Origin: a virus
Taxonomy: Duplodnaviria > Heunggongvirae > Uroviricota > Caudoviricetes
Length of the DNA: 64,000 nt
Virus record (IMG/VR): IMGVR_UViG_3300035494_000066
Direction: 5' to 3' (one strand)
Positions 1-64,000 of this stretch are shown piece after piece. Numbering within the stretch: the first letter of the stretch is position 1; each line of letters begins with the position of its first letter. The notes beneath the pieces are model-generated. The model was not told the DNA's origin. It ran no database searches and saw nothing but the letters and a program-made list of their open reading frames with translations. A program made the position numbers and the translations under genes.

Positions 1-1070
1 CGAGCTGTTTTTAACGTAGAGGCCGTTGACGCATTACCGGTCACATCGCCTGTTAGATTACCAGTAACCGTTGTGGCTACAATACTGCCTGCAGCAAACG
101 AATCAGATCCAACGGACCATCGGTCGTTTGTTTCGTCCCAGTAAAGGGACTTGTTTTGACTTGTTCCGCGTTCAATTTCGATACCAGCATTTTGAGTAGG
201 AGTACCTGTTTCATTGCTGTTTAGTAGAATTAAATTATCAGCTAAGTTTAATGTCTCGGCATTAATAGTTGTTGTTGTGCCATTGATAGTTAAGTTACCT
301 TGGATAACAACATCTCCACTAGCTGTCATTGTTGCAGCTGTTATGTCGTCGCTGTGTAACGAACCATTAACCGTTACGTCATTGAAGGTAACATTACTTG
401 TTGTTGCAACAGGCTGACCTATACTAAATTGTCCAGTTGATGCATTATAAGTTACACCAGTGCCTCCGCTAATTGCAGCACGAACACGACCGTCGGTGTA
501 ATATAAATTAGTACCTTCAGTTAAATCAGTTGTTGATTTAGAAGCAAAGTCAGTATCAAAGTCGGTTGTTTTGTATGTTGTAACACTAAACCGACCAGTA
601 GTCGGGTTGTATGCTAAATCGCCTGATGCACTAACTGCAGCACGAGCATCGTCAGTTGCGCGGCTATTTGTGTAGTATAAATTAGTACCCTCGACGATAT
701 TACTAGTTGTTAAAGTAGCACTATCTGCTACCGTAATACGACCTTGCGAATCAACTGTTAATATAGGCACAGAAGTCGAGCTACCGTATGTTCCGGCAGT
801 AACACCAGTCTGCGTCAATTCAAAATCAATAGTGCCGTCTAGGTCCTGGTACGATACAGTAATACCACTTTCTGTATTACCGCTAGTCATTGCGCCAACA
901 ATGTCTTGAATATGCTCAGTTGTTTTGTATTCTACTACATCACCTGCTGAATTTTTAAAGTAAAGTTTTTCATCAGCAGTATTAATAGCTAGCTCGCCTG
1001 GTGCTAAGTCTGTTGACGAAGGAATTTTTCCAGGAACGCTCGAGCGCTTTAAAAGGATGGTATTAGCCAT
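1..1070 (-). CDS. Tail fibre protein (partial, runs off the left edge; absent from the ORF track)
   Basis: ATG at 1070 with GGAG upstream. Translates MANTILLKRSSVPGKIPSSTDLAPGELAINTADEKLYFKN, the KR..P....L..GELA.N..D..LY N-terminus typical of phage fibre proteins. Contains EGTNLYYT repeats and an AGIEIERGT motif shared with neighbouring fibre genes. Confidence 0.8.
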   Translation of the reverse strand, partial: MANTILLKRSSVPGKIPSSTDLAPGELAINTADEKLYFKNSAGDVVEYKTTEHIQDIVGAMTSGNTESGITVSYQDLDGTIDFELTQTGVTAGTYGSSTSVPILTVDSQGRITVADSATLTTSNIVEGTNLYYTNSRATDDARAAVSASGDLAYNPTTGRFSVTTYKTTDFDTDFASKSTTDLTEGTNLYYTDGRVRAAISGGTGVTYNASTGQFSIGQPVATTSNVTFNDVTVNGSLHSDDITAATMTASGDVVIQGNLTINGTTTTINAETLNLADNLILLNSNETGTPTQNAGIEIERGTSQNKSLYWDETNDRWSVGSDSFAAGSIVATTVTGNLTGDVTGNASTASTLKTA

Positions 1071-1087
1071 TTTGTTTCTCCATATAT

Positions 1088-1142
1088 GGTCAAGATGCTA
1101 TAGTGCATCGCCGTTGGGTCAGGACAGTCCTATACTGTCGCC
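1088..1142 (-). promoter_or_regulatory. Tandem structured 5'-leader motif (GGCGA-hairpin-UCYUGACC x2)
   Basis: Two related hairpins at 1117-1142 and 1088-1112 lie between a TAAATA box (1152-1157) and the SD of the 1070 gene. Confidence 0.45.
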
Positions 1143-1151
1143 CTAATTTTA

Positions 1152-1157
1152 TATTTA
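1152..1157 (-). promoter_or_regulatory. T4-type late promoter core (TAAATA)
   Basis: TTAAATA on the minus strand just past a terminator and ~80 nt before the fibre ATG. Confidence 0.55.
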
Positions 1158-1159
1158 AG

Positions 1160-1185
1160 AAAAGTGGGGATATATCCCCACTTTT
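1160..1185 (-). terminator. Intrinsic terminator (palindromic, potentially bidirectional)
   Basis: AAAAGTGGGGATATATCCCCACTTTT right after the stop of the 1195-6447 gene. Confidence 0.8.
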
Positions 1186-1194
1186 AACTTGCAC

Positions 1195-4100
1195 TTAGTA
1201 AGTGCCGCCATCAACTGCAATGTCTGGATCTAATGCTGCTCTGATCGGAGCAGGAGTTATTCCATCTGCTGCCAGAAGCTTAAGTGATCCGTTGTCATCT
1301 TTAAGCTGAATGTTGCCTAAGTGGATAGTGTTTCCGCTTAAGAACAAGTCACGCCACTTAAGTGTTGAACTACCTAAGTCGTATGTAACATCTGCAGAAG
1401 GAACTACATTACCAGTAACAGCTAGATCGCCGTTTGTATCAAATTTAGCTTCGCCGATGCCGTCGGAAATACCAACCGGAGTAGTTGTAGTTGTTAGCTT
1501 ACGAACTTCAACAATGTCTCCGGTTGCCGGAGCTTCAGTAAATGCTAACGTAGTTCCGCTCACGCCATAAGCAGTGATTGGAATCTGTACTACACCGTTA
1601 ATGCTTACAATACAACTAGCAGTAGTTTGGTCGTTGCTTAGTGTGAAGTTAGTAGTTACGTCATCGCCGGTGAACGTTTCACTCTCAATAAGTGTAAAGT
1701 CAACACCAGCTGACCACTCATAGCCGTCATACACTTCGTGTGTTTTAGTAGTAGTGTTATAACGGAACATACCTTCAACTGGAGTAACTGGACGTTCAGC
1801 TGTAGTACCTGCAGGTAGCACCATCGAGTCAGTACCGTCGACATGCAACGTAGCTTCTGCATGTCGAGCTACTAGTCCGCCGCTGCCTACAATTACACCT
1901 GTATGCAGATCAGCTTCGCCGCTAACATCTAAAGTACCAGATGTTGCAACATCACCGGTTACATCAGTTACTGTAAACACACCATTGACATTAATGCCGC
2001 CATCTAGACTAGCTAACCCAGCAACGTCAAGTGTTCCTAGTGTTGCGGTGTTACCGCTAGCAGCAGTTACAACAAAGTTGCCAGTACCGACATTTAATGA
2101 CGTGCCGTCGAATGTAAAGTTAGCGTCGCCTTCGAGCTCTCCAGCAACTCCGGCAATAACAACTTGGTTGTCGGTTAAGTCGCTAATAGCTGCAGATGCT
2201 AATGTGCTTTGTCCTGTTACACTTAATGTGCCGCCTACTGTAGCATTGCCCGATGCGTCTAACGTTGCTACATCGACGTCTGTAGCAGTCACAGACGCCA
2301 TTGTGCTAGCACCTGTTACAGCTAGAGTTCCACCAACAGTAACATTACCGGTTGTGTCTAAAGTAGCCGAGTCAATATCGGTAGCAGTTACACCTGCTAA
2401 TGTGCTCTGACCAGTTACACCTAAAGTTCCACCTACTGTTGCATTACCGCTAACAGTTGACGTAGCTGAAGCAACATCACCGGTTGCACTAACACCACCA
2501 GTAACCGAAACTGTAGTACCGTTAAATGTTAAGTTTGCACTGTCTTCTAACGAGCCGTCTAGGCCTGCTAGTACTACGCGGCCGCTAGTTAAATCACTAA
2601 CTGTTGCGCTAGCTAATGTAGCTTCGCCGGCTGTCGACAACGTACCGTTAACAGTAGTATTATTGCTTACTAGGTCACCTGTTGTTGTTGCACCAGTTTC
2701 CGAATTAACACTGAATGTAGTAACCGGAACTTCAGCGCCGTCGGTGATAGTAAATGTTTCGCCAACGCCGCCATTAACAGTAACACTTGACTCTAGAGTA
2801 GTTGCTCCAGTTACATCTAAAGTTCCGCCAACAGTTGCGTTTGTAGTAACAACAAGATTATTACCGATAGTAACATCGTCTGGTAAGCCGATAGTAACTG
2901 TTTGACCGTTTGCAACTGTTACAATTTCATTTGCTGTTCCAGCAAAGGTCATTGTCTGCGAGTCTAAGTCAACAGCGCCAGTGCCTGTGTCGCCAGCAAA
3001 ATCCAAGTCTTGATCTGTTACTAACTGATCGACATAAGACTTAGTTGCTGCATCTTGGGCTGCAGTCGGGTTAGCTACGTTAGTAACACGGTTTGCTCCC
3101 ATGTCGACTAGCTGCGCTGTGTTAACAGTTAAGCCGCCGTCAAAATCTGCAGACTGCACAAACGTAGTTGTACCTGTTACAGTTACAGTATCTAGAGCAT
3201 TATCACCAACTACAACATTTCCATTTAATGTAGTTGTACCTGCTACAGTTAAGTCACTGCCTGCAGTGATACTGCCTGTTAGTGTGCTAGAACCAGTTAC
3301 AGATAAGGTGCCGCCAATTGCTGTGTTACCAGTAGCAGCTACAACGTCGAACGCAGTTCCTACCTCGAATGTAGTACCATCAAACGTTAAGCTCGCGCTG
3401 TCTTCTAGTGCGCCGTTTAAACCAGCGATTACAATTCGATTATCCGTTAAGTCACTAACAGTAGCACTCGAAAGAGTAGACTCGCCAGCAACGCTTAGTG
3501 TACCTGCAACAGCAGTATTGCCGGTTACAGCATCAACTGTAAACTTGTTTGTAGCAACACTTAAGTCGTCTGCAACTGCTAGTGTTGAACTCAATGTTGC
3601 AGCGCCAGTTACACCTAGTGTACCACCTACTGTTGTATTTCCGGTTACGCCTAGTGTACCACCTACTGTTGCATTGTTTGCAATGTTTGCAGCGCCGGTT
3701 ACAGTTAAAGTCGATCCGTCAAACGTTAAGTTTGCACTGTCTTCGATTTCACCATTGATGCCGCTGATTAAGACGCGGTTATCGGTTAAATCTTCAACAC
3801 GTAACGACCCAAACGCAGCCGAACCTAGTGTACCGCTGAATACACTTGATGTGTCAGTAGCATCCGGAATGTAAACAAATTCACTGTCGCTATCGTCGAT
3901 ACCAAAGAACGCAACTTTTGCAGTTGTTCCGTCATTATAAAGTGCCTTAATACCACGGTCTAGGGTGTCGTTAACAGTGTCATCACCGATCTGGAATACA
4001 GGGTCTGCAATAGTTACAACAGTTGAATCGATAGTTGTTGTAGTACCTGTAACTGTTAAGTCACCTTCGATAATCACCTTACCGCCGCTACCAGCTGGGT

Positions 4101-6447
4101 ACGGGTCGATTACAATTGTGTTGCTGTCTGCATCAGACTCAATTGTATGGCCACTTACCTTAATGTCACCAACTTTAAGTGCCAAGGTGTCAGTGATAGT
4201 TAAACCAGTTGAGCTCACAGTTGCAACACGCTGACTATCGATATCCATAACGATTTCAGTGGTTGCTAAACCGTCGTCGATAACTTCTACTTTGCTATCG
4301 CCTTCGATAATCATATCCTTAAAATCGTTACTCAATTGATTTTCGAGGTACGACTTAGTAACCGCATCCTGTGCGCTCACAGGATCTTGGACGTTTTGAA
4401 TTAGATTACCCGAAGCGCTAATAGTCACTGGAGTAACGCCATCGCCGAATGTTGCTCCGCCTTTGGCTGCTAATTCGGTACTAACCGTCATTGTACCCAA
4501 TACAGAAATTGCATCAACTGCTGCATCGCCCAATGTAACTGCGCCGTTAAACGAACTTGCACCGACAAAAGTACCAGTACCAGTAACATTTAAGTTATTA
4601 GTAACACTAAGATTATTACCAATGGTAACATCATTTGGTAGGCCGATAGTTAGCGTGTCAGTTGCACTTACTGCAACATCGACTTCGTTTGCAGTTCCTG
4701 CGATAACAAACGTGTCGCCTTTTGCAATGCTCTGATCTGTAACGCCGTCGCTAATAGTAAACACGTCACTAAACTGAGTATCTACGTATCCCTTTGTAGC
4801 AGCATCACTTGAAGCAACAGGAGTTCCTACTCCGTTAACTACGTTACCACCCATGTCAACAGTTTGTAATGGGTCAACAGTTAGTCCGCCTGCAAAGTCA
4901 ACTGATTCTAAAAACGTAGTTGTTCCGTTAACAGTTACAATATCAGTCGCAGCATTACCAACTACAACAGAACCGTCTAGTGACGTGTCGCCAGTTACAT
5001 CTAACGTTCCGCCAACTGTTACATTACCAGTGGTGTCCAATGTAGATGCGTCAATATCAGTGGCTGTTATACCTGCTAATGTACTTTGTCCTGTAACAGT
5101 TACAGTTGTTAATGTAGTTGCACTAGTTACATCTAACGTTCCACCAACTGTTACATTACCAGTGGTGTCTAATGTAGATGCGTCAATATCAGTAGCAGTT
5201 ACGCCTGCTAATGTGCTTTGTCCATCAACTGTTAACGTACCAGTTGTTGACACGTTGCCTGTTGCAGAGTCGACACTGAATGTAGTAACCGGAACACTTG
5301 CGCCGTCAGTGATAGTAAATGTTTCGCCTGTTCCACCGTTAACAGTGACACTCGACTCGAGTGTAGTTGCACCCGTTACATCTAGCGTGCCACCAACTGT
5401 TACGTCACCGGTAGTGTCTAATGTAGCCGAGTCGATATCAGTCGCAGTTACACCTGCTAATGTACTTTGTCCGATTACATCTAATGTAGTACCGACACTA
5501 ACTGCACCGGTAGTGTCTAATGTAGCCGAGTTGATATCAGTGGCTGTTACGCCAGCTAATGTACTTTGTCCGATTACATCTAATGTAGTGCCAACACTAA
5601 CTGCACCAGTAGTATCAAGGGTTGCCGAGTCGATATCAGTGGCTGTTACGCCAGCTAATGTACTTTGTCCTGTAGCAGTTACGGTTGTTAATGTAGTTGC
5701 ACCAGATACATCTAATGTAGTACCGACACTAACTGCACCAGTTGTGTCTAAAGTATCCGAGTCGATATCAGTGGCTGTTACGCCAGCTAATGTACTTTGT
5801 CCGATTACATCTAACGTTCCACCTACCGTTACATTACCAGTAGTGTCCAAAGTAGATGCGTCAATGTCAGTGGCTGTTACGCTAGCTAATGTGCTTTGAC
5901 CAGTTACATCTAACGTAGTACCCACTGTTACATGTGTAGCCGAATCTAAACTATTAACGTCTAAGTCACCAGCAGTAACAGGTCCTGCAAGCGAAGTTGT
6001 TCCAGTTACTGACAAATCGCCAGCAATAGAAGCATTTCCGTCAGCTGTTACGTTATTAGCGTGGGCGTTTGCATACGTAACAAATGTTAAGTTACCTGCA
6101 GTTGTTCCATCTTCAGCGCCAACATTAACAAATGCGAATTCGTCAGCCGATTCGTCCCAGATCATAGCAAAGCTATCATCTGCACCTCGTTCGATTAATA
6201 AACCTACATCGACTGCACCTGTTGCTGCACCACTCGATAGAACAAGTAGAGGATCTTCTACTGTCATGTTCGATGTGTCGACAGTAACAGTAGATCCTTG
6301 TACGACTAAGTCGCCTGTGACAGTAAAGTTACTACCGTACGTTAAGTTATCTTCTAACTTACCGCCTGTGACTGCTTTATTATCAATCTTCGGCGTAGTA
6401 ACTGCAAGATCAGTTATCTGATCCGTTTTAATACGAGTAATTGCCAT
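1195..6447 (-). CDS. Large repetitive virion fibre/structural protein (~1750 aa)
   Basis: Thr/Gly/Val/Asp-rich beta-repeat sequence with three DA(A/V)TK.Y motifs, a GTTAERP...G.FRYNTT motif, an F.GD..TT.F domain and YDLGS..KW near the C-terminus. The second ATG (6447, MAITRIK) has a GGAG SD and is preferred over 6465. Confidence 0.85.
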   Translation of the reverse strand: MAITRIKTDQITDLAVTTPKIDNKAVTGGKLEDNLTYGSNFTVTGDLVVQGSTVTVDTSNMTVEDPLLVLSSGAATGAVDVGLLIERGADDSFAMIWDESADEFAFVNVGAEDGTTAGNLTFVTYANAHANNVTADGNASIAGDLSVTGTTSLAGPVTAGDLDVNSLDSATHVTVGTTLDVTGQSTLASVTATDIDASTLDTTGNVTVGGTLDVIGQSTLAGVTATDIDSDTLDTTGAVSVGTTLDVSGATTLTTVTATGQSTLAGVTATDIDSATLDTTGAVSVGTTLDVIGQSTLAGVTATDINSATLDTTGAVSVGTTLDVIGQSTLAGVTATDIDSATLDTTGDVTVGGTLDVTGATTLESSVTVNGGTGETFTITDGASVPVTTFSVDSATGNVSTTGTLTVDGQSTLAGVTATDIDASTLDTTGNVTVGGTLDVTSATTLTTVTVTGQSTLAGITATDIDASTLDTTGNVTVGGTLDVTGDTSLDGSVVVGNAATDIVTVNGTTTFLESVDFAGGLTVDPLQTVDMGGNVVNGVGTPVASSDAATKGYVDTQFSDVFTISDGVTDQSIAKGDTFVIAGTANEVDVAVSATDTLTIGLPNDVTIGNNLSVTNNLNVTGTGTFVGASSFNGAVTLGDAAVDAISVLGTMTVSTELAAKGGATFGDGVTPVTISASGNLIQNVQDPVSAQDAVTKSYLENQLSNDFKDMIIEGDSKVEVIDDGLATTEIVMDIDSQRVATVSSTGLTITDTLALKVGDIKVSGHTIESDADSNTIVIDPYPAGSGGKVIIEGDLTVTGTTTTIDSTVVTIADPVFQIGDDTVNDTLDRGIKALYNDGTTAKVAFFGIDDSDSEFVYIPDATDTSSVFSGTLGSAAFGSLRVEDLTDNRVLISGINGEIEDSANLTFDGSTLTVTGAANIANNATVGGTLGVTGNTTVGGTLGVTGAATLSSTLAVADDLSVATNKFTVDAVTGNTAVAGTLSVAGESTLSSATVSDLTDNRIVIAGLNGALEDSASLTFDGTTFEVGTAFDVVAATGNTAIGGTLSVTGSSTLTGSITAGSDLTVAGTTTLNGNVVVGDNALDTVTVTGTTTFVQSADFDGGLTVNTAQLVDMGANRVTNVANPTAAQDAATKSYVDQLVTDQDLDFAGDTGTGAVDLDSQTMTFAGTANEIVTVANGQTVTIGLPDDVTIGNNLVVTTNATVGGTLDVTGATTLESSVTVNGGVGETFTITDGAEVPVTTFSVNSETGATTTGDLVSNNTTVNGTLSTAGEATLASATVSDLTSGRVVLAGLDGSLEDSANLTFNGTTVSVTGGVSATGDVASATSTVSGNATVGGTLGVTGQSTLAGVTATDIDSATLDTTGNVTVGGTLAVTGASTMASVTATDVDVATLDASGNATVGGTLSVTGQSTLASAAISDLTDNQVVIAGVAGELEGDANFTFDGTSLNVGTGNFVVTAASGNTATLGTLDVAGLASLDGGINVNGVFTVTDVTGDVATSGTLDVSGEADLHTGVIVGSGGLVARHAEATLHVDGTDSMVLPAGTTAERPVTPVEGMFRYNTTTKTHEVYDGYEWSAGVDFTLIESETFTGDDVTTNFTLSNDQTTASCIVSINGVVQIPITAYGVSGTTLAFTEAPATGDIVEVRKLTTTTTPVGISDGIGEAKFDTNGDLAVTGNVVPSADVTYDLGSSTLKWRDLFLSGNTIHLGNIQLKDDNGSLKLLAADGITPAPIRAALDPDIAVDGGTY
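4990..5930 (-). repeat. Intragenic tandem repeats, 99/132-nt units built from 33-nt (11-aa) modules
   Basis: GCTAATGT(A/G)CTTTG recurs near 5077, 5208, 5457, 5556, 5655, 5787 and 5886, mostly 99 or 132 nt apart. The protein unit is GQSTLAGVTATDIDSATLDTTGAVSVGTTLDVI. Confidence 0.9.
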
Positions 6448-6538
6448 ATTTATATTTGCTCCCATACAATTATTAAACAGAGTATGGCTCTAACCGAGAA
6501 AGTTCCCAGGCCGAATCGATTAGAATTAACCCTACATA

Positions 6539-6544
6539 TATTTA
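6539..6544 (-). promoter_or_regulatory. Late promoter core (ATAAATA)
   Basis: Intergenic TAAATA ~90 nt upstream of the large fibre gene. Confidence 0.6.
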
Positions 6545-6569
6545 TTAGATTAATCGCTTTTATATAGAG

Positions 6570-7760
6570 TTACTTGCTATCACGCCCTGGGCTATATTCT
6601 TCAAAAAATGTCTCCCCGAGCACTTCTTCAAGTCTCAATATCATTTTTTCCATGTTGATTTTTACAACTTTTCCAGTTTGTTTATTAACTGAATAGTATT
6701 CCCAATCGCCTGAGTTGTTGTGCGGAGATATTTTTGTACTGTTTCCAGCGCCGTCTTGAACGTACATCGACGTTGTGCCCAAGTCGTCTTTACTATACAG
6801 AAATGCTAAATTTGAGTTTACAGAAGGATCAGCAGGGTTAGGTAGGACTGCAATACCTTCTGATGTAACATTAACTTTTTCCGAAAAGTCTGCATACATT
6901 CGTATTGTGCGATCGTTATAAACTTCGTCGACTACAATATAAGTCGATCCTGCATCGTCGCTGAGCGACCTGTTACTGTGTGTTGCTGTAAATCGGCGCA
7001 CACTAATTTCGTCACCTAGTGCAGGGGCTTGCACAAATTCTAGAGTAGTACCAGACGCTGTATACGACTCTACCGGATGCTGCACTAGACCATTGATTGT
7101 AACAATAACTTGATTCGTAGTTGCTATTCCGGACATTACAAATGTAGTTTTAGTACCATCGCCGACAAACGAATCAACCGATACTACACTAGTATCAGGA
7201 TCACCAACTTTGACCCAGTTTGCACCATCAAACACTTCAATTGCATCATATGACGTGTTGTACCTTGTAGTACCAACAGGTGCGTTATTAGGTCTCTCTG
7301 CAGTACTGCCAATTGGCATTACAACACCTGTGCTAGCATCTAATGTTACAAACCCAGCAGCTGCTGGAGATAATGTTACAGTCGGACCTAATGTTAACGA
7401 AGCACCAGATATGTCAGATGATATTGTCTGGCCATTAACCGACAGGTCGCCAAAGTACTCGCCTAACGTCGACCAGCGCAAGACTCCAGTTGAATCCGTC
7501 ATGATAACTGCGTCCGGATCTCCTCCGTTTATCTGGATCGATGACAGCTCACCTAGGTCTACAATTCCAGACTGTGATCGTATTGTATTGTCATCAACAA
7601 CAATACTGTCAACTTGTAAACTACCAGCCGGGATTGTCGAGTTTACACCTATTCGTCGGTTGTTAACATCAACATAAAGTAAATCGGATTCGATTGATAG
7701 ATCTTTGCCCAAACGTGTTAAGTTAGATTCGAGCATCGGGCCAGTAATTCGTCCTATCAT
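6570..7760 (-). CDS. Virion structural/fibre-associated protein
   Basis: Shares PIGSTAERP...GTTRYNT and FVGDGTKTTF...VTINGLVQ modules with the adjacent fibre proteins. Confidence 0.7.
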   Translation of the reverse strand: MIGRITGPMLESNLTRLGKDLSIESDLLYVDVNNRRIGVNSTIPAGSLQVDSIVVDDNTIRSQSGIVDLGELSSIQINGGDPDAVIMTDSTGVLRWSTLGEYFGDLSVNGQTISSDISGASLTLGPTVTLSPAAAGFVTLDASTGVVMPIGSTAERPNNAPVGTTRYNTSYDAIEVFDGANWVKVGDPDTSVVSVDSFVGDGTKTTFVMSGIATTNQVIVTINGLVQHPVESYTASGTTLEFVQAPALGDEISVRRFTATHSNRSLSDDAGSTYIVVDEVYNDRTIRMYADFSEKVNVTSEGIAVLPNPADPSVNSNLAFLYSKDDLGTTSMYVQDGAGNSTKISPHNNSGDWEYYSVNKQTGKVVKINMEKMILRLEEVLGETFFEEYSPGRDSK

Positions 7761-7763
7761 ATA

Positions 7764-8180
7764 TTACTCCGCAGTTGTACTAGCGTAACCATATACGACT
7801 ACTACAGTATGGCCCAATGGGGGCGGACTAGTAAACTCTAATTGGTTACCTGTTATATTATAATTTACTGTTGCTACTTGATATACGTTGCCAGTAACTA
7901 CAACAACATCGGTAGGACGGCCAACACTTTTAGACAATGTATACAGTGTTGTCGAACCATCGCCGGTGAATATATCCTGTGAGGTTACACTAGTGCCATT
8001 AAATGCTACACTTTTAAAAGAAACCCCATCAAAATACTCCAGATAACCCGAAGTTGTGTTAAATCTAATAGTACCGATTGCTGGTGTCACTGGGCGCATA
8101 GCAGTAGACGCAGACGGTAATGCAACCCCACTAGTAGCATCGTTATCATACACTGTGATGTTCTTAACAAATCTACCCAT
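7764..8180 (-). CDS. Small virion structural protein
   Basis: Same RP...G.IRFNT and FTGDGSTT modules. Coupled (TAATG) to the upstream gene. Confidence 0.7.
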   Translation of the reverse strand: MGRFVKNITVYDNDATSGVALPSASTAMRPVTPAIGTIRFNTTSGYLEYFDGVSFKSVAFNGTSVTSQDIFTGDGSTTLYTLSKSVGRPTDVVVVTGNVYQVATVNYNITGNQLEFTSPPPLGHTVVVVYGYASTTAE

Positions 8181-8491
8181 TATAAACCTGTATAACTTAT
8201 CATTGATGTTACAATACTTCCAGTTGTTGCTGAAGCTTGAATCGAGTCACCGTCATTAAAGATAATTTTTTCTGTATCTAGAATATAAGTATTCCCTGCA
8301 ACTAAAGGAACATTCTTATATATAATATTGCTACTGTCAGGCGAGTCTCCAGCTGGAACTAAGTAAACATCGATACTAGTGTCAACTGAGTCACTGGTAT
8401 TACAAAAATACCCTACAGTAATCACTGTTTCATTAGCACTAGTGTAGATCGTTGCCGGAGCAGTAGATAACTGTGATTTAATTAATGCCAT
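8180..8491 (-). CDS. Small beta-rich virion protein (hypothetical)
   Basis: Clean ORF in the late operon with an AAGGA SD and beta-sandwich-like composition. Confidence 0.6.
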   Translation of the reverse strand: MALIKSQLSTAPATIYTSANETVITVGYFCNTSDSVDTSIDVYLVPAGDSPDSSNIIYKNVPLVAGNTYILDTEKIIFNDGDSIQASATTGSIVTSMISYTGL

Positions 8492-8506
8492 TTCTTCTTG
8501 TATCCT

Positions 8507-9127
8507 TTAAAATATCAACGAGAACACTAAGGCCCGTTTTTTGCTTATAAGTTCAGGGTGACCTAGAGAATTACTAACATACACACCTGTTCCGCCAGAC
8601 GATACCGGGCCGCTGTATATTGTTGCGTTCCCGGCTGTCATGCTAGGTTCAACTGCAAGCGTTTGCAATGATAGAGGTGCATTTACTTGTACCCGTTTGC
8701 CATCAAATGGCGTTAATACTATATCTGTGTTAACATCCGATGTTATCGAAAATCCATTAACGTCTAAGTCGCCGCCGAGCTGAGGTGAATCATCTTCAAC
8801 AACATGCTGCAGCCCTGCTGTACCAGTGCTTGACGCAACAATAGCTAAAAAGTTCACTCCATCGCTCGAAATTTCCCATCGATCGGTTATTTCATTCCAC
8901 CGAAGTGCAGCAGAAGGTGCTGTACCTCTATCTATTTCCAAGCCAGCAGCGCCAGCTGTAACGCCTAAGCCAGTTTCGCCGTCATTTAGTACTATAACAT
9001 TATCTTTAATACTCGAATTTTCAGTTTCGAGTACAGTATTGTCGCCTAGTACATATAAGTCGCCGGTAATTGTTACTTTTGGAGTATCTAGTGTATATTC
9101 GGTGGATACTCTGAGAGTCTTACTCAT
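8507..9127 (-). CDS. Virion structural protein
   Basis: DNVIVLN...AGLEIDRGT...W.E..DRW and D.SPQLGGDLDVNG motifs common in T4-like fibre/decoration proteins. Follows a CATAAATA box. Confidence 0.7.
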   Translation of the reverse strand: MSKTLRVSTEYTLDTPKVTITGDLYVLGDNTVLETENSSIKDNVIVLNDGETGLGVTAGAAGLEIDRGTAPSAALRWNEITDRWEISSDGVNFLAIVASSTGTAGLQHVVEDDSPQLGGDLDVNGFSITSDVNTDIVLTPFDGKRVQVNAPLSLQTLAVEPSMTAGNATIYSGPVSSGGTGVYVSNSLGHPELISKKRALVFSLIF

Positions 9128-9154
9128 ATATGATAAACCTTTATCTAATAATTT

Positions 9155-9160
9155 TATTTA
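9155..9160 (-). promoter_or_regulatory. Late promoter core (CATAAATA)
   Basis: Lies between the capsid terminator and the 9127 ATG. Confidence 0.65.
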
Positions 9161-9177
9161 TGTGATTTACAGCCAAT

Positions 9178-9205
9178 AAAAAAGCAACCCTAGGGTTGCT
9201 TTTTT
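9178..9205 (-). terminator. Intrinsic terminator after the major capsid gene
   Basis: AAAAAAGCAACCCTAGGGTTGCTTTTTT perfect palindrome with U-tract. Confidence 0.85.
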
Positions 9206-9228
9206 AATCTAGTGCAAAATGCTTATTA

Positions 9229-10401
9229 TTAACGGAAAGAAACGTTAGAAATAGCAATTTCGCCTAGGTAGTCGCCTGCGTTACCTAGAGAACTAGCTGT
9301 GTTAGTTAGTTCAACATAACCGTAACGTGACAAGAAGCCAACAGTTGGTTCTAGAGTGTTCGGATCTAGAACAACGCCAGAGCTCATTAGCGGAACGTAC
9401 GGGCAGTAGAATGCTGCAGCATCAGTTTCGTTAGAACCTTTGTAACCAACTAGTACAGGAGTGTTATCAGTAGCATAGCTATCAACAAACACACGCATTG
9501 AACCGTTTAGCGTACCAACTAGCTTAGTGTTAGTCGGAGCTTCAAAAGTTCCTTCAGTTGTACGAGCAAAAGCACTTGTAGTAGCAGACTGTAGGATTGT
9601 TAGAGCAGTTGGTGATACAACAGCCCAGTTACCTGCGCCACGACGAGTGCGCTGAGCGATTTTGTTAGCAACGCGGTTGATAAGAATTGCTAGCGTAGCG
9701 TGTTGGTCACCGACATAAGTAGGCGTACCAATTACTGCGCTCTGATCAAATGTTTCTTCAGTTGCTGCTAGAGCACGTAGAGAGCCAAGAATTTCTTGGT
9801 CGATTTCAGCAGTAATTTCTTGAGCTAATGCTGCCATTACTTCGGCTTCAACATCAATACCGTGCATTGCACGCGCATCTTGCTGAGCTTCAAAAGTCCA
9901 GCGAGCGCTTAGTCGACGACTCTTAGCTTCAACAACCTGCTTTAATAGCTGAACGCTAATACGCTTACCAGGCACGCCTTCCATTTGTGCAGTAGGTGCA
10001 GCTTTACCATCGGAATTACCCGAATAAGCTGTTGCAATTTTAAAAGGACTTAGTGCTTCTTCACCAGCCGATACGTTAGTACCGCCTGCTGTGTTAGTTG
10101 CATCGTCTGCGTAACGAACACGTAAAGTATGGATTTGGCTTACTGGGCCTTCCATCGGCTGTACACCAACGATTTCGTTAGCGATAACAGTTGGCATTAC
10201 ACGACGAATAACTGGAAGAATTACTCGGTTAAGAGTAGCAATGTTACCAGCTTGCGTTGAACCGTTTGTAGCAGCTTCTGCTAAGTGACGACGAGTGTTT
10301 TCAAGTACAACGCTCATCGAAGTGCGTTTAGAGCCCTCAAGACCTTCTAATAGGGCGTCCTTTGTTTCAGTCCAGCGACTTTCTAGTAGTTCTTTAGACA
10401 T
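9229..10401 (-). CDS. gp23: Major capsid protein (T4 gp23-like)
   Basis: RRVMPTVIANEIVGVQPM, AKSRRLSARWTFEAQQD, EITAEIDQEI and FYCPYVPL...P.VGFLSRYG motifs. Confidence 0.97.
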   Translation of the reverse strand: MSKELLESRWTETKDALLEGLEGSKRTSMSVVLENTRRHLAEAATNGSTQAGNIATLNRVILPVIRRVMPTVIANEIVGVQPMEGPVSQIHTLRVRYADDATNTAGGTNVSAGEEALSPFKIATAYSGNSDGKAAPTAQMEGVPGKRISVQLLKQVVEAKSRRLSARWTFEAQQDARAMHGIDVEAEVMAALAQEITAEIDQEILGSLRALAATEETFDQSAVIGTPTYVGDQHATLAILINRVANKIAQRTRRGAGNWAVVSPTALTILQSATTSAFARTTEGTFEAPTNTKLVGTLNGSMRVFVDSYATDNTPVLVGYKGSNETDAAAFYCPYVPLMSSGVVLDPNTLEPTVGFLSRYGYVELTNTASSLGNAGDYLGEIAISNVSFR

Positions 10402-10429
10402 AATTTACCTTCTCCTAAATATATCTCTA

Positions 10430-11536
10430 TTACTTTAAACCTGCCAAACGTTTAATTTCGATGATGTTGCCCTGGTCATCGGTCTTGGCGGCAGTTTTTT
10501 TATTACCGGTTACTTCTTTCTTATTTTCGTGCAACGGTTGCTTAAAACGCGAGCGATCTTGTGCAACTGTTTTACTTTCATTAAGAACAGCCGGTAAATA
10601 CTTTTCAAAAGCACTGTCAAGTTTATCAATAGCAACATTCTCTAATAAACTTTCCATAACAGCAGCTTTTTCTTTATTCAATGAACGAGTAAGCTTCGAT
10701 AGCTTCTTGCTTCTTGTAACACTTTCATTAAGCTTATTTAACTGTTTCTTTGTCGATTCGGCTAATTGCTGTAACGCTTGTGTCTGTTCACGCGATTCTG
10801 CTAGTGCAATGTCACGTGCTTTAATACGTCCTAGTAATTTCTTAATTTCCTGGTTTTCGTTCAAGTAACTAGACCCAAACTCGGCTGCAAAAGATTCAAA
10901 GATTTTGCGCCCGAAGTTATTCTCGCGAGCTGCTTTGATATCTTCTTTTAGCTGTGTTAATTCTGTAGCCAGTTGCGTTGATACTGATTCTTTAACTAGT
11001 TTCGAACTGCGCTCAACAAACGATTTCTTTAGTTTATTCAGTTCAGCTTTAGATTCTGCAATTAAACGAACCTTAGTTTCTACTAATGATTTCTTATCTG
11101 CAGCAAACTCGTTAATTTCCTCAGCTAGCATAGTTTCTACATAACTTTCAAGAAGAGCTAGATGCTTCTGCTTTTCTTTACGATCCTCATGTAGTTCCTT
11201 AATCTCTTTAGCTAGTGTTTCAGTCATGAATTTTTCAAACGCCTGTGCTTTTGATTTCATTGACTCAGCAAACTTTGCACGGTCATCAGCTAAACGAAGT
11301 CCTTCGTTACGGATTTCTGCAATTTCACTAGTAAGAGATTCTTCTACCATTTTTTCCAACGCTTCGGCCATCACACTTTTATCGTGCTCGTAACGGCGGG
11401 CAAATTCGCTGCGTAGCTCAGCTCGGACTTGTTCTGTTACCTCGGCAACTTTTTCGTCCCAAGCTTCAGTTAGCTCTGCTTTAGCTTCGCTGCTTAAAAG
11501 ACCGCTTTCTAGTAATGGACTGATAGCACCTTTCAT
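10430..11536 (-). CDS. gp22: Prohead core scaffolding protein (gp22-like)
   Basis: Coiled-coil, Glu/Lys-rich, between protease and capsid genes. Has GRKIFESFAAE and a C-terminal IKRLAGL. Confidence 0.85.
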   Translation of the reverse strand: MKGAISPLLESGLLSSEAKAELTEAWDEKVAEVTEQVRAELRSEFARRYEHDKSVMAEALEKMVEESLTSEIAEIRNEGLRLADDRAKFAESMKSKAQAFEKFMTETLAKEIKELHEDRKEKQKHLALLESYVETMLAEEINEFAADKKSLVETKVRLIAESKAELNKLKKSFVERSSKLVKESVSTQLATELTQLKEDIKAARENNFGRKIFESFAAEFGSSYLNENQEIKKLLGRIKARDIALAESREQTQALQQLAESTKKQLNKLNESVTRSKKLSKLTRSLNKEKAAVMESLLENVAIDKLDSAFEKYLPAVLNESKTVAQDRSRFKQPLHENKKEVTGNKKTAAKTDDQGNIIEIKRLAGLK

Positions 11537-11538
11537 GG

Positions 11539-12168
11539 TTATCTCCCGATTTTCATTTCCTTAATAAGACGAAGCATTTCGTCTTTAAGGTATTTTTCAA
11601 CTCTGCGGTCAACAATTGACTCGCGAGCAATATCTAAAACCCTGTGGCCATGCCGCATGTTCATTAATCCTTCATAAACTGCAACAGGATACGCATTCGG
11701 CGCGCTAGGTTGTGCAACTACGTCAACTGTGACCATTTCAAAATCGCTCACGTGACCGTTAGCTTCATTAACATTGCCCGAGCCACGACTGCTTACACCA
11801 AGCTTTACATCGTTCTCGAGCATTGTTTTAACTAACTGGCCCATCGGAGTTGGGAGGATTTTTAATTTCCCGTACCCGTTTGGGCCGTCCATCCACATTT
11901 CAGTAATCATATGACTTACTCGATCTAAATTGATTTGCAAGTCATCTGGATGGTCCACTTCACCTAGTACACTATTACCGTTAGATACTTGCTCGTTGAG
12001 CAACCTAACAGCTTTTTCGATTTCATTAACAGGGTAAATTCGTTGATTAGCATTTTTTACACCACCTTGGATGCAAATACCTTTCATATAAAGGTCTTTA
12101 CCTTCTTTACCCGACTCGACAATAACTTGAGCTTGGTCGAAGGTTAGGTGTTCTTGTAAATAATGCAT
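11539..12168 (-). CDS. gp21: Prohead protease (gp21-like)
   Basis: N.N.RIYP, LGEVDHP, RVSHMI, LGVSSRGSG and D.VAQPSAP.A motifs. Confidence 0.95.
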   Translation of the reverse strand: MHYLQEHLTFDQAQVIVESGKEGKDLYMKGICIQGGVKNANQRIYPVNEIEKAVRLLNEQVSNGNSVLGEVDHPDDLQINLDRVSHMITEMWMDGPNGYGKLKILPTPMGQLVKTMLENDVKLGVSSRGSGNVNEANGHVSDFEMVTVDVVAQPSAPNAYPVAVYEGLMNMRHGHRVLDIARESIVDRRVEKYLKDEMLRLIKEMKIGR

Positions 12169-12180
12169 CTATTGTTTACC

Positions 12181-12909
12181 TTACTGTCGTTTAGCTAGAG
12201 GACTTTTTGTATTGTCGTCTTTATTGCTTAAGTCCGGTTTTGGTGCCGGCTTAACATTTGGTTTAGTTGTTCCGTTAAAGCTACCTTTTGGTTTTACGCT
12301 TTTACCGCCTTTCTCTTCGCCGCCTTTAGACACCATATCGCTTCCTTTGTCCTTAACGTCCGAAGCTTTAGCAATTGTGCTAGTTTTATTAACACTGCCT
12401 TCTTCGTTGTTGCTCGGAGTAGGAACTTTTTCAGTGAATTCGCGAACAATAGTCTCGTCTTCGTCACCTTCGTCGCCTTCATACTCGTCGGCTTCTTCGT
12501 CGTCTTCATCTGACATTAAACGATCAAATTCTGCCTTTAGTTCATCTAATGCAGATTCTAAGTCTTCAACGCGATCGTCTAAATCAACATGATCGTCTTC
12601 GTGATCGTCTAGGTCATCGTTGTCGTCATAATCAAATTCAGTGTCAGTATCGTCGTCTTCAGCGTCGTCGTCGAATTCAAAATCGTCTTCTTCAGCTTCA
12701 AGTGCAATACCTTCTTCGTCGGCTTCGATATCACCGATAAAGTCATCCGTTTCATCATAGTCAAAATCAAACTCGTCGTTCTCTTCGTCAATGATGCTTT
12801 CGTAAATCTTGCGGCTCTTTTCTACTACAATCTCGTGGAAAAGGCTGCTTGCTTTGTCGTTATCGGCATTTACAATGTGCTCGATTAACTTTTCAAATTT
12901 ACTAGCCAT
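12181..12909 (-). CDS. Highly acidic prohead core protein (gp67/gp68 position)
   Basis: Long Asp/Glu tract with a Lys/Pro-rich tail, between portal and protease as in T4 gene order. Confidence 0.6.
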   Translation of the reverse strand: MASKFEKLIEHIVNADNDKASSLFHEIVVEKSRKIYESIIDEENDEFDFDYDETDDFIGDIEADEEGIALEAEEDDFEFDDDAEDDDTDTEFDYDDNDDLDDHEDDHVDLDDRVEDLESALDELKAEFDRLMSDEDDEEADEYEGDEGDEDETIVREFTEKVPTPSNNEEGSVNKTSTIAKASDVKDKGSDMVSKGGEEKGGKSVKPKGSFNGTTKPNVKPAPKPDLSNKDDNTKSPLAKRQ

Positions 12910-12949
12910 TTTAATTCGTCTCCTAGGTTAGGGATAATATTTGTAACTG

Positions 12950-12955
12950 TATTTA
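12950..12955 (-). promoter_or_regulatory. Late promoter core (TTAAATA)
   Basis: Upstream of the core-protease-scaffold-capsid unit; an AGGAG SD follows. Confidence 0.6.
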
Positions 12956-12962
12956 AACACAA

Positions 12963-13021
12963 AAACAAAAGAAAGGCTTAAAAGGTTCTTTTTTGAGCCG
13001 TTTTAAGCCTTTCTTTTGTTT
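12963..13021. repeat. Long inverted repeat (21-bp perfect arms), terminator or processing hairpin
   Basis: AAACAAAAGAAAGGCTTAAAA (12963-12983) pairs with TTTTAAGCCTTTCTTTTGTTT (13001-13021). Confidence 0.85.
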
Positions 13022-13283
13022 ACAGGTCAGAATCTGATTTTTTACCGTATTGTCGCTTAACGTTCTGTAATCTTTTATACATTTCGTAATTGCGAACATC
13101 ACGCATCTTTCGGATCTTATTTAAATGCTCTAACGTTAACCGAGAAGTCCTAGTCTGGCTATTATCTTTTGACGTTTTGTCATCTTCTTCGCGATAGAAT
13201 CCGGACTTCCGGGGCTCGTCGGTTTGTTGTTTATTATTTGCTGAGTACTGAGCGTACAAATTAGAAAATTCGTTTAATAACAT
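13020..13283 (-). CDS. Small basic head-module protein (hypothetical)
   Basis: 87-aa ORF downstream of portal with its own CATAAATA box (13305-13310). Contains RLTLEHLNKIRKMRD. Confidence 0.65.
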   Translation of the reverse strand: MLLNEFSNLYAQYSANNKQQTDEPRKSGFYREEDDKTSKDNSQTRTSRLTLEHLNKIRKMRDVRNYEMYKRLQNVKRQYGKKSDSDL

Positions 13284-13307
13284 TTACAAAATCCTTTATA
13301 CATCTAT

Positions 13308-15014
13308 TTATGCATTCTCAGTATCAGTTAGTTCTGTTTCATCGGCGCTGATGTCTGCATCAATGTCGCTGAGTTCCGATTCGTCAGAGTCAACATCATC
13401 AACTCCTTCTAAGTCGGCTTCTAAGCCACCCGGAGATATACCTGCTGCACGCAAATCCGATCCGCTGTCGGTATCTGCAGATTGGTTATCATCGGAGCTG
13501 TTCTCTTCTCGCCACATGCGTTCGTTTTCAACAATTTCTGCTTCGCTCAGGCCTAAGAATCTCTTAAGTAAGAATCGCTTACTTAAGTACTCAACTCCGT
13601 CTAAACTAGAAAAAGACGTAATACGCTGCTGGTCGAGTTCTGCCTGTCGGTACGCTGCGAAATTCTGCGGTTCATTAAACACTAAGTCGAACAAACTGCT
13701 GTCAATATTAAAACCGCGCCATGCCAGGAATATTTTAAACTCGCGGTCGAGCGTTGGTGCTATCTGTGCTTGCAAGCGCTTACAATATTGATTAAAACGA
13801 TATTCTTGTATTAATGCTGTGCCAACGCGGCCATCACCTACTGCTTGTGAACTATCGTCGAGACCGGTTGGTAAGTAGCTACTCGGAATCCGAAGTCCGC
13901 GGAACATTTTGTTAGTAAAGAACTTTAAGTCGTCAATTTCGCCAAGTTGTGTGCCGCCCGGTAGCGTGTCAACTTTTGAGCCGCGGCCTTCTGCTGTTTG
14001 AGGGAAGAAGAAATCTTCATTCATCGACAAGGGGTTGTAAGTCGAATCAACTTGCGACGAGCCGCCACCGGTTTTATTCGGAATTCGTCTCTGATGGATT
14101 TCGTTTTTAATACGCTCAATGAAACCCATAGCTAAGTGACTCGGAAGGTTACCTACGTCGATATAAAATACTCGCCGCTCCGGGGCACGACTAATTCTAT
14201 AAATGATGATTGCATCTTCTAGAAGCTCCTTTTGCTTATACACTTTATAAATGTTTTCTAGTATACTAGTGCCAAACGGCCAGTTTTCGTCGAGACCTTC
14301 GGTCAAACTACAGTGCACAATATGATTTGCATCTATAACCGATTCTTCGCCGGCGGATGCGGTAGTATTACCGTCTTGGTTGTTAAGGTACGATTGTGCA
14401 CTGGACATTGTCCCAGTGCCTATATTGTCCCAGTTAGTTTCGTTCGGCGTTTCTGTTGTTACCAAGCTTGAAAATTTAGGAGCTAAGTTTTTTATAGAGT
14501 ACTGTTCTGGCTCTTTACGTTTTGTATCATTAATGACAATTTTAGTAACATCAGGCATTGCTACCCAGTACAGCTCAAATGTTTCCGGGTCCCTGATAAA
14601 GACCTGATCACCATACTTTAGCGTACTACGGAATAACCTAAACATACGCTTTTCTAAATCATTTAAATTAACCCATGCCCGGAGTTGATCTCTGAGTATT
14701 TTTACTTCCGATTCGGTTGCAGTGTCGTTATACCGTATTTCCATCGGCATGCCAGTTTCTTCTGACGCTTGGGTTGAAAACTCTGCAATGATATCAAGCG
14801 CAGCGTTAACTTCACTGTCTTGGTCCATGTTTTCATATTGTAAATATCGGTCTACTCGGTTAATATGGCCCGAATACACATCTTGCAAGTTACTAAAGTT
14901 GTCATAGCCCGGACTAGCCAGGGCATTATCATTACCGCGGTTAGACCCAGTGCCTGATATAGGACTATACTGGCCGCTTGTGTTAACAACTTTAAATCTC
15001 TTTTTATAGCTCAT
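13308..15014 (-). CDS. gp20: Portal protein (gp20-like)
   Basis: LLEDAIIIYRISRAPERRVFYIDVGNLP, EDFFFP, LPGG.QLGEIDD and LRIPSSYL motifs. Confidence 0.97.
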   Translation of the reverse strand: MSYKKRFKVVNTSGQYSPISGTGSNRGNDNALASPGYDNFSNLQDVYSGHINRVDRYLQYENMDQDSEVNAALDIIAEFSTQASEETGMPMEIRYNDTATESEVKILRDQLRAWVNLNDLEKRMFRLFRSTLKYGDQVFIRDPETFELYWVAMPDVTKIVINDTKRKEPEQYSIKNLAPKFSSLVTTETPNETNWDNIGTGTMSSAQSYLNNQDGNTTASAGEESVIDANHIVHCSLTEGLDENWPFGTSILENIYKVYKQKELLEDAIIIYRISRAPERRVFYIDVGNLPSHLAMGFIERIKNEIHQRRIPNKTGGGSSQVDSTYNPLSMNEDFFFPQTAEGRGSKVDTLPGGTQLGEIDDLKFFTNKMFRGLRIPSSYLPTGLDDSSQAVGDGRVGTALIQEYRFNQYCKRLQAQIAPTLDREFKIFLAWRGFNIDSSLFDLVFNEPQNFAAYRQAELDQQRITSFSSLDGVEYLSKRFLLKRFLGLSEAEIVENERMWREENSSDDNQSADTDSGSDLRAAGISPGGLEADLEGVDDVDSDESELSDIDADISADETELTDTENA

Positions 15015-15044
15015 AATACTCTCTAATTAGATCACTTTTGATAT

Positions 15045-17267
15045 TTAGTTCGCAGTGCGGACAAGCTTGTCCGACGCGTCTGCAGTTGACTTAACATGCT
15101 TCTGTATTTGCTGCAGCAACTCTACCTGCTGTTGTATTAAGTGGTCCGATGTGCTTCGTGTTTCGTCTAATTTTTTCAGCAATGCATTATATCGAGCTGG
15201 TTCAGATTTCCAACGCCTCATTTCAACTGCAATCGCATTTTGTTCAGCTTGGAGTTTTTCTAACATTGCACCGAATGCCTTAGTAGTTTCTTCTCTTAAT
15301 ATAGCCACTTCTTTGGCACTTGCTGTTTTTAATTCCGATCGAAGTTCTGTTACCATGCTGTCAATATCAGCATGCCGCGGTGTGTCTGCTGGTATTAAAG
15401 AAATACTACCCGAGTGTATGTTTTCGAAATTTTCTACTGTATACTTGTTATCATCAAATTGCTGTCCTCTTAAAGATTCACCGGGCTGCAATGAGGACAG
15501 CTCTGCATTACTCATTTTAGTCGTGTCTGACTTACCTGGAATAAGTCCGATCTCTTTAAGTCGCTCGTACAATTTTTCTAAATCAACGTTACCGTCGGCA
15601 TCACGCGACGACTCAATTACGCTAGCTATACTAACCAAGTTCTCTAACTGAGTATTAAAACCTTCAACTAAGTACTTAGTCATATTAATCGGCCCGGTTA
15701 TTATAGCCTGACCTGATTCCATAGCATCAGTGATAGTTTCTTGAATTTGAAAATACAAATCGCGCAGCTCTAATCGAGCCGACACAACTGCTTTGTTTAG
15801 TTCGTCGGGCGCTTCTATAGAGGCTACAGCTTCGGCTTGAGCAGTTTCTAACCCTGTTCTAAATCGATCTAGAGAGTCTAGTACACCAGTAAATGTCGAC
15901 TGGTATGTTTGCAACAGCCTGTTATCCGAAAACTGGGCTAATGCTACTGTGCTAGCATTATCGCGCATATACTTGTCGGCTACTGACACAGTACTTTGTA
16001 ATCGACTCTTAAGTTCTGACGCAAATTGATCAGGGTTTACGCCTGCTTGCAGTTTTAAAGCAAACTCACGCATTACGTCGGCTAGCGGGCCATATGCTTG
16101 TTCTACTATTGCCCCTTCTACCGAAACTGCGCCATCGCCGGCGATAATGTCAGTTAAGTACTTTTCAAATTCTGGAGCAATGCTGCCGAAGATCGCCGAC
16201 AATTGACCTAAGTTTTCCCGGACTCCTGAGACGCCGCGCGACTCTAGCTCTAGAACTTTTGCTCGCATTGTTGCTTGATCGCGGAATTGTTTTTGCCTAG
16301 CTTTAATTTCGTCGGCGTCTTCACCAGTTAACGCACTCAGTTCGCGTAGATTCTTAAGGTAAGAAAAACTTCCTTGGGATAACATAGCAATGTTATAATT
16401 TTGCTTGTGCAATCCCATGGTATTTTGGCGAGTATACTCGGTTACACTATCGGCAATTTCTTCATATGTATAACCCATACGTAAGAGTGCTTCGCGCTGT
16501 TGCTTAGGAATACCGTCGATAACACTGCTTAACACTTTAGCGCCTTCGGTTACAGTGCCGCCTATTGTAGCTAAGTCATTTGACCGCTTGTTCACTAACC
16601 CCGAAAACTGATCTAACGTTAGGTTTGCACGCAACGCTGTTTCTCTCATGTCAATTAATTGGCCACTGAAACCAGCACCACGCTGAGATAGTTCGTTCAT
16701 TGTGCTTGACATGTTTTCGAGTTGCGCCAAGAAAAACCCAGATACAGCAGCTGCAGATGTAACTAAAGTGTTAACAGTGCTAGCAGCACCTTCTGCTAGT
16801 CCTTTGATATTAGTACCCAAGATACTAATGCCACCGACCATTTTCCCGGTGGCACTGATCAATTCGGTCATCCTGCTAACAACGATGTTAGTAATTTCGC
16901 TAACTGATTCGAATTCGTTTGCACCCGATGCTATAGACGACGACAAATCACGCAACGTTGCAGCCGACTCCGACGTAACGTCGGTTAATACACTTCCGAA
17001 GTTTGTAACAGTGGTCGTTGCTTCTAGGTACTCACGATCAAATCGCTCGATTGTATTTGTTGCATCACGCGTGGCACGCGTTTGGTCTTCGATTGATTTT
17101 TTTGCCTTACGTTGAGCATTTTTTTCGTCAGTTTGCTGAGTTGTTTTAGCTTTGTTTGTCTTTTCTATCGCGGCAAGGATATCAAGCAACGTGCTTTCTT
17201 GCGCTGCGTTTTCGATCTTAATACGCCCGATACCCGGAACGTCTGCTTCAATAAAAGAGTTTGCCAC
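15045..17267 (-). CDS. Tape measure protein (gp29-like)
   Basis: 740-aa helical Ala/Gln/Glu-rich protein with Y.KNL.ELSALTG motif. GTG start; divergent from the tail-chaperone pair. Confidence 0.7.
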   Translation of the reverse strand: MANSFIEADVPGIGRIKIENAAQESTLLDILAAIEKTNKAKTTQQTDEKNAQRKAKKSIEDQTRATRDATNTIERFDREYLEATTTVTNFGSVLTDVTSESAATLRDLSSSIASGANEFESVSEITNIVVSRMTELISATGKMVGGISILGTNIKGLAEGAASTVNTLVTSAAAVSGFFLAQLENMSSTMNELSQRGAGFSGQLIDMRETALRANLTLDQFSGLVNKRSNDLATIGGTVTEGAKVLSSVIDGIPKQQREALLRMGYTYEEIADSVTEYTRQNTMGLHKQNYNIAMLSQGSFSYLKNLRELSALTGEDADEIKARQKQFRDQATMRAKVLELESRGVSGVRENLGQLSAIFGSIAPEFEKYLTDIIAGDGAVSVEGAIVEQAYGPLADVMREFALKLQAGVNPDQFASELKSRLQSTVSVADKYMRDNASTVALAQFSDNRLLQTYQSTFTGVLDSLDRFRTGLETAQAEAVASIEAPDELNKAVVSARLELRDLYFQIQETITDAMESGQAIITGPINMTKYLVEGFNTQLENLVSIASVIESSRDADGNVDLEKLYERLKEIGLIPGKSDTTKMSNAELSSLQPGESLRGQQFDDNKYTVENFENIHSGSISLIPADTPRHADIDSMVTELRSELKTASAKEVAILREETTKAFGAMLEKLQAEQNAIAVEMRRWKSEPARYNALLKKLDETRSTSDHLIQQQVELLQQIQKHVKSTADASDKLVRTAN

Positions 17268-17277
17268 CTTACCACCA

Positions 17278-17302
17278 TAAATACATGTATATTATCTATT
17301 TA
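17278..17302. promoter_or_regulatory. Face-to-face pair of late promoters
   Basis: CATAAATA on + (core 17278-17283) for gp26-like and GATAAATA on - (core 17297-17302) for the tape measure, within a 51-bp gap. Confidence 0.7.
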
Positions 17303-17318
17303 TCAGGAGCAACATTCA

Positions 17319-18149
17319 ATGAATAACCCACTATCTAATTACTTCCGGACTCCGGCAATTAGTATCCAACTACCGAGTCGCGGGAAGTTCTGGCCAGAAG
17401 GGGCTATAGACTTACCTGTTACAGGCGAACTAGACGTGTATCCAATGACAGCTCGGGACGAGATCTTGTTCAAAACACCCGACAGTTTGCTCAATGGTAA
17501 CGCTACCAAGACATGCATAAGTAGCTGTATACCAGCTATTAAAGACCCTAGCGCTATTCCTAGTATTGACCTTGACACTATACTTGTTGCTATCCGGATT
17601 GCGTCTGTAGGCGAGAATATGGCAATTAAATCGAAATGTCCGAAATGCAAAGAGCAAAACGAGTACGAAATCGATTTGCGGGCAATACTAGATTCGATCC
17701 AAGCGCCAAAAGACTTAGCAGCCCCAGTAACATACAATGGCTTAAAAATTTACCTAAGGCCCCAAAGCTATGCTGACATTAATGCTAAGAGCATTGAGGA
17801 CTTTGAACGACAACGAGCTGTTACAGCTGCAACACAAGAAGGAATACCCGAAGCAGAACGGATGGAACAGTTCAAAGCTATATTCACCAAACTAACCGAC
17901 TTAACAGTGAATTCGCTAGCAAATGGGATTAACTACATCGAACTTCCAGATGGAACAACAGTAGATGACCGCGGCTATATTCTAGAATATGTATCTAATG
18001 CCAGTCGCGAACTCTTTAAAGAAGTAAAAACAACTGTAGCTGAGTTTAACAACAGTTGTAAAATTAAGCCACTTCATATTAAGTGCGCAGACTGCGAGCA
18101 CGAATACGATACACCGATTGTATTGGATCAGAGTACTTTTTTCGAATAA
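17319..18149 (+). CDS. gp26: Baseplate hub/tail assembly chaperone (gp26-like)
   Basis: True start ATG 17319 (AGGAG SD). Motifs LPSRG, PMTARDE, D...LVAIRIASVGE, CPKC and CADC; ends STFFE. Confidence 0.8.
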   Translation: MNNPLSNYFRTPAISIQLPSRGKFWPEGAIDLPVTGELDVYPMTARDEILFKTPDSLLNGNATKTCISSCIPAIKDPSAIPSIDLDTILVAIRIASVGENMAIKSKCPKCKEQNEYEIDLRAILDSIQAPKDLAAPVTYNGLKIYLRPQSYADINAKSIEDFERQRAVTAATQEGIPEAERMEQFKAIFTKLTDLTVNSLANGINYIELPDGTTVDDRGYILEYVSNASRELFKEVKTTVAEFNNSCKIKPLHIKCADCEHEYDTPIVLDQSTFFE

Positions 18150-18373
18150 GGCTTTTATCCTTAGATAACCCGTCGATTATCAAAATGCTCAATAGGTTTG
18201 ATAACGAGATAAAAGCCTTAAAGAAAGAGCTCTTAAAGATATGCTGGTTTATGCGAGGGGGAGTTACTATTGATCATGCATATACTATGTCGATGCAAGA
18301 TCGCGAAATGATCTCAAAATTAATCAAAGAAAACCTAGAAACTACAAAGAAAACAGGACTTCCATTTTTCTAA
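18137..18373 (+). CDS. gp51-like small chaperone ORF, probably expressed as a -1 frameshift extension of gp26-like
   Basis: -1 frame ORF overlapping the gp26 stop at the slippery heptamer T TTT TTC. The in-frame ATG at 18185 has no SD. Contains WFMRGGVT..AY.M...DRE. Confidence 0.65.
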   Translation, partial: FFRIRLLSLDNPSIIKMLNRFDNEIKALKKELLKICWFMRGGVTIDHAYTMSMQDREMISKLIKENLETTKKTGLPFF

Positions 18374-18375
18374 TT

Positions 18376-18401
18376 AAAAAAGAGCAATATTGCTCTTTTT
18401 A
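18376..18401. terminator. Bidirectional intrinsic terminator
   Basis: AAAAAGAGCAATATTGCTCTTTTT palindrome between convergent transcription units. Confidence 0.8.
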
Positions 18402-18473
18402 TTTGATTTAAATTCCAGAACGATCCTTTCTATTACGATATGTGTTATGTATCTACAACTTCTATGTCTTTAG

Positions 18474-18523
18474 TGATGTACTTCGTACATCAAATTAATC
18501 ACTTCGTAAACTTCGTGATTAAT
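18474..18523. other. Adjacent DNA hairpins with C-GAA-G loop motif (origin-like)
   Basis: TGATGTAC-TTC-GTACATCA and AATTAATCAC...GTGATTAATT in an AT-rich non-coding stretch. Confidence 0.45.
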
Positions 18524-18609
18524 TATATTTTAAAAGATAATGTATAAAGACAACAAGTAACTAATCACATGTGATAGCAATGAACGCTATGAACGAAGTG
18601 AATAACTAC

Positions 18610-19018
18610 GCATTCATCTAGATATTGGATCCATACTTCGCCCAGGGCGGGCAAAGTAAAGTGAAATATCTTCATCTGAGTATCTCTCACCATTCAACTA
18701 AAGAAGATTTACATTATTTTTTAATCTGTTAGTTAGCGCATTTTAAAAGAGATTTGCAATGCATGTTAACAGAAAAATTAATAATGCAGCGGAGGCGGTT
18801 AGCCGGTACCCCCTACTTCAGCTTCATCCAACGGTACCTGCATACCCCGTAGTTGTCCAAGGTATAACAAGCCAGCAGTTGTATCTGTTTCACAGAGCTG
18901 CTATCATTTTGTGCCTTAAGTTAGCATTATCCTTCCAGCGCGTAACCACCATCGGCAACGAGCATGACCCCGGCTGAATCGTTACGAGTCGAGCAACCCC
19001 GACCAAACAGTGCTGGTA
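18610..19018 (-). ncRNA. Candidate large structured non-coding RNA (~410 nt), family not recognised
   Basis: At least 10 nested or adjacent helices; several pairs are G-U on the minus strand but A-C mismatches on the plus strand. No credible ORF. Confidence 0.6.
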
Positions 19019-19022
19019 TATA

Positions 19023-19155
19023 GCCTAAATTGAGTGTGCCTAAGATGTGCCTAGATCGCCTAATGCGAACAATGTGCCTAAATTGAGTGTGCCTAGATCG
19101 CCTAATGCGAACAATGTGCCTAAGATGTGCCTAGATCGCCTAATGCGAACAATGT
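19023..19155. repeat. Modular GCCTA repeat array (10 units, four module types, order ABCD-ACD-BCD)
   Basis: A=GCCTAAATTGAGTGT, B=GCCTAAGATGT, C=GCCTAGATC, D=GCCTAATGCGAACAATGT; all copies are exact. Confidence 0.95.
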
Positions 19156-19163
19156 TTTTTGAA

Positions 19164-19670
19164 TTACTTACAGAGAGTTTTTACTAAATTAGCATTGTAC
19201 TGCCAAAATGTATGGTACTCAATAAACCTCCAACTTCCGTGCAATGCTGAATTGTATTCAACATACGACGGTGCAATTGGATTATGTTTTGATTCTATGC
19301 AAATATACTGACCTTTTCGGTTAAACTTCATTATCAGTATATTAAAGTCGCCTGCATCTGCTGCGTCGAGTAACTGTGAAATCCATGTATCTAATACAGT
19401 GCATTTGTTACTTAGTAGCTGATGAAACGGAAATTCTTTATAAGATTTGCATTCAGCATTAAATCTTGGAAAGCTTTCTCCAGGCACAATGTCGCCTTTA
19501 AAGCTGCGAACTTGTCCTTCGTGTAAAAAAGCTTTCCGAGAATTATTAGTGCCACCCACGTAAGCACCGGAACCCGGTGCTCGAATAAATGTTTCGCCGT
19601 ACAGCTTAGATAACTCTTGAGCTGCTTTTCTCTCCCAGCTGGACCCTTTATTCTTTTGTGGACTTGGCAC
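19164..19670 (-). CDS. PD-(D/E)xK nuclease, Holliday junction resolvase-like (Hjc type)
   Basis: KGSSWER, F.RAPGSGA, GDI and AECK catalytic pattern. Located near gp46/47. Confidence 0.75.
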   Translation of the reverse strand: MPSPQKNKGSSWERKAAQELSKLYGETFIRAPGSGAYVGGTNNSRKAFLHEGQVRSFKGDIVPGESFPRFNAECKSYKEFPFHQLLSNKCTVLDTWISQLLDAADAGDFNILIMKFNRKGQYICIESKHNPIAPSYVEYNSALHGSWRFIEYHTFWQYNANLVKTLCK

Positions 19671-19685
19671 TAGTGATATTACCTT

Positions 19686-19713
19686 ATACTATACGATTTA
19701 TTTTTATTGTCAA
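19686..19713 (-). promoter_or_regulatory. Sigma70-type promoter
   Basis: TTGACA (19713-19708), 16-nt spacer, TAGTAT (19691-19686), pointing into the nuclease gene, repeat array and structured RNA. Confidence 0.55.
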
Positions 19714-19717
19714 TATA

Positions 19718-19903
19718 TTAAAGTGAGTTTTTACGATCTTGGATTTCTTTTCGACGTTCTTTAGCTAGTTTAGCAATTTCGCCGAGTGCTTTGCGAGCCC
19801 GAGTTGCAGCAGCTTTGTTGTTCTTTGTTTCAAATGCTTCTGATTCTTTTAGGTAAGATTCGTATTGCTCGCAGATAAGATCGTGGTTTGTAGGTTCAGT
19901 CAT
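19718..19903 (-). CDS. Small basic Hc1/histone-H1-like protein
   Basis: NKAAATRARKAL.E..KL.KE.RK motif. AAGGAG SD and CTAAATA late box at 19945-19950. Confidence 0.7.
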   Translation of the reverse strand: MTEPTNHDLICEQYESYLKESEAFETKNNKAAATRARKALGEIAKLAKERRKEIQDRKNSL

Positions 19904-19985
19904 TGATAATCTCCTTTGGATGATTGAATTTGCTTTGCTGTGTGTATTTAGCTTTTAGAAAACACACAGGCTTGTTTTTTTGGTT

Positions 19986-21761
19986 TTACACGACATCTAC
20001 AGTGTCGCTAAACGATGTAAACCCGTTTTCTTTCGTTACTTTCAGAATGTTATTAACACGGTTTGTTAGTTCTTCGCGATGGCTTACTAACCAAACGCTT
20101 TTGTTTCGTTCGCGCGCCATTGCTTTCAATACATTTAGTGCGTTGTCAACACCTGCAGTATCTAATCCGTTGTCGATTAGTTCGTCGATGAACAGCAAGT
20201 TAACAGTATTGTATAGCCCTTCCCACACATCTCTAAACGCCCAGCTCAGGCTCAAAATTAGTCGGTTTCTCTCGCCGCGGCTTAAGTTATCAAAGTCTAG
20301 ATCGCGGCCGAGCTCAGTGATTTCAACTGAAAGATCATTTTGAAATACAACAGAGTGAGGTAAGCCCATTTTATCTAGGTAGTAACTTAGTCGGCTGTTT
20401 AAGAACGACATGTTCTGATCAATGATTCGCTTCCGGATATAACTGTCTTTATTAGTTAACAGCTTGACAAGAAATTCTTGATGATCCTTAAGGGAGGTTA
20501 AGCTATTAAGTGTTGAGTAGTCTACATCTTGCGAAGCTACTTCTTGCATTTCTTTAATTTGTTCGTCGTACGGATCTTCTGTGTCCTTTAACTTATCTAG
20601 TTCGAATTGTAGCTGTTCTAGTGACGTTTTGTGATTCTGTGCATCGCTGATGTTTTTGTAATAGACTACAGGTTTATCTCCAAGATCGCCGATATTATTC
20701 ACTTCTTCGATGTGTGCAACTAGTTGCGATTCTGCAGCTGCAATTAAATCATTTGTGTCGTTTAGCATTTCTGTTTTTGAGCCGAGAATCTCTTCTTGCT
20801 GTGTGTCGTGTAAGTCGCTACCGCATGCATAACACTTGTGAGACTTGATGTCTGCGATTTCTTTCTCGAGCTTGCTAACTGTACGGAAGTGAGTTTGCAA
20901 ATCCCGCTCTATAGAAGAAACCCATTTATTTGATTGATCGAGTTTCTCTTTTTTAATATTGTACTCGTTGAGTAACTCGTGATTTTTAAATTCAGCGTCG
21001 ATATCAACGTGTGATAGTTCGTCGATTGCAATCTTTAACTCTTCTATGTCCTTGTTCTTTTTTGACAACCACATAGATTGCCGACGCCGCAACCCGTCGA
21101 TAGATTCTTTAATCCTTTTGTTTGCGTCATGAATGCCGCTGATTTTGTACTCTTCGGATTTAATCAAATCTTTGGTTTGTTTTATTTCCTCTTTGAGTTT
21201 GTCAGCTTTTTCACTTAGCTTTGTAATGCCTAACAGCTGCTCAATAATAGTACGCTGATCGTTAGTACGCATACTTAAGAACGGTGTAGTGTAGGTATTC
21301 AAAGCCAATATGTGCTTAAACATCTCGTGGCTCATGTTGAGGATCTTTTCTATCTCAGCTTGAGTTTCTCTACTATCGCCTTGGCTTTCGTTTTCTGCAG
21401 ATTCTTCGAATTCGATGTTGTTAATGTATAGTTTTGTAAAAGTCGGCTTTCGCCCTCGCTCTATTTTGTAAAGTACACCATTGGCTTCAAACTCTGCAGT
21501 AACAACCATGTGTTTACCGTTTGTTTTGTTAATCAGGTTGTCTTTTTTGATATTAGTTAAGGCATTACCGTAAAATGCATAACTTAGTGCGTTTAGTGCA
21601 GTTGTTTTTCCTGTCCCGTTGCGGGATCCGGTATCTCCTTGTCCTGCATCTAAGTTTTCTCCAAGTACAAGAGTCAAATCGTTCCTGTTTAGTTCGATTG
21701 CTTGTGTTTGGTTTCCGATTGACATGAAGTTTTTTGCAGTAAGGTTTTTAATGCAAATCAT
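19986..21761 (-). CDS. gp46: Recombination ATPase (gp46/SbcC/Rad50)
   Basis: KNFMSIG, Walker A NGTGKTT, zinc hook CYAC, signature LSRGE, Walker B LLFIDE and H-loop VSH. Confidence 0.96.
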   Translation of the reverse strand: MICIKNLTAKNFMSIGNQTQAIELNRNDLTLVLGENLDAGQGDTGSRNGTGKTTALNALSYAFYGNALTNIKKDNLINKTNGKHMVVTAEFEANGVLYKIERGRKPTFTKLYINNIEFEESAENESQGDSRETQAEIEKILNMSHEMFKHILALNTYTTPFLSMRTNDQRTIIEQLLGITKLSEKADKLKEEIKQTKDLIKSEEYKISGIHDANKRIKESIDGLRRRQSMWLSKKNKDIEELKIAIDELSHVDIDAEFKNHELLNEYNIKKEKLDQSNKWVSSIERDLQTHFRTVSKLEKEIADIKSHKCYACGSDLHDTQQEEILGSKTEMLNDTNDLIAAAESQLVAHIEEVNNIGDLGDKPVVYYKNISDAQNHKTSLEQLQFELDKLKDTEDPYDEQIKEMQEVASQDVDYSTLNSLTSLKDHQEFLVKLLTNKDSYIRKRIIDQNMSFLNSRLSYYLDKMGLPHSVVFQNDLSVEITELGRDLDFDNLSRGERNRLILSLSWAFRDVWEGLYNTVNLLFIDELIDNGLDTAGVDNALNVLKAMARERNKSVWLVSHREELTNRVNNILKVTKENGFTSFSDTVDVV

Positions 21762-21764
21762 TAA

Positions 21765-22781
21765 TTAAAGATTCCTGTAAATTTCGAGCAGAACCTTAGG
21801 GTCGTAAAACTCGCTTTCGATTTGTGATAGTTGACTGTTGACGATAGTGTCGATGCTTTCGAAATTAACATCTCCGGTTATCTCGTTTGAGTGCTCAGCT
21901 GATCGCCTAGTAGGAATAATAGTAAAGTCCCTCATTTTGTACTGACTAACAAATGTCTCTTTAATAAATGTTGATTCTTCGTAGCTAATGTCAATGTCTA
22001 AGTCGACCCTAGCATATGTTTTGTTAGTTAAGTACTTATCTGGGTTATCTAGCAACTGACTAAGTGACAGTGTTCGGTACCGCGGCGCATCGGGCCACGC
22101 AATGTAACGTTCAGGTTGCCCCCACTCTAGGATAGCAACACCGCGGTCATCATCCCATGCGTCTGAATAATTGTGAGGAAATGCGTTGCCGATGTATGAC
22201 ACATTGTGGTTTTTTTGTCTTTTGTGGAAGTGGCCCGAAAATACTTGCTCAACTCCTTGCATGTCACTAACGTTAACATCGCCGTGATCTGGCATTTTAA
22301 CCATAGCGTTCATGTAAAAGTTTGGCAGTTCAAAATGGCCGAACATGTACTTCGCGTTAATCTTTTTTAGTTTTTTGTGATCGTCGCCTACTAACCACGG
22401 AACAATACTAACATCGCCTTCGCAGAAGAAGTCGTTAATAATATTAATACCTTTGATGTTCCGGGCCCACTCTGCACTTTGTATGTCGCGTTTGTCTCTG
22501 TAGTACAAGTCGTGGTTGCCTGGAATAAAAAACACTTGACTAAATGACTGACTTAATAGTTCAAGTGCTTGCAAACTATAATTTAACGTTGCGATGTTAA
22601 TGGTATTTCTGTGATGGTGCCAATCGCCTAAGAACAGAAGGGTATCGCACCCTTCGTCCTTGCCAGTTTTAATCACCCAGTTAACAAAATCTAAACAGTC
22701 CTGATTGTGTAGCATACTGTTTGACTTATTTCCTAGATGCAAATCTGTAAACATAATTGCTTTTTTAAACAAATTACTCAT
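21765..22781 (-). CDS. gp47: Recombination nuclease (gp47/SbcD/Mre11)
   Basis: Metallophosphoesterase motifs DLHLG, LGDWHH, GNHD, GHFE and SGHFH. Confidence 0.96.
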   Translation of the reverse strand: MSNLFKKAIMFTDLHLGNKSNSMLHNQDCLDFVNWVIKTGKDEGCDTLLFLGDWHHHRNTINIATLNYSLQALELLSQSFSQVFFIPGNHDLYYRDKRDIQSAEWARNIKGINIINDFFCEGDVSIVPWLVGDDHKKLKKINAKYMFGHFELPNFYMNAMVKMPDHGDVNVSDMQGVEQVFSGHFHKRQKNHNVSYIGNAFPHNYSDAWDDDRGVAILEWGQPERYIAWPDAPRYRTLSLSQLLDNPDKYLTNKTYARVDLDIDISYEESTFIKETFVSQYKMRDFTIIPTRRSAEHSNEITGDVNFESIDTIVNSQLSQIESEFYDPKVLLEIYRNL

Positions 22782-23623
22782 AAATTCTCGTTGTTGTCGT
22801 TAAGGTCATTATAGAATCTAGCTTCAGCAATAGTGTGTTCGTTATTTGCTTGTCTAGTGTGGCTAGGATTCATGTCATTCATTTCGAGGATATCGTCTCG
22901 AGTATCTTGAATTTGTTTTTCGATATTAAGTATTCGAGTAAATGAGTTCTTAATAGTTGTTGTGTAGTACGCAAACGGATTTAAGCTCTTACTTTCGTCG
23001 AATTGAAGTCCTACATGCACTAACTGTACTAAGGCTTGTCCTTTCATTTCGTCGTTGTAAGAATAGCCCCGCCAGTTCGATCGTGTGCCGTACCGCTCGC
23101 AAAGTTTAAGCATCATGCGACCGAGTTCGTTAGTCATCTTTCCGTGAGATTTAGAAAACTTTCCAGTCTCTAGATCCCCTTTCCAGTGACTTTTTCCGAC
23201 GCACTCTAACTGATGATTTTTATTAAATCGGAAGTGTTGAAACGGAGGGAAGTTTAACTTGACATGTTTATCGGCTTCAGTTTTTATTGTTTTTTTACGA
23301 CCTTTTTCTTCGGGTATATGATCAAATGTCATGACACGAAACACAATATCAGTAACATCGTATGTCTCGGGGTCGATATTAAAATCAGATGCTTTTAGCT
23401 CTTTCTTTTTTGCTTCTTTAATGTAAGCGTAATAGTTGTCTCTGCCGATCCTAGCTGCTCTGGTGGATTTACTTTCTGCTGCTAGGTCGATTGTGATATC
23501 ACTAACTGAGTTAACGATTACATCATAGTCTCGGTCGTGGTCTGTTGCAAAACTACTGTATGTACATTTACTTCGGTGAATTTCTTTTAGTATGTCGCGA
23601 TTGTTTAGGTAATTTACTTTCAT
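22778..23623 (-). CDS. gp55: Late-transcription sigma factor (gp55-like)
   Basis: YLNN.D at the N-terminus, then NW.GYSYNDEM, FDE.KS.NPFAYYT and F.RIL..EK. TAAATA boxes precede the structural genes. Confidence 0.9.
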   Translation of the reverse strand: MKVNYLNNRDILKEIHRSKCTYSSFATDHDRDYDVIVNSVSDITIDLAAESKSTRAARIGRDNYYAYIKEAKKKELKASDFNIDPETYDVTDIVFRVMTFDHIPEEKGRKKTIKTEADKHVKLNFPPFQHFRFNKNHQLECVGKSHWKGDLETGKFSKSHGKMTNELGRMMLKLCERYGTRSNWRGYSYNDEMKGQALVQLVHVGLQFDESKSLNPFAYYTTTIKNSFTRILNIEKQIQDTRDDILEMNDMNPSHTRQANNEHTIAEARFYNDLNDNNENL

Positions 23624-23650
23624 TGGTTCCCTTGGCCTATATTTTAACCT

Positions 23651-23679
23651 ATTATACAGTAACTAAATAGTAAGAGCAA
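23651..23679 (-). promoter_or_regulatory. Sigma70-type promoter of the gp55-gp47-gp46 operon, with a divergent late box (23664-23669, +) in its spacer
   Basis: TTGCTC-N17-TATAAT on the minus strand; CTAAATA on the plus strand inside the spacer. Confidence 0.7.
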
Positions 23680-23694
23680 GAGGTTTTTATAAAA

Positions 23695-24906
23695 ATGGGA
23701 TACATTCTCAAAGATCAGGCGATGAACGCTCAGGAAGCAGTTAACCGGCGCTATCGCGAAATCGTTGCAACGGGCAAGGACCCCGATCAGGCAATGCAGC
23801 AAGCTGTGTCGGAACGAGGCGGCGGCTACATTAGCTTAACAGAAAACTGGCAATCAACCGGTGACACCTTGCGGAATGTCCCGGGGAACCGAGGAACACC
23901 TAAGTTTTCTAAGGCAGCATACACCCAGCGGTCAGCGCCTACAAGCGACGATTCCTTGTATGGTGCACCAGAACCACAAGGTAGAGCACCGGTGCAATCG
24001 GTGCAGGTTCAGCCTGCAACTGAAGTTGCTACAGTAGAAGAAAACTTGCCGAGTTCTGCAGAGCCTGTTGCAACAGTTGAAGTTGGCGAAACTATAGCTA
24101 TAGAAGAAGTAAGTCCAGGCAACCCGGTTGACATGTCGCTCGGAAACATCAAGTCAACAACTATTACTAGTGCAAAAGATGCTCGATTAGAATCAAACGG
24201 TTTAAAGCCTGGCTCCGGAGCTAGCTATATGCTTTCTGGCACAGTTATGCGAAGTACATTGTCTGCAGATAAGCGTGTTAAGTTATTAGCACCGTCTGGA
24301 AGTACGATTGCGAGACTAATATCAGAATCAGGTGTAATGCACCCGCTGGGCACTGGCGTAATATTTCCATACTTACCTAGTATACAGTTTGAATACAGTG
24401 CAACTTACAACATGCAGCAACCGGCTCACTCGAATTTTGCGTTCCCGGCATACGAACAAAGCTCGGTTAATTCGATAGTTATACCCGGCGAGTTTACAGC
24501 AAGTAACGTAGCTGAAGCTCGGTATATGTTAGCAGCAATTCATTTCTTTAAAACATGTACTCGTATGTTTTACGGTCTCGACGATAACAGAGGCTCACCT
24601 CCACCAGTTCTCAGACTCCGCGGCCATGGCCAGTACATGTTTGATGATGTTCCTGTGGTTATAACTAGTTTTACAATGGTATTACCTGACACTGTAGATT
24701 ATATACCAGTTGACTTAACAGGACGTGTCGAAGTCGACGGCACATTGTCAACTTCGGAAAGTGTTACTATGGTACCGACTAGTACACAATTAACAGTAAC
24801 GTTGCAACCGATTTACAGTCGGAGTGCTGTGAGTAATAGTTTTAGCTTGTCAGAATTCTCAAAAGGCGGTCTGATTAGCAACCCTAATAGAGGCGGGTTT
24901 TTATAA
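23695..24906 (+). CDS. Baseplate tube-initiator/cap protein (gp48/gp54-like)
   Basis: C-terminal tube-fold motifs GVIFPY.P and PPPVLRL.GHG.YMFD.VPVVITSF. First gene of the baseplate cluster. Confidence 0.7.
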   Translation: MGYILKDQAMNAQEAVNRRYREIVATGKDPDQAMQQAVSERGGGYISLTENWQSTGDTLRNVPGNRGTPKFSKAAYTQRSAPTSDDSLYGAPEPQGRAPVQSVQVQPATEVATVEENLPSSAEPVATVEVGETIAIEEVSPGNPVDMSLGNIKSTTITSAKDARLESNGLKPGSGASYMLSGTVMRSTLSADKRVKLLAPSGSTIARLISESGVMHPLGTGVIFPYLPSIQFEYSATYNMQQPAHSNFAFPAYEQSSVNSIVIPGEFTASNVAEARYMLAAIHFFKTCTRMFYGLDDNRGSPPPVLRLRGHGQYMFDDVPVVITSFTMVLPDTVDYIPVDLTGRVEVDGTLSTSESVTMVPTSTQLTVTLQPIYSRSAVSNSFSLSEFSKGGLISNPNRGGFL

Positions 24907-25205
24907 TGTCATTATACAGCAAAAGTAGCCCTTATTATACAACGCCGACTAACAATAGGTACCTGGATGTAATGACTGATAGACCTATTAGTAAGCGACC
25001 TGATGATAAGGTATTTGAAATAACTAGTACATATCACTTACGACCGGACTTGCTAGCATATGATTTATACAATGACAGCAACCTGTGGTGGGTTTTTGCA
25101 AAACGCAACCCTAATACCCTTAAGGATCCTCTTTTTGATTTTAAACTTGGAACACGGATTGCTCTTCCAACGCTCGACACTATTAAACAAGATTTAGGAT
25201 TATAA
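24906..25205 (+). CDS. gp53: Baseplate wedge protein (gp53-like, LysM-type)
   Basis: RPDLLAYDLY.DS.LWWVFA..N motif. Confidence 0.85.
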   Translation: MSLYSKSSPYYTTPTNNRYLDVMTDRPISKRPDDKVFEITSTYHLRPDLLAYDLYNDSNLWWVFAKRNPNTLKDPLFDFKLGTRIALPTLDTIKQDLGL

Positions 25206-27689
25206 ATGGCTAACAACGATCCACGTTTACGATACGTTGGTCCCGTGGACTCATCAGAAGAAACATACGCAAAAGTACAACAAGCTGTTGCACTAATGCA
25301 AGCGCGGAATTACTCTGCAGCTGAGATATCTAATGCAATCCGTGTGTCGACTCGCGACGAGTGGGATTACAACAATGGTGCAATTGTACCTGGGCCGTCT
25401 TTTTCGTCCTTAGACACTGGGTCAGTAATAGACCAGACAGCATCTATTCCAGCTGCTGACACACCAGCTGAAGACCGCCAATCTATTGTGTCGAGTGCAC
25501 CTGCAGTAGCTCAATCAGACGACATAGCAGTAGAACCCGATCAGACACTTCCAGTTGAAATTAGTCCAGCTCCGTCTGCGCCGCATGCGAGTGCAGCAGT
25601 TCAAACGTCTAGCACGAGCACAAGTAACCACGTTATTAGTGCAAAGCAAAATCCGCTAGCGGGCGTAACAAGCGTCAGTTATGTATTATCGTGGTACACA
25701 ATCGACGTAGCTGACTATAACTTGATTCAAGATGCAGTTGACAAAGCGCCGTTTAAACCAAAACCGGGTACACTATTAGTATCGTCAGCAGGCACCGGGC
25801 TCGAAAAACATCCGGAGTTTGATGTTGATTTCTTTTTAGATGACTTCGATGTTAACACCTTAATCGGTCTTTCGAAATATAATAGAAACACTAACGTAGT
25901 TGACTTTACTTTTTCAGTTACTGAGCCATACGGAGTAAGCTTAGTTGAGCGGCTTATACGATCGGCTACTGCTGGGAATTACTTACAACAACCTTACATT
26001 CTGACAATTGATTTCGTTGGTTACGATAGTGCAGGAGTTGAGTTAGCAAGTCCGCCAGCAGCTCGAAAAGTAATACCGTTTAAGATCACTGACTTTTCGT
26101 TCGATTTAACAACTTCGGGCAGTGTTTATCAGATAAGCGCAATACCGTACAACCACATAGGGTACGACACACTACGAAACATAGTGCCGTTTCAAGTTGA
26201 AATCGAAAGCAGCACTATAGACGAATTCTTTTCAACATCAGTTCGTACTTACACAGAAATACGCGACGACCGTTACGAAGCAATTGAAGATACGTACATT
26301 AAACTAGGTAGTATGGGCCAGCGACAGCATGCCGGCCTGGCCGGGGCATTAAATCAGCATCAGCTTCATAAAGTAGGTGACTCCGGCGGAAGTAAGTTGC
26401 AAGAATACCCCGACATATATCATTTTGAATTTCCGCCGGAGATTAGTAGTAGTGCGTTTAATGCTGCAGCAGTCCTTAATTTAAAAGAGCACGAAGTGCC
26501 GCTAGCTAAGCGTAACATCGAAAGCTACCAAACACAAATAGGGAAAAATATAACATTATCAAAAGGATTAAAGAACTTCGCATTCGGAGTAGGCACGAGT
26601 ATTGTTGAGATAATCAATTTGATGGTGTGCCGATCGGACTATATGTTGTCGCAGATCAAGTTAACACCCGGCGGGCAGCTCGACGATGAAGCAAGTGATG
26701 TTCCTATATATTGGTGGAAAGTGATCCCCCGGGTCCGGCTGCTAGAGTTTGATCGAATTCGTAATGAGTTCCAGAAAGAAATTACATACACGGTAGTAAT
26801 GTTACCCGTTAACGGGCGCAATTACGACGGCATTGGTAAGCAAATGCCCGAAGCTCCGCATAAACGATACGATTATATTTTCACAGGCCGGAATACAGAA
26901 ATCTTAGACTTTAAGCTGCAGTTTAATGCAGCATACTATCAGGCGCGCACAATGGTTAAGAACAACGTTGCGTCTGTTGAAACAGGACCGGAAACGAACC
27001 AAATGTCAGGTGCGTTAGTCAACCTTGATTCGAAATCAGCAATGCCGAAGCGTGTTGAATACGTTCCTAACCCGGCAAACATCACTAACAATTCAGAGTC
27101 TGATCTTCGTACAATTGTTGCCGGCGATATTACCGATTCGTTGCTTAATACAACAATCGACATGGTTGAGATAAAGTTAAACATATACGGAGATCCTGAC
27201 TATATTAATACTACAGATTATTGGCTTCCGGTGTCAGATTATAACAAGGAATATGTTTATCTTAAAGACGGTAGTATAAACTACAACAAACGAGAGACTT
27301 ATATTGAAGTGTCTATTAAAACACCAACCGACATTAATCAAACTACCGGCGATTACAACAGCAGCGCTTCGTATAATAGTATACTAATTAACGGTCTGTA
27401 TAGCGTTTTGTCAATTAAAAGCACGTTTTCTGGAGGTCAGTTTCTTCAAGAAATACACGCATTAAAGCTTCCTGCAGTTGACAACAATGCTATTGTATCA
27501 GACAAGAAAGACAATGAACAACAAGAACGGCAAGAAAACCAGAAACTAAGCGATATACCGATTGTTGCAGCAACACAAAATGAATTGATAGGCGATGTTT
27601 TAAACAGGTCTAGTAGTCCGCAGCGTGTGTCTGAGTCAGTTGTAGTAAATAGCGCTAGTAGTGCAGCAGATTCGGGAGATGAATTTTGA
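25206..27689 (+). CDS. Baseplate hub protein (gp27/gpD-like)
   Basis: Lies between gp53 and gp5. Has EPYG...L, I.GDP and G.Y.V..I.STFSGG.F.Q motifs typical of hub proteins. Confidence 0.65.
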   Translation: MANNDPRLRYVGPVDSSEETYAKVQQAVALMQARNYSAAEISNAIRVSTRDEWDYNNGAIVPGPSFSSLDTGSVIDQTASIPAADTPAEDRQSIVSSAPAVAQSDDIAVEPDQTLPVEISPAPSAPHASAAVQTSSTSTSNHVISAKQNPLAGVTSVSYVLSWYTIDVADYNLIQDAVDKAPFKPKPGTLLVSSAGTGLEKHPEFDVDFFLDDFDVNTLIGLSKYNRNTNVVDFTFSVTEPYGVSLVERLIRSATAGNYLQQPYILTIDFVGYDSAGVELASPPAARKVIPFKITDFSFDLTTSGSVYQISAIPYNHIGYDTLRNIVPFQVEIESSTIDEFFSTSVRTYTEIRDDRYEAIEDTYIKLGSMGQRQHAGLAGALNQHQLHKVGDSGGSKLQEYPDIYHFEFPPEISSSAFNAAAVLNLKEHEVPLAKRNIESYQTQIGKNITLSKGLKNFAFGVGTSIVEIINLMVCRSDYMLSQIKLTPGGQLDDEASDVPIYWWKVIPRVRLLEFDRIRNEFQKEITYTVVMLPVNGRNYDGIGKQMPEAPHKRYDYIFTGRNTEILDFKLQFNAAYYQARTMVKNNVASVETGPETNQMSGALVNLDSKSAMPKRVEYVPNPANITNNSESDLRTIVAGDITDSLLNTTIDMVEIKLNIYGDPDYINTTDYWLPVSDYNKEYVYLKDGSINYNKRETYIEVSIKTPTDINQTTGDYNSSASYNSILINGLYSVLSIKSTFSGGQFLQEIHALKLPAVDNNAIVSDKKDNEQQERQENQKLSDIPIVAATQNELIGDVLNRSSSPQRVSESVVVNSASSAADSGDEF

Positions 27690-30349
27690 CCTATTCTAGA
27701 AAGTATAACAGTCATGTACCTAGTAACGTAAAGACAACTAATAAACCAGGTGTTAATTTAGACAGTGGTCCGTATATAGGTATTGTCAAGGCTAACGCAG
27801 ATCCGTTAAGAAAAGGACGTGTTAGTGTTTTTATCGAACGGTTTGGGGGCAATGAAAACGACCCAGAAAACTGGAGAACGGTAAGTTATGCTAGTCCGTT
27901 CTTCGGCCAAACGTCTGCTGCTGGTAAAAGCGCTACGAACAGTTATGCAAACAGTGTTCATAGTTACGGTATGTGGGCTACACCCCCAGATATAGGAGTC
28001 AAAATACTTTGTGTATTTGTTAACGGTGATCCTAACACTGGGTACTATATAGGATGTCTACCAGACGCTAACAACCATTTTTCTGTACCAGGGCATGCAA
28101 GCACTACAAACGTAACGCAAGATGATAAAGGCGCTTATAAGTTTGAAAAGATGCCCGGTGCTGAATTTAACGACAAAGGAGACTCGTCGTACAACAGCTA
28201 CGACACTAACCCTAGACCTAGTAACCCTATATTAACTGGCGTCCTTAAATGGCAAGGGTTAATGGATGACGATATTAGGGGGCATACTACTTCGAGTAGT
28301 AAACGCGAGTCGCCAAGTCGAGTATTCGGTATTAGTACTCCAGGACGTCCGATCCCTGACTTACCGGTAACAGACATTCAAAACACTGGCTCTGATAATC
28401 CACCATCTCAGAAGATTAAAACAGGTGTCTTTAGAATGCCGGGTCACAGCTTTGTGATGGACGACGGTGAGCTCGGTGGTGACAATAATTTAATACGGCT
28501 TAAATCCGCATCAGGGCATCAAATACTAATGCACGACACTGAGGGTATAATTTATATCAGTAATAACACCGGAACAGCTTGGATGGAGTTCGGTGTTGAT
28601 GGTAAAATTGATGTATTCTCGGCTGAGAGTATTAGTTATAATGCAAAAAAAGACTTTAATATTACAGCCGGCCGGAGTATTAATATGCAAGCCGGCGAGC
28701 AAGTTAATATAATTTCCGACTCTGGGTTGCATATGCAATCTGAGTCTTTGAACCTTAAAGGGGTTAAAGAAACTAATATCACCGGCTTGGCTCTAGACTT
28801 AAAAGCATTGGGTTCAATAAAAGTCTCTGCAGACGCTAGTATAGGAATAAAGTCAGCTGCTGAGACTAGTATTAAGGGATCGATTTTGAATTTAAACTCG
28901 TCGACACCATCGTCGGCGAAAGAAGTTAAATCAGCAAAGTTCAACACCCACCCTGCACCGAGCTACACCGGAAACTGGAAAGCAGCAGACACGAAGCAAT
29001 CAATAGCAACTAGAGTGCCACAGCATGAGCCGTATGATCGGAGTGTAGAAAAGCCTGTACAATCTACAACACCTCGTAAGTCAGCTAACGAGTTTTCTGT
29101 GCAAGTAGCAACTCCTCCTAGTAGCGTGCAAGCTGCTGGCCAGCCTAGTGTTTCGAAAATCCCCGGCTACAACGAAGGCATGTCGAGTGCTATTCAAACA
29201 GTGTCGGCTAATTTTACCGGTGTAGTTAAAGAAGTTGAAACTAAGATCGCTCCGATCACCCCGGCGAAAATTTTACAAGACACAACTAATATTGTCAACG
29301 AGCTATTTGACGATGTAGGCGAACTGTCAAGTGAAATACTGTCGTCAATTGAAGATTTTGTTAAAGAGCAATCACTTATTAAACATGCAGAAGCTGCTAT
29401 TGCATCAGTTACTGAACTGGCTGAAAATACAATTGATGCTATTTCGAGCACAGTTGGCGATGTAGTTAACTCTGTTACAGGCACTGTTGGCGATGTAGTC
29501 GACTCTGTTTCTGACACTGTCAGTGATATAGTCGACGGCTCCGGCTTAAGTGAATTAACAAGCGGGTTAGGGGATTTTGTGGAAAACGTTGCTAGCGGTG
29601 CTGGCGAGTTTGTGCAAGGAATGGGAGGCGTAATATCCGATATTGGTAACTCGGAGTTTGTATCTAACATAACTTCGGATTTCTCAGCTGCTGCAGAGCA
29701 ATTCAGTCTCAGTGACTTGGGTTCCGGATTAGGCAATGTTATAACAACAGTTAGCGATGTTACTGGAAAGTTCCTGTCGGATACGGGTATTTCGAAGTTC
29801 GTCAACGACTTTACATCGTCAATTGATATATCAGTTGTTGACATTATTAAGCAACAAGTGCCATATAAGGAGATTGCAGTATTGAGCATTGCAAATTCTC
29901 AAAAGCTATTGGCTACATTGGGGAAAACAAACGGACCGTCGGAGTACGAACTAGTAACGGCAGACGGGGAGGTTGGTAAGTACAATTTTACAGTATCTGA
30001 ACTCCAGCAGTTAGGATACATCAAGCCCGGCCCGGTAACTAATTTATCACCTAGTGGAGTATGGACAGGCAAAGACGGCGTTAACTCGGTTGATGCGTTT
30101 TTAACTTCGTCGGCTATCCAGGAATCAGCTGCAATCGAACTACTTGATGCAAACGGAAAACAAATGGAAAAAACTGGCGCAATTAAACCTACCGACAGTC
30201 AGGAAGTTGCAGCTGGTATGTTAGCAGTGAGTAAAAAAGCCGGCCCGGCAACTGCAGCACAGTGGCGAACAGGGCAAGTAGTCGACGACACACTTGATGC
30301 ATATTACGTAAAAGCGAATAGCGTCATTAAAAACACAACAACGGGTTAA
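27686..30349 (+). CDS. gp5: Baseplate central spike (gp5/VgrG-like) with C-terminal lysozyme-like domain
   Basis: OB-fold GIVK...DPL..GRV.V and PPDIG..LC.F..GD; beta-helix GHSFVMDD and SGHQILMHD; C-terminal GKYNF....L...GY.K...WTGKDG. Confidence 0.85.
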   Translation: MTYSRKYNSHVPSNVKTTNKPGVNLDSGPYIGIVKANADPLRKGRVSVFIERFGGNENDPENWRTVSYASPFFGQTSAAGKSATNSYANSVHSYGMWATPPDIGVKILCVFVNGDPNTGYYIGCLPDANNHFSVPGHASTTNVTQDDKGAYKFEKMPGAEFNDKGDSSYNSYDTNPRPSNPILTGVLKWQGLMDDDIRGHTTSSSKRESPSRVFGISTPGRPIPDLPVTDIQNTGSDNPPSQKIKTGVFRMPGHSFVMDDGELGGDNNLIRLKSASGHQILMHDTEGIIYISNNTGTAWMEFGVDGKIDVFSAESISYNAKKDFNITAGRSINMQAGEQVNIISDSGLHMQSESLNLKGVKETNITGLALDLKALGSIKVSADASIGIKSAAETSIKGSILNLNSSTPSSAKEVKSAKFNTHPAPSYTGNWKAADTKQSIATRVPQHEPYDRSVEKPVQSTTPRKSANEFSVQVATPPSSVQAAGQPSVSKIPGYNEGMSSAIQTVSANFTGVVKEVETKIAPITPAKILQDTTNIVNELFDDVGELSSEILSSIEDFVKEQSLIKHAEAAIASVTELAENTIDAISSTVGDVVNSVTGTVGDVVDSVSDTVSDIVDGSGLSELTSGLGDFVENVASGAGEFVQGMGGVISDIGNSEFVSNITSDFSAAAEQFSLSDLGSGLGNVITTVSDVTGKFLSDTGISKFVNDFTSSIDISVVDIIKQQVPYKEIAVLSIANSQKLLATLGKTNGPSEYELVTADGEVGKYNFTVSELQQLGYIKPGPVTNLSPSGVWTGKDGVNSVDAFLTSSAIQESAAIELLDANGKQMEKTGAIKPTDSQEVAAGMLAVSKKAGPATAAQWRTGQVVDDTLDAYYVKANSVIKNTTTG

Positions 30350-30352
30350 CAT

Positions 30353-30730
30353 ATGGCAACATTTAAAGGTATGAGCACAGCGGGCTCGGTAAAAACATAC
30401 TTAACTGATTATCAGTTAGTCAGACAAGACTTCTTAAATACATTAAACACTCGCCGCGGCCAGAGGTTGATGCGTCCAGAATTCGGCTGCTCAATATGGG
30501 ACTATATATATGCTCCGTTTGACGAAGCAACTAAGGACGCAGTGTTTAGTGAAGTTAAACGAGTTGCAAGTCTAGATCCGCGGTTGCAACTTGTTGGTAT
30601 CGAAATGCAGGATATAGATGACGGGATACAGATATTTGTTGAACTTAAGTACATTGACACAGATATTATCGACAGGCTATTAATAGACTTTAATTCAACA
30701 ACACCGGGTGTTCGGTACCAGACTATTTAA
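30353..30730 (+). CDS. gp25: Baseplate wedge/sheath initiator (gp25-like)
   Basis: LNT..G.RLMRPEFGC.I and DPR motifs. Confidence 0.92.
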   Translation: MATFKGMSTAGSVKTYLTDYQLVRQDFLNTLNTRRGQRLMRPEFGCSIWDYIYAPFDEATKDAVFSEVKRVASLDPRLQLVGIEMQDIDDGIQIFVELKYIDTDIIDRLLIDFNSTTPGVRYQTI

Positions 30731-30740
30731 AATAGTTAAA

Positions 30741-30798
30741 ATAGTGGTTTTAACTTAGTATAAATATACTTAAGGATAAGAAGAGTAAAAACCACTAT
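30741..30798 (+). promoter_or_regulatory. Late promoter TATAAATA (30759-30766) inside a hairpin that covers the gp6 start codon
   Basis: ATAGTGGTTTT (30741-30751) is complementary to AAAACCACTAT (30788-30798), which includes the AT of ATG 30797. Confidence 0.7.
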
Positions 30799-33700
30799 GG
30801 CAAAAACATCTCGTCAAACAAATTTATTTTCAGCAGAGTCATGGACTAAACTGTATCAGACTTACCGAGAAGCTGACTTTCAGAGCTACGACTTTGAGAC
30901 TATTCGAAAAACGATGATCGATTACCTCCGGACATATTATCCGGAGGATTTTAACGATTATATCGAAAGTTCGGAGTACATTGCGCTAATAGAACTGATT
31001 GCGTTCATCAGTCAGGCGATCAGCTTTAGATCAGATTTAAACGCCCGCGAAAACTTTTTAGAAACAGCTGAGCGCCGCGACAGTGTATTTAAATTAGCTA
31101 AGATGCTTAGCTACACACCTAAGCGACACATTAATGCAAAAGGCCTATTAAAAGTAACTAGTATCCGGACATCCGAAGATGTGTTTGATAGTACCGGTGA
31201 AAACTTAAGCGGATTGGATATAATCTGGAATGACAGAACTAACCCAGATTATATGGAACAGTTTGTTGCAATTCTTGACGCAGCGTTTCAGTCAACTCAA
31301 AGATTCGGAAAGCCGTTAATTAAACAGACACTATTAGGTACACGCACAGAAGTATACTCTCTTAACACGTTTACTAGTGGCTTAAATGTGCGCCCGTTTA
31401 CAACAGTAATCGACGGGCAAGTAAGTCAGTTTGAAGTTGTAAACGGGACAACTGCTGGAAAAGAATACATTTACGAAACTAGTCCCGGTAGCACGTCGGG
31501 GTTTAATATATTGTACCAGAACGACGGCAAAGGTGCTGCTAGCGTTAACAGTGGATTCTTCTTTTATTTCAAGCAAGGTGTGTTAAACAGTTCCGAGTTT
31601 GTTGTCGACGAGAAACTTCCTAATCGGGTAATTAACGTTAACGTCCCTAATATCAACAACGACGATGTTTGGGTGTACTCTGTTAACACTGACGGAACAT
31701 TGGGTGACGAGTGGACGAAAGTTCCTGCAGTAGTAGGTAATAACATAGCATATAACAGTCTATCAAAAGATCAGCGCAAGCTTTTTTCGGTTAATAGTCT
31801 AGCAAATGACCAAATCCAATTGGTATTCGGTGACGGCGTGTTTTCGGATATGCCGTCGGGGTCTTATCGCTTATATTACAGAACTAGTAACGGTCTGAGT
31901 TATAAAATCAAGCCTAATAACATGCAAGGCATAGAAGTTCAGATTGGCTATCTAAGCCGAAACAATCGTCGTGAAACGCTAACTGTGACGCTAGGGCTAC
32001 AGTATACAGTTAATAATGCAGCGACTCGCGAGTCGCTAGCTGACATCAAGACTAAAGCACCGCAGCAGTACTACACACAAAATCGAATGATTACCGGCGA
32101 AGACTATAATATATTTCCGTTTACTCAGTATCGGAATATTATAAAGTGTCGTGCAGTTAACAGATCGTCGAGCGGTGTTAGCCGCTATTTGGATATTAAA
32201 GATGTAACTGGAAAGTACAGTAGTACTAATATCTTTTCGACAGATGGGATATTTTATAAAGACTCAATAACTGATACATTCACATTTGAGTGGGTTAACT
32301 TAAACGATATATCAAAAGTAGTTCGTGGTCCGGTATTACGAGCGGTTAGTACAAAAGAAATGGCTCATTTTTATTATGACGCTATCGGACGTGTTAGTAT
32401 GGAATTAACACCGACTAAGTGGTACGTCTCTTCTATATCTACTAATACGTCGACTGGATATTTTACTAATATCTCAGGAGATAACATACCGCAAGGCGTT
32501 GGCAGTTATGTAGGTAACAACAGAAAATACATTAAACCGGGCACACTTATAAAGTTTAAAGCGCCGACTGGGTACTACTTTGATAAGAATAACACAATGT
32601 CGATCGGAACACCGATATTGCCTGGCGACCGTACTGCAATATGGACGTCGGTAAAATCAGTCTTAGCAGACGGAACAAATCAAGGCCTCGGCGAGCTGCA
32701 AGACGGAACAGGCCCGGTTGTACTCAATGATAAAATTCCGCACGGCTCGATTGTTGACGAAGTAATTCCGCCATTCAATACAACAATGCTATCGATTGCC
32801 GACGACATTGTTAACAGTGTGCAGTTGTATAAAGACTTTGGAGTCCGGTTTGATGTCCAAACCCAAACATGGAAAATTATATCAGAAGAAAACTTAGATA
32901 GTTCATTGAGCTTTTCGACTAGCCGAGCAGGTGATACTAGTGGATCAAACCAGGACAACAGTTGGTTAATTTTGTTTAAAACTGACGGAGAAGTCTATAC
33001 AGTAACGTACCGCGGCACATCATATGTGTTTGAAAGTAAGGAAGAAACTCAATTTCATTATGAAGAATCGTCACGTATATACGATAGTCGGACAGGAAAG
33101 GTAGTTAATGATGCAATTACTATATTAGGAATAAACACTATTCCAGGGCTGAGCAATCCAATTGGAGTTGACCATATGATGTTTATATCCGGTCCTATAA
33201 TCGAAGAAGATGGGTATGTTAACAGTCGACGTGTAAAACTTACTTTTCCGGATAGCGACTTCGACGGCGTAATCGACAATCCGGACATTTTCGATAGTAT
33301 CGTTGGTGATGATATGTATGTATTCTTTAAGAAAACTTACAACGGGTACAATTCAGTTGAACCGGTTACTGGAAATGTTTACACAAACTACGAAACTATA
33401 TCTCAGTTGCTAGCCAATATAAACCTATTCGCACCTGGAAGTTTGTTCTATTTAACTAGCGACAACGAGTTTTATACCTTGCGGCTCAGTGGTGATAAAT
33501 TAGTTGTTAATAAAGAAACTGATTATGTTGTTAAACAAGGTCGCGCAGAACTAAAATTCCATTATCGACATAATGCGCCGAACGATCGACGTATTGACCC
33601 AAGTCCTACTAACTTAATTGACTTGTATGTATTGACGCGACAATATGAAGATAGTTACCGGCGGTATATTACTGATTCAACAGGCCGGAGTACTGAGCCA

Positions 33701-34186
33701 GCACTGCCTACTGTGCAAGAGCTTAAAAATGAATTTGCAGGCTTAGCTGATAAAAAAGCAACCAGTGATACTATTATTTTCAACCCTGCTAAATTTAAAC
33801 CATTATTTGGAAGTACTGCTAGTAGTGAGTTGCGTGCATCATTTAAAGTTGTTAAGAATGAACGAGCATTGGTATCGGATTCAGAAGTGAAGAGCAAATT
33901 AATTGATGCAATTAATGAATATTTTTCAATTACAAACTGGGACTTCGGTGATACATTTTATTTCAGCGAACTAAGTGCGTACTTGCATACTAAACTGTCG
34001 TCAATTGTTAGTAGTATTATGTTAGTACCGCTAAGCGGACAACTTCGATTTGGTAGCTTGTATGAGATCAAAAGCAGACCGGACGAAATATTCGTAAGTA
34101 CAGCAACAGTTGACAACATAGAAGTAATTGACAGCATAACTGCATCTAAAATCAGAGCCATTGAAATTGATGTAAATAATGTATAA
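30797..34186 (+). CDS. gp6: Baseplate wedge protein (gp6-like)
   Basis: DFETIR..MIDYL, E.FLETA.RR.SV..LA..L.Y.P, FGDGVF and E....IK..AP..Y.TQNR.IT.EDY motifs. Confidence 0.93.
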   Translation: MAKTSRQTNLFSAESWTKLYQTYREADFQSYDFETIRKTMIDYLRTYYPEDFNDYIESSEYIALIELIAFISQAISFRSDLNARENFLETAERRDSVFKLAKMLSYTPKRHINAKGLLKVTSIRTSEDVFDSTGENLSGLDIIWNDRTNPDYMEQFVAILDAAFQSTQRFGKPLIKQTLLGTRTEVYSLNTFTSGLNVRPFTTVIDGQVSQFEVVNGTTAGKEYIYETSPGSTSGFNILYQNDGKGAASVNSGFFFYFKQGVLNSSEFVVDEKLPNRVINVNVPNINNDDVWVYSVNTDGTLGDEWTKVPAVVGNNIAYNSLSKDQRKLFSVNSLANDQIQLVFGDGVFSDMPSGSYRLYYRTSNGLSYKIKPNNMQGIEVQIGYLSRNNRRETLTVTLGLQYTVNNAATRESLADIKTKAPQQYYTQNRMITGEDYNIFPFTQYRNIIKCRAVNRSSSGVSRYLDIKDVTGKYSSTNIFSTDGIFYKDSITDTFTFEWVNLNDISKVVRGPVLRAVSTKEMAHFYYDAIGRVSMELTPTKWYVSSISTNTSTGYFTNISGDNIPQGVGSYVGNNRKYIKPGTLIKFKAPTGYYFDKNNTMSIGTPILPGDRTAIWTSVKSVLADGTNQGLGELQDGTGPVVLNDKIPHGSIVDEVIPPFNTTMLSIADDIVNSVQLYKDFGVRFDVQTQTWKIISEENLDSSLSFSTSRAGDTSGSNQDNSWLILFKTDGEVYTVTYRGTSYVFESKEETQFHYEESSRIYDSRTGKVVNDAITILGINTIPGLSNPIGVDHMMFISGPIIEEDGYVNSRRVKLTFPDSDFDGVIDNPDIFDSIVGDDMYVFFKKTYNGYNSVEPVTGNVYTNYETISQLLANINLFAPGSLFYLTSDNEFYTLRLSGDKLVVNKETDYVVKQGRAELKFHYRHNAPNDRRIDPSPTNLIDLYVLTRQYEDSYRRYITDSTGRSTEPALPTVQELKNEFAGLADKKATSDTIIFNPAKFKPLFGSTASSELRASFKVVKNERALVSDSEVKSKLIDAINEYFSITNWDFGDTFYFSELSAYLHTKLSSIVSSIMLVPLSGQLRFGSLYEIKSRPDEIFVSTATVDNIEVIDSITASKIRAIEIDVNNV

Positions 34187-34207
34187 TAAACGGAAATAGT
34201 TATAAAG

Positions 34208-37200
34208 ATGGCATTATACAAATCAATTGGATTTCTACCAGAAGTTCATAACACAAAGTTTAATAAAAAGTTTTTAGCTGCAACTCTAGACCAATTAATA
34301 AGTGAAAAGCGTCTACGGAAAGTTAACGGCTTAGTTGGCCGAAAGTTTGGTGCACAGTTTAATAATATCGATTCGTTTGTACAAAACAGTACAGCAGAAC
34401 GCAATCAATACCAGCTTGAGCCTACAGTTGTTTTCAAAGATGCTAACAAAAATATTGTTAGTACAGTCACTTATCCCGATGTTCTTAATAAAGTTGCTGC
34501 TGCAGGCGGATTTAAAGATCGTGCTGATGCTATGTTTAGCCATCAGTCACAGACGTTTACTGGTTTAGTCGATCTAGACAAGTTTGTTAATTTTAGCCAG
34601 TATTACTGGTTACCAAACGGCCCAGACTCTGTTGATATTTTTAGCTCAGCTGTCCCGGTTACTAACACATTTCAGTTTACATATACTCCTGCAGGTTATG
34701 TATTCGACGGGTCGTCTGAGACAAATCCGTATATAACTGTTGTACAAGGCGGTAATTACACACTGTCTGCAAATGGCCGCCGCTTGTATATACAGACTGA
34801 ACCCGGACTATCCGGGTACCGCGCAGCGTCTCCTAACGTTAGTACCCGCGATATTTTGGGTGTGACAGGTAATGGTTCACGTGAAGTGCTGTTTAATGTA
34901 CCAATTGACTCTGCACAAGACTCGTTTGTACAAATGCCATCTAAAAATGTTAACTTAGTTACGCAGTTGTCGTTCGAAGACATTAACAATAAAACATTAA
35001 CGCAGTTCGAGGACGAATTTGGCACCATCGACGGCGTTACTTTTTTAGACGGTAAGACTGTAGTATTTTTAAATCAAACGTCGGAAGAGTGGAATATTGG
35101 CGATTTGTACGACTCTACTGTTTTTGACGCCAGCGGGTCTGCGTACGATATAACAGGGGTTGTAGGCGAAGCGTTCCGCGGCGGCATTTGGAAAATATCA
35201 GTATCATCGACGGGTGTGCTATCGTTAACCTACCACGATGATTTTCCTGAAAACACAAAAATTATTGTAACAGAAGGGGTGTCTAACAGTAATGTAGAGT
35301 ACTACAAAACTCCTGCAGGGGAAATTACTAAAGTTCCAGTGATCACAGCGCCTCTTCGAACACTGTACTACCAGGATGCAGAAAATAGCAATGTATACGG
35401 AGAGATCCGTATTGTGCAAGAAAATTCAGTACCGTTTATAAACGTCAATGACATTATCGGGAAAAAAGAATATACTAGTCCGAATGGGGTTGTGTTTACA
35501 ACAGGCCTTAAAGTTAGGTTCGATACTGCAGTAATTCAGACTGAGTACGCAGATAAAGAGTATTACGTCGAAGGTGTTGGTAAAAGTATCAGCTTAATAC
35601 CTGTTAGTGAACTAGTTACTCCGGAAACCTGGACCGAAACGCTATCGGAAGGCTACGACACTTCTTTATACGACAGTCAACGGTTTGACGGAACGTTCAA
35701 CAGTCCGGTTAATAAAGATTACATCGTAATAAACCGTGCTAGCAAAGACAGAAACCCATGGGCACGGCATAACCGCTGGTTCCACGTGGATGTTATTAAT
35801 GCTACAGCACAGTATAATAATTACACACCGGTGCTAAATCAGACTAGTCGCGCTAAGCGTCCGATCATCGAATACGTCCCTAACTTACAACTAGTTAATT
35901 TTGCATCTAGGCACATAGCAAATGTAACATTAATCGACACTGTTACAACTGACGCGTTTAGTCGAGTTGAAGGAACGCCAGGGTATTTTATCGACGGTGT
36001 GGAATTAGCACCAGGTCAGACTATTGTGTTTGCAGCTGACACTGAATATTCGGTTCGTCGACGCGTTTATCGAGTCGACTTTGTTGATGTTACTGGAACA
36101 GGTTCAACAACAGTAAAATTAATCGATACTGGAGTACTTGCTAGTGACCTAGATGGTATTGTTGTTTCGGGCGGTATATCTAATCAAGGAAAAAGCTTTG
36201 TCTTTAAAGACCGCACTTGGGCAGAGTCTCAGTTTAAACAGTCAGCTAACACGCCAGTGATGTTCGATATTATTGATGCCGACGGTGTTTCGCTTGGTGA
36301 TAACACAAGATACCCATCAACATCGTTTGCTGGAACAAGTATATTCGAGTACGCACCGGGTCGTGTTACCGACACCGAGTTAGGGTTTGGTATATCTTAT
36401 AGTTCGTTTAGTAACATCGGCGACATACTGTTTAATCTAACGTTAGATACTGATACGTTTACGTATATCGACAACGGCACTGAGATAACGCAGAATATTA
36501 ACACAGGCAATGCATATTCGTATACAAGTGCGTTGCACGAAGTAACGCCTATGCATGCATGGGTCACGAATTATAAAAAAACTCCACAGTACCAGATTCT
36601 TGAGTTTGTTTCTACTGGAGAACCTCTAGAGATTCGAGTGCCTAGGGTAGAAGAATTTGAGCTGTCCCGGTCTTTATATGTTTACATTGACAATAAAGAA
36701 ACGTTTAACTACACTGCAACAAATGTAGACGAGAGTACCTACGTAGAATTTACATCTGACATTCCAGCTGGAAAGTATGTAGTTGTTAAATTTGCTAGTA
36801 ATGTAAAAGATCCGAATTCGTACTACGAAATACCTGCTAACTTAGAATCGAACGGCAACAACTTGCCGGTTAGTAGTTTTACATTAGGGCAAATTAGAAA
36901 TCATGTTAATTCGATTACAGAAACGCACAAGTTTTTTAATCGCGATGGTAATAGTAATCTGCGAGACCTCGGCGACTTTGCAGCTGTTGGAGGAACAATA
37001 ACTCGTCATTATGACAGCTTCTTAACAGCAGCAGCGCTATTAACTGATGACAACCTTGATGCACTTCGGAGTTTAGAATACGCTCAGCTTGAGTACTTTA
37101 AGTTTAAGAACAAATTTGTTGACTTAATTACGCGCACTGACTATACAAACATGACAGTCGAGGCGGCTGTATCAGATGCTATTAGCGTGCTGAATGAGTA

Positions 37201-40200
37201 TAAAAGCGAATCCGAATTTCCGTTTTACAACTCTGATATGATCGGGTTCTCTAATAACAAGTCGTCGATCGAATATACCGTAATCGACGAGTCTCAGACT
37301 GAGTGGGAATTAACTAGCCAGTTTAACCTCAACGAAATATCAACTCGTGCAGTTTACGTATACTATAACGGCGAACAGCTGCTGCACGGGCGTGATTATG
37401 AATTTTCAGATAGCCGTGCTGCAATTATAACACGCATCCCGTTAAGTGCAGATTCGACGATCGTGATCAATGAGTATACGAACACAAAAGGTAGTTTCGT
37501 ACCGCCAACACCGTCGAAGATGGGATTGTGGCCAGCTACTGTTCCTGAGAAGGTACTAGACACTTCGTATAGAACTCCGCAAGAAGTGATTGTAGGCCAC
37601 GACGGTAGTACAATGCTAGCGTTTTCGGATATGCGCGATGACTTGATCCTTGAATTCGAAAAGCGCGTTTACAATAACATCAAAGTAAAACCGATCTTAT
37701 TCGACTGGTATAAGCTAATTCCAGGAGCGTTCCGCGACACTGTATACAGTGTTGACGAGTTTAACACTGTATTAGGTGCAGAGTTCAACAAGTGGGCTAG
37801 TCGCACAAGTGTTAAAGTAACCGATGGGTCGTCGTTTAATACAAACGACCCGTATACGTGGAACTACGCCGAGTCGACATGTGCACTAGATGGTATTAGT
37901 ATCAATGGTACATGGCGTTCAGTATACCGTTACTTATACGACACTGAAACACCGCATTTAACTCCATGGAAGATGCTAGGGTACTCTTCTGAACCAAATT
38001 GGTGGGAAAGTCAATTTGGACCAGCGCCTTATACTGCGGGTAACATGGTATTGTGGGACCGACTTGCAAACGGAGAGAAATACAATCCAGTAACTGGCGA
38101 GTGGGAAGCCGATCCGCGTTTTGCCAGACCGGCACTGCAATCAATCATTCCTGTTGATGACTTTGGTCGACTGTTAAGCCCGGTTGAAGTTGTGGTCAAA
38201 ACATACAATAGTTTCTCTATGGCCCGACCGCTTCAATTTGGCGATATTGGCCCAGCTGAATACTCGTGGAGACAGTCAAGTGAACTACCGTTTGCTATGT
38301 GTGCAGTAGCAGCTCTGCTTATGCCTAGTGAGTTTTTAAGTAGTTCTATTCAGTCGAGCAACGTTAATACAATTAGAAAATTCACCGAGACACTAGTCCA
38401 TAGCAACGAGAACTACGTTCCGGGCTTAATTCAGTATATTGTAGACTACAACACGTTTTTAGGTGTTAACCGAAATATTATTTCGGAAAAAATATCAAAC
38501 GTTGCTGTTCAGTTAAGTCATCGCTTAGGCGGATACAGCGACTTGGCTCAGCTTAAAGTTGTTGCTACTCGAGCAACACCGGGTAGCCAGAACGACGGTG
38601 TGCTGATTCCTGATACTAATTTAGAGCTGTTCTTGCATAAAAGTCAACCGATTGGTGTTTATTCTTATAGCGCAGTAATAGTAGAGAAGACGCCGTCGGG
38701 GTATACAGTGTCGGGGTATGACACATCGGCTGCAGGCTTTGAAATAATACCTAGTGTTATAACTTCGAACAAAAGCACTATTAAAGCAGGCAACGCTACT
38801 TCGACTGTATATAACGATTTTAACAACGTTGTAACTACGATCCCATACGGGACTGAGTTTGCAACAAGAGACCAGCTAGTTGATTTCCTAGTAAGTTACC
38901 AACGCCGATTAAAGAGTTTAGGATTTGTATTCGATGAGGTATTAACCGACGGGCAATTGCGTGATTTTGTGCTGTCTGCTAAAGAGTTCCTTTTCTGGAC
39001 AACACAACGATGGGCACCAGGAAGCATTATTGTATTAAACCCAATCGGATCTCTAATTAGATTCTCGCGCGATTTTGAAGTCGTCGACGATGTTCTTTCA
39101 ACAGGCGTAGTACTCGACAACAACTTCAAACCGGTTCGTAGCTCTAGCATGCATGTCGTACGTGATGCTAATGCATTTGAATTAGAAGCAGACAACAATA
39201 TAGGATTGGTTAAATTCCGAACTGTCCAATACGAGCATATGTTAGTATTAGACAACGCTACGATATTTAAAGATGTAATTTACAAACCAGAACTAGGTAA
39301 TAGACATCAATTTATTCGACTAAATGGTTACGTAACTCGCGAGTGGAACGGTACATTGTATGCCCCGGGATTTGTGTTAAGTCAAAGTACAAACAAAGAA
39401 TGGCAGCCTGGTAAAAACTACGCCAAGGGCGAGTTCGTAGTTTATAAAGGTACGTTGTATGTTAGCTTGTTACATGTAGACGCGTCTGAGTCGTTTGATT
39501 ATAATGCATGGACTGTTGCAGACAAGCCTGTTACTGGGTTACTTCCGAACTGGAGTGCTAAAGCACAGCAGCCGGAGGATTTTTATAACATTGATGTTGC
39601 AAACCTAGAACAAGACGTCGATCGTTACGGTAAAGGTTTAATCGGTTATCAGAAGCGAAGTTACTTAGAACGCTTAGGTCTAGACGACGTAAGCCAGGTT
39701 AAATTTTATCAAGGGATGATCAAAGAGAAAGGAACTAACAGTAGCCTTAAGAGCTTGTTAAAAACCCAAGTTGACAACTTGACTGTCGACGTTGACCTAT
39801 ACGAAGAATGGGCTCTAAGAACAGGTAGCTACGGTTCAATTGACTCTGTTAAGACAACTGAGATAGTTCTTGATCCAGAAAAAGTAACAAGTACTAGGTC
39901 AATTATTGAGCTTGTTAACAACACGTCAGCAGCTCCGTATATGCAAGTTCGCGAGTCTGACTTGTGGAAAAAACCGGCTAACTTTGCTATAGAAAACTGG
40001 CCAACTGTGCGATCGACTGAATCAGAAATGTCACTAACTGCTGCTGGATACGTTCGTCCACGAGACGTAAACAAAGCAATTGTAAACGTGTCGGACATCA
40101 AGCGACTATCACCTCTGGTTAACGAAATGTACCCGGGTTACACAATATGGGTTGCAAAAAGTTATAAATCTGAGTGGGATGTGCTACGAGCTACTTCGTT

Positions 40201-43200
40201 AGATGTGCAAGTTGTTGCTGCGTCAGTGTCAAACAATGGGTACTTAAAACTCAAGTTTGCAAGATCAGTTAACTTAGATACTAACACGAGTTTTGCAATT
40301 AAAAATTTCCACTCTAGAATAAACGGAGTGTATACTGTTTTAGCTAGCCCGAAACCTGACGAAGTTGTAGTTGATACAAAAGCTACAAATGTCGACTTTA
40401 CTGGAGCAGGAATTGTGCTGTTGTTCGAATCTATACGAATTCGTCCAGAGTCGACATTAAGTGCAAAGCAAACGTTATCGTCATTTACTATTGGTGAAAA
40501 ATTGTATGTTGATAGTAACTCAGACAGTAACTGGTCGGTGTATAACAAAACAGCGCCGTGGACTTTTAACTCAATTGCAACACTGCAAACGCCAACAGCT
40601 GATCAAATGGTTGGCCAGTCTATTGCAATACTAGAACACAACGTAGTTGCAGTTACTTCTAAGAACAACAGTGCAGTTAAACTGTTTCAAGTTGGTCCGA
40701 CTGCAACAGATGAACTTTCAGAAGTCCAATTGATGTTGTCTAATATCGCCGGAGCAGCAACAGTGGTTAAGTCCTATGGTTCGACACTAGCTATCGGCTT
40801 GCCAGAGTCTGCTGCTGGCAAGGGCCTTGTTGCAATAGGTTCGCAGATTGGTGCAGACATAGCAATCCGGTATGTGCTAGCAGCGCCTGACACGTCTGCG
40901 ATGTATGGTTCTGCAATTGCGTTTAGCAACACCGGCGAATGGCTTTTTGTCGGAGCGCCAGAATCCGGATCGATTTACGCATATAACTTAGTAAACGCCG
41001 AATCGCAAAGTCAGCTAGTAACAATAAATGCAACTGGTGTTTATACCTTAGACAATGCTCTAGATACCGAATCAGTAGTAGTTCAGGACAATGCTGGAGA
41101 GATTTTAACTCCGTATGTTGATTATAACATTAGTGGAAATAGCTTAACGGTTACTAAACCTTATCCAATTGGCACTGAGATTGTAGTACAAACACTACCG
41201 AAATTTCAACTAGTTGATTCTTTAAGCAACGGACCTAGCTTTGGTAGCAGTGTATACAGTGACAGCCGCGGCGAAGTAATAATCGCAGGTGCACCGTATT
41301 CAACTGTTGACGATAATAACGAAGCTGGGTCTGCATATGTGATTTCACGTAGTGTAGAAAACATTTACGGCGACGGTTCGACTGGCACGTTTTTATTATC
41401 AGAAACTCCGAACACTCGGTTTAAAGTTACTATTAGTGGCGAAGATGTAACGCATACTGTAACAGTTTCGGGTAGGCAAATTACTTTCGCTAAGCCGTTA
41501 GGCTTAGGAGAAGTTGCAACAGTTGAATTAAATAACTTGTCTATTCAGCAAGAAATTAAAAACCCGGAACCTTCAGACCGCGACTGGTTTGGTTGGGCAG
41601 TTGTAATGTGCCCTACTGAATGTAGTGCGTATGTGTCGGCACCTGGTAGTGATAACGGACAGCCGAATAGTGGCATTGTGTATTCGTTGTCTAATAAGCC
41701 GCTACAAACCGGAGCAGCTATACTAAGTCCAACAAATACAGGTTCGTCGATCCGCATAAACAATTACGCAATTACGTATACTAACACCGAACAGTTCCTA
41801 AGTGACATTAACAACATCCCAGGCATTGCTGCTACTGATGTTTCTATAGACAGTACTACATTGCGTGTAGATGTTAGAAGTGCTGCTAAGCTAACTATTA
41901 CAGCACCAGCTGGAAATTCGCTAGCTGATTTTGGTATCAGTAAGCTAACTCTGAACTCGGTAATTAAACATCCAGACGAGTCGAGTAATGAAAAATTTGG
42001 CCATGCGCTTGACTTAACTAACAACGGCAAAACCTTGTTAATAGGGTCGCCGTATGCATCTACCTTTAAGGATGTAACGCTAGACGATTCAACAACTGTC
42101 CTGGATGCAAAAACTACAAGACTTCGCGATCGCGAACACAAGTCGGGCAGCGTCTATGTGTTTGAGTATGTAAGCACGAGTCCGGAATCCGGATCTTTTG
42201 TACCTGGTCAACAGCTTGTTGCTGGTACAGTGTCGCCGCTTGACGAATTTGGTTTTGCGTTAGCAGCAAAAGGAAATATGATTGTTGCGTCAGCACCGCG
42301 AGAAGATACTAGCAGTGCCCCTAACGCTGGGACTATATTAGTGTTTTCTAACAGCGATAATAAGCAGTGCTGGGACTCAGTTAGGTCACAAGAGGACGTT
42401 GTTGACATTAGCTTAATCGACCGCTTAATGGCGTATAATAAAACAACAAATACAATTGTAACGTATATTGATGTTGTCGATCCACTGTCGGGACGTGTGT
42501 TAGGGCAAGCACAAGCTGAGCTCGATTATATAACAGAACACGACCCTGCAGTGTACACAAACGGTGATACTAACGTTAATAGTAGTTCTGCGTGGGCTGA
42601 AGAGCATGTTGGCGAATATTGGTGGGATACAAGCGCAGTTCGTTACGTTAATTATAAAATCGGTACGTTAGAAGAACGTGCTCAGTACTGGAATAAGAAG
42701 TTCCCAGGATCAGAAGTTGCAGTGTATGAGTGGATCCGCAGTAAACTGCCGCCAGCTGAATTTATCGAAAGCAACCCAGGTGCTGCACTTAAGTATTCGG
42801 CTGATACATACACAACGTTAACACGTTACAGCGAAACAGACAAGACTATTGGTACATATTACTACTTCTGGGTTCGCGGCTTAGAGAAAGTTGCAGAATC
42901 TAAGAAGTTAAGTGCGTCAACAGTTGAACAGTATATCGACCAACCTGATTCAACAGGTATACCGTATGCAATGTTCTTGTCTAGTAGTGCTATAGCACTT
43001 GGCAATATGCAAAACTTAGTGTCAGGCCGCGACACTGTGCTTAGTGTTTCGTTCAACGGTGCAGACGATAACAAGTTATGGCATAACGAATACCAGTTAA
43101 TTAAGCAAGGAAGCAACAGTTCGACTATAACCGATCGCATGTATCTTAAGCTTAAGGATAGTTTAGCAGGCGCAACATTTACAGGAATGTCAGTGCCAGA

Positions 43201-46200
43201 TAGGAACTTATTACCGAGTGAGAAGTATGGTATAGGGTTCCGTCCGAGACAGAGTATAGTTGTTAACAGAGAAGAAAGTTTGCGACAGCTAGTTGAATAC
43301 GTTAACAACGAACTTCGGGCAAAGCCGTATGCAAGTGCTATTCGATACAATAACTTACTTCGCAACGACCCTGCTCCGCGGAAGTCAGCTAAGCTATGGG
43401 ACGAGTCAGTTAAATTTGACGCAGACTTACGGTTTATCGATACTAACGAAAAACCAGCTGGGTACCGTGTGTTGGTAGAACAAGATCTGTCAGAAAGCAC
43501 ACTGTGGACTATTAGAACATTATCAAATAGTAAGCAATGGGTTAAAACCCGAGTGCAATCTTATAAGACTGAAAACTTCTGGTCTACGGTTGATTGGTAT
43601 GCAGCTGGGTATTCGGCTGACACTGTAGTAACTCATAAAGTGCAGTCAATGGACAAGCTAGGTCAGCTATCAACGCAGCCTGGATCGGTTGTGTTAGTTG
43701 CTTCAAACAACGCTGGCCAATTTGAATTACATGCAGCTGATTCGGATAATAAGTTAGTGTTAGTCGGCTTACAAAACGGAACAATTCAGTTAAGTAGATC
43801 GTTGTACGATCCTACAGTAGAGAACGTTGGTTTTGATGCCGAAGTATTTGATGCTACTCGATTCGATCTCAACCCAGTTGCTGAAATTCATGCAATACTA
43901 GACGCAATTCGTGAGGACATTTTTATTAACGAAAACGTTAGTAAGTTTAACGAAATTGTGTTTAACTTGTTCGAGTTAATATTAGCAGAACAGCAAAACG
44001 TCGACTGGTTGTTCAAAACTAGCTTTATTAGTGTCGAGCATAAGGTGAGAGGACTGGATCAGTTCACTACATATCAGCCCGATAACCAGACGTTCTTGCT
44101 TGATTATATTAACGAGGTTAAACCGTACAGAACTAAAGTTCGCGAGTACTTGTTAAAGTATGACAGGGTAGATACTGTTAATACTAGCGTAAGCGACTTC
44201 GATATCGAGAGTGTATACGATGAAAACCTAGGTATATACAGAAAACTAGATATTAATGATCCGTACGATGTTAACGAATTTGCCGGAACATCGAGCGAAG
44301 CTTGGTCTAGAAATTACACTAGTTCAATCGGACGTGTGGATATTGTAACTAAAGGATCGGGTTATAGTGTAACACCGCAGATTGAAATTAGCGAACCGGA
44401 CATCGGCACTAACAGAGCAACAGCTGAAGTTATTACCCGCGCCGGCGAAGTACATAAAGTTAATGTGATTAATCCGGGGTCGGGCTATATCACTACCCCG
44501 ACTGTCCGTTTAATTGGCGGCAACGGTACTGGTGCTAGAGTTGTTGCTAGATTAGACAATTCTACTACACGAAAGATTAAAACTGCAATTAAATTCGATC
44601 GAATCGATTATCGATCACAAGTTCAACCGTGGCAGCCGGGTAGTGTGTATGCAGTAGGGGATATTGTACGATACAATAACAAAGCATATCGAGTTATCGT
44701 AGACCACACATCGGCTGATGCGTTTAATTTTAGCAACGTTGCCGAAGTGCATGCAGACGAGTTTATATCAGCTAACGACAGAATAGCAGCATTTTATCAG
44801 CCTAAGGAAGGAATGCTAGATAATAATTTAGCACAGTTAGTATCTGGTGTCGACTATCCAGGATCTCGTGTCACAGGCCCGTCTTTTGACGTCGAACCGG
44901 GCTTTGATGTTGCTGCGTTTGATGCTGAGGTATTTGATAACTACGAAGTAACAGCCGACGGGATTACTGTTTTAAGCAGTAATGTACTAGACACAAACAT
45001 TGTTAGTAAGTTCACAGACAGTAACCTAGGACTCCGCCCGGAAGATATTAGTGTCGATGGTGCTAGCTTTGTCGACGAATACAACTCGCATCACCCGGAA
45101 GAGTTTATTCCGGGCATGATGTTTGACACAGTTGATATAAAAGTTATGCAAGCACCTAGTAGCAACTTTACAAACAACGGCAATGGGTTGCGCATCCGGT
45201 TAAATTACTTTGTAGGCGACGGATTAACTACTGCGTTTACTGTTGATCGCAGCGACAAGGTGATTGTGTACTCGAAAGAAAGAGGTGCATTGTTTGCTAA
45301 TATCGACTTTACTGTTGATTATATCAATAGTCGGATATTGTTTAACACTCCTCTACTAAACGATGAAACTGTTTATGTGTACTTGTTTGATGTTGCTGGC
45401 GAGGGCATTGTGTATAACAATGCATTTACTACAACTGAAGAGATAAGCACAATAAATGTGCCAACTAGTCGGGCTGTCTCGAAGAGTGTATTCTGCTTAG
45501 TAGATGGTGTTGAACACGAAGCGTCAATTACTGCTACAACTAGCGGAGTAGTAGTAACTTTGGCTACACCAATACCAGCTGGGCATTTTGTTAAATTGTG
45601 GGTGTTCAATTCGGAAAACACAATTCCGTATAGCAATGTAGTCGAAGATAGAATTGTAACTACTGCAAATGTGCGTAGCTACGAAATATCACAAAGCGTG
45701 TTGTATACCGGACCAAAATCAAGCCATATGATTGTCGAATTAGACGGCAATCGATTAACTCCGGCCAATGCTAAGTATTACACTGCTGACGGTGTTAATA
45801 ATAATTTCAGACTGCCCGATTCTGCAGACGATCAGTGGTACGGTATTAGCACTACTGACATTGAAGTGTATCGTAACGACACTAGACTGCAAGAGTATGT
45901 AAACTACACAGTCACTGTCGACGACGGTATTACGCCGCGAGGTGTTATTTTGCACGAAACACCCGATCAGAACGAAGTTATTACCGTAGCACTTACAACA
46001 AATGCACAATATCGGATTATAAATAACAATACTATTCAAATTTCGAATACTGTTGCAATTTCCGACGGTTCGGAACTTCGTGCAATATCGTTTACAAATC
46101 ACGACCACAGTGATGTGCAGACAAAAGTGTTTGTTGGCACAACAGAGTCGACTATAGTTGCAACTGTAGGCTTTGATGATGCGCCATATGATAGTATTGG

Positions 46201-46858
46201 TTACGAGAGTCCGTCAGTGGCAGTTATTAATGAGCCGACATATGTTCTGGACAGAGATATCACTGATAGTAATTATCTTTGGGTTTCAGTTGACGGTGTT
46301 AAAATGTATCAAGGCATTGACTTCACAATTGACGATAACAAAGTTAAAATTAATCCAGCTGTTAACGTGTCGGCTACTAGCAAGGTTGTAATTACTAGCT
46401 TCACTGAGAATACTGCTGCACCAGCAATGTCGTGGCGTGTATTTAAAGACATGCTAGATGATGTTAAGTATTACGCTATGGCAGTTGAACACACAACAGC
46501 ACTAGATAACGACTTGCAAATTACAGATACAGAAATACACGTCACTGACGGATCGGTATTGTCTGAGCCTAGCATTAAAACAAACCGTCCTGGCGTAGTG
46601 TTTATCAACGGCGAGCGTATTACATACTGGGTTAAGAACGGGAATGTGCTATCGCAAATCCGCCGGGCTACAGCAGGCACTGGAGCAGTTGCTACTCATG
46701 TTAAAGGTTCGCTGGTTATTGACGCATCGTACAAGTCGGAAATTAGCAACACAGGAACTAATAACCATATATGGTACAACACAGTTGGATCTAGTTTGCA
46801 GTTTAACACTAGCCCGCAAGCACAGTTCTTGCAGAGCAAAACAGGGCTTATTTTATAA
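34208..46858 (+). CDS. Giant baseplate wedge/adhesin protein (gp7 position, 4216 aa)
   Basis: Follows gp6. Contains F....KGT, YI.EVKPYRTK.RE, FG-GAP-like repeats, two W.PG..Y..G..V.Y modules, GSGY...P and NGE.I.Y......L....R...GT motifs. Confidence 0.8.
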   Translation: MALYKSIGFLPEVHNTKFNKKFLAATLDQLISEKRLRKVNGLVGRKFGAQFNNIDSFVQNSTAERNQYQLEPTVVFKDANKNIVSTVTYPDVLNKVAAAGGFKDRADAMFSHQSQTFTGLVDLDKFVNFSQYYWLPNGPDSVDIFSSAVPVTNTFQFTYTPAGYVFDGSSETNPYITVVQGGNYTLSANGRRLYIQTEPGLSGYRAASPNVSTRDILGVTGNGSREVLFNVPIDSAQDSFVQMPSKNVNLVTQLSFEDINNKTLTQFEDEFGTIDGVTFLDGKTVVFLNQTSEEWNIGDLYDSTVFDASGSAYDITGVVGEAFRGGIWKISVSSTGVLSLTYHDDFPENTKIIVTEGVSNSNVEYYKTPAGEITKVPVITAPLRTLYYQDAENSNVYGEIRIVQENSVPFINVNDIIGKKEYTSPNGVVFTTGLKVRFDTAVIQTEYADKEYYVEGVGKSISLIPVSELVTPETWTETLSEGYDTSLYDSQRFDGTFNSPVNKDYIVINRASKDRNPWARHNRWFHVDVINATAQYNNYTPVLNQTSRAKRPIIEYVPNLQLVNFASRHIANVTLIDTVTTDAFSRVEGTPGYFIDGVELAPGQTIVFAADTEYSVRRRVYRVDFVDVTGTGSTTVKLIDTGVLASDLDGIVVSGGISNQGKSFVFKDRTWAESQFKQSANTPVMFDIIDADGVSLGDNTRYPSTSFAGTSIFEYAPGRVTDTELGFGISYSSFSNIGDILFNLTLDTDTFTYIDNGTEITQNINTGNAYSYTSALHEVTPMHAWVTNYKKTPQYQILEFVSTGEPLEIRVPRVEEFELSRSLYVYIDNKETFNYTATNVDESTYVEFTSDIPAGKYVVVKFASNVKDPNSYYEIPANLESNGNNLPVSSFTLGQIRNHVNSITETHKFFNRDGNSNLRDLGDFAAVGGTITRHYDSFLTAAALLTDDNLDALRSLEYAQLEYFKFKNKFVDLITRTDYTNMTVEAAVSDAISVLNEYKSESEFPFYNSDMIGFSNNKSSIEYTVIDESQTEWELTSQFNLNEISTRAVYVYYNGEQLLHGRDYEFSDSRAAIITRIPLSADSTIVINEYTNTKGSFVPPTPSKMGLWPATVPEKVLDTSYRTPQEVIVGHDGSTMLAFSDMRDDLILEFEKRVYNNIKVKPILFDWYKLIPGAFRDTVYSVDEFNTVLGAEFNKWASRTSVKVTDGSSFNTNDPYTWNYAESTCALDGISINGTWRSVYRYLYDTETPHLTPWKMLGYSSEPNWWESQFGPAPYTAGNMVLWDRLANGEKYNPVTGEWEADPRFARPALQSIIPVDDFGRLLSPVEVVVKTYNSFSMARPLQFGDIGPAEYSWRQSSELPFAMCAVAALLMPSEFLSSSIQSSNVNTIRKFTETLVHSNENYVPGLIQYIVDYNTFLGVNRNIISEKISNVAVQLSHRLGGYSDLAQLKVVATRATPGSQNDGVLIPDTNLELFLHKSQPIGVYSYSAVIVEKTPSGYTVSGYDTSAAGFEIIPSVITSNKSTIKAGNATSTVYNDFNNVVTTIPYGTEFATRDQLVDFLVSYQRRLKSLGFVFDEVLTDGQLRDFVLSAKEFLFWTTQRWAPGSIIVLNPIGSLIRFSRDFEVVDDVLSTGVVLDNNFKPVRSSSMHVVRDANAFELEADNNIGLVKFRTVQYEHMLVLDNATIFKDVIYKPELGNRHQFIRLNGYVTREWNGTLYAPGFVLSQSTNKEWQPGKNYAKGEFVVYKGTLYVSLLHVDASESFDYNAWTVADKPVTGLLPNWSAKAQQPEDFYNIDVANLEQDVDRYGKGLIGYQKRSYLERLGLDDVSQVKFYQGMIKEKGTNSSLKSLLKTQVDNLTVDVDLYEEWALRTGSYGSIDSVKTTEIVLDPEKVTSTRSIIELVNNTSAAPYMQVRESDLWKKPANFAIENWPTVRSTESEMSLTAAGYVRPRDVNKAIVNVSDIKRLSPLVNEMYPGYTIWVAKSYKSEWDVLRATSLDVQVVAASVSNNGYLKLKFARSVNLDTNTSFAIKNFHSRINGVYTVLASPKPDEVVVDTKATNVDFTGAGIVLLFESIRIRPESTLSAKQTLSSFTIGEKLYVDSNSDSNWSVYNKTAPWTFNSIATLQTPTADQMVGQSIAILEHNVVAVTSKNNSAVKLFQVGPTATDELSEVQLMLSNIAGAATVVKSYGSTLAIGLPESAAGKGLVAIGSQIGADIAIRYVLAAPDTSAMYGSAIAFSNTGEWLFVGAPESGSIYAYNLVNAESQSQLVTINATGVYTLDNALDTESVVVQDNAGEILTPYVDYNISGNSLTVTKPYPIGTEIVVQTLPKFQLVDSLSNGPSFGSSVYSDSRGEVIIAGAPYSTVDDNNEAGSAYVISRSVENIYGDGSTGTFLLSETPNTRFKVTISGEDVTHTVTVSGRQITFAKPLGLGEVATVELNNLSIQQEIKNPEPSDRDWFGWAVVMCPTECSAYVSAPGSDNGQPNSGIVYSLSNKPLQTGAAILSPTNTGSSIRINNYAITYTNTEQFLSDINNIPGIAATDVSIDSTTLRVDVRSAAKLTITAPAGNSLADFGISKLTLNSVIKHPDESSNEKFGHALDLTNNGKTLLIGSPYASTFKDVTLDDSTTVLDAKTTRLRDREHKSGSVYVFEYVSTSPESGSFVPGQQLVAGTVSPLDEFGFALAAKGNMIVASAPREDTSSAPNAGTILVFSNSDNKQCWDSVRSQEDVVDISLIDRLMAYNKTTNTIVTYIDVVDPLSGRVLGQAQAELDYITEHDPAVYTNGDTNVNSSSAWAEEHVGEYWWDTSAVRYVNYKIGTLEERAQYWNKKFPGSEVAVYEWIRSKLPPAEFIESNPGAALKYSADTYTTLTRYSETDKTIGTYYYFWVRGLEKVAESKKLSASTVEQYIDQPDSTGIPYAMFLSSSAIALGNMQNLVSGRDTVLSVSFNGADDNKLWHNEYQLIKQGSNSSTITDRMYLKLKDSLAGATFTGMSVPDRNLLPSEKYGIGFRPRQSIVVNREESLRQLVEYVNNELRAKPYASAIRYNNLLRNDPAPRKSAKLWDESVKFDADLRFIDTNEKPAGYRVLVEQDLSESTLWTIRTLSNSKQWVKTRVQSYKTENFWSTVDWYAAGYSADTVVTHKVQSMDKLGQLSTQPGSVVLVASNNAGQFELHAADSDNKLVLVGLQNGTIQLSRSLYDPTVENVGFDAEVFDATRFDLNPVAEIHAILDAIREDIFINENVSKFNEIVFNLFELILAEQQNVDWLFKTSFISVEHKVRGLDQFTTYQPDNQTFLLDYINEVKPYRTKVREYLLKYDRVDTVNTSVSDFDIESVYDENLGIYRKLDINDPYDVNEFAGTSSEAWSRNYTSSIGRVDIVTKGSGYSVTPQIEISEPDIGTNRATAEVITRAGEVHKVNVINPGSGYITTPTVRLIGGNGTGARVVARLDNSTTRKIKTAIKFDRIDYRSQVQPWQPGSVYAVGDIVRYNNKAYRVIVDHTSADAFNFSNVAEVHADEFISANDRIAAFYQPKEGMLDNNLAQLVSGVDYPGSRVTGPSFDVEPGFDVAAFDAEVFDNYEVTADGITVLSSNVLDTNIVSKFTDSNLGLRPEDISVDGASFVDEYNSHHPEEFIPGMMFDTVDIKVMQAPSSNFTNNGNGLRIRLNYFVGDGLTTAFTVDRSDKVIVYSKERGALFANIDFTVDYINSRILFNTPLLNDETVYVYLFDVAGEGIVYNNAFTTTEEISTINVPTSRAVSKSVFCLVDGVEHEASITATTSGVVVTLATPIPAGHFVKLWVFNSENTIPYSNVVEDRIVTTANVRSYEISQSVLYTGPKSSHMIVELDGNRLTPANAKYYTADGVNNNFRLPDSADDQWYGISTTDIEVYRNDTRLQEYVNYTVTVDDGITPRGVILHETPDQNEVITVALTTNAQYRIINNNTIQISNTVAISDGSELRAISFTNHDHSDVQTKVFVGTTESTIVATVGFDDAPYDSIGYESPSVAVINEPTYVLDRDITDSNYLWVSVDGVKMYQGIDFTIDDNKVKINPAVNVSATSKVVITSFTENTAAPAMSWRVFKDMLDDVKYYAMAVEHTTALDNDLQITDTEIHVTDGSVLSEPSIKTNRPGVVFINGERITYWVKNGNVLSQIRRATAGTGAVATHVKGSLVIDASYKSEISNTGTNNHIWYNTVGSSLQFNTSPQAQFLQSKTGLIL

Positions 46859-46883
46859 GAGGGGAATTCCCCTCTTATAAATA
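46852..46883 (+). terminator. Palindromic terminator-like hairpin fused to a TATAAATA late promoter (46876-46883)
   Basis: TTTATAAGAGGGGAATTCCCCTCTTATAAA, with TATAAATA at its right end. Confidence 0.7.
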
Positions 46884-46908
46884 AAGTCATATACAAAAGG
46901 TATTTGTA

Positions 46909-47550
46909 ATGACAGAAAATAACCTAGGCAATACAGATCCGAGCTTTCGTGAGCCAGGATCTGTATATATCGAAGGGCATATAAAAATTTTCGATCCCGA
47001 ATCGGGCGAAGTCCTCGAGGATAAACGTAACGCAATCCATGCCGAGAATATGAGCGAAGCTCTTGCTAGTATGCTAGCAAACAAAGGATCGGGCTTTATA
47101 CACGAGATGCATTTTGGTAATGGCGGCACTAGCGTCGACCCAACTGGGTTGATTACATACTTACCAGCGTCAACTGGTGTAAATGCTGACTTATATAACA
47201 AGACGTATTATAAAGTAGTCGACGACACTAGCAGTCTTAATACAGACCCGACTCGGAACAATATAACAATTCGACACACAACCGGTCAGCCGTATACGGA
47301 TATTTTTATTACGTGTCTACTAGACTACGGTGAGCCAGCTGGCCAAGAAGCGTTTGATAGTAGCACAAACCTCGAAGGAGAGTTTGTGTTCGACGAGCTT
47401 GGACTTAAATCATGGACAGGGGACGAAGGGACAGGAAAGTTACTAACTCATGTTGTTTTTCACCCTATTCAAAAATCACTGAACAGACTAATCCAGGTTG
47501 ATTATACTGTTCGAATTATGACATTAACTAACTTAAGTACACTAACTTAA
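46909..47550 (+). CDS. Conserved baseplate/fibre-attachment protein (hypothetical)
   Basis: G..KI.D......L..K.NAIH, FGNGG and FDELGL...L.THV.FHP..KS.NR motifs, in structural context. Confidence 0.65.
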   Translation: MTENNLGNTDPSFREPGSVYIEGHIKIFDPESGEVLEDKRNAIHAENMSEALASMLANKGSGFIHEMHFGNGGTSVDPTGLITYLPASTGVNADLYNKTYYKVVDDTSSLNTDPTRNNITIRHTTGQPYTDIFITCLLDYGEPAGQEAFDSSTNLEGEFVFDELGLKSWTGDEGTGKLLTHVVFHPIQKSLNRLIQVDYTVRIMTLTNLSTLT

Positions 47551-47589
47551 ATGCATAAATATACTTAACGTATAATCGGAGAATTTGGA

Positions 47590-49050
47590 ATGGCCTATAC
47601 TATTAATAGAACTGATGGATCGATACTAGCTACTGTAGCAGACGGTACAATCGACGCAAGCACAGACTTGACGTTAATTGGTAAGAACTACGGCGGTTAC
47701 GGTGAGATCCTCAACGAAAACTATGTTAAGCTGTTAGAGAACTTTGCTAACAGCTCAGCTCCGAGTAACCCAATATCTGGCCAGATCTGGTGGGACTCGG
47801 CAAATAATTTACTTAAGGTGTATACAGGAAACACCTTTAAAACGGTATCGAGCTCTACAGCTAGTTCTACAGCACCGGCGAGTAACGTTACTGGTGACTT
47901 GTGGTGGGATACAGCTAACAACCAGCTTAAAGTGTTTAACGGATCAAACTTTACACTAATTGGTCCAGCATTTACAGCCGGCTCAGGACAATCGGGAGCT
48001 TCGATCGAGACGATCACCGATAACCTAGGCATAGAGCATGTTGTAGTGAAAATGTTTGTGAGCGATGCGCTAGTTGCTATTATTAGCAAAGACGCAACAT
48101 TTACTCCACAGTCGTCGATTGTTGGCTTTGCTACAGTTAAGCAAGGATATAACTTAAACTCGTCATTAGCAGACGCTAAATTCCACGGCACTGCTGTAAA
48201 CTCTGACTCCCTCGGCGGCGTCGCCGCATCCGGGTATATCCGCAGCAACGCTAACGACACAACTACTGGCACGCTTAGTATTTTAAACGATTCTGGTTTG
48301 CAAATTGGTCAGGATAACGACTTTAAAGTTAGTGTATCTGGATCAAACGTATTAATTAGTAATCAGACTACCGACGGCGACTTAATTTTCAGAGTCAATG
48401 ACAACGGGTCTACTGTTACGGCGTTGACAATCGACGGCGGAACCAATAGAATGTTAGTTGCAGGTGACCCGACTGCAGCGCTCGGTGTTGCAACAAAACA
48501 ATATGTTGATAGCAAAGTTAGCTCGTCGGGATCGCTGTTAACAACCGGCGGCACGATGTCGGGTAATATACTATCAGCTAACGGGACTCAGAACATCGGC
48601 TCTGCAACTGTTAAGTTTAATTCAATCTATGCAACTACGTTTAACGGTACGTCGACTAGCGCACAATACGCTGACTTAGCAGAACGCTTCGAAGCTGACG
48701 CAGTATACGAACCTGGCACTGTTGTTGCTATTGGTGGTGAAAAAGAAATCACACGCCAAGATGCAGAATTAAGCGATACAGTCTTGGGAGTTGTTAGTAC
48801 AGACCCGGCATACTTAATGAATAACCACACTACTAGCGAGTACTTCCCACCGATTGCAATGTCAGGTAGAGTACCAGTTAAAGTAATCGGGCCAGTTAGC
48901 AAAGGTGATCGATTAGTAAGTGCAGGCAACGGCTGCGCTCGAAAAGCAAATGCAGACGAGCTAACACCGTTTAATACAATCGGCCGAGCGCTACACGATA
49001 AAACGAGCACTGAAGTTGGTCTAGTCGAAGCTGTAGTAACAATAAAATAA
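47590..49050 (+). CDS. Short tail fibre/baseplate protein with C-terminal chaperone-like domain
   Basis: GKNY.GYGE..NEN..KLLENFA and repeated G.(I/L)WWD.....LKV; C-terminal YADLAERF.AD..YEPGTVV...GRVPVKV.G. CATAAATA at 47554-47561. Confidence 0.75.
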   Translation: MAYTINRTDGSILATVADGTIDASTDLTLIGKNYGGYGEILNENYVKLLENFANSSAPSNPISGQIWWDSANNLLKVYTGNTFKTVSSSTASSTAPASNVTGDLWWDTANNQLKVFNGSNFTLIGPAFTAGSGQSGASIETITDNLGIEHVVVKMFVSDALVAIISKDATFTPQSSIVGFATVKQGYNLNSSLADAKFHGTAVNSDSLGGVAASGYIRSNANDTTTGTLSILNDSGLQIGQDNDFKVSVSGSNVLISNQTTDGDLIFRVNDNGSTVTALTIDGGTNRMLVAGDPTAALGVATKQYVDSKVSSSGSLLTTGGTMSGNILSANGTQNIGSATVKFNSIYATTFNGTSTSAQYADLAERFEADAVYEPGTVVAIGGEKEITRQDAELSDTVLGVVSTDPAYLMNNHTTSEYFPPIAMSGRVPVKVIGPVSKGDRLVSAGNGCARKANADELTPFNTIGRALHDKTSTEVGLVEAVVTIK

Positions 49051-49071
49051 TTTTTGGAGTAAAGAAAGAAC

Positions 49072-49986
49072 ATGGCATACCAATCAGGCGATATCATCTT
49101 AGATGATCACTACAACGGCTTCCGTAATACGGTTAACAACGTATGGGGCACTGGTTCCGGAGACCGCGGTTACGGCCAGACTTCGGTAGTGGCTGCAGTT
49201 GCTGCTGGAGCTACTATTACAGCTACTCAGTGGTCAACATTGCTTAGCAGAATCTCAAGTGCAGCGAGTCACCAAGGCACGGCTTTAACGGCAATAACTG
49301 CGCCAACAGCAGGAAGCACTATTTCGGCGTTTACTGCGCTATCAAACAATGTAAGTGCAATTAACAATAACCGATTAAACCGTGCTGCAGTAGGCGCAGA
49401 TATTGCGTCAACAGTGTCGGGCACCGCATCATGGACAGTGCAAACTACGCACACATGCACATTTACATTTGCAGGCGGAAACGCAGCTCGACATTTCTTC
49501 AACGCCGGCGGTGAGATCCGCTTGAACTTCGCCCGGTCCGGCGGCACTTCTCATACGAAGAATTCCGAGTGGACTGACTTGTTAAACAAAGCTGGCACAA
49601 TTGTACTCAGAGCACACGGAACGTTAAAAGAAGGCGGTTCGGGTACAGTTTCTACTCTTGCTAGTAGCACTGGTTATTACGAACTAACAACAACAAACAC
49701 TGTGTTGTTTAAGCAGTTTGCTGACTCAAGCCCTTATACTACAAACTATGTACAAGTTTCAGCCCGGGTAAACGCAGCACACGCCGACGGATTAGGTAAT
49801 AACGGAAACCAAATTATCTTTACTGTTGTTTTCCGCGACGACGCTGCTGACAACTCTATTCCAAGCTCAGTTGATGTAGTAAACGGCACTATTTCTACTA
49901 CAGCCCGCGGCCGTCAGCCTAGTACTACTGTTCTTAGTAACAGTTGGGGCACACCCGCGTGGACAACAGCAAACAGCCAGAGCTAA
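49072..49986 (+). CDS. Virion structural protein (Thr/Ser/Ala-rich)
   Basis: G.G..GYGQ and ARHFFNAGG.IR motifs. Last gene before a terminator. Confidence 0.65.
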   Translation: MAYQSGDIILDDHYNGFRNTVNNVWGTGSGDRGYGQTSVVAAVAAGATITATQWSTLLSRISSAASHQGTALTAITAPTAGSTISAFTALSNNVSAINNNRLNRAAVGADIASTVSGTASWTVQTTHTCTFTFAGGNAARHFFNAGGEIRLNFARSGGTSHTKNSEWTDLLNKAGTIVLRAHGTLKEGGSGTVSTLASSTGYYELTTTNTVLFKQFADSSPYTTNYVQVSARVNAAHADGLGNNGNQIIFTVVFRDDAADNSIPSSVDVVNGTISTTARGRQPSTTVLSNSWGTPAWTTANSQS

Positions 49987-50001
49987 TGATTTAATTATTA
50001 G

Positions 50002-50029
50002 TTGACTGTTTTTAAAAAGGATGTACAAT
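50002..50029 (+). promoter_or_regulatory. Sigma70-type promoter of the GT/radical-SAM operon
   Basis: TTGACT (50002-50007), 16-nt spacer, TACAAT (50024-50029). No TAAATA box in this gap. Confidence 0.55.
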
Positions 50030-50048
50030 ATTGTACATCCTTTTTTTT
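50014..50048 (+). terminator. Intrinsic terminator ending the baseplate/fibre unit
   Basis: AAAAAGGATGTACAATATTGTACATCCTTTTTTTT. Confidence 0.85.
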
Positions 50049-50069
50049 ATGACTTTTAACGGAGGGCTT

Positions 50070-50372
50070 GTGTCAGAGATTATAAAAATGCGAATAAATC
50101 GCGAAGCTACAAAAAAAGCAATGCGCGAGCATTATTTGTCGCGTCTAACTGTAGCATACAACGGAGGGTTATTTGTACTAAAACCTGAGCTGTTTGCGAT
50201 GTTGCAACTGTTTAGTGATGAGAGCAGTGTTGTATTAGTTGATTCATTTGACAATCCTATACTCATCAGTGACTTGGGTGATTTTACTAAAAAATGTAAA
50301 CAGCGATATACAGAAGTGTCGAACAAGTGGCATGCAGATTACGAGCAATCAAAACGTGACAGAAAGATCTAA
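50070..50372 (+). CDS. Hypothetical protein (~100 aa)
   Basis: GTG 50070 preceded by GGAGG. Contains YNGGLF and LVD...NPI.I. Confidence 0.65.
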   Translation: MSEIIKMRINREATKKAMREHYLSRLTVAYNGGLFVLKPELFAMLQLFSDESSVVLVDSFDNPILISDLGDFTKKCKQRYTEVSNKWHADYEQSKRDRKI

Positions 50373-51159
50373 AGGCTGTTTAATTTTTGCATACAACTCC
50401 AGTGACGTCGATTACGTTAAGTTAGCAACAATTAACGCCAAGCTAATTAAAAAACACTTAAACTTACCAACATCTATTATTACGGATCAATTAATCGATT
50501 CTAATGTATTTGACCATCAGATTATTGTTAGCAACAATAGTATTAACACACGGTCATTTAAAACCGAAACAGGCAACACAAAAACTATCAACTGGAAAAA
50601 CATCGGTCGTGACCAAGCATTTAACTTAACGCCGTACGATATAACATTGTTGATTGATGCAGATTACATTGTTAACTCTGATTCGCTGTTAGGTTTAGTT
50701 GACATTGATGCTCCGATTGTTTCGTTTAAGTCTGCACACGATGTCATGGGAGCAAACCGCCTAGCAGCAGATCGACTTGTGTCGTTTAACAGTATCGAAA
50801 TGTACTGGGCAACTGTTGTACGGTTTGACAAATCGGAACTTGCTAAGTCAGTGTTCGATACGATGACTCATATTAAAGACAATTGGGACTATGCCAGAAC
50901 TGTTTACAACTTCCCAGCTGGGCCGTATCGTAACGATTTTAGCTTTTCAGTTGGGATGCATGCAGTTTCGGGATTATCCGAGTCTCGGAGCACAATTATA
51001 CCATGGAGCTTACCTACGCTGTCATCGGACTGTTACATAACTAGTTGCATACCAGGTACAATTGTAGCCACAGACGGTACTACAGCCGTAAAAGTAATCG
51101 GTGACTTGCATATTATGAACAAGTGGTTAAATATTGATCTGTTAGAGGGGCTATTATGA
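50356..51159 (+). CDS. Glycosyltransferase-like protein (GT-A fold)
   Basis: KG.LIFAYN....DY..LA, then TPYD.TLLIDAD (DxD). Start uncertain (GTG 50356 or ATG 50332). Confidence 0.7.
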   Translation: MTERSKGCLIFAYNSSDVDYVKLATINAKLIKKHLNLPTSIITDQLIDSNVFDHQIIVSNNSINTRSFKTETGNTKTINWKNIGRDQAFNLTPYDITLLIDADYIVNSDSLLGLVDIDAPIVSFKSAHDVMGANRLAADRLVSFNSIEMYWATVVRFDKSELAKSVFDTMTHIKDNWDYARTVYNFPAGPYRNDFSFSVGMHAVSGLSESRSTIIPWSLPTLSSDCYITSCIPGTIVATDGTTAVKVIGDLHIMNKWLNIDLLEGLL

Positions 51160-52031
51160 TACGCTGTAACGAGTTTAGCGAACAACAAGGCTTCTTAACT
51201 GTTGTGCAGAATTCCGAAACGTGCGATTACTTACATATGGCTTATGTGCAAGCACTGAGCATCAAAGCAACCCAACGCACAACTAAATCGTATGCGGTAC
51301 TGCTAGACAAGCCTACATACGATCAGCTGCGAGACGAGCATTTTGACGTGTTTGACTATGTGATTTTACTCGACGAAGATGCAGCTGAGCTCGACAAGTG
51401 GAAACTTGCTAACGAGTGGAAAGTGTGGCAATACACTCCGTTTAAGGAAACGATAAAGTTAGAATCGGATCTAATAGTACCAGCATCAATCGACCACTGG
51501 TGGTCTATTTTACGACAGCATGATGTAGTAGTTACTACTAATGTTGTTGACTTTAGGGGCCAAGTCTCGGACAGCACCGCATACCGACGAACAGTGGTTG
51601 AAAATCACTTAGTGAACGCATACAATGGGGTATCATACTTCCGGTATAGTGCAGCAAGTAAATCGTTCTTCGAAACAGTTCGGTATGTGTTTGAAAACTG
51701 GGAAGTAGTAAAAGCACAGCTAGCGTTATGTAACGATACACAACCTACAACTGATGTAGCATACAGTATTGCAGCGTTGTTTGCAGGTGAAGAATCAACT
51801 ACGCTCCCAACAAATACAGTGCCGTCGATGGTGCATATGAAACCGGCAATTAATAAATTCCCTGAGACGTACAAATGGCACGAGTGCTTACCGTATACGA
51901 TCGATAGTCGCGGCTTGATAGTGGGTGGCTATTTGCAAACACTACCGTTCCATTACTACGAAAAGCAGTTTGATCTGCAGAGAGTACACGACTACTACAA
52001 AGAAGAGGTACTTCGTGCACGAGTTCAGTAA
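51156..52031 (+). CDS. Glycosyltransferase-like protein (paralogue of the preceding gene)
   Basis: QG.L....N....DY..MAY..ALSIK, TPF.ETIKLESD (ExD) and VHMKP. ATGA overlap with the previous gene. Confidence 0.65.
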   Translation: MIRCNEFSEQQGFLTVVQNSETCDYLHMAYVQALSIKATQRTTKSYAVLLDKPTYDQLRDEHFDVFDYVILLDEDAAELDKWKLANEWKVWQYTPFKETIKLESDLIVPASIDHWWSILRQHDVVVTTNVVDFRGQVSDSTAYRRTVVENHLVNAYNGVSYFRYSAASKSFFETVRYVFENWEVVKAQLALCNDTQPTTDVAYSIAALFAGEESTTLPTNTVPSMVHMKPAINKFPETYKWHECLPYTIDSRGLIVGGYLQTLPFHYYEKQFDLQRVHDYYKEEVLRARVQ

Positions 52032-52293
52032 AGCATTACAAGAGTTTATTCCGTCTACAGTAGAACAGCAAAGATACTTTATAGTATACGACCCAGACAC
52101 AAACAACCCGCTAGATTTTAGTTTAACTAAAACTGAACACTCGATCGAGATTAGTTACGACGAATACAACACTCTTAGGTTAGAGTATATTCGCGCAATA
52201 GTTGACGGTAACATCGAAATGATAGACATTGATGCTGAGACTAGGTATATTCATCCGTTAGCAAACAAAGAGGTAAAATGGTATAATGAGTAA
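52015..52293 (+). CDS. Hypothetical protein (~92 aa)
   Basis: GTG 52015 with GAGGT SD; fills the gap between GT genes. Confidence 0.55.
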   Translation: MHEFSKALQEFIPSTVEQQRYFIVYDPDTNNPLDFSLTKTEHSIEISYDEYNTLRLEYIRAIVDGNIEMIDIDAETRYIHPLANKEVKWYNE

Positions 52294-53209
52294 CATTGAA
52301 ATAGTTGATATTGCAGATTTAGACTGCGTATATTTGAGTTACGACGAGCCTTTAAAAGAAGAGTTCTGGGCTAAAATACAAAATATGGTACCATGGGCAG
52401 TTCGGGTTGATGGTGTTAAAGGTTCGGATGCAGCACATAAAGCCGCTGCTGATGCTAGTTCAACTGATCGCTTTATCTTAATCGACGGCGATAACATGCC
52501 TGATCCGAGATTCTTCGACGAGCAGTTAGTATTAACCGATCTTAATAAAGATTGCGTGTTCCGGTGGCGAGCAGTAAATGACATCAATGGGCTAATGTAT
52601 GGCAACGGCGGCATGAGTTGCTGGACGAAAGATTTTGTATATAACATGAAGACGCATGAAAACAGCAATGGGTCTGCAGAAACTGCTGTGGAGTTTTGCT
52701 TTGACCCTAAGTATATCGCAATGCATAATGTGTACAGTACAACACACCCCAACAGTAGTGCCTTTCATGCATGGCGCGCCGGATTCCGCGAAGGGGTTAA
52801 GATGTGCTTGGACCGCGGGAGCAAAATACCAATTGCTGATTTTAAAGAACGCGCAAACAAACAAAACCTAACAAACTTGCTAACTTGGCACAATGTAGGA
52901 CGTGACGCGCAGTTCGGTGAGTATGCAATGTTCGGAGCCCGTTTAGGCACAAAATTAACAATGTTAACAGATTGGGACTACACCGAAGTTCAAGACTTTG
53001 ACAAGCTTGCCGAACTTTGGGATAGTTTAGATATCCAAGATGTTTCTGCAGAAACAGTTGCCTTAGGTGACGAGTTGCGCACTAAGCTATCGCTGGATAT
53101 CGTTGAGTTAGATGCACGTCAGAGTTCGTTTGTTAAGCATTTAACTTATGCAACTCATCGCCAAAAAAATGTCATGCTCACCGAACAAGATTTTAATAGT
53201 AGGAAGTAA
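52286..53209 (+). CDS. Glycosyltransferase family 2-like protein
   Basis: LSYDEP, RVDGVKGSDAAH, F..IDGDN (DxD), N.INGL.YGNGG and AWRAGFREGVK motifs. Confidence 0.7.
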   Translation: MSNIEIVDIADLDCVYLSYDEPLKEEFWAKIQNMVPWAVRVDGVKGSDAAHKAAADASSTDRFILIDGDNMPDPRFFDEQLVLTDLNKDCVFRWRAVNDINGLMYGNGGMSCWTKDFVYNMKTHENSNGSAETAVEFCFDPKYIAMHNVYSTTHPNSSAFHAWRAGFREGVKMCLDRGSKIPIADFKERANKQNLTNLLTWHNVGRDAQFGEYAMFGARLGTKLTMLTDWDYTEVQDFDKLAELWDSLDIQDVSAETVALGDELRTKLSLDIVELDARQSSFVKHLTYATHRQKNVMLTEQDFNSRK

Positions 53210-54595
53210 ATGAGCGATTACTCAAATGCAGCAGATAATGCTAGGAAACAATTACAAACTGTCAGTGATACCTTTTGTCTTGCTAAATGGAAGCAAGTGA
53301 GCTTGCACTTACCGACTGGTTTTAACAACAGCTGTTACCACCCTCCGCTACATAAGATTCCTATCACCGAAATCGAAGCAGATCCTAGTGCATTGCACAA
53401 TACTTCGTTTAAAAAATTACGTCGAAAAGAAATGCTCGACGGTGTGCGTTGCGAAGAGTGCAAGTATTGCTGGGATATCGAAGACACTGGTAATATGTCA
53501 GATCGGCATTATCGATCTGGTGAGCCATGGGCAATGGAATCATTTGACCAAGTTGTGTCTGCAGACTGGGATGCTAATGTTAATCCTAGCTATGTAGAAG
53601 TGAATTTCAGTCACGGGTGCAACCTCGCGTGTAGCTACTGCAGTCCGCAATTCAGCACCACGTGGAAAAAAGAAATAGATCAGTACGGGGCATATCCTAC
53701 TACAGTTCCGCACAATGCGCCCGAGTACTTTAACGGAGACAGACGTAACATACCAGTCCGCGAATATAATCCGTATGTTGATGCTTTTTGGAAATGGTGG
53801 CCCGAACTATATCCTGAGCTTAAACACTTTAGGATGACAGGCGGTGAGCCATTAATGGACAAAAACACGTATCGGGTGTTTGACTGGATTCTAGATAACC
53901 CGAAGCCGGATTTACATTTGAATGTAACTAGTAACTTCAGCGTAGAACCTCAGCTCTTTGAGAAATACATCAGCTATGCTAAGCAGCTATGCAGCATCGA
54001 CGATATAAAACTAGAACACTTTATGCAGTTTGTTAGTATAGATTCGTGGGGATCTCAAGCCGAGTATATACGGGGCGGCTTAGACTTTGATCGACTAAAG
54101 AATAATGTGGAGCGCTTTCTTGACGAAGTCCCGTACCGCAGTAGCATCACGTTTATTGTTACTATGAATAACCTTAATGTGTTTGGATTGCCAAAATTAC
54201 TCGAGTGGATATACGAGTTGCGCGGCAAGTATAGTAAGACTTATCAGAGAATATGGATAGATTTCCCGCTGCTGAAGTTTCCGGCGTGGCAATCACTCGA
54301 TTACATGCCAGACTCGGTTGCATGGTATTTGCAAAATACAATCGATACAGTAGTTAAACCTCGTCTCGAACAAGGAGATGAAGGGCATTTCCAGTTCTTT
54401 AAGGATTTCGAACTTGCTAAGCTACAACGAGATGTTGACTGGATGAAGTCTTCTGTGTTATCATTAAATGAAGTATCTCAGCGCAAACGTGATTTCTATA
54501 AGTTCTTTAGCGAGTACGACAAACGCCGCGGCTATAACTTTGAAACAATGTTTCCTGAGCTGCAAACTTTTTGGGAGGATTGTAAGAAAAGTTGA
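53210..54595 (+). CDS. Radical SAM protein 1 (N-terminal Cys-rich twitch/SPASM-like domain)
   Basis: CNLACSYC and TGGEP; N-terminal FCLAKW...SCYHP...ECKYCW. Confidence 0.92.
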   Translation: MSDYSNAADNARKQLQTVSDTFCLAKWKQVSLHLPTGFNNSCYHPPLHKIPITEIEADPSALHNTSFKKLRRKEMLDGVRCEECKYCWDIEDTGNMSDRHYRSGEPWAMESFDQVVSADWDANVNPSYVEVNFSHGCNLACSYCSPQFSTTWKKEIDQYGAYPTTVPHNAPEYFNGDRRNIPVREYNPYVDAFWKWWPELYPELKHFRMTGGEPLMDKNTYRVFDWILDNPKPDLHLNVTSNFSVEPQLFEKYISYAKQLCSIDDIKLEHFMQFVSIDSWGSQAEYIRGGLDFDRLKNNVERFLDEVPYRSSITFIVTMNNLNVFGLPKLLEWIYELRGKYSKTYQRIWIDFPLLKFPAWQSLDYMPDSVAWYLQNTIDTVVKPRLEQGDEGHFQFFKDFELAKLQRDVDWMKSSVLSLNEVSQRKRDFYKFFSEYDKRRGYNFETMFPELQTFWEDCKKS

Positions 54596-55632
54596 AAAAC
54601 ATTCACAACTGGCCTTTGTGGCACTGGCATATAGAAGTAAGTAGTAAGTGCACACTTAAATGTCCATTATGTCCTCGTGTTGAATTAAAAGATAGTCTAG
54701 TCCAAACCGAGCTGTCGTTGGATTTTTTTACAGATAACTTTACCAACGAAGTGCTAGATAACGTACACCGTATTTCATTCTGCGGCGACGATGGCGACCC
54801 GATATATGCTACTGATTTCCTAGATATCATAGCATACTTAAAGTTAGTTAAACCTGAGCTCTCGATACAAATTGTCACAAACGGTAGTTATAAAAAGCCA
54901 GACTGGTGGGCTAAGTTAGGACGCACACTCAATCATCATGATGAGATTCACTGGAGTATCGACGGGTACTCTCATGAATCGAACGAAATATATCGAGTAA
55001 ATTCAAACTTTGAAAGTATATTAACAGGCATTAAGTCTTGCAATACCACTGCCCTTAAAACTTGGGCAGCTATCTATTTTAAGTTTAACGAATCTAAGAT
55101 TGATCAAATTGTTAATATAGCAGCTAGCTCTGGCTTAGATCGAGTACAGTTAACTAAAAGTACTAAATTCGGGTATTTTTATCCGAATTTACAGAACAGC
55201 TTAAACCAACAATTAGAACCAACTGATAAGAACTTAATTAGTACAACCGGTAGGTTTGAGCGAAACATAATTCATTTAACTCCGCGGTCAACATCGTTTA
55301 ATGTAAATAACACACATGCAATATTAAAGTATCACGATGTTCTGAAATCTCGCTCTGGTGAGAATATAATCCCGTTATGTTTAATTGGTACTAAAGGTCT
55401 GTATATTAACAGTCAAGGGTATTTTGTGCCGTGCTGTTGGGTCGCAAATAGATACGAACCTAATTATCAAGATTTTTTAAAATCTGAATTTAACATTAAA
55501 GAACGTGGGATAGAAGCAGTTATAAACTCACCGCTTTGGGCAGAATTTTTTAATTCGATGTCAACAAATAAACAGTGTAACGAAAAATGTCACCGGCGGA
55601 ATATTTCAGAGCGATACATAACTGATTGGTAA
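54592..55632 (+). CDS. Radical SAM protein 2 (C-terminal twitch/SPASM domain)
   Basis: CTLKCPLC, GDDGDP and TNG; C-terminal C......LYI...G...PCC...C..KC. TTG start overlapping the previous stop. Confidence 0.9.
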   Translation: MKNIHNWPLWHWHIEVSSKCTLKCPLCPRVELKDSLVQTELSLDFFTDNFTNEVLDNVHRISFCGDDGDPIYATDFLDIIAYLKLVKPELSIQIVTNGSYKKPDWWAKLGRTLNHHDEIHWSIDGYSHESNEIYRVNSNFESILTGIKSCNTTALKTWAAIYFKFNESKIDQIVNIAASSGLDRVQLTKSTKFGYFYPNLQNSLNQQLEPTDKNLISTTGRFERNIIHLTPRSTSFNVNNTHAILKYHDVLKSRSGENIIPLCLIGTKGLYINSQGYFVPCCWVANRYEPNYQDFLKSEFNIKERGIEAVINSPLWAEFFNSMSTNKQCNEKCHRRNISERYITDW

Positions 55633-55636
55633 TTCA

Positions 55637-56968
55637 ATGAATAAAGATTTACACTATATACCAGATGATCAATTTTTAAACTATATTAAAGAAGAAACAG
55701 GTAGCAATTCGTTTTGCTTAGCAAAATGGTATAACGCTACTATTTGGCTCGGGTCGGGCATGACAACCAGCTGTCACCACCCGCTTCCGCATTTTGTCCC
55801 GCCAGAGGACGCAATAAAAAACCCGAAAGCGATTCATAACACTGCACAGAAAAAGCAAGAACGTCTCATGATGCAGCGCGGCGAACGTCCGAGCGGCTGC
55901 GACTATTGCTGGAAGATCGAAGACATGCCGGGCGATAATGTCAGTGATCGTGTGTATAAAACAAAGATTTATAGCAAAGACGATTTGATTATTGCAAAAG
56001 ATACTAATAGCCAACTCGATGTGGATCTCAGGACTCTAGAGATTGCGTTCGATCGGACATGCAACTTGGCTTGCAGCTATTGCAATCCGGCATTTAGTAC
56101 ATCTTGGGTCAAAGACATAAAAACAAACGGACCGTATACTAACTTAATCAGCGACGGTCGAAATCATTTTACGCACACACACGATTCTGCACAGAGGTAT
56201 GCACGTGACGAAACTAACCCGTATGTAGAAGCGTTTTTTAAGTGGTGGGACAGTGACTTAAAAGATACTCTCAGCGAGTTGCGAATTACAGGAGGAGAAC
56301 CACTTGCTAGTGACCATATATGGCGATTGTTAGACAACTGGGATAGCAATACACCGACACGACTAGCAATTAATAGCAACTTATGTGTTAAAGATAGTTT
56401 AATTAATAAATTGTTAGATGCTGCAAAAAACATTAGCAACCTCGAAGTGTATACTAGTTGCGAAGCACTAGCAGCTAGATCCGAGTATATCCGAGACGGT
56501 TTTGTGTGGGAAGTCTGGTATTCAAATCTTATTAAGCTTCTCGAATCACCTGACGTTAAAGCTGTGCATATAATGTCAACTGTTAATGCACTGTGTATTG
56601 TAGATTTACCTGATTTTATTGAATTTGTTTGTCTGCTTAAGCAAAAGTACAGTAAACTAAATTTCACACTTAATATTTTGCGATTCCCTAGTTTTCAGAG
56701 TGTAAACGTGCTGCCTGAAAAAATTCGACTTGAGTATGCTATTCGACTTGATGCTGTAGTTGAATCACTAGCAACAGCGCTTTCGGGCATGGAGAAGAAC
56801 CAGATACAGAGGCTGTCTTCGTATTTGCGAAATGAATCTGGTTCCGGGCTTGAGTTAGGGAAAGAGCTACACGACTTTAAGAAGTTCTATGATCAATATG
56901 ACATCCGGCGAAACAAAGATTTTAGTAAAACCTTTGTGCAGTTAGCAGAGTGGTATTCTACCTTATGA
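55637..56968 (+). CDS. Radical SAM protein 3 (paralogue of protein 1)
   Basis: CNLACSYC and TGGEP; N-terminal FCLAKW...SCHHP...GCDYCW. Confidence 0.92.
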   Translation: MNKDLHYIPDDQFLNYIKEETGSNSFCLAKWYNATIWLGSGMTTSCHHPLPHFVPPEDAIKNPKAIHNTAQKKQERLMMQRGERPSGCDYCWKIEDMPGDNVSDRVYKTKIYSKDDLIIAKDTNSQLDVDLRTLEIAFDRTCNLACSYCNPAFSTSWVKDIKTNGPYTNLISDGRNHFTHTHDSAQRYARDETNPYVEAFFKWWDSDLKDTLSELRITGGEPLASDHIWRLLDNWDSNTPTRLAINSNLCVKDSLINKLLDAAKNISNLEVYTSCEALAARSEYIRDGFVWEVWYSNLIKLLESPDVKAVHIMSTVNALCIVDLPDFIEFVCLLKQKYSKLNFTLNILRFPSFQSVNVLPEKIRLEYAIRLDAVVESLATALSGMEKNQIQRLSSYLRNESGSGLELGKELHDFKKFYDQYDIRRNKDFSKTFVQLAEWYSTL

Positions 56969-58278
56969 CTAAGAAAGCAGATCAGATGAAAAAATACTAT
57001 AGAACTTACGATTATAGTAGTAGGAAGCCGGTGTTTGTAGAGCCGGATGATTTAACCGAACAGCAACGCCATCGGTTAATCGAAAGTGATGTTTTTTGCA
57101 TAATCCCATGGATTCATATCCACGGGTATCCTACAGGCGAAGCATACCCGTGTTGCTTATCTGATATGGACAAACCCATTGGAAATATGCGAGAGCACAC
57201 GCTAGAAGATATATGGAATGATGCTCCGCTCCGGAAAATGCGGACAAATATGCTAACTGAGAAACCATGCGGCGAGTGCACGAAGTGCTACGAACAAGAA
57301 GAAGCAGGGTTTTTTAGTATGCGCAACAGCAGTAACAAGCACTTTGGGCATCATATCGATATAGTCGACACTACCCACGACAACGGTAAGCTGCCGTCAT
57401 TTGAACTAAAGTACTGGGACATTCGATTTAACAATTTGTGTAACTTCAGATGTCGAACGTGCGGCGATATCTTTAGTAGCAACTGGGGCAAAGAAAAGCA
57501 ATCAATCGGTTGGCTAGATAAAAACATACCTATCATCCAATACGCAGGCCGGTCGAAATTAGACATCTGGGAGCAGATGGAAAAGCATCTTCCGTATGTT
57601 GAGCAAATTTATTTTGCCGGTGGCGAACCGTTAATTATGGAAGAACATTATCGTGTGCTCAAATGGTTAGTTGCAAACGAACGATTTGATGTTAAGTTAA
57701 TATACAATACAAACTTCAGTGAAACTAAGTATAAAGACTTAGACGTTTTTGAAATCTGGAAGCTGTTCGATAGTGTTAGTGTAGGTGCTAGCTTAGACGC
57801 ATCTGGAGATCGCGGCGAATACATGAGAAAAGGGCAAGACTGGACCCAGACTGAAAAAAACAGAGAGCGTATGCTGTCAGTTTGCCCTGATGTTGATTTT
57901 TATGTAAGCCCGACACTCAGTATAATGAACAGTCTGCACTTGCCCGATTTCCACCGCGATTGGATTTCAAAAGGCTTTTTAAAGCCGAGCGACCTAAATG
58001 TTAACATCTTGCAAAGCCCGGATTATTACAGAATTGACGTATTGCCTAAAACTGTTAAAGCAGAAGTTGAACAAAAGTACTTAGAGCATATAGAGTATAT
58101 AAAGCCGTTTGACAATCTAACCCGAGCAACTTCCGGTTTCTCTAGTGCTATAAACTTTATGACAAGTTCGGACAAGTCAGAATTATTACCGGCGTTTCAT
58201 AAGAATATTGAAAAGTTAGACCAAATCCGGTCAGAGGACTTCCTGACAGTATTTCCAGAATTCAAAGGCAAGCTATGA
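56965..58278 (+). CDS. Radical SAM protein 4
   Basis: CNFRCRTC and AGGEP; N-terminal FCIIPW...G.AYPCC...IGN...ECTKC. ATGA-coupled start at 56965. Confidence 0.92.
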   Translation: MTKKADQMKKYYRTYDYSSRKPVFVEPDDLTEQQRHRLIESDVFCIIPWIHIHGYPTGEAYPCCLSDMDKPIGNMREHTLEDIWNDAPLRKMRTNMLTEKPCGECTKCYEQEEAGFFSMRNSSNKHFGHHIDIVDTTHDNGKLPSFELKYWDIRFNNLCNFRCRTCGDIFSSNWGKEKQSIGWLDKNIPIIQYAGRSKLDIWEQMEKHLPYVEQIYFAGGEPLIMEEHYRVLKWLVANERFDVKLIYNTNFSETKYKDLDVFEIWKLFDSVSVGASLDASGDRGEYMRKGQDWTQTEKNRERMLSVCPDVDFYVSPTLSIMNSLHLPDFHRDWISKGFLKPSDLNVNILQSPDYYRIDVLPKTVKAEVEQKYLEHIEYIKPFDNLTRATSGFSSAINFMTSSDKSELLPAFHKNIEKLDQIRSEDFLTVFPEFKGKL

Positions 58279-59495
58279 AAGCCGACGACATATTAAAATC
58301 AAATTTGTGCATTTTGCCATGGGTGTCTGTTGAAGCTACACCCGTTGGCTCATACAGGCCGTGTTGTTTAGCACTTGACGAAATTACCGACGAGCTCGGT
58401 AATGTCCTTAAGGTGTCTGAGTCTACTATATCAGATGCCGTTAATAGTGAATCGATGAACAGGCTGCGTCGTGAGTTTGCACAAAACAATCGTCCAGAAA
58501 CATGTAATAGATGCTGGGCAGAAGAAGATGCGAACCGTACTAGTAAGCGCATCAATACGCTGAACAAGTTTAAGCATGAAATTGAGATGATTAATTTCGA
58601 AGCCGACGAAATACGTGATATATGGTTTTTGGATCTGAAGTTAGGTAATATCTGTAACTTAAAGTGCAGGATTTGTGGCAGCTGGTCGAGTAGCAAGTGG
58701 GCACAAGAAGAACTTAGCACAGTTGCATATAAAAATAAAAAGGATAACTTTTCGTATAAAATGCTTAAAGCAGGCAACTGGCCACGTGAATCTCAAAATT
58801 TCTGGAATAATGTAATCGACGTGCTACCTGACGTTAAGTATATCGAGTTTACTGGAGGTGAACCGTTTCTAATTGAAGAGCATTTTAATATTCTAAGATA
58901 CGCTGCAGAGCACGGATATGCAAAAAACATAAGTGTTCATTATAACACAAATGCAACAGTGTATCCTGAAGACATTCTTAAAACTATATGGCCCGAGTTT
59001 AAAGAGATTGAAATTGCATTTAGTGTAGATAACGTCGAAAGTAGATTCGAATACGAGCGGTACGGAGCCACGTGGGCTAAATCGTGTGAGAATATCAGTA
59101 AGATCAATGAAGCAAAAAAAGTATATCCCAATATTAAAACACAATTGTGCTTTACGATAAACTTTTTTAATTGTGCAAACATTCCGGAATTACTAGAATG
59201 GGCTGAAACTCAGTCATTTGATTATATCCACTGGAACATGTTACACGATCCGAGTATTTTCAACGTAAGTAAGCAGATTGATCCAGTTAAGGAGTATTTT
59301 ATTTCGGTACTAGCAAGCGCGAATATTGCAGAAAAATATCGTGCAGAAGTTGAGTCACTACAACAGTTTATTCGCAATGGTAAACCCATGCAAAGCACAC
59401 AAGAACTGTTAGAGAGGATCGATATGTCTGATAAGTATAGAAACCAGTCATTTAAAGACTTATACCCAGAGTTGTACAGTGCGTTAACTAAATGA
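58275..59495 (+). CDS. Radical SAM protein 5
   Basis: CNLKCRIC and TGGEP; N-terminal CILPW...G.YRPCC...CNRCW. Confidence 0.92.
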   Translation: MKADDILKSNLCILPWVSVEATPVGSYRPCCLALDEITDELGNVLKVSESTISDAVNSESMNRLRREFAQNNRPETCNRCWAEEDANRTSKRINTLNKFKHEIEMINFEADEIRDIWFLDLKLGNICNLKCRICGSWSSSKWAQEELSTVAYKNKKDNFSYKMLKAGNWPRESQNFWNNVIDVLPDVKYIEFTGGEPFLIEEHFNILRYAAEHGYAKNISVHYNTNATVYPEDILKTIWPEFKEIEIAFSVDNVESRFEYERYGATWAKSCENISKINEAKKVYPNIKTQLCFTINFFNCANIPELLEWAETQSFDYIHWNMLHDPSIFNVSKQIDPVKEYFISVLASANIAEKYRAEVESLQQFIRNGKPMQSTQELLERIDMSDKYRNQSFKDLYPELYSALTK

Positions 59496-60838
59496 AAAAA
59501 CCGATATCAAAACCTGAAGAAATGTGCTTAGCGCTGTGGGTGCATACTTACTTAAGTCCGCAAACTGAGCGTAGACTATGTTGTGCTAGCAGAGAACCTG
59601 CGCAAAGTTTTAAGCAGTACATCGATACAGACGAAGGGTCTGGGACATATAGTCCTGCAAGCTTAGACGAATTTTGGAATAGCGAATACGTCCGAAATAT
59701 TCGTCTGGAAATGATGGCAGGAAAGCTGCCATCAGCATGCGAAGTGTGCGATAAAAAGCTTCTTAACACAGATGTATACCGAGACTATTTTTGGCACTTG
59801 TTTAAACACAAGTACGACGAAGTGTGGGAGAGCACTGACGAAACTGGGTATACTTCGATGAAACCGGTTAGCTGGGATTACCGATTCTCTAATTTGTGCA
59901 ATTTCAAGTGTCGTCAGTGCGGCGATATGCTAAGCTCAAGCTGGGAGGCTGAAAGCCGCAAGCATAACAGAATAAACTGGAAAAACCCGCAGAATTCGTG
60001 GTTAGAAAGCGATACTCGCGCAGCAATTAAGCAGTTCCAAGAAACCCAAGTTGAACAAGAGTTTTCTGCAGCAGTTGAAGAACATCGCGTTGAAGAAGTT
60101 TATTGGGTCGGTGGCGAACCTTTAATGTACGACCAGCACTGGCAGTACATGCAGCGTATAGTTGAATTAGGAGACGGCCCGCGAGTTTACGCCAGATATA
60201 ATACAAACTTGAGCAAGATAGAATACCGCGGTGTTCATTTGTTTCGGGACATTCTGAGTAACATTCGCGACTGGCAAGTGTGTGCAAGCTTAGACGGTAC
60301 AGGGAAGATCGGTGAATACATTAGGACTGGATTAAACTACAACGAGTGGCTTTTGAACTTTAAAGAAGGTATGCAGTACCAATCAGTACCGAATCAAATG
60401 CGAATCGACTATACGATTACATTACCTGGTTTACTAGATGCGGTAAATATCTTTAACTTAAGCAAAGAATTAGATGTTCAGTTGTTAACAAAAGTTACAT
60501 TTACCTTTTCAGATGACGTTGCGATGAGTCCTTTACTCCTTCCGCGCGATGTATTATCTGCAGTAATTGACGACATTTTGCTACAGTGTAAAAACCCAAC
60601 TTGGAAGCAACAGAGCTTAATTGACACGTTAGTATCTCTTAAAACGCGGCCGACCACTGAAGAGATGTTTCCGGATACGTTTAAACAGGGCCGCGAACGC
60701 GCTAAGCTAAAAATACAACAACTCGAAACAATACGCGGCGACAAATTCACGTTTGCTGATATAATATCAGATAATCGATTAATTAAGGAGTGGTGGCATG
60801 ACATTGCCTCAAATAAAAGTTACATTGCGAAATGTTAA
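59492..60838 (+). CDS. Radical SAM protein 6
   Basis: CNFKCRQC and VGGEP; N-terminal MCLALW...RLCC...ACEVC. Confidence 0.92.
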   Translation: MKKPISKPEEMCLALWVHTYLSPQTERRLCCASREPAQSFKQYIDTDEGSGTYSPASLDEFWNSEYVRNIRLEMMAGKLPSACEVCDKKLLNTDVYRDYFWHLFKHKYDEVWESTDETGYTSMKPVSWDYRFSNLCNFKCRQCGDMLSSSWEAESRKHNRINWKNPQNSWLESDTRAAIKQFQETQVEQEFSAAVEEHRVEEVYWVGGEPLMYDQHWQYMQRIVELGDGPRVYARYNTNLSKIEYRGVHLFRDILSNIRDWQVCASLDGTGKIGEYIRTGLNYNEWLLNFKEGMQYQSVPNQMRIDYTITLPGLLDAVNIFNLSKELDVQLLTKVTFTFSDDVAMSPLLLPRDVLSAVIDDILLQCKNPTWKQQSLIDTLVSLKTRPTTEEMFPDTFKQGRERAKLKIQQLETIRGDKFTFADIISDNRLIKEWWHDIASNKSYIAKC

Positions 60839-61991
60839 AACATCGCAACTTCTAGATTATTATATTACTCCGGAAGATAACCAGCTAGCAGCAGATTGGA
60901 TTAATGCCCTTAAAGGGCTATTACAATCTAAGAATCCGATTGAAAAGAATTACTGCTTTCTCGGCTTTCCTACTAGTACGCGCACAGTAGAATATTTGTG
61001 CAACGAACTCAACCATTATGTTCATGTGGTTAATATGTTTAACGAAACAAACACATGGCAAGATAATGGGCTAGAACCGTATATTATCGACGAGTACTTT
61101 TGCGAAGACACTGTGCGGTTTAATGACACTTACCCAATTGGCCCAGGCGAATACAAGGACGGGATTAACTTAGGGCTGCGGATCAAGCATAGTACGTTGA
61201 ATCGGTTACATTTGCACTTCGAGAGGTTGCAAGGAACAGTTTGGCGCATGAGCGAATACTATAAGCTAGCTGACGCTGAGACAAAGTTTGCAATCCGTCA
61301 ACTTAACAATTTGTGTCATGAGCTCGAGGGCAAAATACTGTGCGATCGAAAATTTGCATACAATAAAGAATGGGTCAGACCTAGTCAGATTACTACATTC
61401 TTACACGCGCCGCGCTACGAGCTAACAGACGAACACAGAGTAGGATTTATCGAAAACGGTTACGATCGCGAATTTGGAGCAGTGTACATGCACTGGACTC
61501 AAATTGGTAAAACTCTTTTTGAAGTGTGGCGAGACGAAGGAGCCCCGGATTTAATCGTTGGCAACGATCCTACGGATATTTCAGCAAACGACGGAACAAC
61601 GTCAGAGGCAATTAATTCTCTGAAGTACTACAGTGGCGAGTTTGATGTCGAGTGGGCTAAGAGTGTTTGTTATAATGACCCAGACCAATTGTGGCACAAA
61701 GAATACCTAGACGAGTATTACAGTTGGTTAACCAAACACGGCGTTGATATCAATGAACCTAAATTAGGGTTAGGTTACCTTAAGATCGGATCTGTTGATC
61801 TTATTAAAAGTTTCGGAACTTCCGACATGTTTGAAATTTGGAATATGCTAGGCGATTACTTAGACATATACAAAATCAAAGTCGATGGTATATCAAGTGT
61901 ATACGAATACAGTTGGGCTGACGCAGATCATGTACAAAATCAAATTGAGTTCTTAAGGCCGGGATATGACTATTCTAGTAACAAACGGTGA
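60798..61991 (+). CDS. Hypothetical protein (397 aa)
   Basis: Long ORF with AAGGAG SD, overlapping its neighbours. LNRLH.HFE and LN..CHE.E His/Glu motifs; function unknown. Confidence 0.7.
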   Translation: MTLPQIKVTLRNVKTSQLLDYYITPEDNQLAADWINALKGLLQSKNPIEKNYCFLGFPTSTRTVEYLCNELNHYVHVVNMFNETNTWQDNGLEPYIIDEYFCEDTVRFNDTYPIGPGEYKDGINLGLRIKHSTLNRLHLHFERLQGTVWRMSEYYKLADAETKFAIRQLNNLCHELEGKILCDRKFAYNKEWVRPSQITTFLHAPRYELTDEHRVGFIENGYDREFGAVYMHWTQIGKTLFEVWRDEGAPDLIVGNDPTDISANDGTTSEAINSLKYYSGEFDVEWAKSVCYNDPDQLWHKEYLDEYYSWLTKHGVDINEPKLGLGYLKIGSVDLIKSFGTSDMFEIWNMLGDYLDIYKIKVDGISSVYEYSWADADHVQNQIEFLRPGYDYSSNKR

Positions 61992-62760
61992 CAGTTTTAC
62001 ATACGGTGCTGAGCTTAAAGACGATTTCCCGTCTCATAGTAGGTTTGCATGGCCTTCACTGGTTGCACACAAGATACACGCCGAGTTAATAAACGATGCT
62101 ATAAGCTCTTCGAGCAATAGTAGTATCACCCGGCGGACTATTAACAGAGTGACTAGTTTACTACGTAAAAATCCACCGTCGGACCTGCTAGTTGTTGTTA
62201 TGTGGTCGTTTCCGCAGCGATACGAAGTTAGGCTCAATTATGATTCAAGGACTCCGCAAACTCCGTGGTATGATGTATCACCATGGGATTCGTATACATC
62301 AATTGATGAAGTTTTGGGAAATTTTCTAAACAAAACGTCCAATCGAGCTATCATTGATTCGCACAAAGACCATATTAAGTTCTTAAAAAGATCCGGATTA
62401 GGTAGCTACATTAAAGAATTTAATATAAACATCGGATCGGAGTTTTGGGAGATTTATACATCCCTTAAAGAGATGCATTACTTACAAAGTTTTCTAGAAG
62501 CAAACAGTGTTGAATATGTTTTTACAGCATGTAGTTCGGATTTTTTAACAACAAGTGTCTTTAATTCTAGCGACGAGACTATCGAATCGTTAAAGTCAAT
62601 GATTAAATTCGATCGGTGGTGTTTATTCGACAACCTCGGATTCGTAGAGTGGGCTAAGCACAATAATTTTCCGTTTGGAACTACTCATCCATTGGAAGAT
62701 GCGCACATTGCTGCAGCTGATATACTTTGCAATTTTTTACAGGAGAACTATATTGATTAA
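61966..62760 (+). CDS. SGNH/GDSL-hydrolase-like protein
   Basis: N-terminal NGDSFTYG (block I Ser), SN..I.R and C-terminal HP..DAH. Confidence 0.75.
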   Translation: MTILVTNGDSFTYGAELKDDFPSHSRFAWPSLVAHKIHAELINDAISSSSNSSITRRTINRVTSLLRKNPPSDLLVVVMWSFPQRYEVRLNYDSRTPQTPWYDVSPWDSYTSIDEVLGNFLNKTSNRAIIDSHKDHIKFLKRSGLGSYIKEFNINIGSEFWEIYTSLKEMHYLQSFLEANSVEYVFTACSSDFLTTSVFNSSDETIESLKSMIKFDRWCLFDNLGFVEWAKHNNFPFGTTHPLEDAHIAAADILCNFLQENYID

Positions 62761-62869
62761 GTCAATCGTTGAGTGGGTTACTGCTATTAAAGACCGAATA
62801 AAGCTAGAAATACAATATCGAAAGCGTCTTAAAGAGATGCAAAAGAAGGACCCGCACATATACAAATGA
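62753..62869 (+). CDS. 38-aa peptide ending DPHIYK
   Basis: TTG 62753 with AGGAG SD (62741-62745); stop overlaps the carbamoyltransferase ATG (ATGA). Sequence MIKSIVEWVTAIKDRIKLEIQYRKRLKEMQKKDPHIYK. Confidence 0.65.
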   Translation: MIKSIVEWVTAIKDRIKLEIQYRKRLKEMQKKDPHIYK

Positions 62870-64000
62870 ACATTCTAGGCATTAGTTGTGGCTATCATGA
62901 TGCTGCAATGACATTAATTAACCAACACGGCGATATACTCTTCGCTAGTCATAGCGAGCGGTTTAGCGGAGTTAAGCACGACCCAATGTTAGACTTAGGC
63001 TTAATCGACTCTGTATTAAAGTACGGATTAATAGATACAATCGCTTATTACGAAATTCCGTGGAAGCGCAAGATCCGAGAGCTGTACTCGGGCCAAAAGT
63101 CAACTACTCCATGGACGTTGCGGCAGCAACTTAAAGACAACGGTCTAATAGCATCATCTGCTAATACTATTTCGTTTCCGCACCATCTTAGTCACGCAGC
63201 AGCTGGGTTTCAGACAAGCCCTTTTTCTAGCGCCGCTTGTTTGGTTATAGATGCAGTAGGCGAGTGGGACACCGTGTCTATATTTGATGCGCATTACAAC
63301 AATAACGGCGAAGCGTGTTACAAAAAGGTATTTTCTAAAAAATACCCAAACAGTATAGGACTGTTTTACAGCGCAATTACCGAGTACATTGGCTTAAACC
63401 CGATGAACGAAGAGTACATCACAATGGGGATGGCCGCATGGGGCGCGCCTATATACAAGCAGAAGATGCTAGATGAGATTTTCAATGGCACTAATGTAAA
63501 GCAGAATTTGCATATAGGCTTTCCTGAGAATTACTTTGGAACTGCTGACGATGTTGACATTGCTGCAAGCGCCCAGGCAATTGTCGAAGACGTAATTTAC
63601 GATTACGCTAAGTTAGCACTAGAACTAACAGGGTCTGAGAACTTGGTGTATATGGGCGGTGTGGCGTTAAATTGTGTAGCGAACAGCAAGTTAACATCTT
63701 TAACTGACTATATATGGATCATGCCAAATCCGGGCGACGCAGGATCTAGCTTAGGCGCTGCAGCACTAGCGTATAAGAAGAAACTTAATTGGAATAGCCC
63801 GTTTTTAGGGCACGACATCAAAGGAGACTACCCAGTCGATGACTTGATTAATGAGTTGTTATCGCGTAAAATAGTAGGTGTAGCTGCTGGCCCGGCAGAA
63901 TTCGGGCCCCGAGCATTAGGTAATCGGAGTTTGCTAGCGGACCCGCGCGGCAGCGAGATAAAAGCTACAGTAAACAGCATTAAGCGTCGGCAGCAATTCC
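62866..64000 (+). CDS. O-carbamoyltransferase, NodU/CmcH/TobZ family (partial, runs off the right edge; absent from the ORF track)
   Basis: MNILGISCGYHDAA, ERFSGVKHD, HHLSHAAAG, DAVGE, GGVALNCVAN, PNPGDAGSSLG and EFGPRALGNRSLLADPR motifs. Confidence 0.95.
   Translation, partial: MNILGISCGYHDAAMTLINQHGDILFASHSERFSGVKHDPMLDLGLIDSVLKYGLIDTIAYYEIPWKRKIRELYSGQKSTTPWTLRQQLKDNGLIASSANTISFPHHLSHAAAGFQTSPFSSAACLVIDAVGEWDTVSIFDAHYNNNGEACYKKVFSKKYPNSIGLFYSAITEYIGLNPMNEEYITMGMAAWGAPIYKQKMLDEIFNGTNVKQNLHIGFPENYFGTADDVDIAASAQAIVEDVIYDYAKLALELTGSENLVYMGGVALNCVANSKLTSLTDYIWIMPNPGDAGSSLGAAALAYKKKLNWNSPFLGHDIKGDYPVDDLINELLSRKIVGVAAGPAEFGPRALGNRSLLADPRGSEIKATVNSIKRRQQF

What the first reader, a model, noticed from the sequence alone, without database searches (positions are those of the whole stretch)
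18610..19018. Candidate novel ~410-nt multi-domain structured RNA on the minus strand
Seen (plus-strand coordinates, RNA read on minus): a three-way junction from CCAGC/GCUGG (19012-19016/18935-18939), GUCGGG/CUCGAC (18998-19003/18988-18993) and CGUAAC/GUUACG (18981-18986/18941-18946). AGCAG/CUGCU encloses UCUGU-GAA-ACAGA (18874-18902). AUACCUUG/CGGGGUAU at 18842-18865. Long-range AGCUGAAG/CUUUAGUU (18816-18823/18696-18703) encloses GGGGG-UAC-CGG-CUAA-CCG-CCUCC (18791-18813) and a long AU-rich arm (18711-18787). UGAG/CUCA at 18677-18689. GAUAUU/AAUAUC encloses UACUUUGCCC/GGGCGAAGUA (18621-18670). At least seven pairs are G-U on minus but A-C on plus, which points to selection at the RNA level on one strand. 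GAUGAA recurs three times. I do not see tRNA, tmRNA, RNase P, group I/II intron or hammerhead signatures. Inference: an uncharacterised large phage ncRNA. Possible roles are a ColE1 RNAII-like replication pre-primer (it points into an origin-like tract), a ribozyme or scaffold, or less likely a partner of the upstream co-oriented nuclease.
Basis: partly seen in the sequence, partly recalled or inferred. Interest (0 to 1): 0.85.

Follow-up and report, generated by a model that had tools for sequence, protein, structure and literature searches.

The report
Large twin-box phage RNA (Polynucleobacter-1 relative)
The gene-free stretch behind a small nuclease gene of this uncultured giant T4-like phage encodes a real, doubly knotted non-coding RNA of about 400 bases; it is a variant of a large phage RNA family of which only one domain, in sister phages, is catalogued (Rfam Polynucleobacter-1), and nobody knows what it does.

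Summary
Window 19016-18612 (minus strand) encodes a conserved structured RNA. More than 120 homologues lie in IMG/VR phage contigs, always co-oriented behind a PDDEXK_15 nuclease gene.

Covariation supports at least 12 helices and two pseudoknots:
- 31-sequence alignment: 91.5% paired against at most 48% when partners are slid, 0/500 shuffles.
- 34-sequence alignment across two architectures: 85.2% against at most 51%, 0/500.

Four were re-assigned.

It is not wholly uncharacterised. In 62 sister loci the same conserved 3' domain follows the Rfam motif Polynucleobacter-1 (RF01718, function unknown). The window carries a different 5' domain, shared with 60 loci, that RF01718 does not detect. 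The 3' core is not in Rfam.

The oddest feature is a 7-nt word (RGAUNAN) that occurs twice, about 50 nt apart. The two copies change in step (identical in 78 of 79 distinct RNAs), and no complementary partner lies in cis.

Function is unknown. My best guess is a stable trans-acting RNA that presents the twin boxes to an unidentified nucleic-acid partner. Primer and nuclease-guide roles are unsupported. Expression could not be tested.

This scan found the same family earlier on other genomes, with the same reading.

The parts
19686..19713 (-). sigma-70-like promoter consensus (TTGACA-16-TAGTAT) upstream of the nuclease gene; possible start of a nuclease+RNA transcription unit
   Evidence: a consensus match only, and not enriched over shuffles
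19164..19670 (-). 168-aa PDDEXK_15 (T5 D14-like, 'RusA-like resolvase') nuclease gene, co-oriented and directly upstream of the RNA
   Evidence: Pfam PF24608 E=1.4e-26; phrog_244. It is the nearest conserved upstream gene in 93 related loci (two protein clusters, 80+13)
19023..19155 (-). array of three ~40-nt direct repeats carrying UAGGC(A) cores, between the nuclease stop codon and the RNA
   Evidence: Relatives carry 1-3 copies of an AGGCA motif at the same place. The motif is not enriched genome-wide
18874..19016 (-). 5' domain (window type): P1 19016-19012/18939-18935; P2 19003-18998/18993-18988; P3 18986-18981/18946-18941 with inner P3a; P4 18926-18924/18914-18912 (loop UAACUUAAG); P5 18902-18898/18878-18874 with P5a 18894-18892/18882-18880
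   Evidence: coordinates; covariation (helices 1-8); window-type 5' HMM against the window E=1.8e-17
18836..18872 (-). P6 long hairpin (GCUUG/CAGGU, AUACCUUG/CGGGGUAU). Its loop CAACUA (18855-18850) forms pseudoknot PK2
   Evidence: helix 9 (91% paired, 9 of 14 pairs changed on both sides)
18791..18832 (-). Conserved core: PK1 GUUGG 18832-18828 with CUAAC 18802-18798, interleaved with P7 GGGGGU 18813-18808 / GCCUCC 18796-18791 (H-type pseudoknot); P8 5' strand GAAG 18825-18822
   Evidence: PK1 paired 34/34 at five positions, with UA/AU/GC/CG exchange at one; P7 paired 34/34 at five positions
18710..18788 (-). P9, here extended to a ~79-nt AU-rich arm (a short GNRA-capped hairpin in most relatives)
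   Evidence: lineage-specific insertion
18695..18706 (-). P8 3' strand CUUC 18706-18703, and PK2 3' strand UAGUUG 18700-18695
   Evidence: P8 covaries in both architectures. All 7 PK2 pairs change on both sides. Per sequence, PK2 complementarity is 7.0 nt against 4.5 nt in shuffles, with 46 distinct duplexes
18670..18680 (-). Twin box 1 (CUCAGAUGAAG; word AGAUGAA). Possibly in the loop of a hairpin (AGAUA 18685-18681 / UAUUU 18668-18664), but that hairpin is not statistically supported
   Evidence: hairpin test inconclusive
18634..18658 (-). P10 hairpin UACUUUGCCC / GGGCGAAGUA
18612..18622 (-). Twin box 2 (UCUAGAUGAAU; same word AGAUGAA); conservation of the family ends here
18475..18521 (-). 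Conserved downstream hairpin pair. HP1 18521-18496: stem with GAAG..CGAAG loop. HP2 18491-18475: stem closed by a C-GAA-G triloop. HP1's 3' half is also complementary to 18605-18593
   Evidence: The hairpin type is not a genome-wide repeat
18377..18400 (.). palindromic, bidirectional intrinsic terminator; likely 3' end of the primary transcript

Best explanation
What it is (shown). Window ~19016-18612, minus strand, encodes a conserved, non-coding, highly structured RNA. It is one of three architectures of an RNA family. All three occupy the same slot: co-oriented behind a PDDEXK_15 nuclease gene, at the end of the gp55-gp47-gp46 recombination gene block, in a clade of uncultured T4-like or jumbo phages.

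The invariant part is the 3' core:
- the P6 hairpin;
- an H-type pseudoknot (PK1 interleaved with P7);
- a junction closed by P8 that holds P7 and P9;
- a second pseudoknot (PK2) between the P6 loop and the linker after P8;
- the P10 hairpin;
- two copies of a 7-nt word, about 50 nt apart.

The 5' domain is exchangeable. In sister phages it is the Rfam motif Polynucleobacter-1. Here it is a different P1-P5 domain.

How it works (inferred, not shown). It is probably transcribed with, or just after, the nuclease gene and ends at the downstream hairpins or terminator. I think it acts in trans as a stable folded RNA. Its knotted core would be a scaffold that displays the two identical boxes for base pairing with one nucleic-acid partner encoded elsewhere (phage or host). 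I give this mechanism about 35-40%. The identity as a real RNA of the extended Polynucleobacter-1 family I give more than 90%.
For: Homology:
- The window RNA alone finds 11 loci by nhmmer (E 2e-18 to 5e-5), all on the nuclease strand.
- A family HMM built without the window hits 18958-18618 (minus strand) at E=3.4e-49.

Structure:
- A1 (31 sequences): 91.5% of cells paired against 34-48% when partners are slid; 43 of 70 pairs changed on both sides; 0/500 shuffles reach the observed value.
- A2 (34 sequences, both architectures plus the window): 85.2% against 37-51%; 0/500; all 7 PK2 pairs covary.
- PK2 per sequence: 7.0 nt against 4.5 nt in shuffles.

Non-coding: the longest ATG-ORF per member has a median of about 27 aa.

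Strand: conserved G-U pairs.

Link to RF01718:
- 108-114 bits in L118, L036 and L094, directly upstream of the shared 3' domain.
- Loci by architecture: 62 Polynucleobacter-1 type, 60 window type, 44 third type.

Synteny: the nuclease gene is the nearest conserved upstream gene in 93 loci (two protein clusters, 80+13). The next downstream gene is usually convergent, so this is not a 5' UTR.

Twin boxes:
- Identical in 78 of 79 distinct RNAs, over 7 word variants.
- Seven non-overlapping pairs of RNAs at least 90% identical elsewhere differ in the word; both copies changed together in all but one RNA (L125).
- Divergent members carry quite different words, again twice (ACAGAGAG, GCGAA.AUAUCC, UGGUAAU.AGU).
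Against: - Expression, ends and stability are untested here.
- No partner for the boxes was found. There is no complementary 7-mer at a consistent place within the loci. No alignment column has strong mutual information with the box positions. There is no third copy or complement in the divergent loci.
- The word is too short (7 nt) for a genome-wide search to mean anything.
- That box 1 sits in a hairpin loop is not supported statistically (4.91 against 4.85).
- The 1-nt linker between the PK1 and P7 strands is sterically tight for a classical H-type knot, so the two helices might alternate instead of coexisting.
Confidence: 0.7

Rival explanations
1. Ribozyme. The knotted core is a catalytic RNA, and the twin boxes are its two substrate or processing sites. 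It might, for example, cut or join at both boxes and release the ~50-nt P10 segment or define the 3' end.
For: It is large, with two pseudoknots and many invariant unpaired nucleotides in junctions (UAACUUAAG, CCGUUG, GGUAC, AACCGCC). That is the profile of known large ribozymes. Family conservation stops right after box 2.
Against: No internal guide complementary to the boxes exists. A sequence-specific active site would hold both boxes to one consensus. It would not let them drift together. There is no match to any self-cleaving or intron family in Rfam.
Confidence: 0.15
2. Protein sponge or RNP scaffold. The RNA binds a phage or host protein, for example a dimeric RNA-binding regulator, through the two identical boxes. 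It either titrates the protein or forms part of an RNP.
For: Two identical single-stranded sites on a structured scaffold resemble the architecture of sponges such as CsrB (established knowledge). About 40% of members (33 of 79 distinct RNAs) read GGAUGA or GGAUAA in both boxes.
Against: The other members read AGAU, which lacks the GGA that CsrA needs. Protein recognition does not explain why the two boxes change together while the word varies freely between close relatives.
Confidence: 0.12
3. Cofactor or guide of the adjacent PDDEXK nuclease. This would be a nuclease-RNA system like HEARO/IscB or TnpB-omegaRNA, with the variable word as the programmable part.
For: Strict co-orientation and adjacency in 93 loci (two protein clusters, 80+13). 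Possibly one transcription unit. The word is short, variable and lies at the 3' side of a conserved scaffold. Weinberg et al. noted the same gene association.
Against: The nuclease is only 168 aa and is covered by the PDDEXK_15 profile, with no extra domain. The closest cultured homologues (SCTP-2 51%, PA5oct 42.5% identity) have the same length but no such RNA next to them. All loci come from one syntenic clade, so adjacency cannot be told apart from inherited gene order. In some loci another gene lies between the nuclease and the RNA. A 7-nt guide is too short for specificity.
Confidence: 0.07
4. Replication-origin transcript. The folded RNA forms an R-loop or primer that runs into the downstream hairpin tract, and the upstream repeats act as iterons.
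For: An iteron-like repeat array lies upstream. Downstream hairpins have d(GCGAAGC)-like loops, a motif known from ssDNA-phage origins (my own knowledge). The locus lies at the flat minimum of cumulative GC skew and next to recombination genes.
Against: The repeat array is an expansion specific to this lineage; relatives have 1-3 copies. The skew minimum coincides with the switch in gene orientation. Primer RNAs are not known to need two covarying pseudoknots or twin boxes. The tract downstream ends in a terminator and a convergent gene.
Confidence: 0.05
5. Cis-acting 3'-UTR element of the recombination or nuclease operon, acting as an mRNA stabiliser, exonuclease block or processing signal, with no trans function.
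For: It sits at the 3' end of a co-oriented gene block. No convincing promoter of its own was found.
Against: The complexity, the exchangeable 5' domains around a fixed core, and the twin boxes far exceed what terminators or 3' stabilisers need. A separate terminator follows.
Confidence: 0.08

Closest known systems
Polynucleobacter-1 RNA motif (Rfam RF01718; Weinberg et al. 2010, Genome Biol 11:R31, PMC2864571)
   Same: Same genomic slot: downstream of one gene family, as the 2010 supplement says. In 62 sister loci the RF01718 domain sits directly upstream of the very 3' core that the window RNA has. Both are orphans with no known function.
   Different: The window's 5' domain is not detected by RF01718, even at E<=10. 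The Rfam model covers 141 nt. It does not cover the 3' core (PK1, P7, P8, PK2, P10, twin boxes), which is the part conserved across architectures. The 2010 work found 16 examples and none in purified phage. Here the carriers are T4-like or jumbo phage contigs.
HEARO / IscB omegaRNA and TnpB omegaRNA (nuclease-associated structured RNAs)
   Same: A large, pseudoknotted RNA next to, and co-oriented with, a small nuclease gene, carrying a short variable segment.
   Different: The nuclease is PD-(D/E)xK, not RuvC/HNH. The variable word is 7 nt and is present twice. RNA-less homologues of the nuclease exist. No Rfam similarity. No transposon ends.
ROOL, GOLLD, OLE and raiA (large ornate bacterial or phage RNAs of unknown or recently emerging function)
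   Same: Size class, phage association (ROOL and GOLLD), many conserved junction nucleotides, unknown biochemistry.
   Different: No sequence or structure match (Rfam). Different gene neighbourhood. Oligomerisation was not examined here.
ColE1 RNA II / T4 origin transcripts
   Same: A structured, untranslated transcript near repeats and an AT-rich tract.
   Different: No evidence of an R-loop or an origin. The pseudoknots and twin boxes have no counterpart.

Membership tests
Polynucleobacter-1 RNA (RF01718) | Covariance-model score at or above the gathering cut-off (37 bits) | tested here: not met
   No hit in the window at gathering, nor at E<=10 on 18200-19400. Sister loci score 108-114 bits.
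Polynucleobacter-1 RNA (RF01718) | Location downstream of, and co-oriented with, the associated gene family (GOS11034 / PSSM2_218-like, per the 2010 supplement) | tested here: inconclusive
   The RNA follows a PDDEXK_15 gene here and in 93 loci (two protein clusters, 80+13), including RF01718-positive ones. That this gene equals GOS11034 could not be checked.
Extended family (shared 3' core; defined here) | Homology of the 3' core to RF01718-positive loci | tested here: met
   Window query hits L041, L045 and L033 at E 4e-6 to 5e-5 and L036 at 0.06. L036 is RF01718-positive by cmscan. Family HMM against the window E=3.4e-49. 62 Polynucleobacter-1-type and 60 window-type loci share the core.
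Extended family (shared 3' core) | PK1, P7, P8, PK2 and P10 can form in the window and covary in the family | tested here: met
   Window pairs listed; covariation.
Extended family (shared 3' core) | Two identical copies of the 7-nt word ~50 nt apart | tested here: met
   Window: AGAUGAA at 18680-18670 and 18622-12. Family: 78 of 79 identical.
tRNA / tmRNA | ARAGORN detection (acceptor and T arm, tag ORF) | tested here: not met
   0 genes in the whole window.
RNase P, group I/II introns, known self-cleaving ribozymes, riboswitches, ROOL/GOLLD/OLE/HEARO | Match to the Rfam covariance model | tested here: not met
   No hit at gathering over 64 kb. None at E<=10 on the locus. None at E<=1 on seven sister loci, other than RF01718.
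RNA-guided nuclease system (omegaRNA-like) | The nuclease depends on, and co-occurs strictly with, the RNA; the guide matches a target | tested here: not met
   Same-length homologues in SCTP-2 and PA5oct lack the RNA. No target-like complement was found. The biochemistry is not testable here.

The most novel reading that the evidence does not exclude
The twin boxes are a programmable specificity element. The knotted core would be the scaffold of a new RNA-guided or RNA-catalysed activity of T4-like phages, either a new ribozyme class or a guide for a phage enzyme such as the neighbouring PD-(D/E)xK nuclease. The target would be set by the 7-14-nt word, which changes quickly between competing phages.
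Probability: 0.12. Interest if true: 0.9.

Novelty: new variant of a known kind. Interest (0 to 1): 0.62.

Why it matters
Large, intricately folded RNAs with unknown jobs are rare, and in the past they have turned out to be ribozymes, guides or cages.

This result does three things:
- It shows that the orphan Polynucleobacter-1 motif is only one interchangeable domain of a 300-500-nt phage RNA.
- It defines the true conserved core, with two pseudoknots.
- It documents an unusual signal: two direct copies of a short word that change in step. That signal points to a nucleic-acid partner or an identity-dependent process.

The RNA is common in uncultured freshwater-type T4-like and jumbo phages. 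Solving its function would therefore add a widespread piece of phage biology. The twin boxes also give a clean handle for experiments.

Tried and rejected
- blastn of the locus against 50,697 phage records: no match.
- Public sequencing runs: no RNA holder listed; only DNA runs (tar pit, hydrocarbon, aquatic metagenomes) hold it. Expression therefore could not be examined and read laying was not used.
I used nhmmer profiles and hand-curated structures instead.
- RNAalifold on the MAFFT alignment recovered only 29 pairs because variable helices were misaligned.
- Hairpin around box 1 (P11) and around box 2: flank complementarity no better than shuffles (4.91 against 4.85; 4.18 against 4.54). 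Left as tentative.
- Search for the boxes' partner, all blank or non-significant:
  - exact complements and extra copies within the loci;
  - mutual information with all core columns;
  - long-word divergent members;
  - the 10-mer in the 302-kb genome.
- UAGGCA as a general promoter: not enriched genome-wide.
- The GNA-loop hairpin as a dispersed repeat: only 9 in the genome.
- Bacterial genomes: 84 pattern matches, of which about 10 are real. All of those are on MAG contigs (Haliscomenobacter, Methylococcaceae, Flavobacteriales and others), most likely binned phage DNA.
- Ideas considered and dropped:
  - gene-60-like ribosomal bypass (no ORF enters box 1);
  - CsrA sponge (over half lack GGA);
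  - box C/D or k-turn (the consensus is not kept);
  - palindrome-mediated pairing of the two boxes (only AUCU/AGAU, and it does not covary);
  - TPP-riboswitch resemblance of AUCUGGAUAAUGC (no Rfam hit).

Full report
**Context.** The window is the minus strand of a 302.5-kb IMG/VR virus record. The neighbouring genes mark a T4-like or jumbo phage:
- T4-type portal, 13308-15014 (-)
- gp51-like baseplate hub, 17112-18149 (+)
- Rad50/Mre11-like gp46/gp47, 19986-22781 (-)
- gp55-like late sigma factor, 22778-23623 (-)
- a 168-aa PDDEXK_15 nuclease, 19164-19670 (-), Pfam E=1.4e-26

The finding lies in the 790-nt gene-free gap between that nuclease gene and the convergent gp51 side.

**Observation.** Alone it folds at -123.9 kcal/mol, z=-2.78, which is suggestive only. 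Rfam gives nothing at gathering thresholds over the whole window. At E<=10 on the locus it gives only a terminator-like match at 18376-18404. ARAGORN finds no tRNA or tmRNA.

**Homologues.**
- Loci fetched with the nuclease protein (59 loci) showed 11 with nhmmer similarity to the RNA. All were downstream of the nuclease and on the same strand.
Every one carries whole-RNA homology, E 1e-7 to 1e-71.
- A profile built only from those loci hits window 18958-18618 (-) at E=3.4e-49.
- Members have no conserved ORF; the median longest ATG-ORF is about 27 aa.

**Structure.** On a 31-member alignment (A1) I curated 14 helices. Of their cells 91.5% are standard pairs, against 34-48% when partners are slid. 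43 of 70 pairs show changes on both sides, and no shuffle in 500 reaches the observed values.

Two pseudoknots stand out:
- PK1, GUUGAU/GUCAAC, interleaved with P7, GGGGGU/GCCUCC.
- PK2, between the P6 hairpin loop and the linker after P8. It first appeared as the strongest mutual-information pair. It then showed 7.0 nt against 4.5 nt of contiguous complementarity, with 46 different duplex sequences in 79 RNAs.

On a second alignment spanning both main architectures plus the window (A2), PK1, P7, PK2 and P10 give 85.2% paired against 37-51% slid, 0/500. All seven PK2 pairs covary. P8 covaries in both architectures in its own register.

All these pairs can form in the window at the coordinates listed under parts. 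Four pairings are re-assigned, as set out in the observation check. Conserved G-U pairs fix the strand.

**What is known.** An E-value Rfam scan of seven sister loci gave one family. It was RF01718, Polynucleobacter-1, at 108-114 bits (gathering cut-off 37) in L118, L036 and L094, each immediately 5' of the shared core.

Profiles for each 5' domain divide the 178 loci held as follows:
- 62 with the Polynucleobacter-1-type 5' domain plus the shared 3' core;
- 60 with the window-type 5' domain plus the same core;
- 44 with a third architecture in the same slot, whose core my profile does not detect;
- 8 truncated;
- 4 with none.

The window matches only the window-type 5' profile (E=1.8e-17).

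The 2010 supplement describes Polynucleobacter-1 as 16 examples from environmental DNA and one Polynucleobacter genome. Most lay downstream of gene family GOS11034, and none was seen in purified phage. No function was proposed. It is the only paper in the held library that names the motif.

So the RNA is not categorically new. But the catalogued motif is merely one exchangeable domain. The window carries another, and the conserved core is uncatalogued.

**Neighbourhood.** Clustering ORFs around the RNA shows the nuclease gene, split into two clusters, as the nearest conserved upstream gene in 93 loci. gp46 and gp47 lie further upstream. The first downstream gene varies and is mostly convergent. 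That argues against a 5'-UTR regulator.

Occasionally another gene sits between the nuclease and the RNA. The nearest cultured homologues of the nuclease have the same length but are followed directly by other genes and give no RNA hit. They are Salicola phage SCTP-2 (51% identity) and Pseudomonas phage PA5oct (42.5%).

In bacterial genome collections the true hits are all on MAG contigs.

**Twin boxes.** After the core come two direct copies of a short word: ACUC-RGAUNAN and, 47-58 nt later, AUCU-RGAUNAN.
- The 7-nt word is identical in both places in 78 of 79 distinct RNAs, across seven word variants.
- Seven non-overlapping pairs of RNAs that are at least 90% identical elsewhere differ in the word. 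Both copies changed together in every one of these RNAs except L125.
- Divergent members carry unrelated words, again twice.

Direct, not complementary, covariation implies one of two things: a shared partner that discriminates A from G, or a process that needs the two sites to be identical. I found no partner in cis. The word is too short for a whole-genome search. This remains unexplained.

**Flanks.**
- Upstream, the three ~40-nt repeats (19023-19155) are an expansion of an AGGCA-containing motif. Relatives carry it once to three times just 5' of the RNA. It is not a genome-wide motif.
- Downstream, a conserved pair of hairpins (HP1 and HP2, 18521-18475) with GNRA-like or GNA loops follows in most relatives. 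In many relatives HP2 abuts the stop codon of the convergent gene and is followed by a run of U.
- In the window a strong palindromic terminator lies at 18377-18400.
- A sigma-70-like consensus precedes the nuclease gene (19713-19686). No convincing promoter lies directly before the RNA.

**Function.** Expression could not be tested. From its anatomy the RNA looks like a trans-acting folded RNA, not a regulator of a neighbouring gene. The twin boxes suggest pairing with a nucleic-acid partner. I rank that first (about 35-40% for the mechanism). Ribozyme, protein sponge, cis-acting 3' element, nuclease cofactor and origin primer follow, as set out under rivals.

**Earlier notes of this scan.** I consulted them only after my own analysis. 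The same family was met on many other genomes, with the same reading: an extended Polynucleobacter-1 'twin-box' phage RNA with an unknown partner and no evidence that it guides the nuclease.

Noticed in passing
window 19023-19155: Three ~40-nt direct repeats with about ten UAGGC cores fill the gap between the nuclease stop codon and the RNA. Relatives carry 1-3 copies of an AGGCA motif at the same spot (for example L075, L118, L123, L157). It could be a leader, a protein site or a promoter element; it is not a genome-wide motif.
   Followed up: partly
window 18475-18521 and 18593-18605: A conserved hairpin pair lies downstream of the RNA. HP1 is a stem with an internal UGA/GAAA-type loop and a 2-bp mini-stem capped by GNRA-like or GNA loops. 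HP2 is a stem closed by C-GNA-G, like the very stable d(GCGAAGC) mini-hairpin. The segment right after box 2 (CACUUCGU) is the reverse complement of HP1's 3' half, so alternative pairing is possible.
   Followed up: partly
L006, L007, L010, L020, L026, L032, L038, L054 (about 3540-4380): A third RNA architecture occupies the same slot behind the nuclease gene in 44 loci. It shares the first hairpins (CUCCUUGAG...CUGGAG) with the window type but has a different core (GCGUUGC...GCAACCGGUGGC, and a long CCAUUGGUAGUGC hairpin). The same HP1/HP2 pair follows it.
   Followed up: partly
L047 3500-4740: One nuclease locus has a different, 1.2-kb gene-free region with GC-rich structured-looking segments in place of the RNA. 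I did not examine it.
   Followed up: no
L217 and L225 (MAG Haliscomenobacter sp. EUL_031, contigs of 148 and 183 kb); also L192, L200, L231 (Methylococcaceae MAGs): Full-length copies of the RNA lie on large contigs binned into bacterial MAGs. These are probably phage genomes mis-binned with their hosts, which could hint at host range.
   Followed up: no
window 18710-18788: The window's P9 is expanded to a ~79-nt AU-rich arm. Inside it (about 18735-18755) is a near-copy of the P8-3'/linker sequence (GCAAAUCUCUUUUAAAAUG), which suggests a local duplication.
   Followed up: no
L265 (PA5oct) 1479-2990: In Pseudomonas phage PA5oct a ~1.5-kb stretch with only tiny annotated ORFs lies between the baseplate-hub side and the resolvase-like gene. 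It has no similarity to this RNA.
   Followed up: no

Follow-up and report, generated by a model that had tools for sequence, protein, structure and literature searches.

That gp32 controls its own synthesis is a textbook example of feedback on translation. To our knowledge, gp32 operators are barely known outside the phages T4, T2 and RB69, and no RNA competitor of such an operator has been described. Our literature search likewise gave no description of the AGGCA word reported here, of the present operator variant, or of an RNA competitor of the gp32 operator. In T4 and RB69, gp32 represses translation of its own mRNA in two steps: it recognises a 5' pseudoknot and then covers over 40 nt of a leader with little structure and several UUAAA/UAAA repeats, both parts being required (PMC535899; for the gene 32 operator of T4, T2 and RB69, McPheeters, Stormo and Gold 1988 and Shamoo et al. 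1993, as cited in PMC535899). Besides this operator, the locus resembles in part the CsrB/RsmZ sponges, which are non-coding RNAs with many copies of a word also present in the leader of the regulated mRNA, and the origin iterons, which are direct repeats arranged in tandem in non-coding DNA.

The locus was analysed within a window of 64,000 nucleotides, the whole stretch of DNA under study, which belongs to the record of a T4-like jumbo phage (302,518 bp, 85%-complete). By blastn of the locus against GenBank phages, no match was obtained. The minus strand carries a run of genes for the gp20 portal, a gp47/gp46-like nuclease pair, an Hc1-like protein and a PDDEXK_15/RusA-like nuclease, the last of which has 59 relatives in IMG/VR. 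On the same strand, the nuclease gene is followed by an array of TAGGC words and by a structured non-coding RNA (Table 1). The array begins 8 nt past the nuclease stop codon, and its last core is located 7 nt from the first helix strand of the RNA (CCAGC, 19012-19016), indicating that it fills the gap between the two, as the first-pass annotation had stated. As no terminator was found between the nuclease stop codon and the array, co-transcription of nuclease, array and RNA is plausible, and the chance-level promoter match upstream of the nuclease is a possible source of such a transcript. The terminator-like hairpin at the other end closes the non-coding region, and is convergent with a plus-strand gene ending at 18373.

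Table 1. Positions of the features of the array, the RNA and the gp32 leader (window coordinates unless marked as genome)
Feature	Position	Strand	Remarks
TAGGC array	19023..19155	minus (RNA strand)	ten cores, exact modules; GCCTA when read on the plus strand
Three tandem array units	19118-19155, 19076-19117, 19023-19075	minus	each with D' first, then C', then B' and/or A'
Predicted mini hairpin	19136..19148, again 19098-19110 and 19056-19068	minus	4-bp stem UCGC/GCGA, 5-nt loop with UAG of the core; in both MFE and centroid structures
Nuclease gene, 168 aa	19164-19670	minus	Pfam PDDEXK_15, E 1.4e-26; PHROG 244 RusA-like resolvase, E 2.9e-18
Sigma-70-like promoter match, 10 of 12	19686..19713	minus	consensus match only, as many expected by chance; upstream of the nuclease
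Terminator-like palindromic hairpin	18377..18400	. (called on plus)	T runs on both sides; weak Rfam hairpin matches
Structured RNA core, first helix to 3' hairpin	18791..19016	minus	covariation, G-U pairs
Second array, five AGGCA words	genome 20929-20980 (L192:1430-1482)		last four at 11-nt period, ending 12 nt before ATG

When read on the plus strand, every module of the array begins with GCCTA. Four module types, A (15 nt), B (11 nt), C (9 nt) and D (18 nt), were found in the order ABCD-ACD-BCD, giving ten cores in total, and within each type the copies were 100% identical. The core number, the exact module types and their order, all proposed at the first reading, were thus confirmed. Tandem Repeats Finder gave the array a period of 38 nt, a copy number of 3.1 and a score of 206. 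For 133 nt, a length shorter than a typical read, 0.13 cores are expected against the 10 observed (Poisson P for 10 or more, about 2e-16). In the window as a whole, GCCTA/TAGGC was counted 72 times, 62 of them outside the array, against 90 expected, so that elsewhere in the window the word is not enriched and perhaps under-represented. The array is the sole cluster of at least four TAGGC within 200 nt in the whole 302,518-bp genome. Intergenic TAGGC density was only slightly raised, and a role of TAGGC as a general promoter or regulatory word was rejected for lack of genome-wide enrichment; the late-promoter-like box at gp32 loci is ATAAATA. A CRISPR array consists of constant repeats of 23-50 nt and unique spacers, whereas here the core is only 5 nt long and the segments between cores are reused exactly, which upholds the earlier exclusion of a CRISPR array.

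Exact module D had no matches in IMG/VR, and a scan of metagenome contigs gave only nine single, unrelated chance matches. The identity of all module copies indicates that the amplification is very recent; slippage, or unequal exchange, at the core common to the modules could have produced it. By the same identity, selection for the ten-copy state is not demonstrable. In structure prediction, a 4-bp mini hairpin was found in each array unit, with two or three cores after it, and the folding energy of the array was that of its shuffles (z = +0.18). Nor was the array unusually unstructured by prediction, the mean unpaired probability being 0.47. Several other explanations of the word were tried and dropped. 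A sigma-54-like reading (GG-N10-GC) fits module D' and fails on the leaders of the main clade of RNA members described below; as a Shine-Dalgarno sequence for a small ORF the word has no start codon at a suitable distance; and pairing with the tRNA-Gly anticodon and a role as Chi-like sites were both without support.

The RNA next to the array was examined by alignment of 20 diverse copies. In its covarying stems, compensatory changes on both sides numbered 11, 13 and 4, and no stem was broken; conserved G-U pairs assign the RNA to the minus strand of the window. Folded as a single sequence, the GC-rich stretch gave no significant structure on either strand (z of -0.17 and -1.49). As judged from these alignments, the RNA is supported by covariation and not by a single-sequence fold. 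The pattern of its 3' hairpin was present in at least 119 IMG/VR contigs. In a search of all 4227 Rfam families, nothing relevant was detected in the window at E up to 10 or in nine relatives at gathering score, and the same held for the family Polynucleobacter-1. The gene upstream of the RNA varies among its members, being a PDDEXK nuclease, a GIY-YIG-like ORF or another ORF, which indicates that the RNA is not tied to the nuclease; PDDEXK loci are mostly without the RNA. The RNA body of the window holds one internal copy of the word, AAGGCACA.

We listed the intergenic TAGGCA sites of the whole genome, and by this listing found the only other AGGCA tandem array of this phage, located in the 5' UTR of a gene for a gp32-like SSB (L192:1485-2480). 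The product of this gene matched PHROG 1192 (E 8e-63) and, narrowly below the cut-off, Pfam gp32 (E 2.7e-5). This second array sits 3' of a TTGACA-17-TAAAAT promoter and of a predicted 39-nt hairpin. The leader as a whole (L192:1366-1487; genome 20865-20986) consists of the promoter, overlapped by an ATAAATA late-type box, then the hairpin, then the five words up to the ATG. The T4 gene 32 operator is likewise a small 5' structure followed by repeats of a short word, and a layout of this kind stands before gp32 here and in 67 of 71 relatives. In position too the second array agrees with the T4 operator, as it lies in the gp32 leader and extends up to the ribosome-binding site. The two differ in the word, which is UUAAA/UAAA in the T4-type operator and AGGCA(A/T)C here, and in the 5' structure, which is a pseudoknot in T4 and a predicted hairpin here. 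By analogy, the leader of this gp32 gene resembles an autogenous operator of the T4 type that uses a new word.

The array of the window and the gp32 leader have in common an exact 11-mer and an exact 12-mer in the same order; each alone could be due to chance (E about 3-10). Gapped local alignment of the start of the array with the gp32 leader gave a score of 53.2, against 22.8 +/- 3.9, with a maximum of 43, for 2990 random genome segments. Modules D' and C' together correspond to the gp32 leader with 26 nt missing from the inside of its 5' hairpin; in the predicted fold (L192:1395-1490), the outer stem of this hairpin is retained as the mini hairpin of the array, and the shared 12-mer comes after it. 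The bases 3' of the core are ACA and GAU in the array, against AAC in the clade consensus. On the strength of this alignment, the array is best described as three tandem shortened copies of the phage's own gp32 leader, which amounts to an abridged form of the same layout repeated three times over. The T4 operator lies in the gp32 mRNA leader and reaches the ribosome-binding site; the array instead precedes a non-coding RNA, with no ORF.

To see how widely the word is used ahead of gp32, 80 gp32 homologues (58-68% identity) were taken, giving 71 distinct leaders, and the 100 nt before the ATG were counted. AGGC was found within this distance in 67 of the 71 leaders, with three or more copies in 42, and the AGGCA(A/T)C word was present in 1-4 copies in 67 of the 71. 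AGGC was markedly enriched in the gp32 leaders: per 100 nt, they contain 2.35 copies on average, compared with 0.39 for 2380 other windows on the same strand of these loci and 0.47 for the regions upstream of other ORFs; GCCT in the gp32 leaders was at 0.04. The logo of the gp32-leader word, (A)(T/C)AGGCA(A)(C), is identical to that of the word ahead of the RNA. In 23 of the 67 leaders the last AGGC is located 10-14 nt from the ATG, and the word often abuts or overlaps the ribosome-binding site. As most relatives keep 2-4 copies in the gp32 leader, the copy number appears to matter for this word. Many of these gp32 loci (L193-L272) have the ATAAATA box directly 5' of a TTGACA promoter, with a terminator-like hairpin straddling the -10 box.

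In the reading that we prefer, with a probability of roughly one half, the array is a set of three tandem mini-operators, serving as RNA decoy or loading sites for the factor that binds the gp32 leader, probably gp32 itself. The preference rests on the T4 precedent of a 5' structure combined with short repeats. The mini-operators would have been copied from the gp32 mRNA leader onto the 5' tail of the large structured RNA, and transcription would reach them from the nuclease gene by read-through, or start at a promoter that has escaped recognition. The array would then bind the factor acting on the gp32 leader, by analogy with T4 most likely gp32, which would nucleate at the small 5' structure and spread over the short repeats. 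With ten sites in 133 nt and one more inside the RNA, titration of this factor would raise or buffer gp32 synthesis; alternatively, the sites may serve to load the factor onto the RNA. A gp32 monomer covers about 7 nt, and at this size there would be room for nearly twenty monomers on the 133 nt of the array. On the other hand, gp32 proteins are largely sequence-independent binders, and the conservation of a GC-containing word may therefore point to another RNA-binding factor. Homologues of RegA (PF01818) and CsrA (PF02599) were not found in the 85%-complete genome.

A protein sponge formed by a single-stranded 5' tail with UAGGC sites had been among the first suggestions for this array. The sharing of a word between sponge and target, typical of CsrB/RsmZ, was indeed observed, with ten cores and one copy in the RNA body on one side and five words in the phage's own gp32 leader on the other; the word on the 5' flank of the RNA is strand-specific and is the same as that of the gp32 leader. 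In CsrB/RsmZ, however, the word is GGA presented in hairpin loops, whereas here it is AGGCA, no CsrA homologue was found, and most members of the RNA family have only 1-3 words. The sponge proposal thus gains strong comparative support from the word and its strand, and the array as such is absent from the relatives examined.

We then turn to the word ahead of the RNA in these relatives. The ten-copy array was absent from every relative examined. What is retained is a single word: in 42 of 75 anchored distinct RNA copies, one AGGC is located 35-42 nt before the conserved 5' box, that is, 11-13 nt before the first helix. A search of relatives for AGGC-type repeats at the syntenic position had been proposed at the first reading, and as a rule it is the single word that is found there. 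The consensus of the RNA-leader word is AGGCA-N-C, in which AGGCA is invariant and the flanks are variable. Among the flanking columns there was no covarying pairing partner for it, and pairing with GCCU of the 3' hairpin or with the UUGCC box was without support. In G001 and G002, two complete genomes, the form AGGCAAC is present in the gp32 leader as well as ahead of the RNA, at 12 nt from the first helix. The word is kept irrespective of the kind of upstream gene, be it a PDDEXK nuclease, a GIY-YIG-like ORF or another ORF. It is missing in about 40% of RNA members, including L051-53, L077, L095, L104, L145 and the L064 type, indicating that it is not essential to the RNA; it is a frequent accessory of the RNA 5' flank. 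The absence of the array from relatives that keep the RNA indicates that the ten-copy state is a recent lineage-specific amplification and not a conserved part of the RNA.

In the main clade, only 0-3 nt separate the word from the stop codon of the ORF that precedes it. This position and the fixed spacing to the first helix would be expected if the word were an RNA processing or stability signal, namely an endoribonuclease site or a 5' stabiliser that sets the 5' ends of both the gp32 mRNA and the RNA, with the array as a series of such signals, for there is no room for a promoter in the main clade and the RNA may need to be cut from a longer transcript. The T4 gene 32 mRNA is itself processed in its leader by RNase E. 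We know of no RNase, however, with specificity for the AGGCA word, and the 2-4 words that reach or overlap the gp32 ribosome-binding site suit an operator better, as cutting there would destroy the mRNA. We therefore regard processing as a rather improbable function of the word. In L086, L084, L071 and other main-clade loci, the ORF that ends 0-3 nt before the RNA-leader AGGC is GIY-YIG-like. The T4 GIY-YIG gene segG likewise adjoins the gene 32 operator (PMC535899), and homing-type nucleases seem to settle beside the AGGCA word.

The orientation of the word bears on the proposal, made at the first reading, that the repeats are DNA sites. Over the 400 nt ahead of the RNA, AGGC was counted 316 times and GCCT 8 times, a ratio that partly reflects coding sequence, and the word is strictly co-oriented with the RNA. 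If the repeats were iterons or loading sites for an initiator, a helicase loader or a recombination protein, the locus would be an origin. Compatible with such a role are the arrangement of direct repeats in tandem, the large non-coding gap that contains them, the recombination genes next to it (gp46/47-like and the resolvase-like nuclease), the nearby AT-rich stretches (18400-18560 and 18700-18780) and the three GATC sites inside the array. Origin iterons, however, are repeats of about 17-22 bp in helical phase with the initiator adjacent, whereas the array has a constant core of 5 nt at irregular spacings of 9, 11, 15 and 18 nt without helical phasing, and its word is tied to one strand and to 5' UTRs. 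No Rep-type gene is adjacent, the neighbours being the nuclease and the Hc1-like protein; the other, paralogous cluster lies within a 5' UTR, between promoter and start codon; and relatives typically have a single copy at a fixed distance from the RNA helix. The iteron proposal is therefore not supported and is regarded as very improbable. The Hc1-like (chlamydial histone H1-like) basic protein just mentioned, a small nucleic-acid-binding protein of 61 aa, is encoded near the RNA at 19718-19903 on the minus strand, just upstream of the nuclease (Pfam E 1.9e-13).

Although the ten-copy array was absent from the relatives examined, leaders with more than one word were found among them. Two copies are present in the leaders of L082, L088, L106, L150 and L072, three in that of L093, and about 16 degenerate copies in that of L033. 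These leaders gained their copies independently in several lineages. They are relevant to the possibility that the array is a neutral by-product, in which ectopic recombination through AGGCA copied a piece of the gp32 leader and slippage triplicated it, the single word alone perhaps having a function. Such an origin agrees with the complete identity of the module copies and the very recent expansion it implies, with the lack of the same array in any relative examined, with the many RNA members that work with one word or none, and with the array unit being visibly a deletion derivative of the gp32 leader. Independent multiplication to 2, 3 and about 16 copies in several lineages argues against neutrality, as do the retention of 2-4 copies in the gp32 leaders of most relatives and, by prediction, of the hairpin-plus-repeat layout in every array unit. 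Taking both sides together, we consider a purely neutral array unlikely, and keep the mini-operator decoy or loading site as the preferred reading. The L033 words lie in a 470-nt AT-rich spacer between nuclease and RNA (L033:3590-3990), where about 16 words read AGGC(T/A)A; the same spacer holds two copies, each of about 60 nt, of a module resembling parts of the RNA itself.

By analogy with T4, these data suggest that a different gp32 operator word, one that contains GC, is in use throughout a clade of T4-like jumbo phages that are aquatic and uncultured. Occurrence of the same word on a large and widespread orphan structured RNA offers the first testable functional link for this RNA family, and in one phage the word has apparently been amplified to ten copies from its own gp32 leader, an origin that can still be read in the array. 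In a bolder proposal, the large RNA and its AGGCA words would serve specifically as a decoy for the autogenous operator of gp32, competing for free SSB or for another leader-binding factor. In that case the RNA would set how much SSB the phage makes, the decoy would have been amplified tenfold in this phage, and a widespread orphan phage RNA would be tied to a classic translational feedback loop; we put this forward tentatively, with the odds against it.

Two further observations concern the surroundings of the RNA and the remaining copies of the word. A further conserved domain, noted in 18560-18700 of the minus strand, lies 3' of the RNA core and probably continues to about 18610; within it, the similar boxes CUCAGAUGA and UCUAGAUGA flank a GC hairpin, and the same arrangement is found in L033, L004, L086 and L064. 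With a model of the 3' half of the RNA, the 612-nt intergenic region of phage 121Q (NC_025447, 192745-193356; L181) gave no more than a weak match of 13 bits (E 0.22), and it has no leader word. As for the other intergenic TAGGCA sites of this genome, the genes behind them encode small hypothetical proteins, and no regulon is visible among them. Single TAGGCA words at genome positions 76805, 84220, 95370, 156543 and 159727 are located in 5' UTRs, 10-20 nt 3' of -10-like boxes. These five 5' UTRs may be further targets of the same factor. At three of the five sites, the word has the longer form CTACTAGGCAA.
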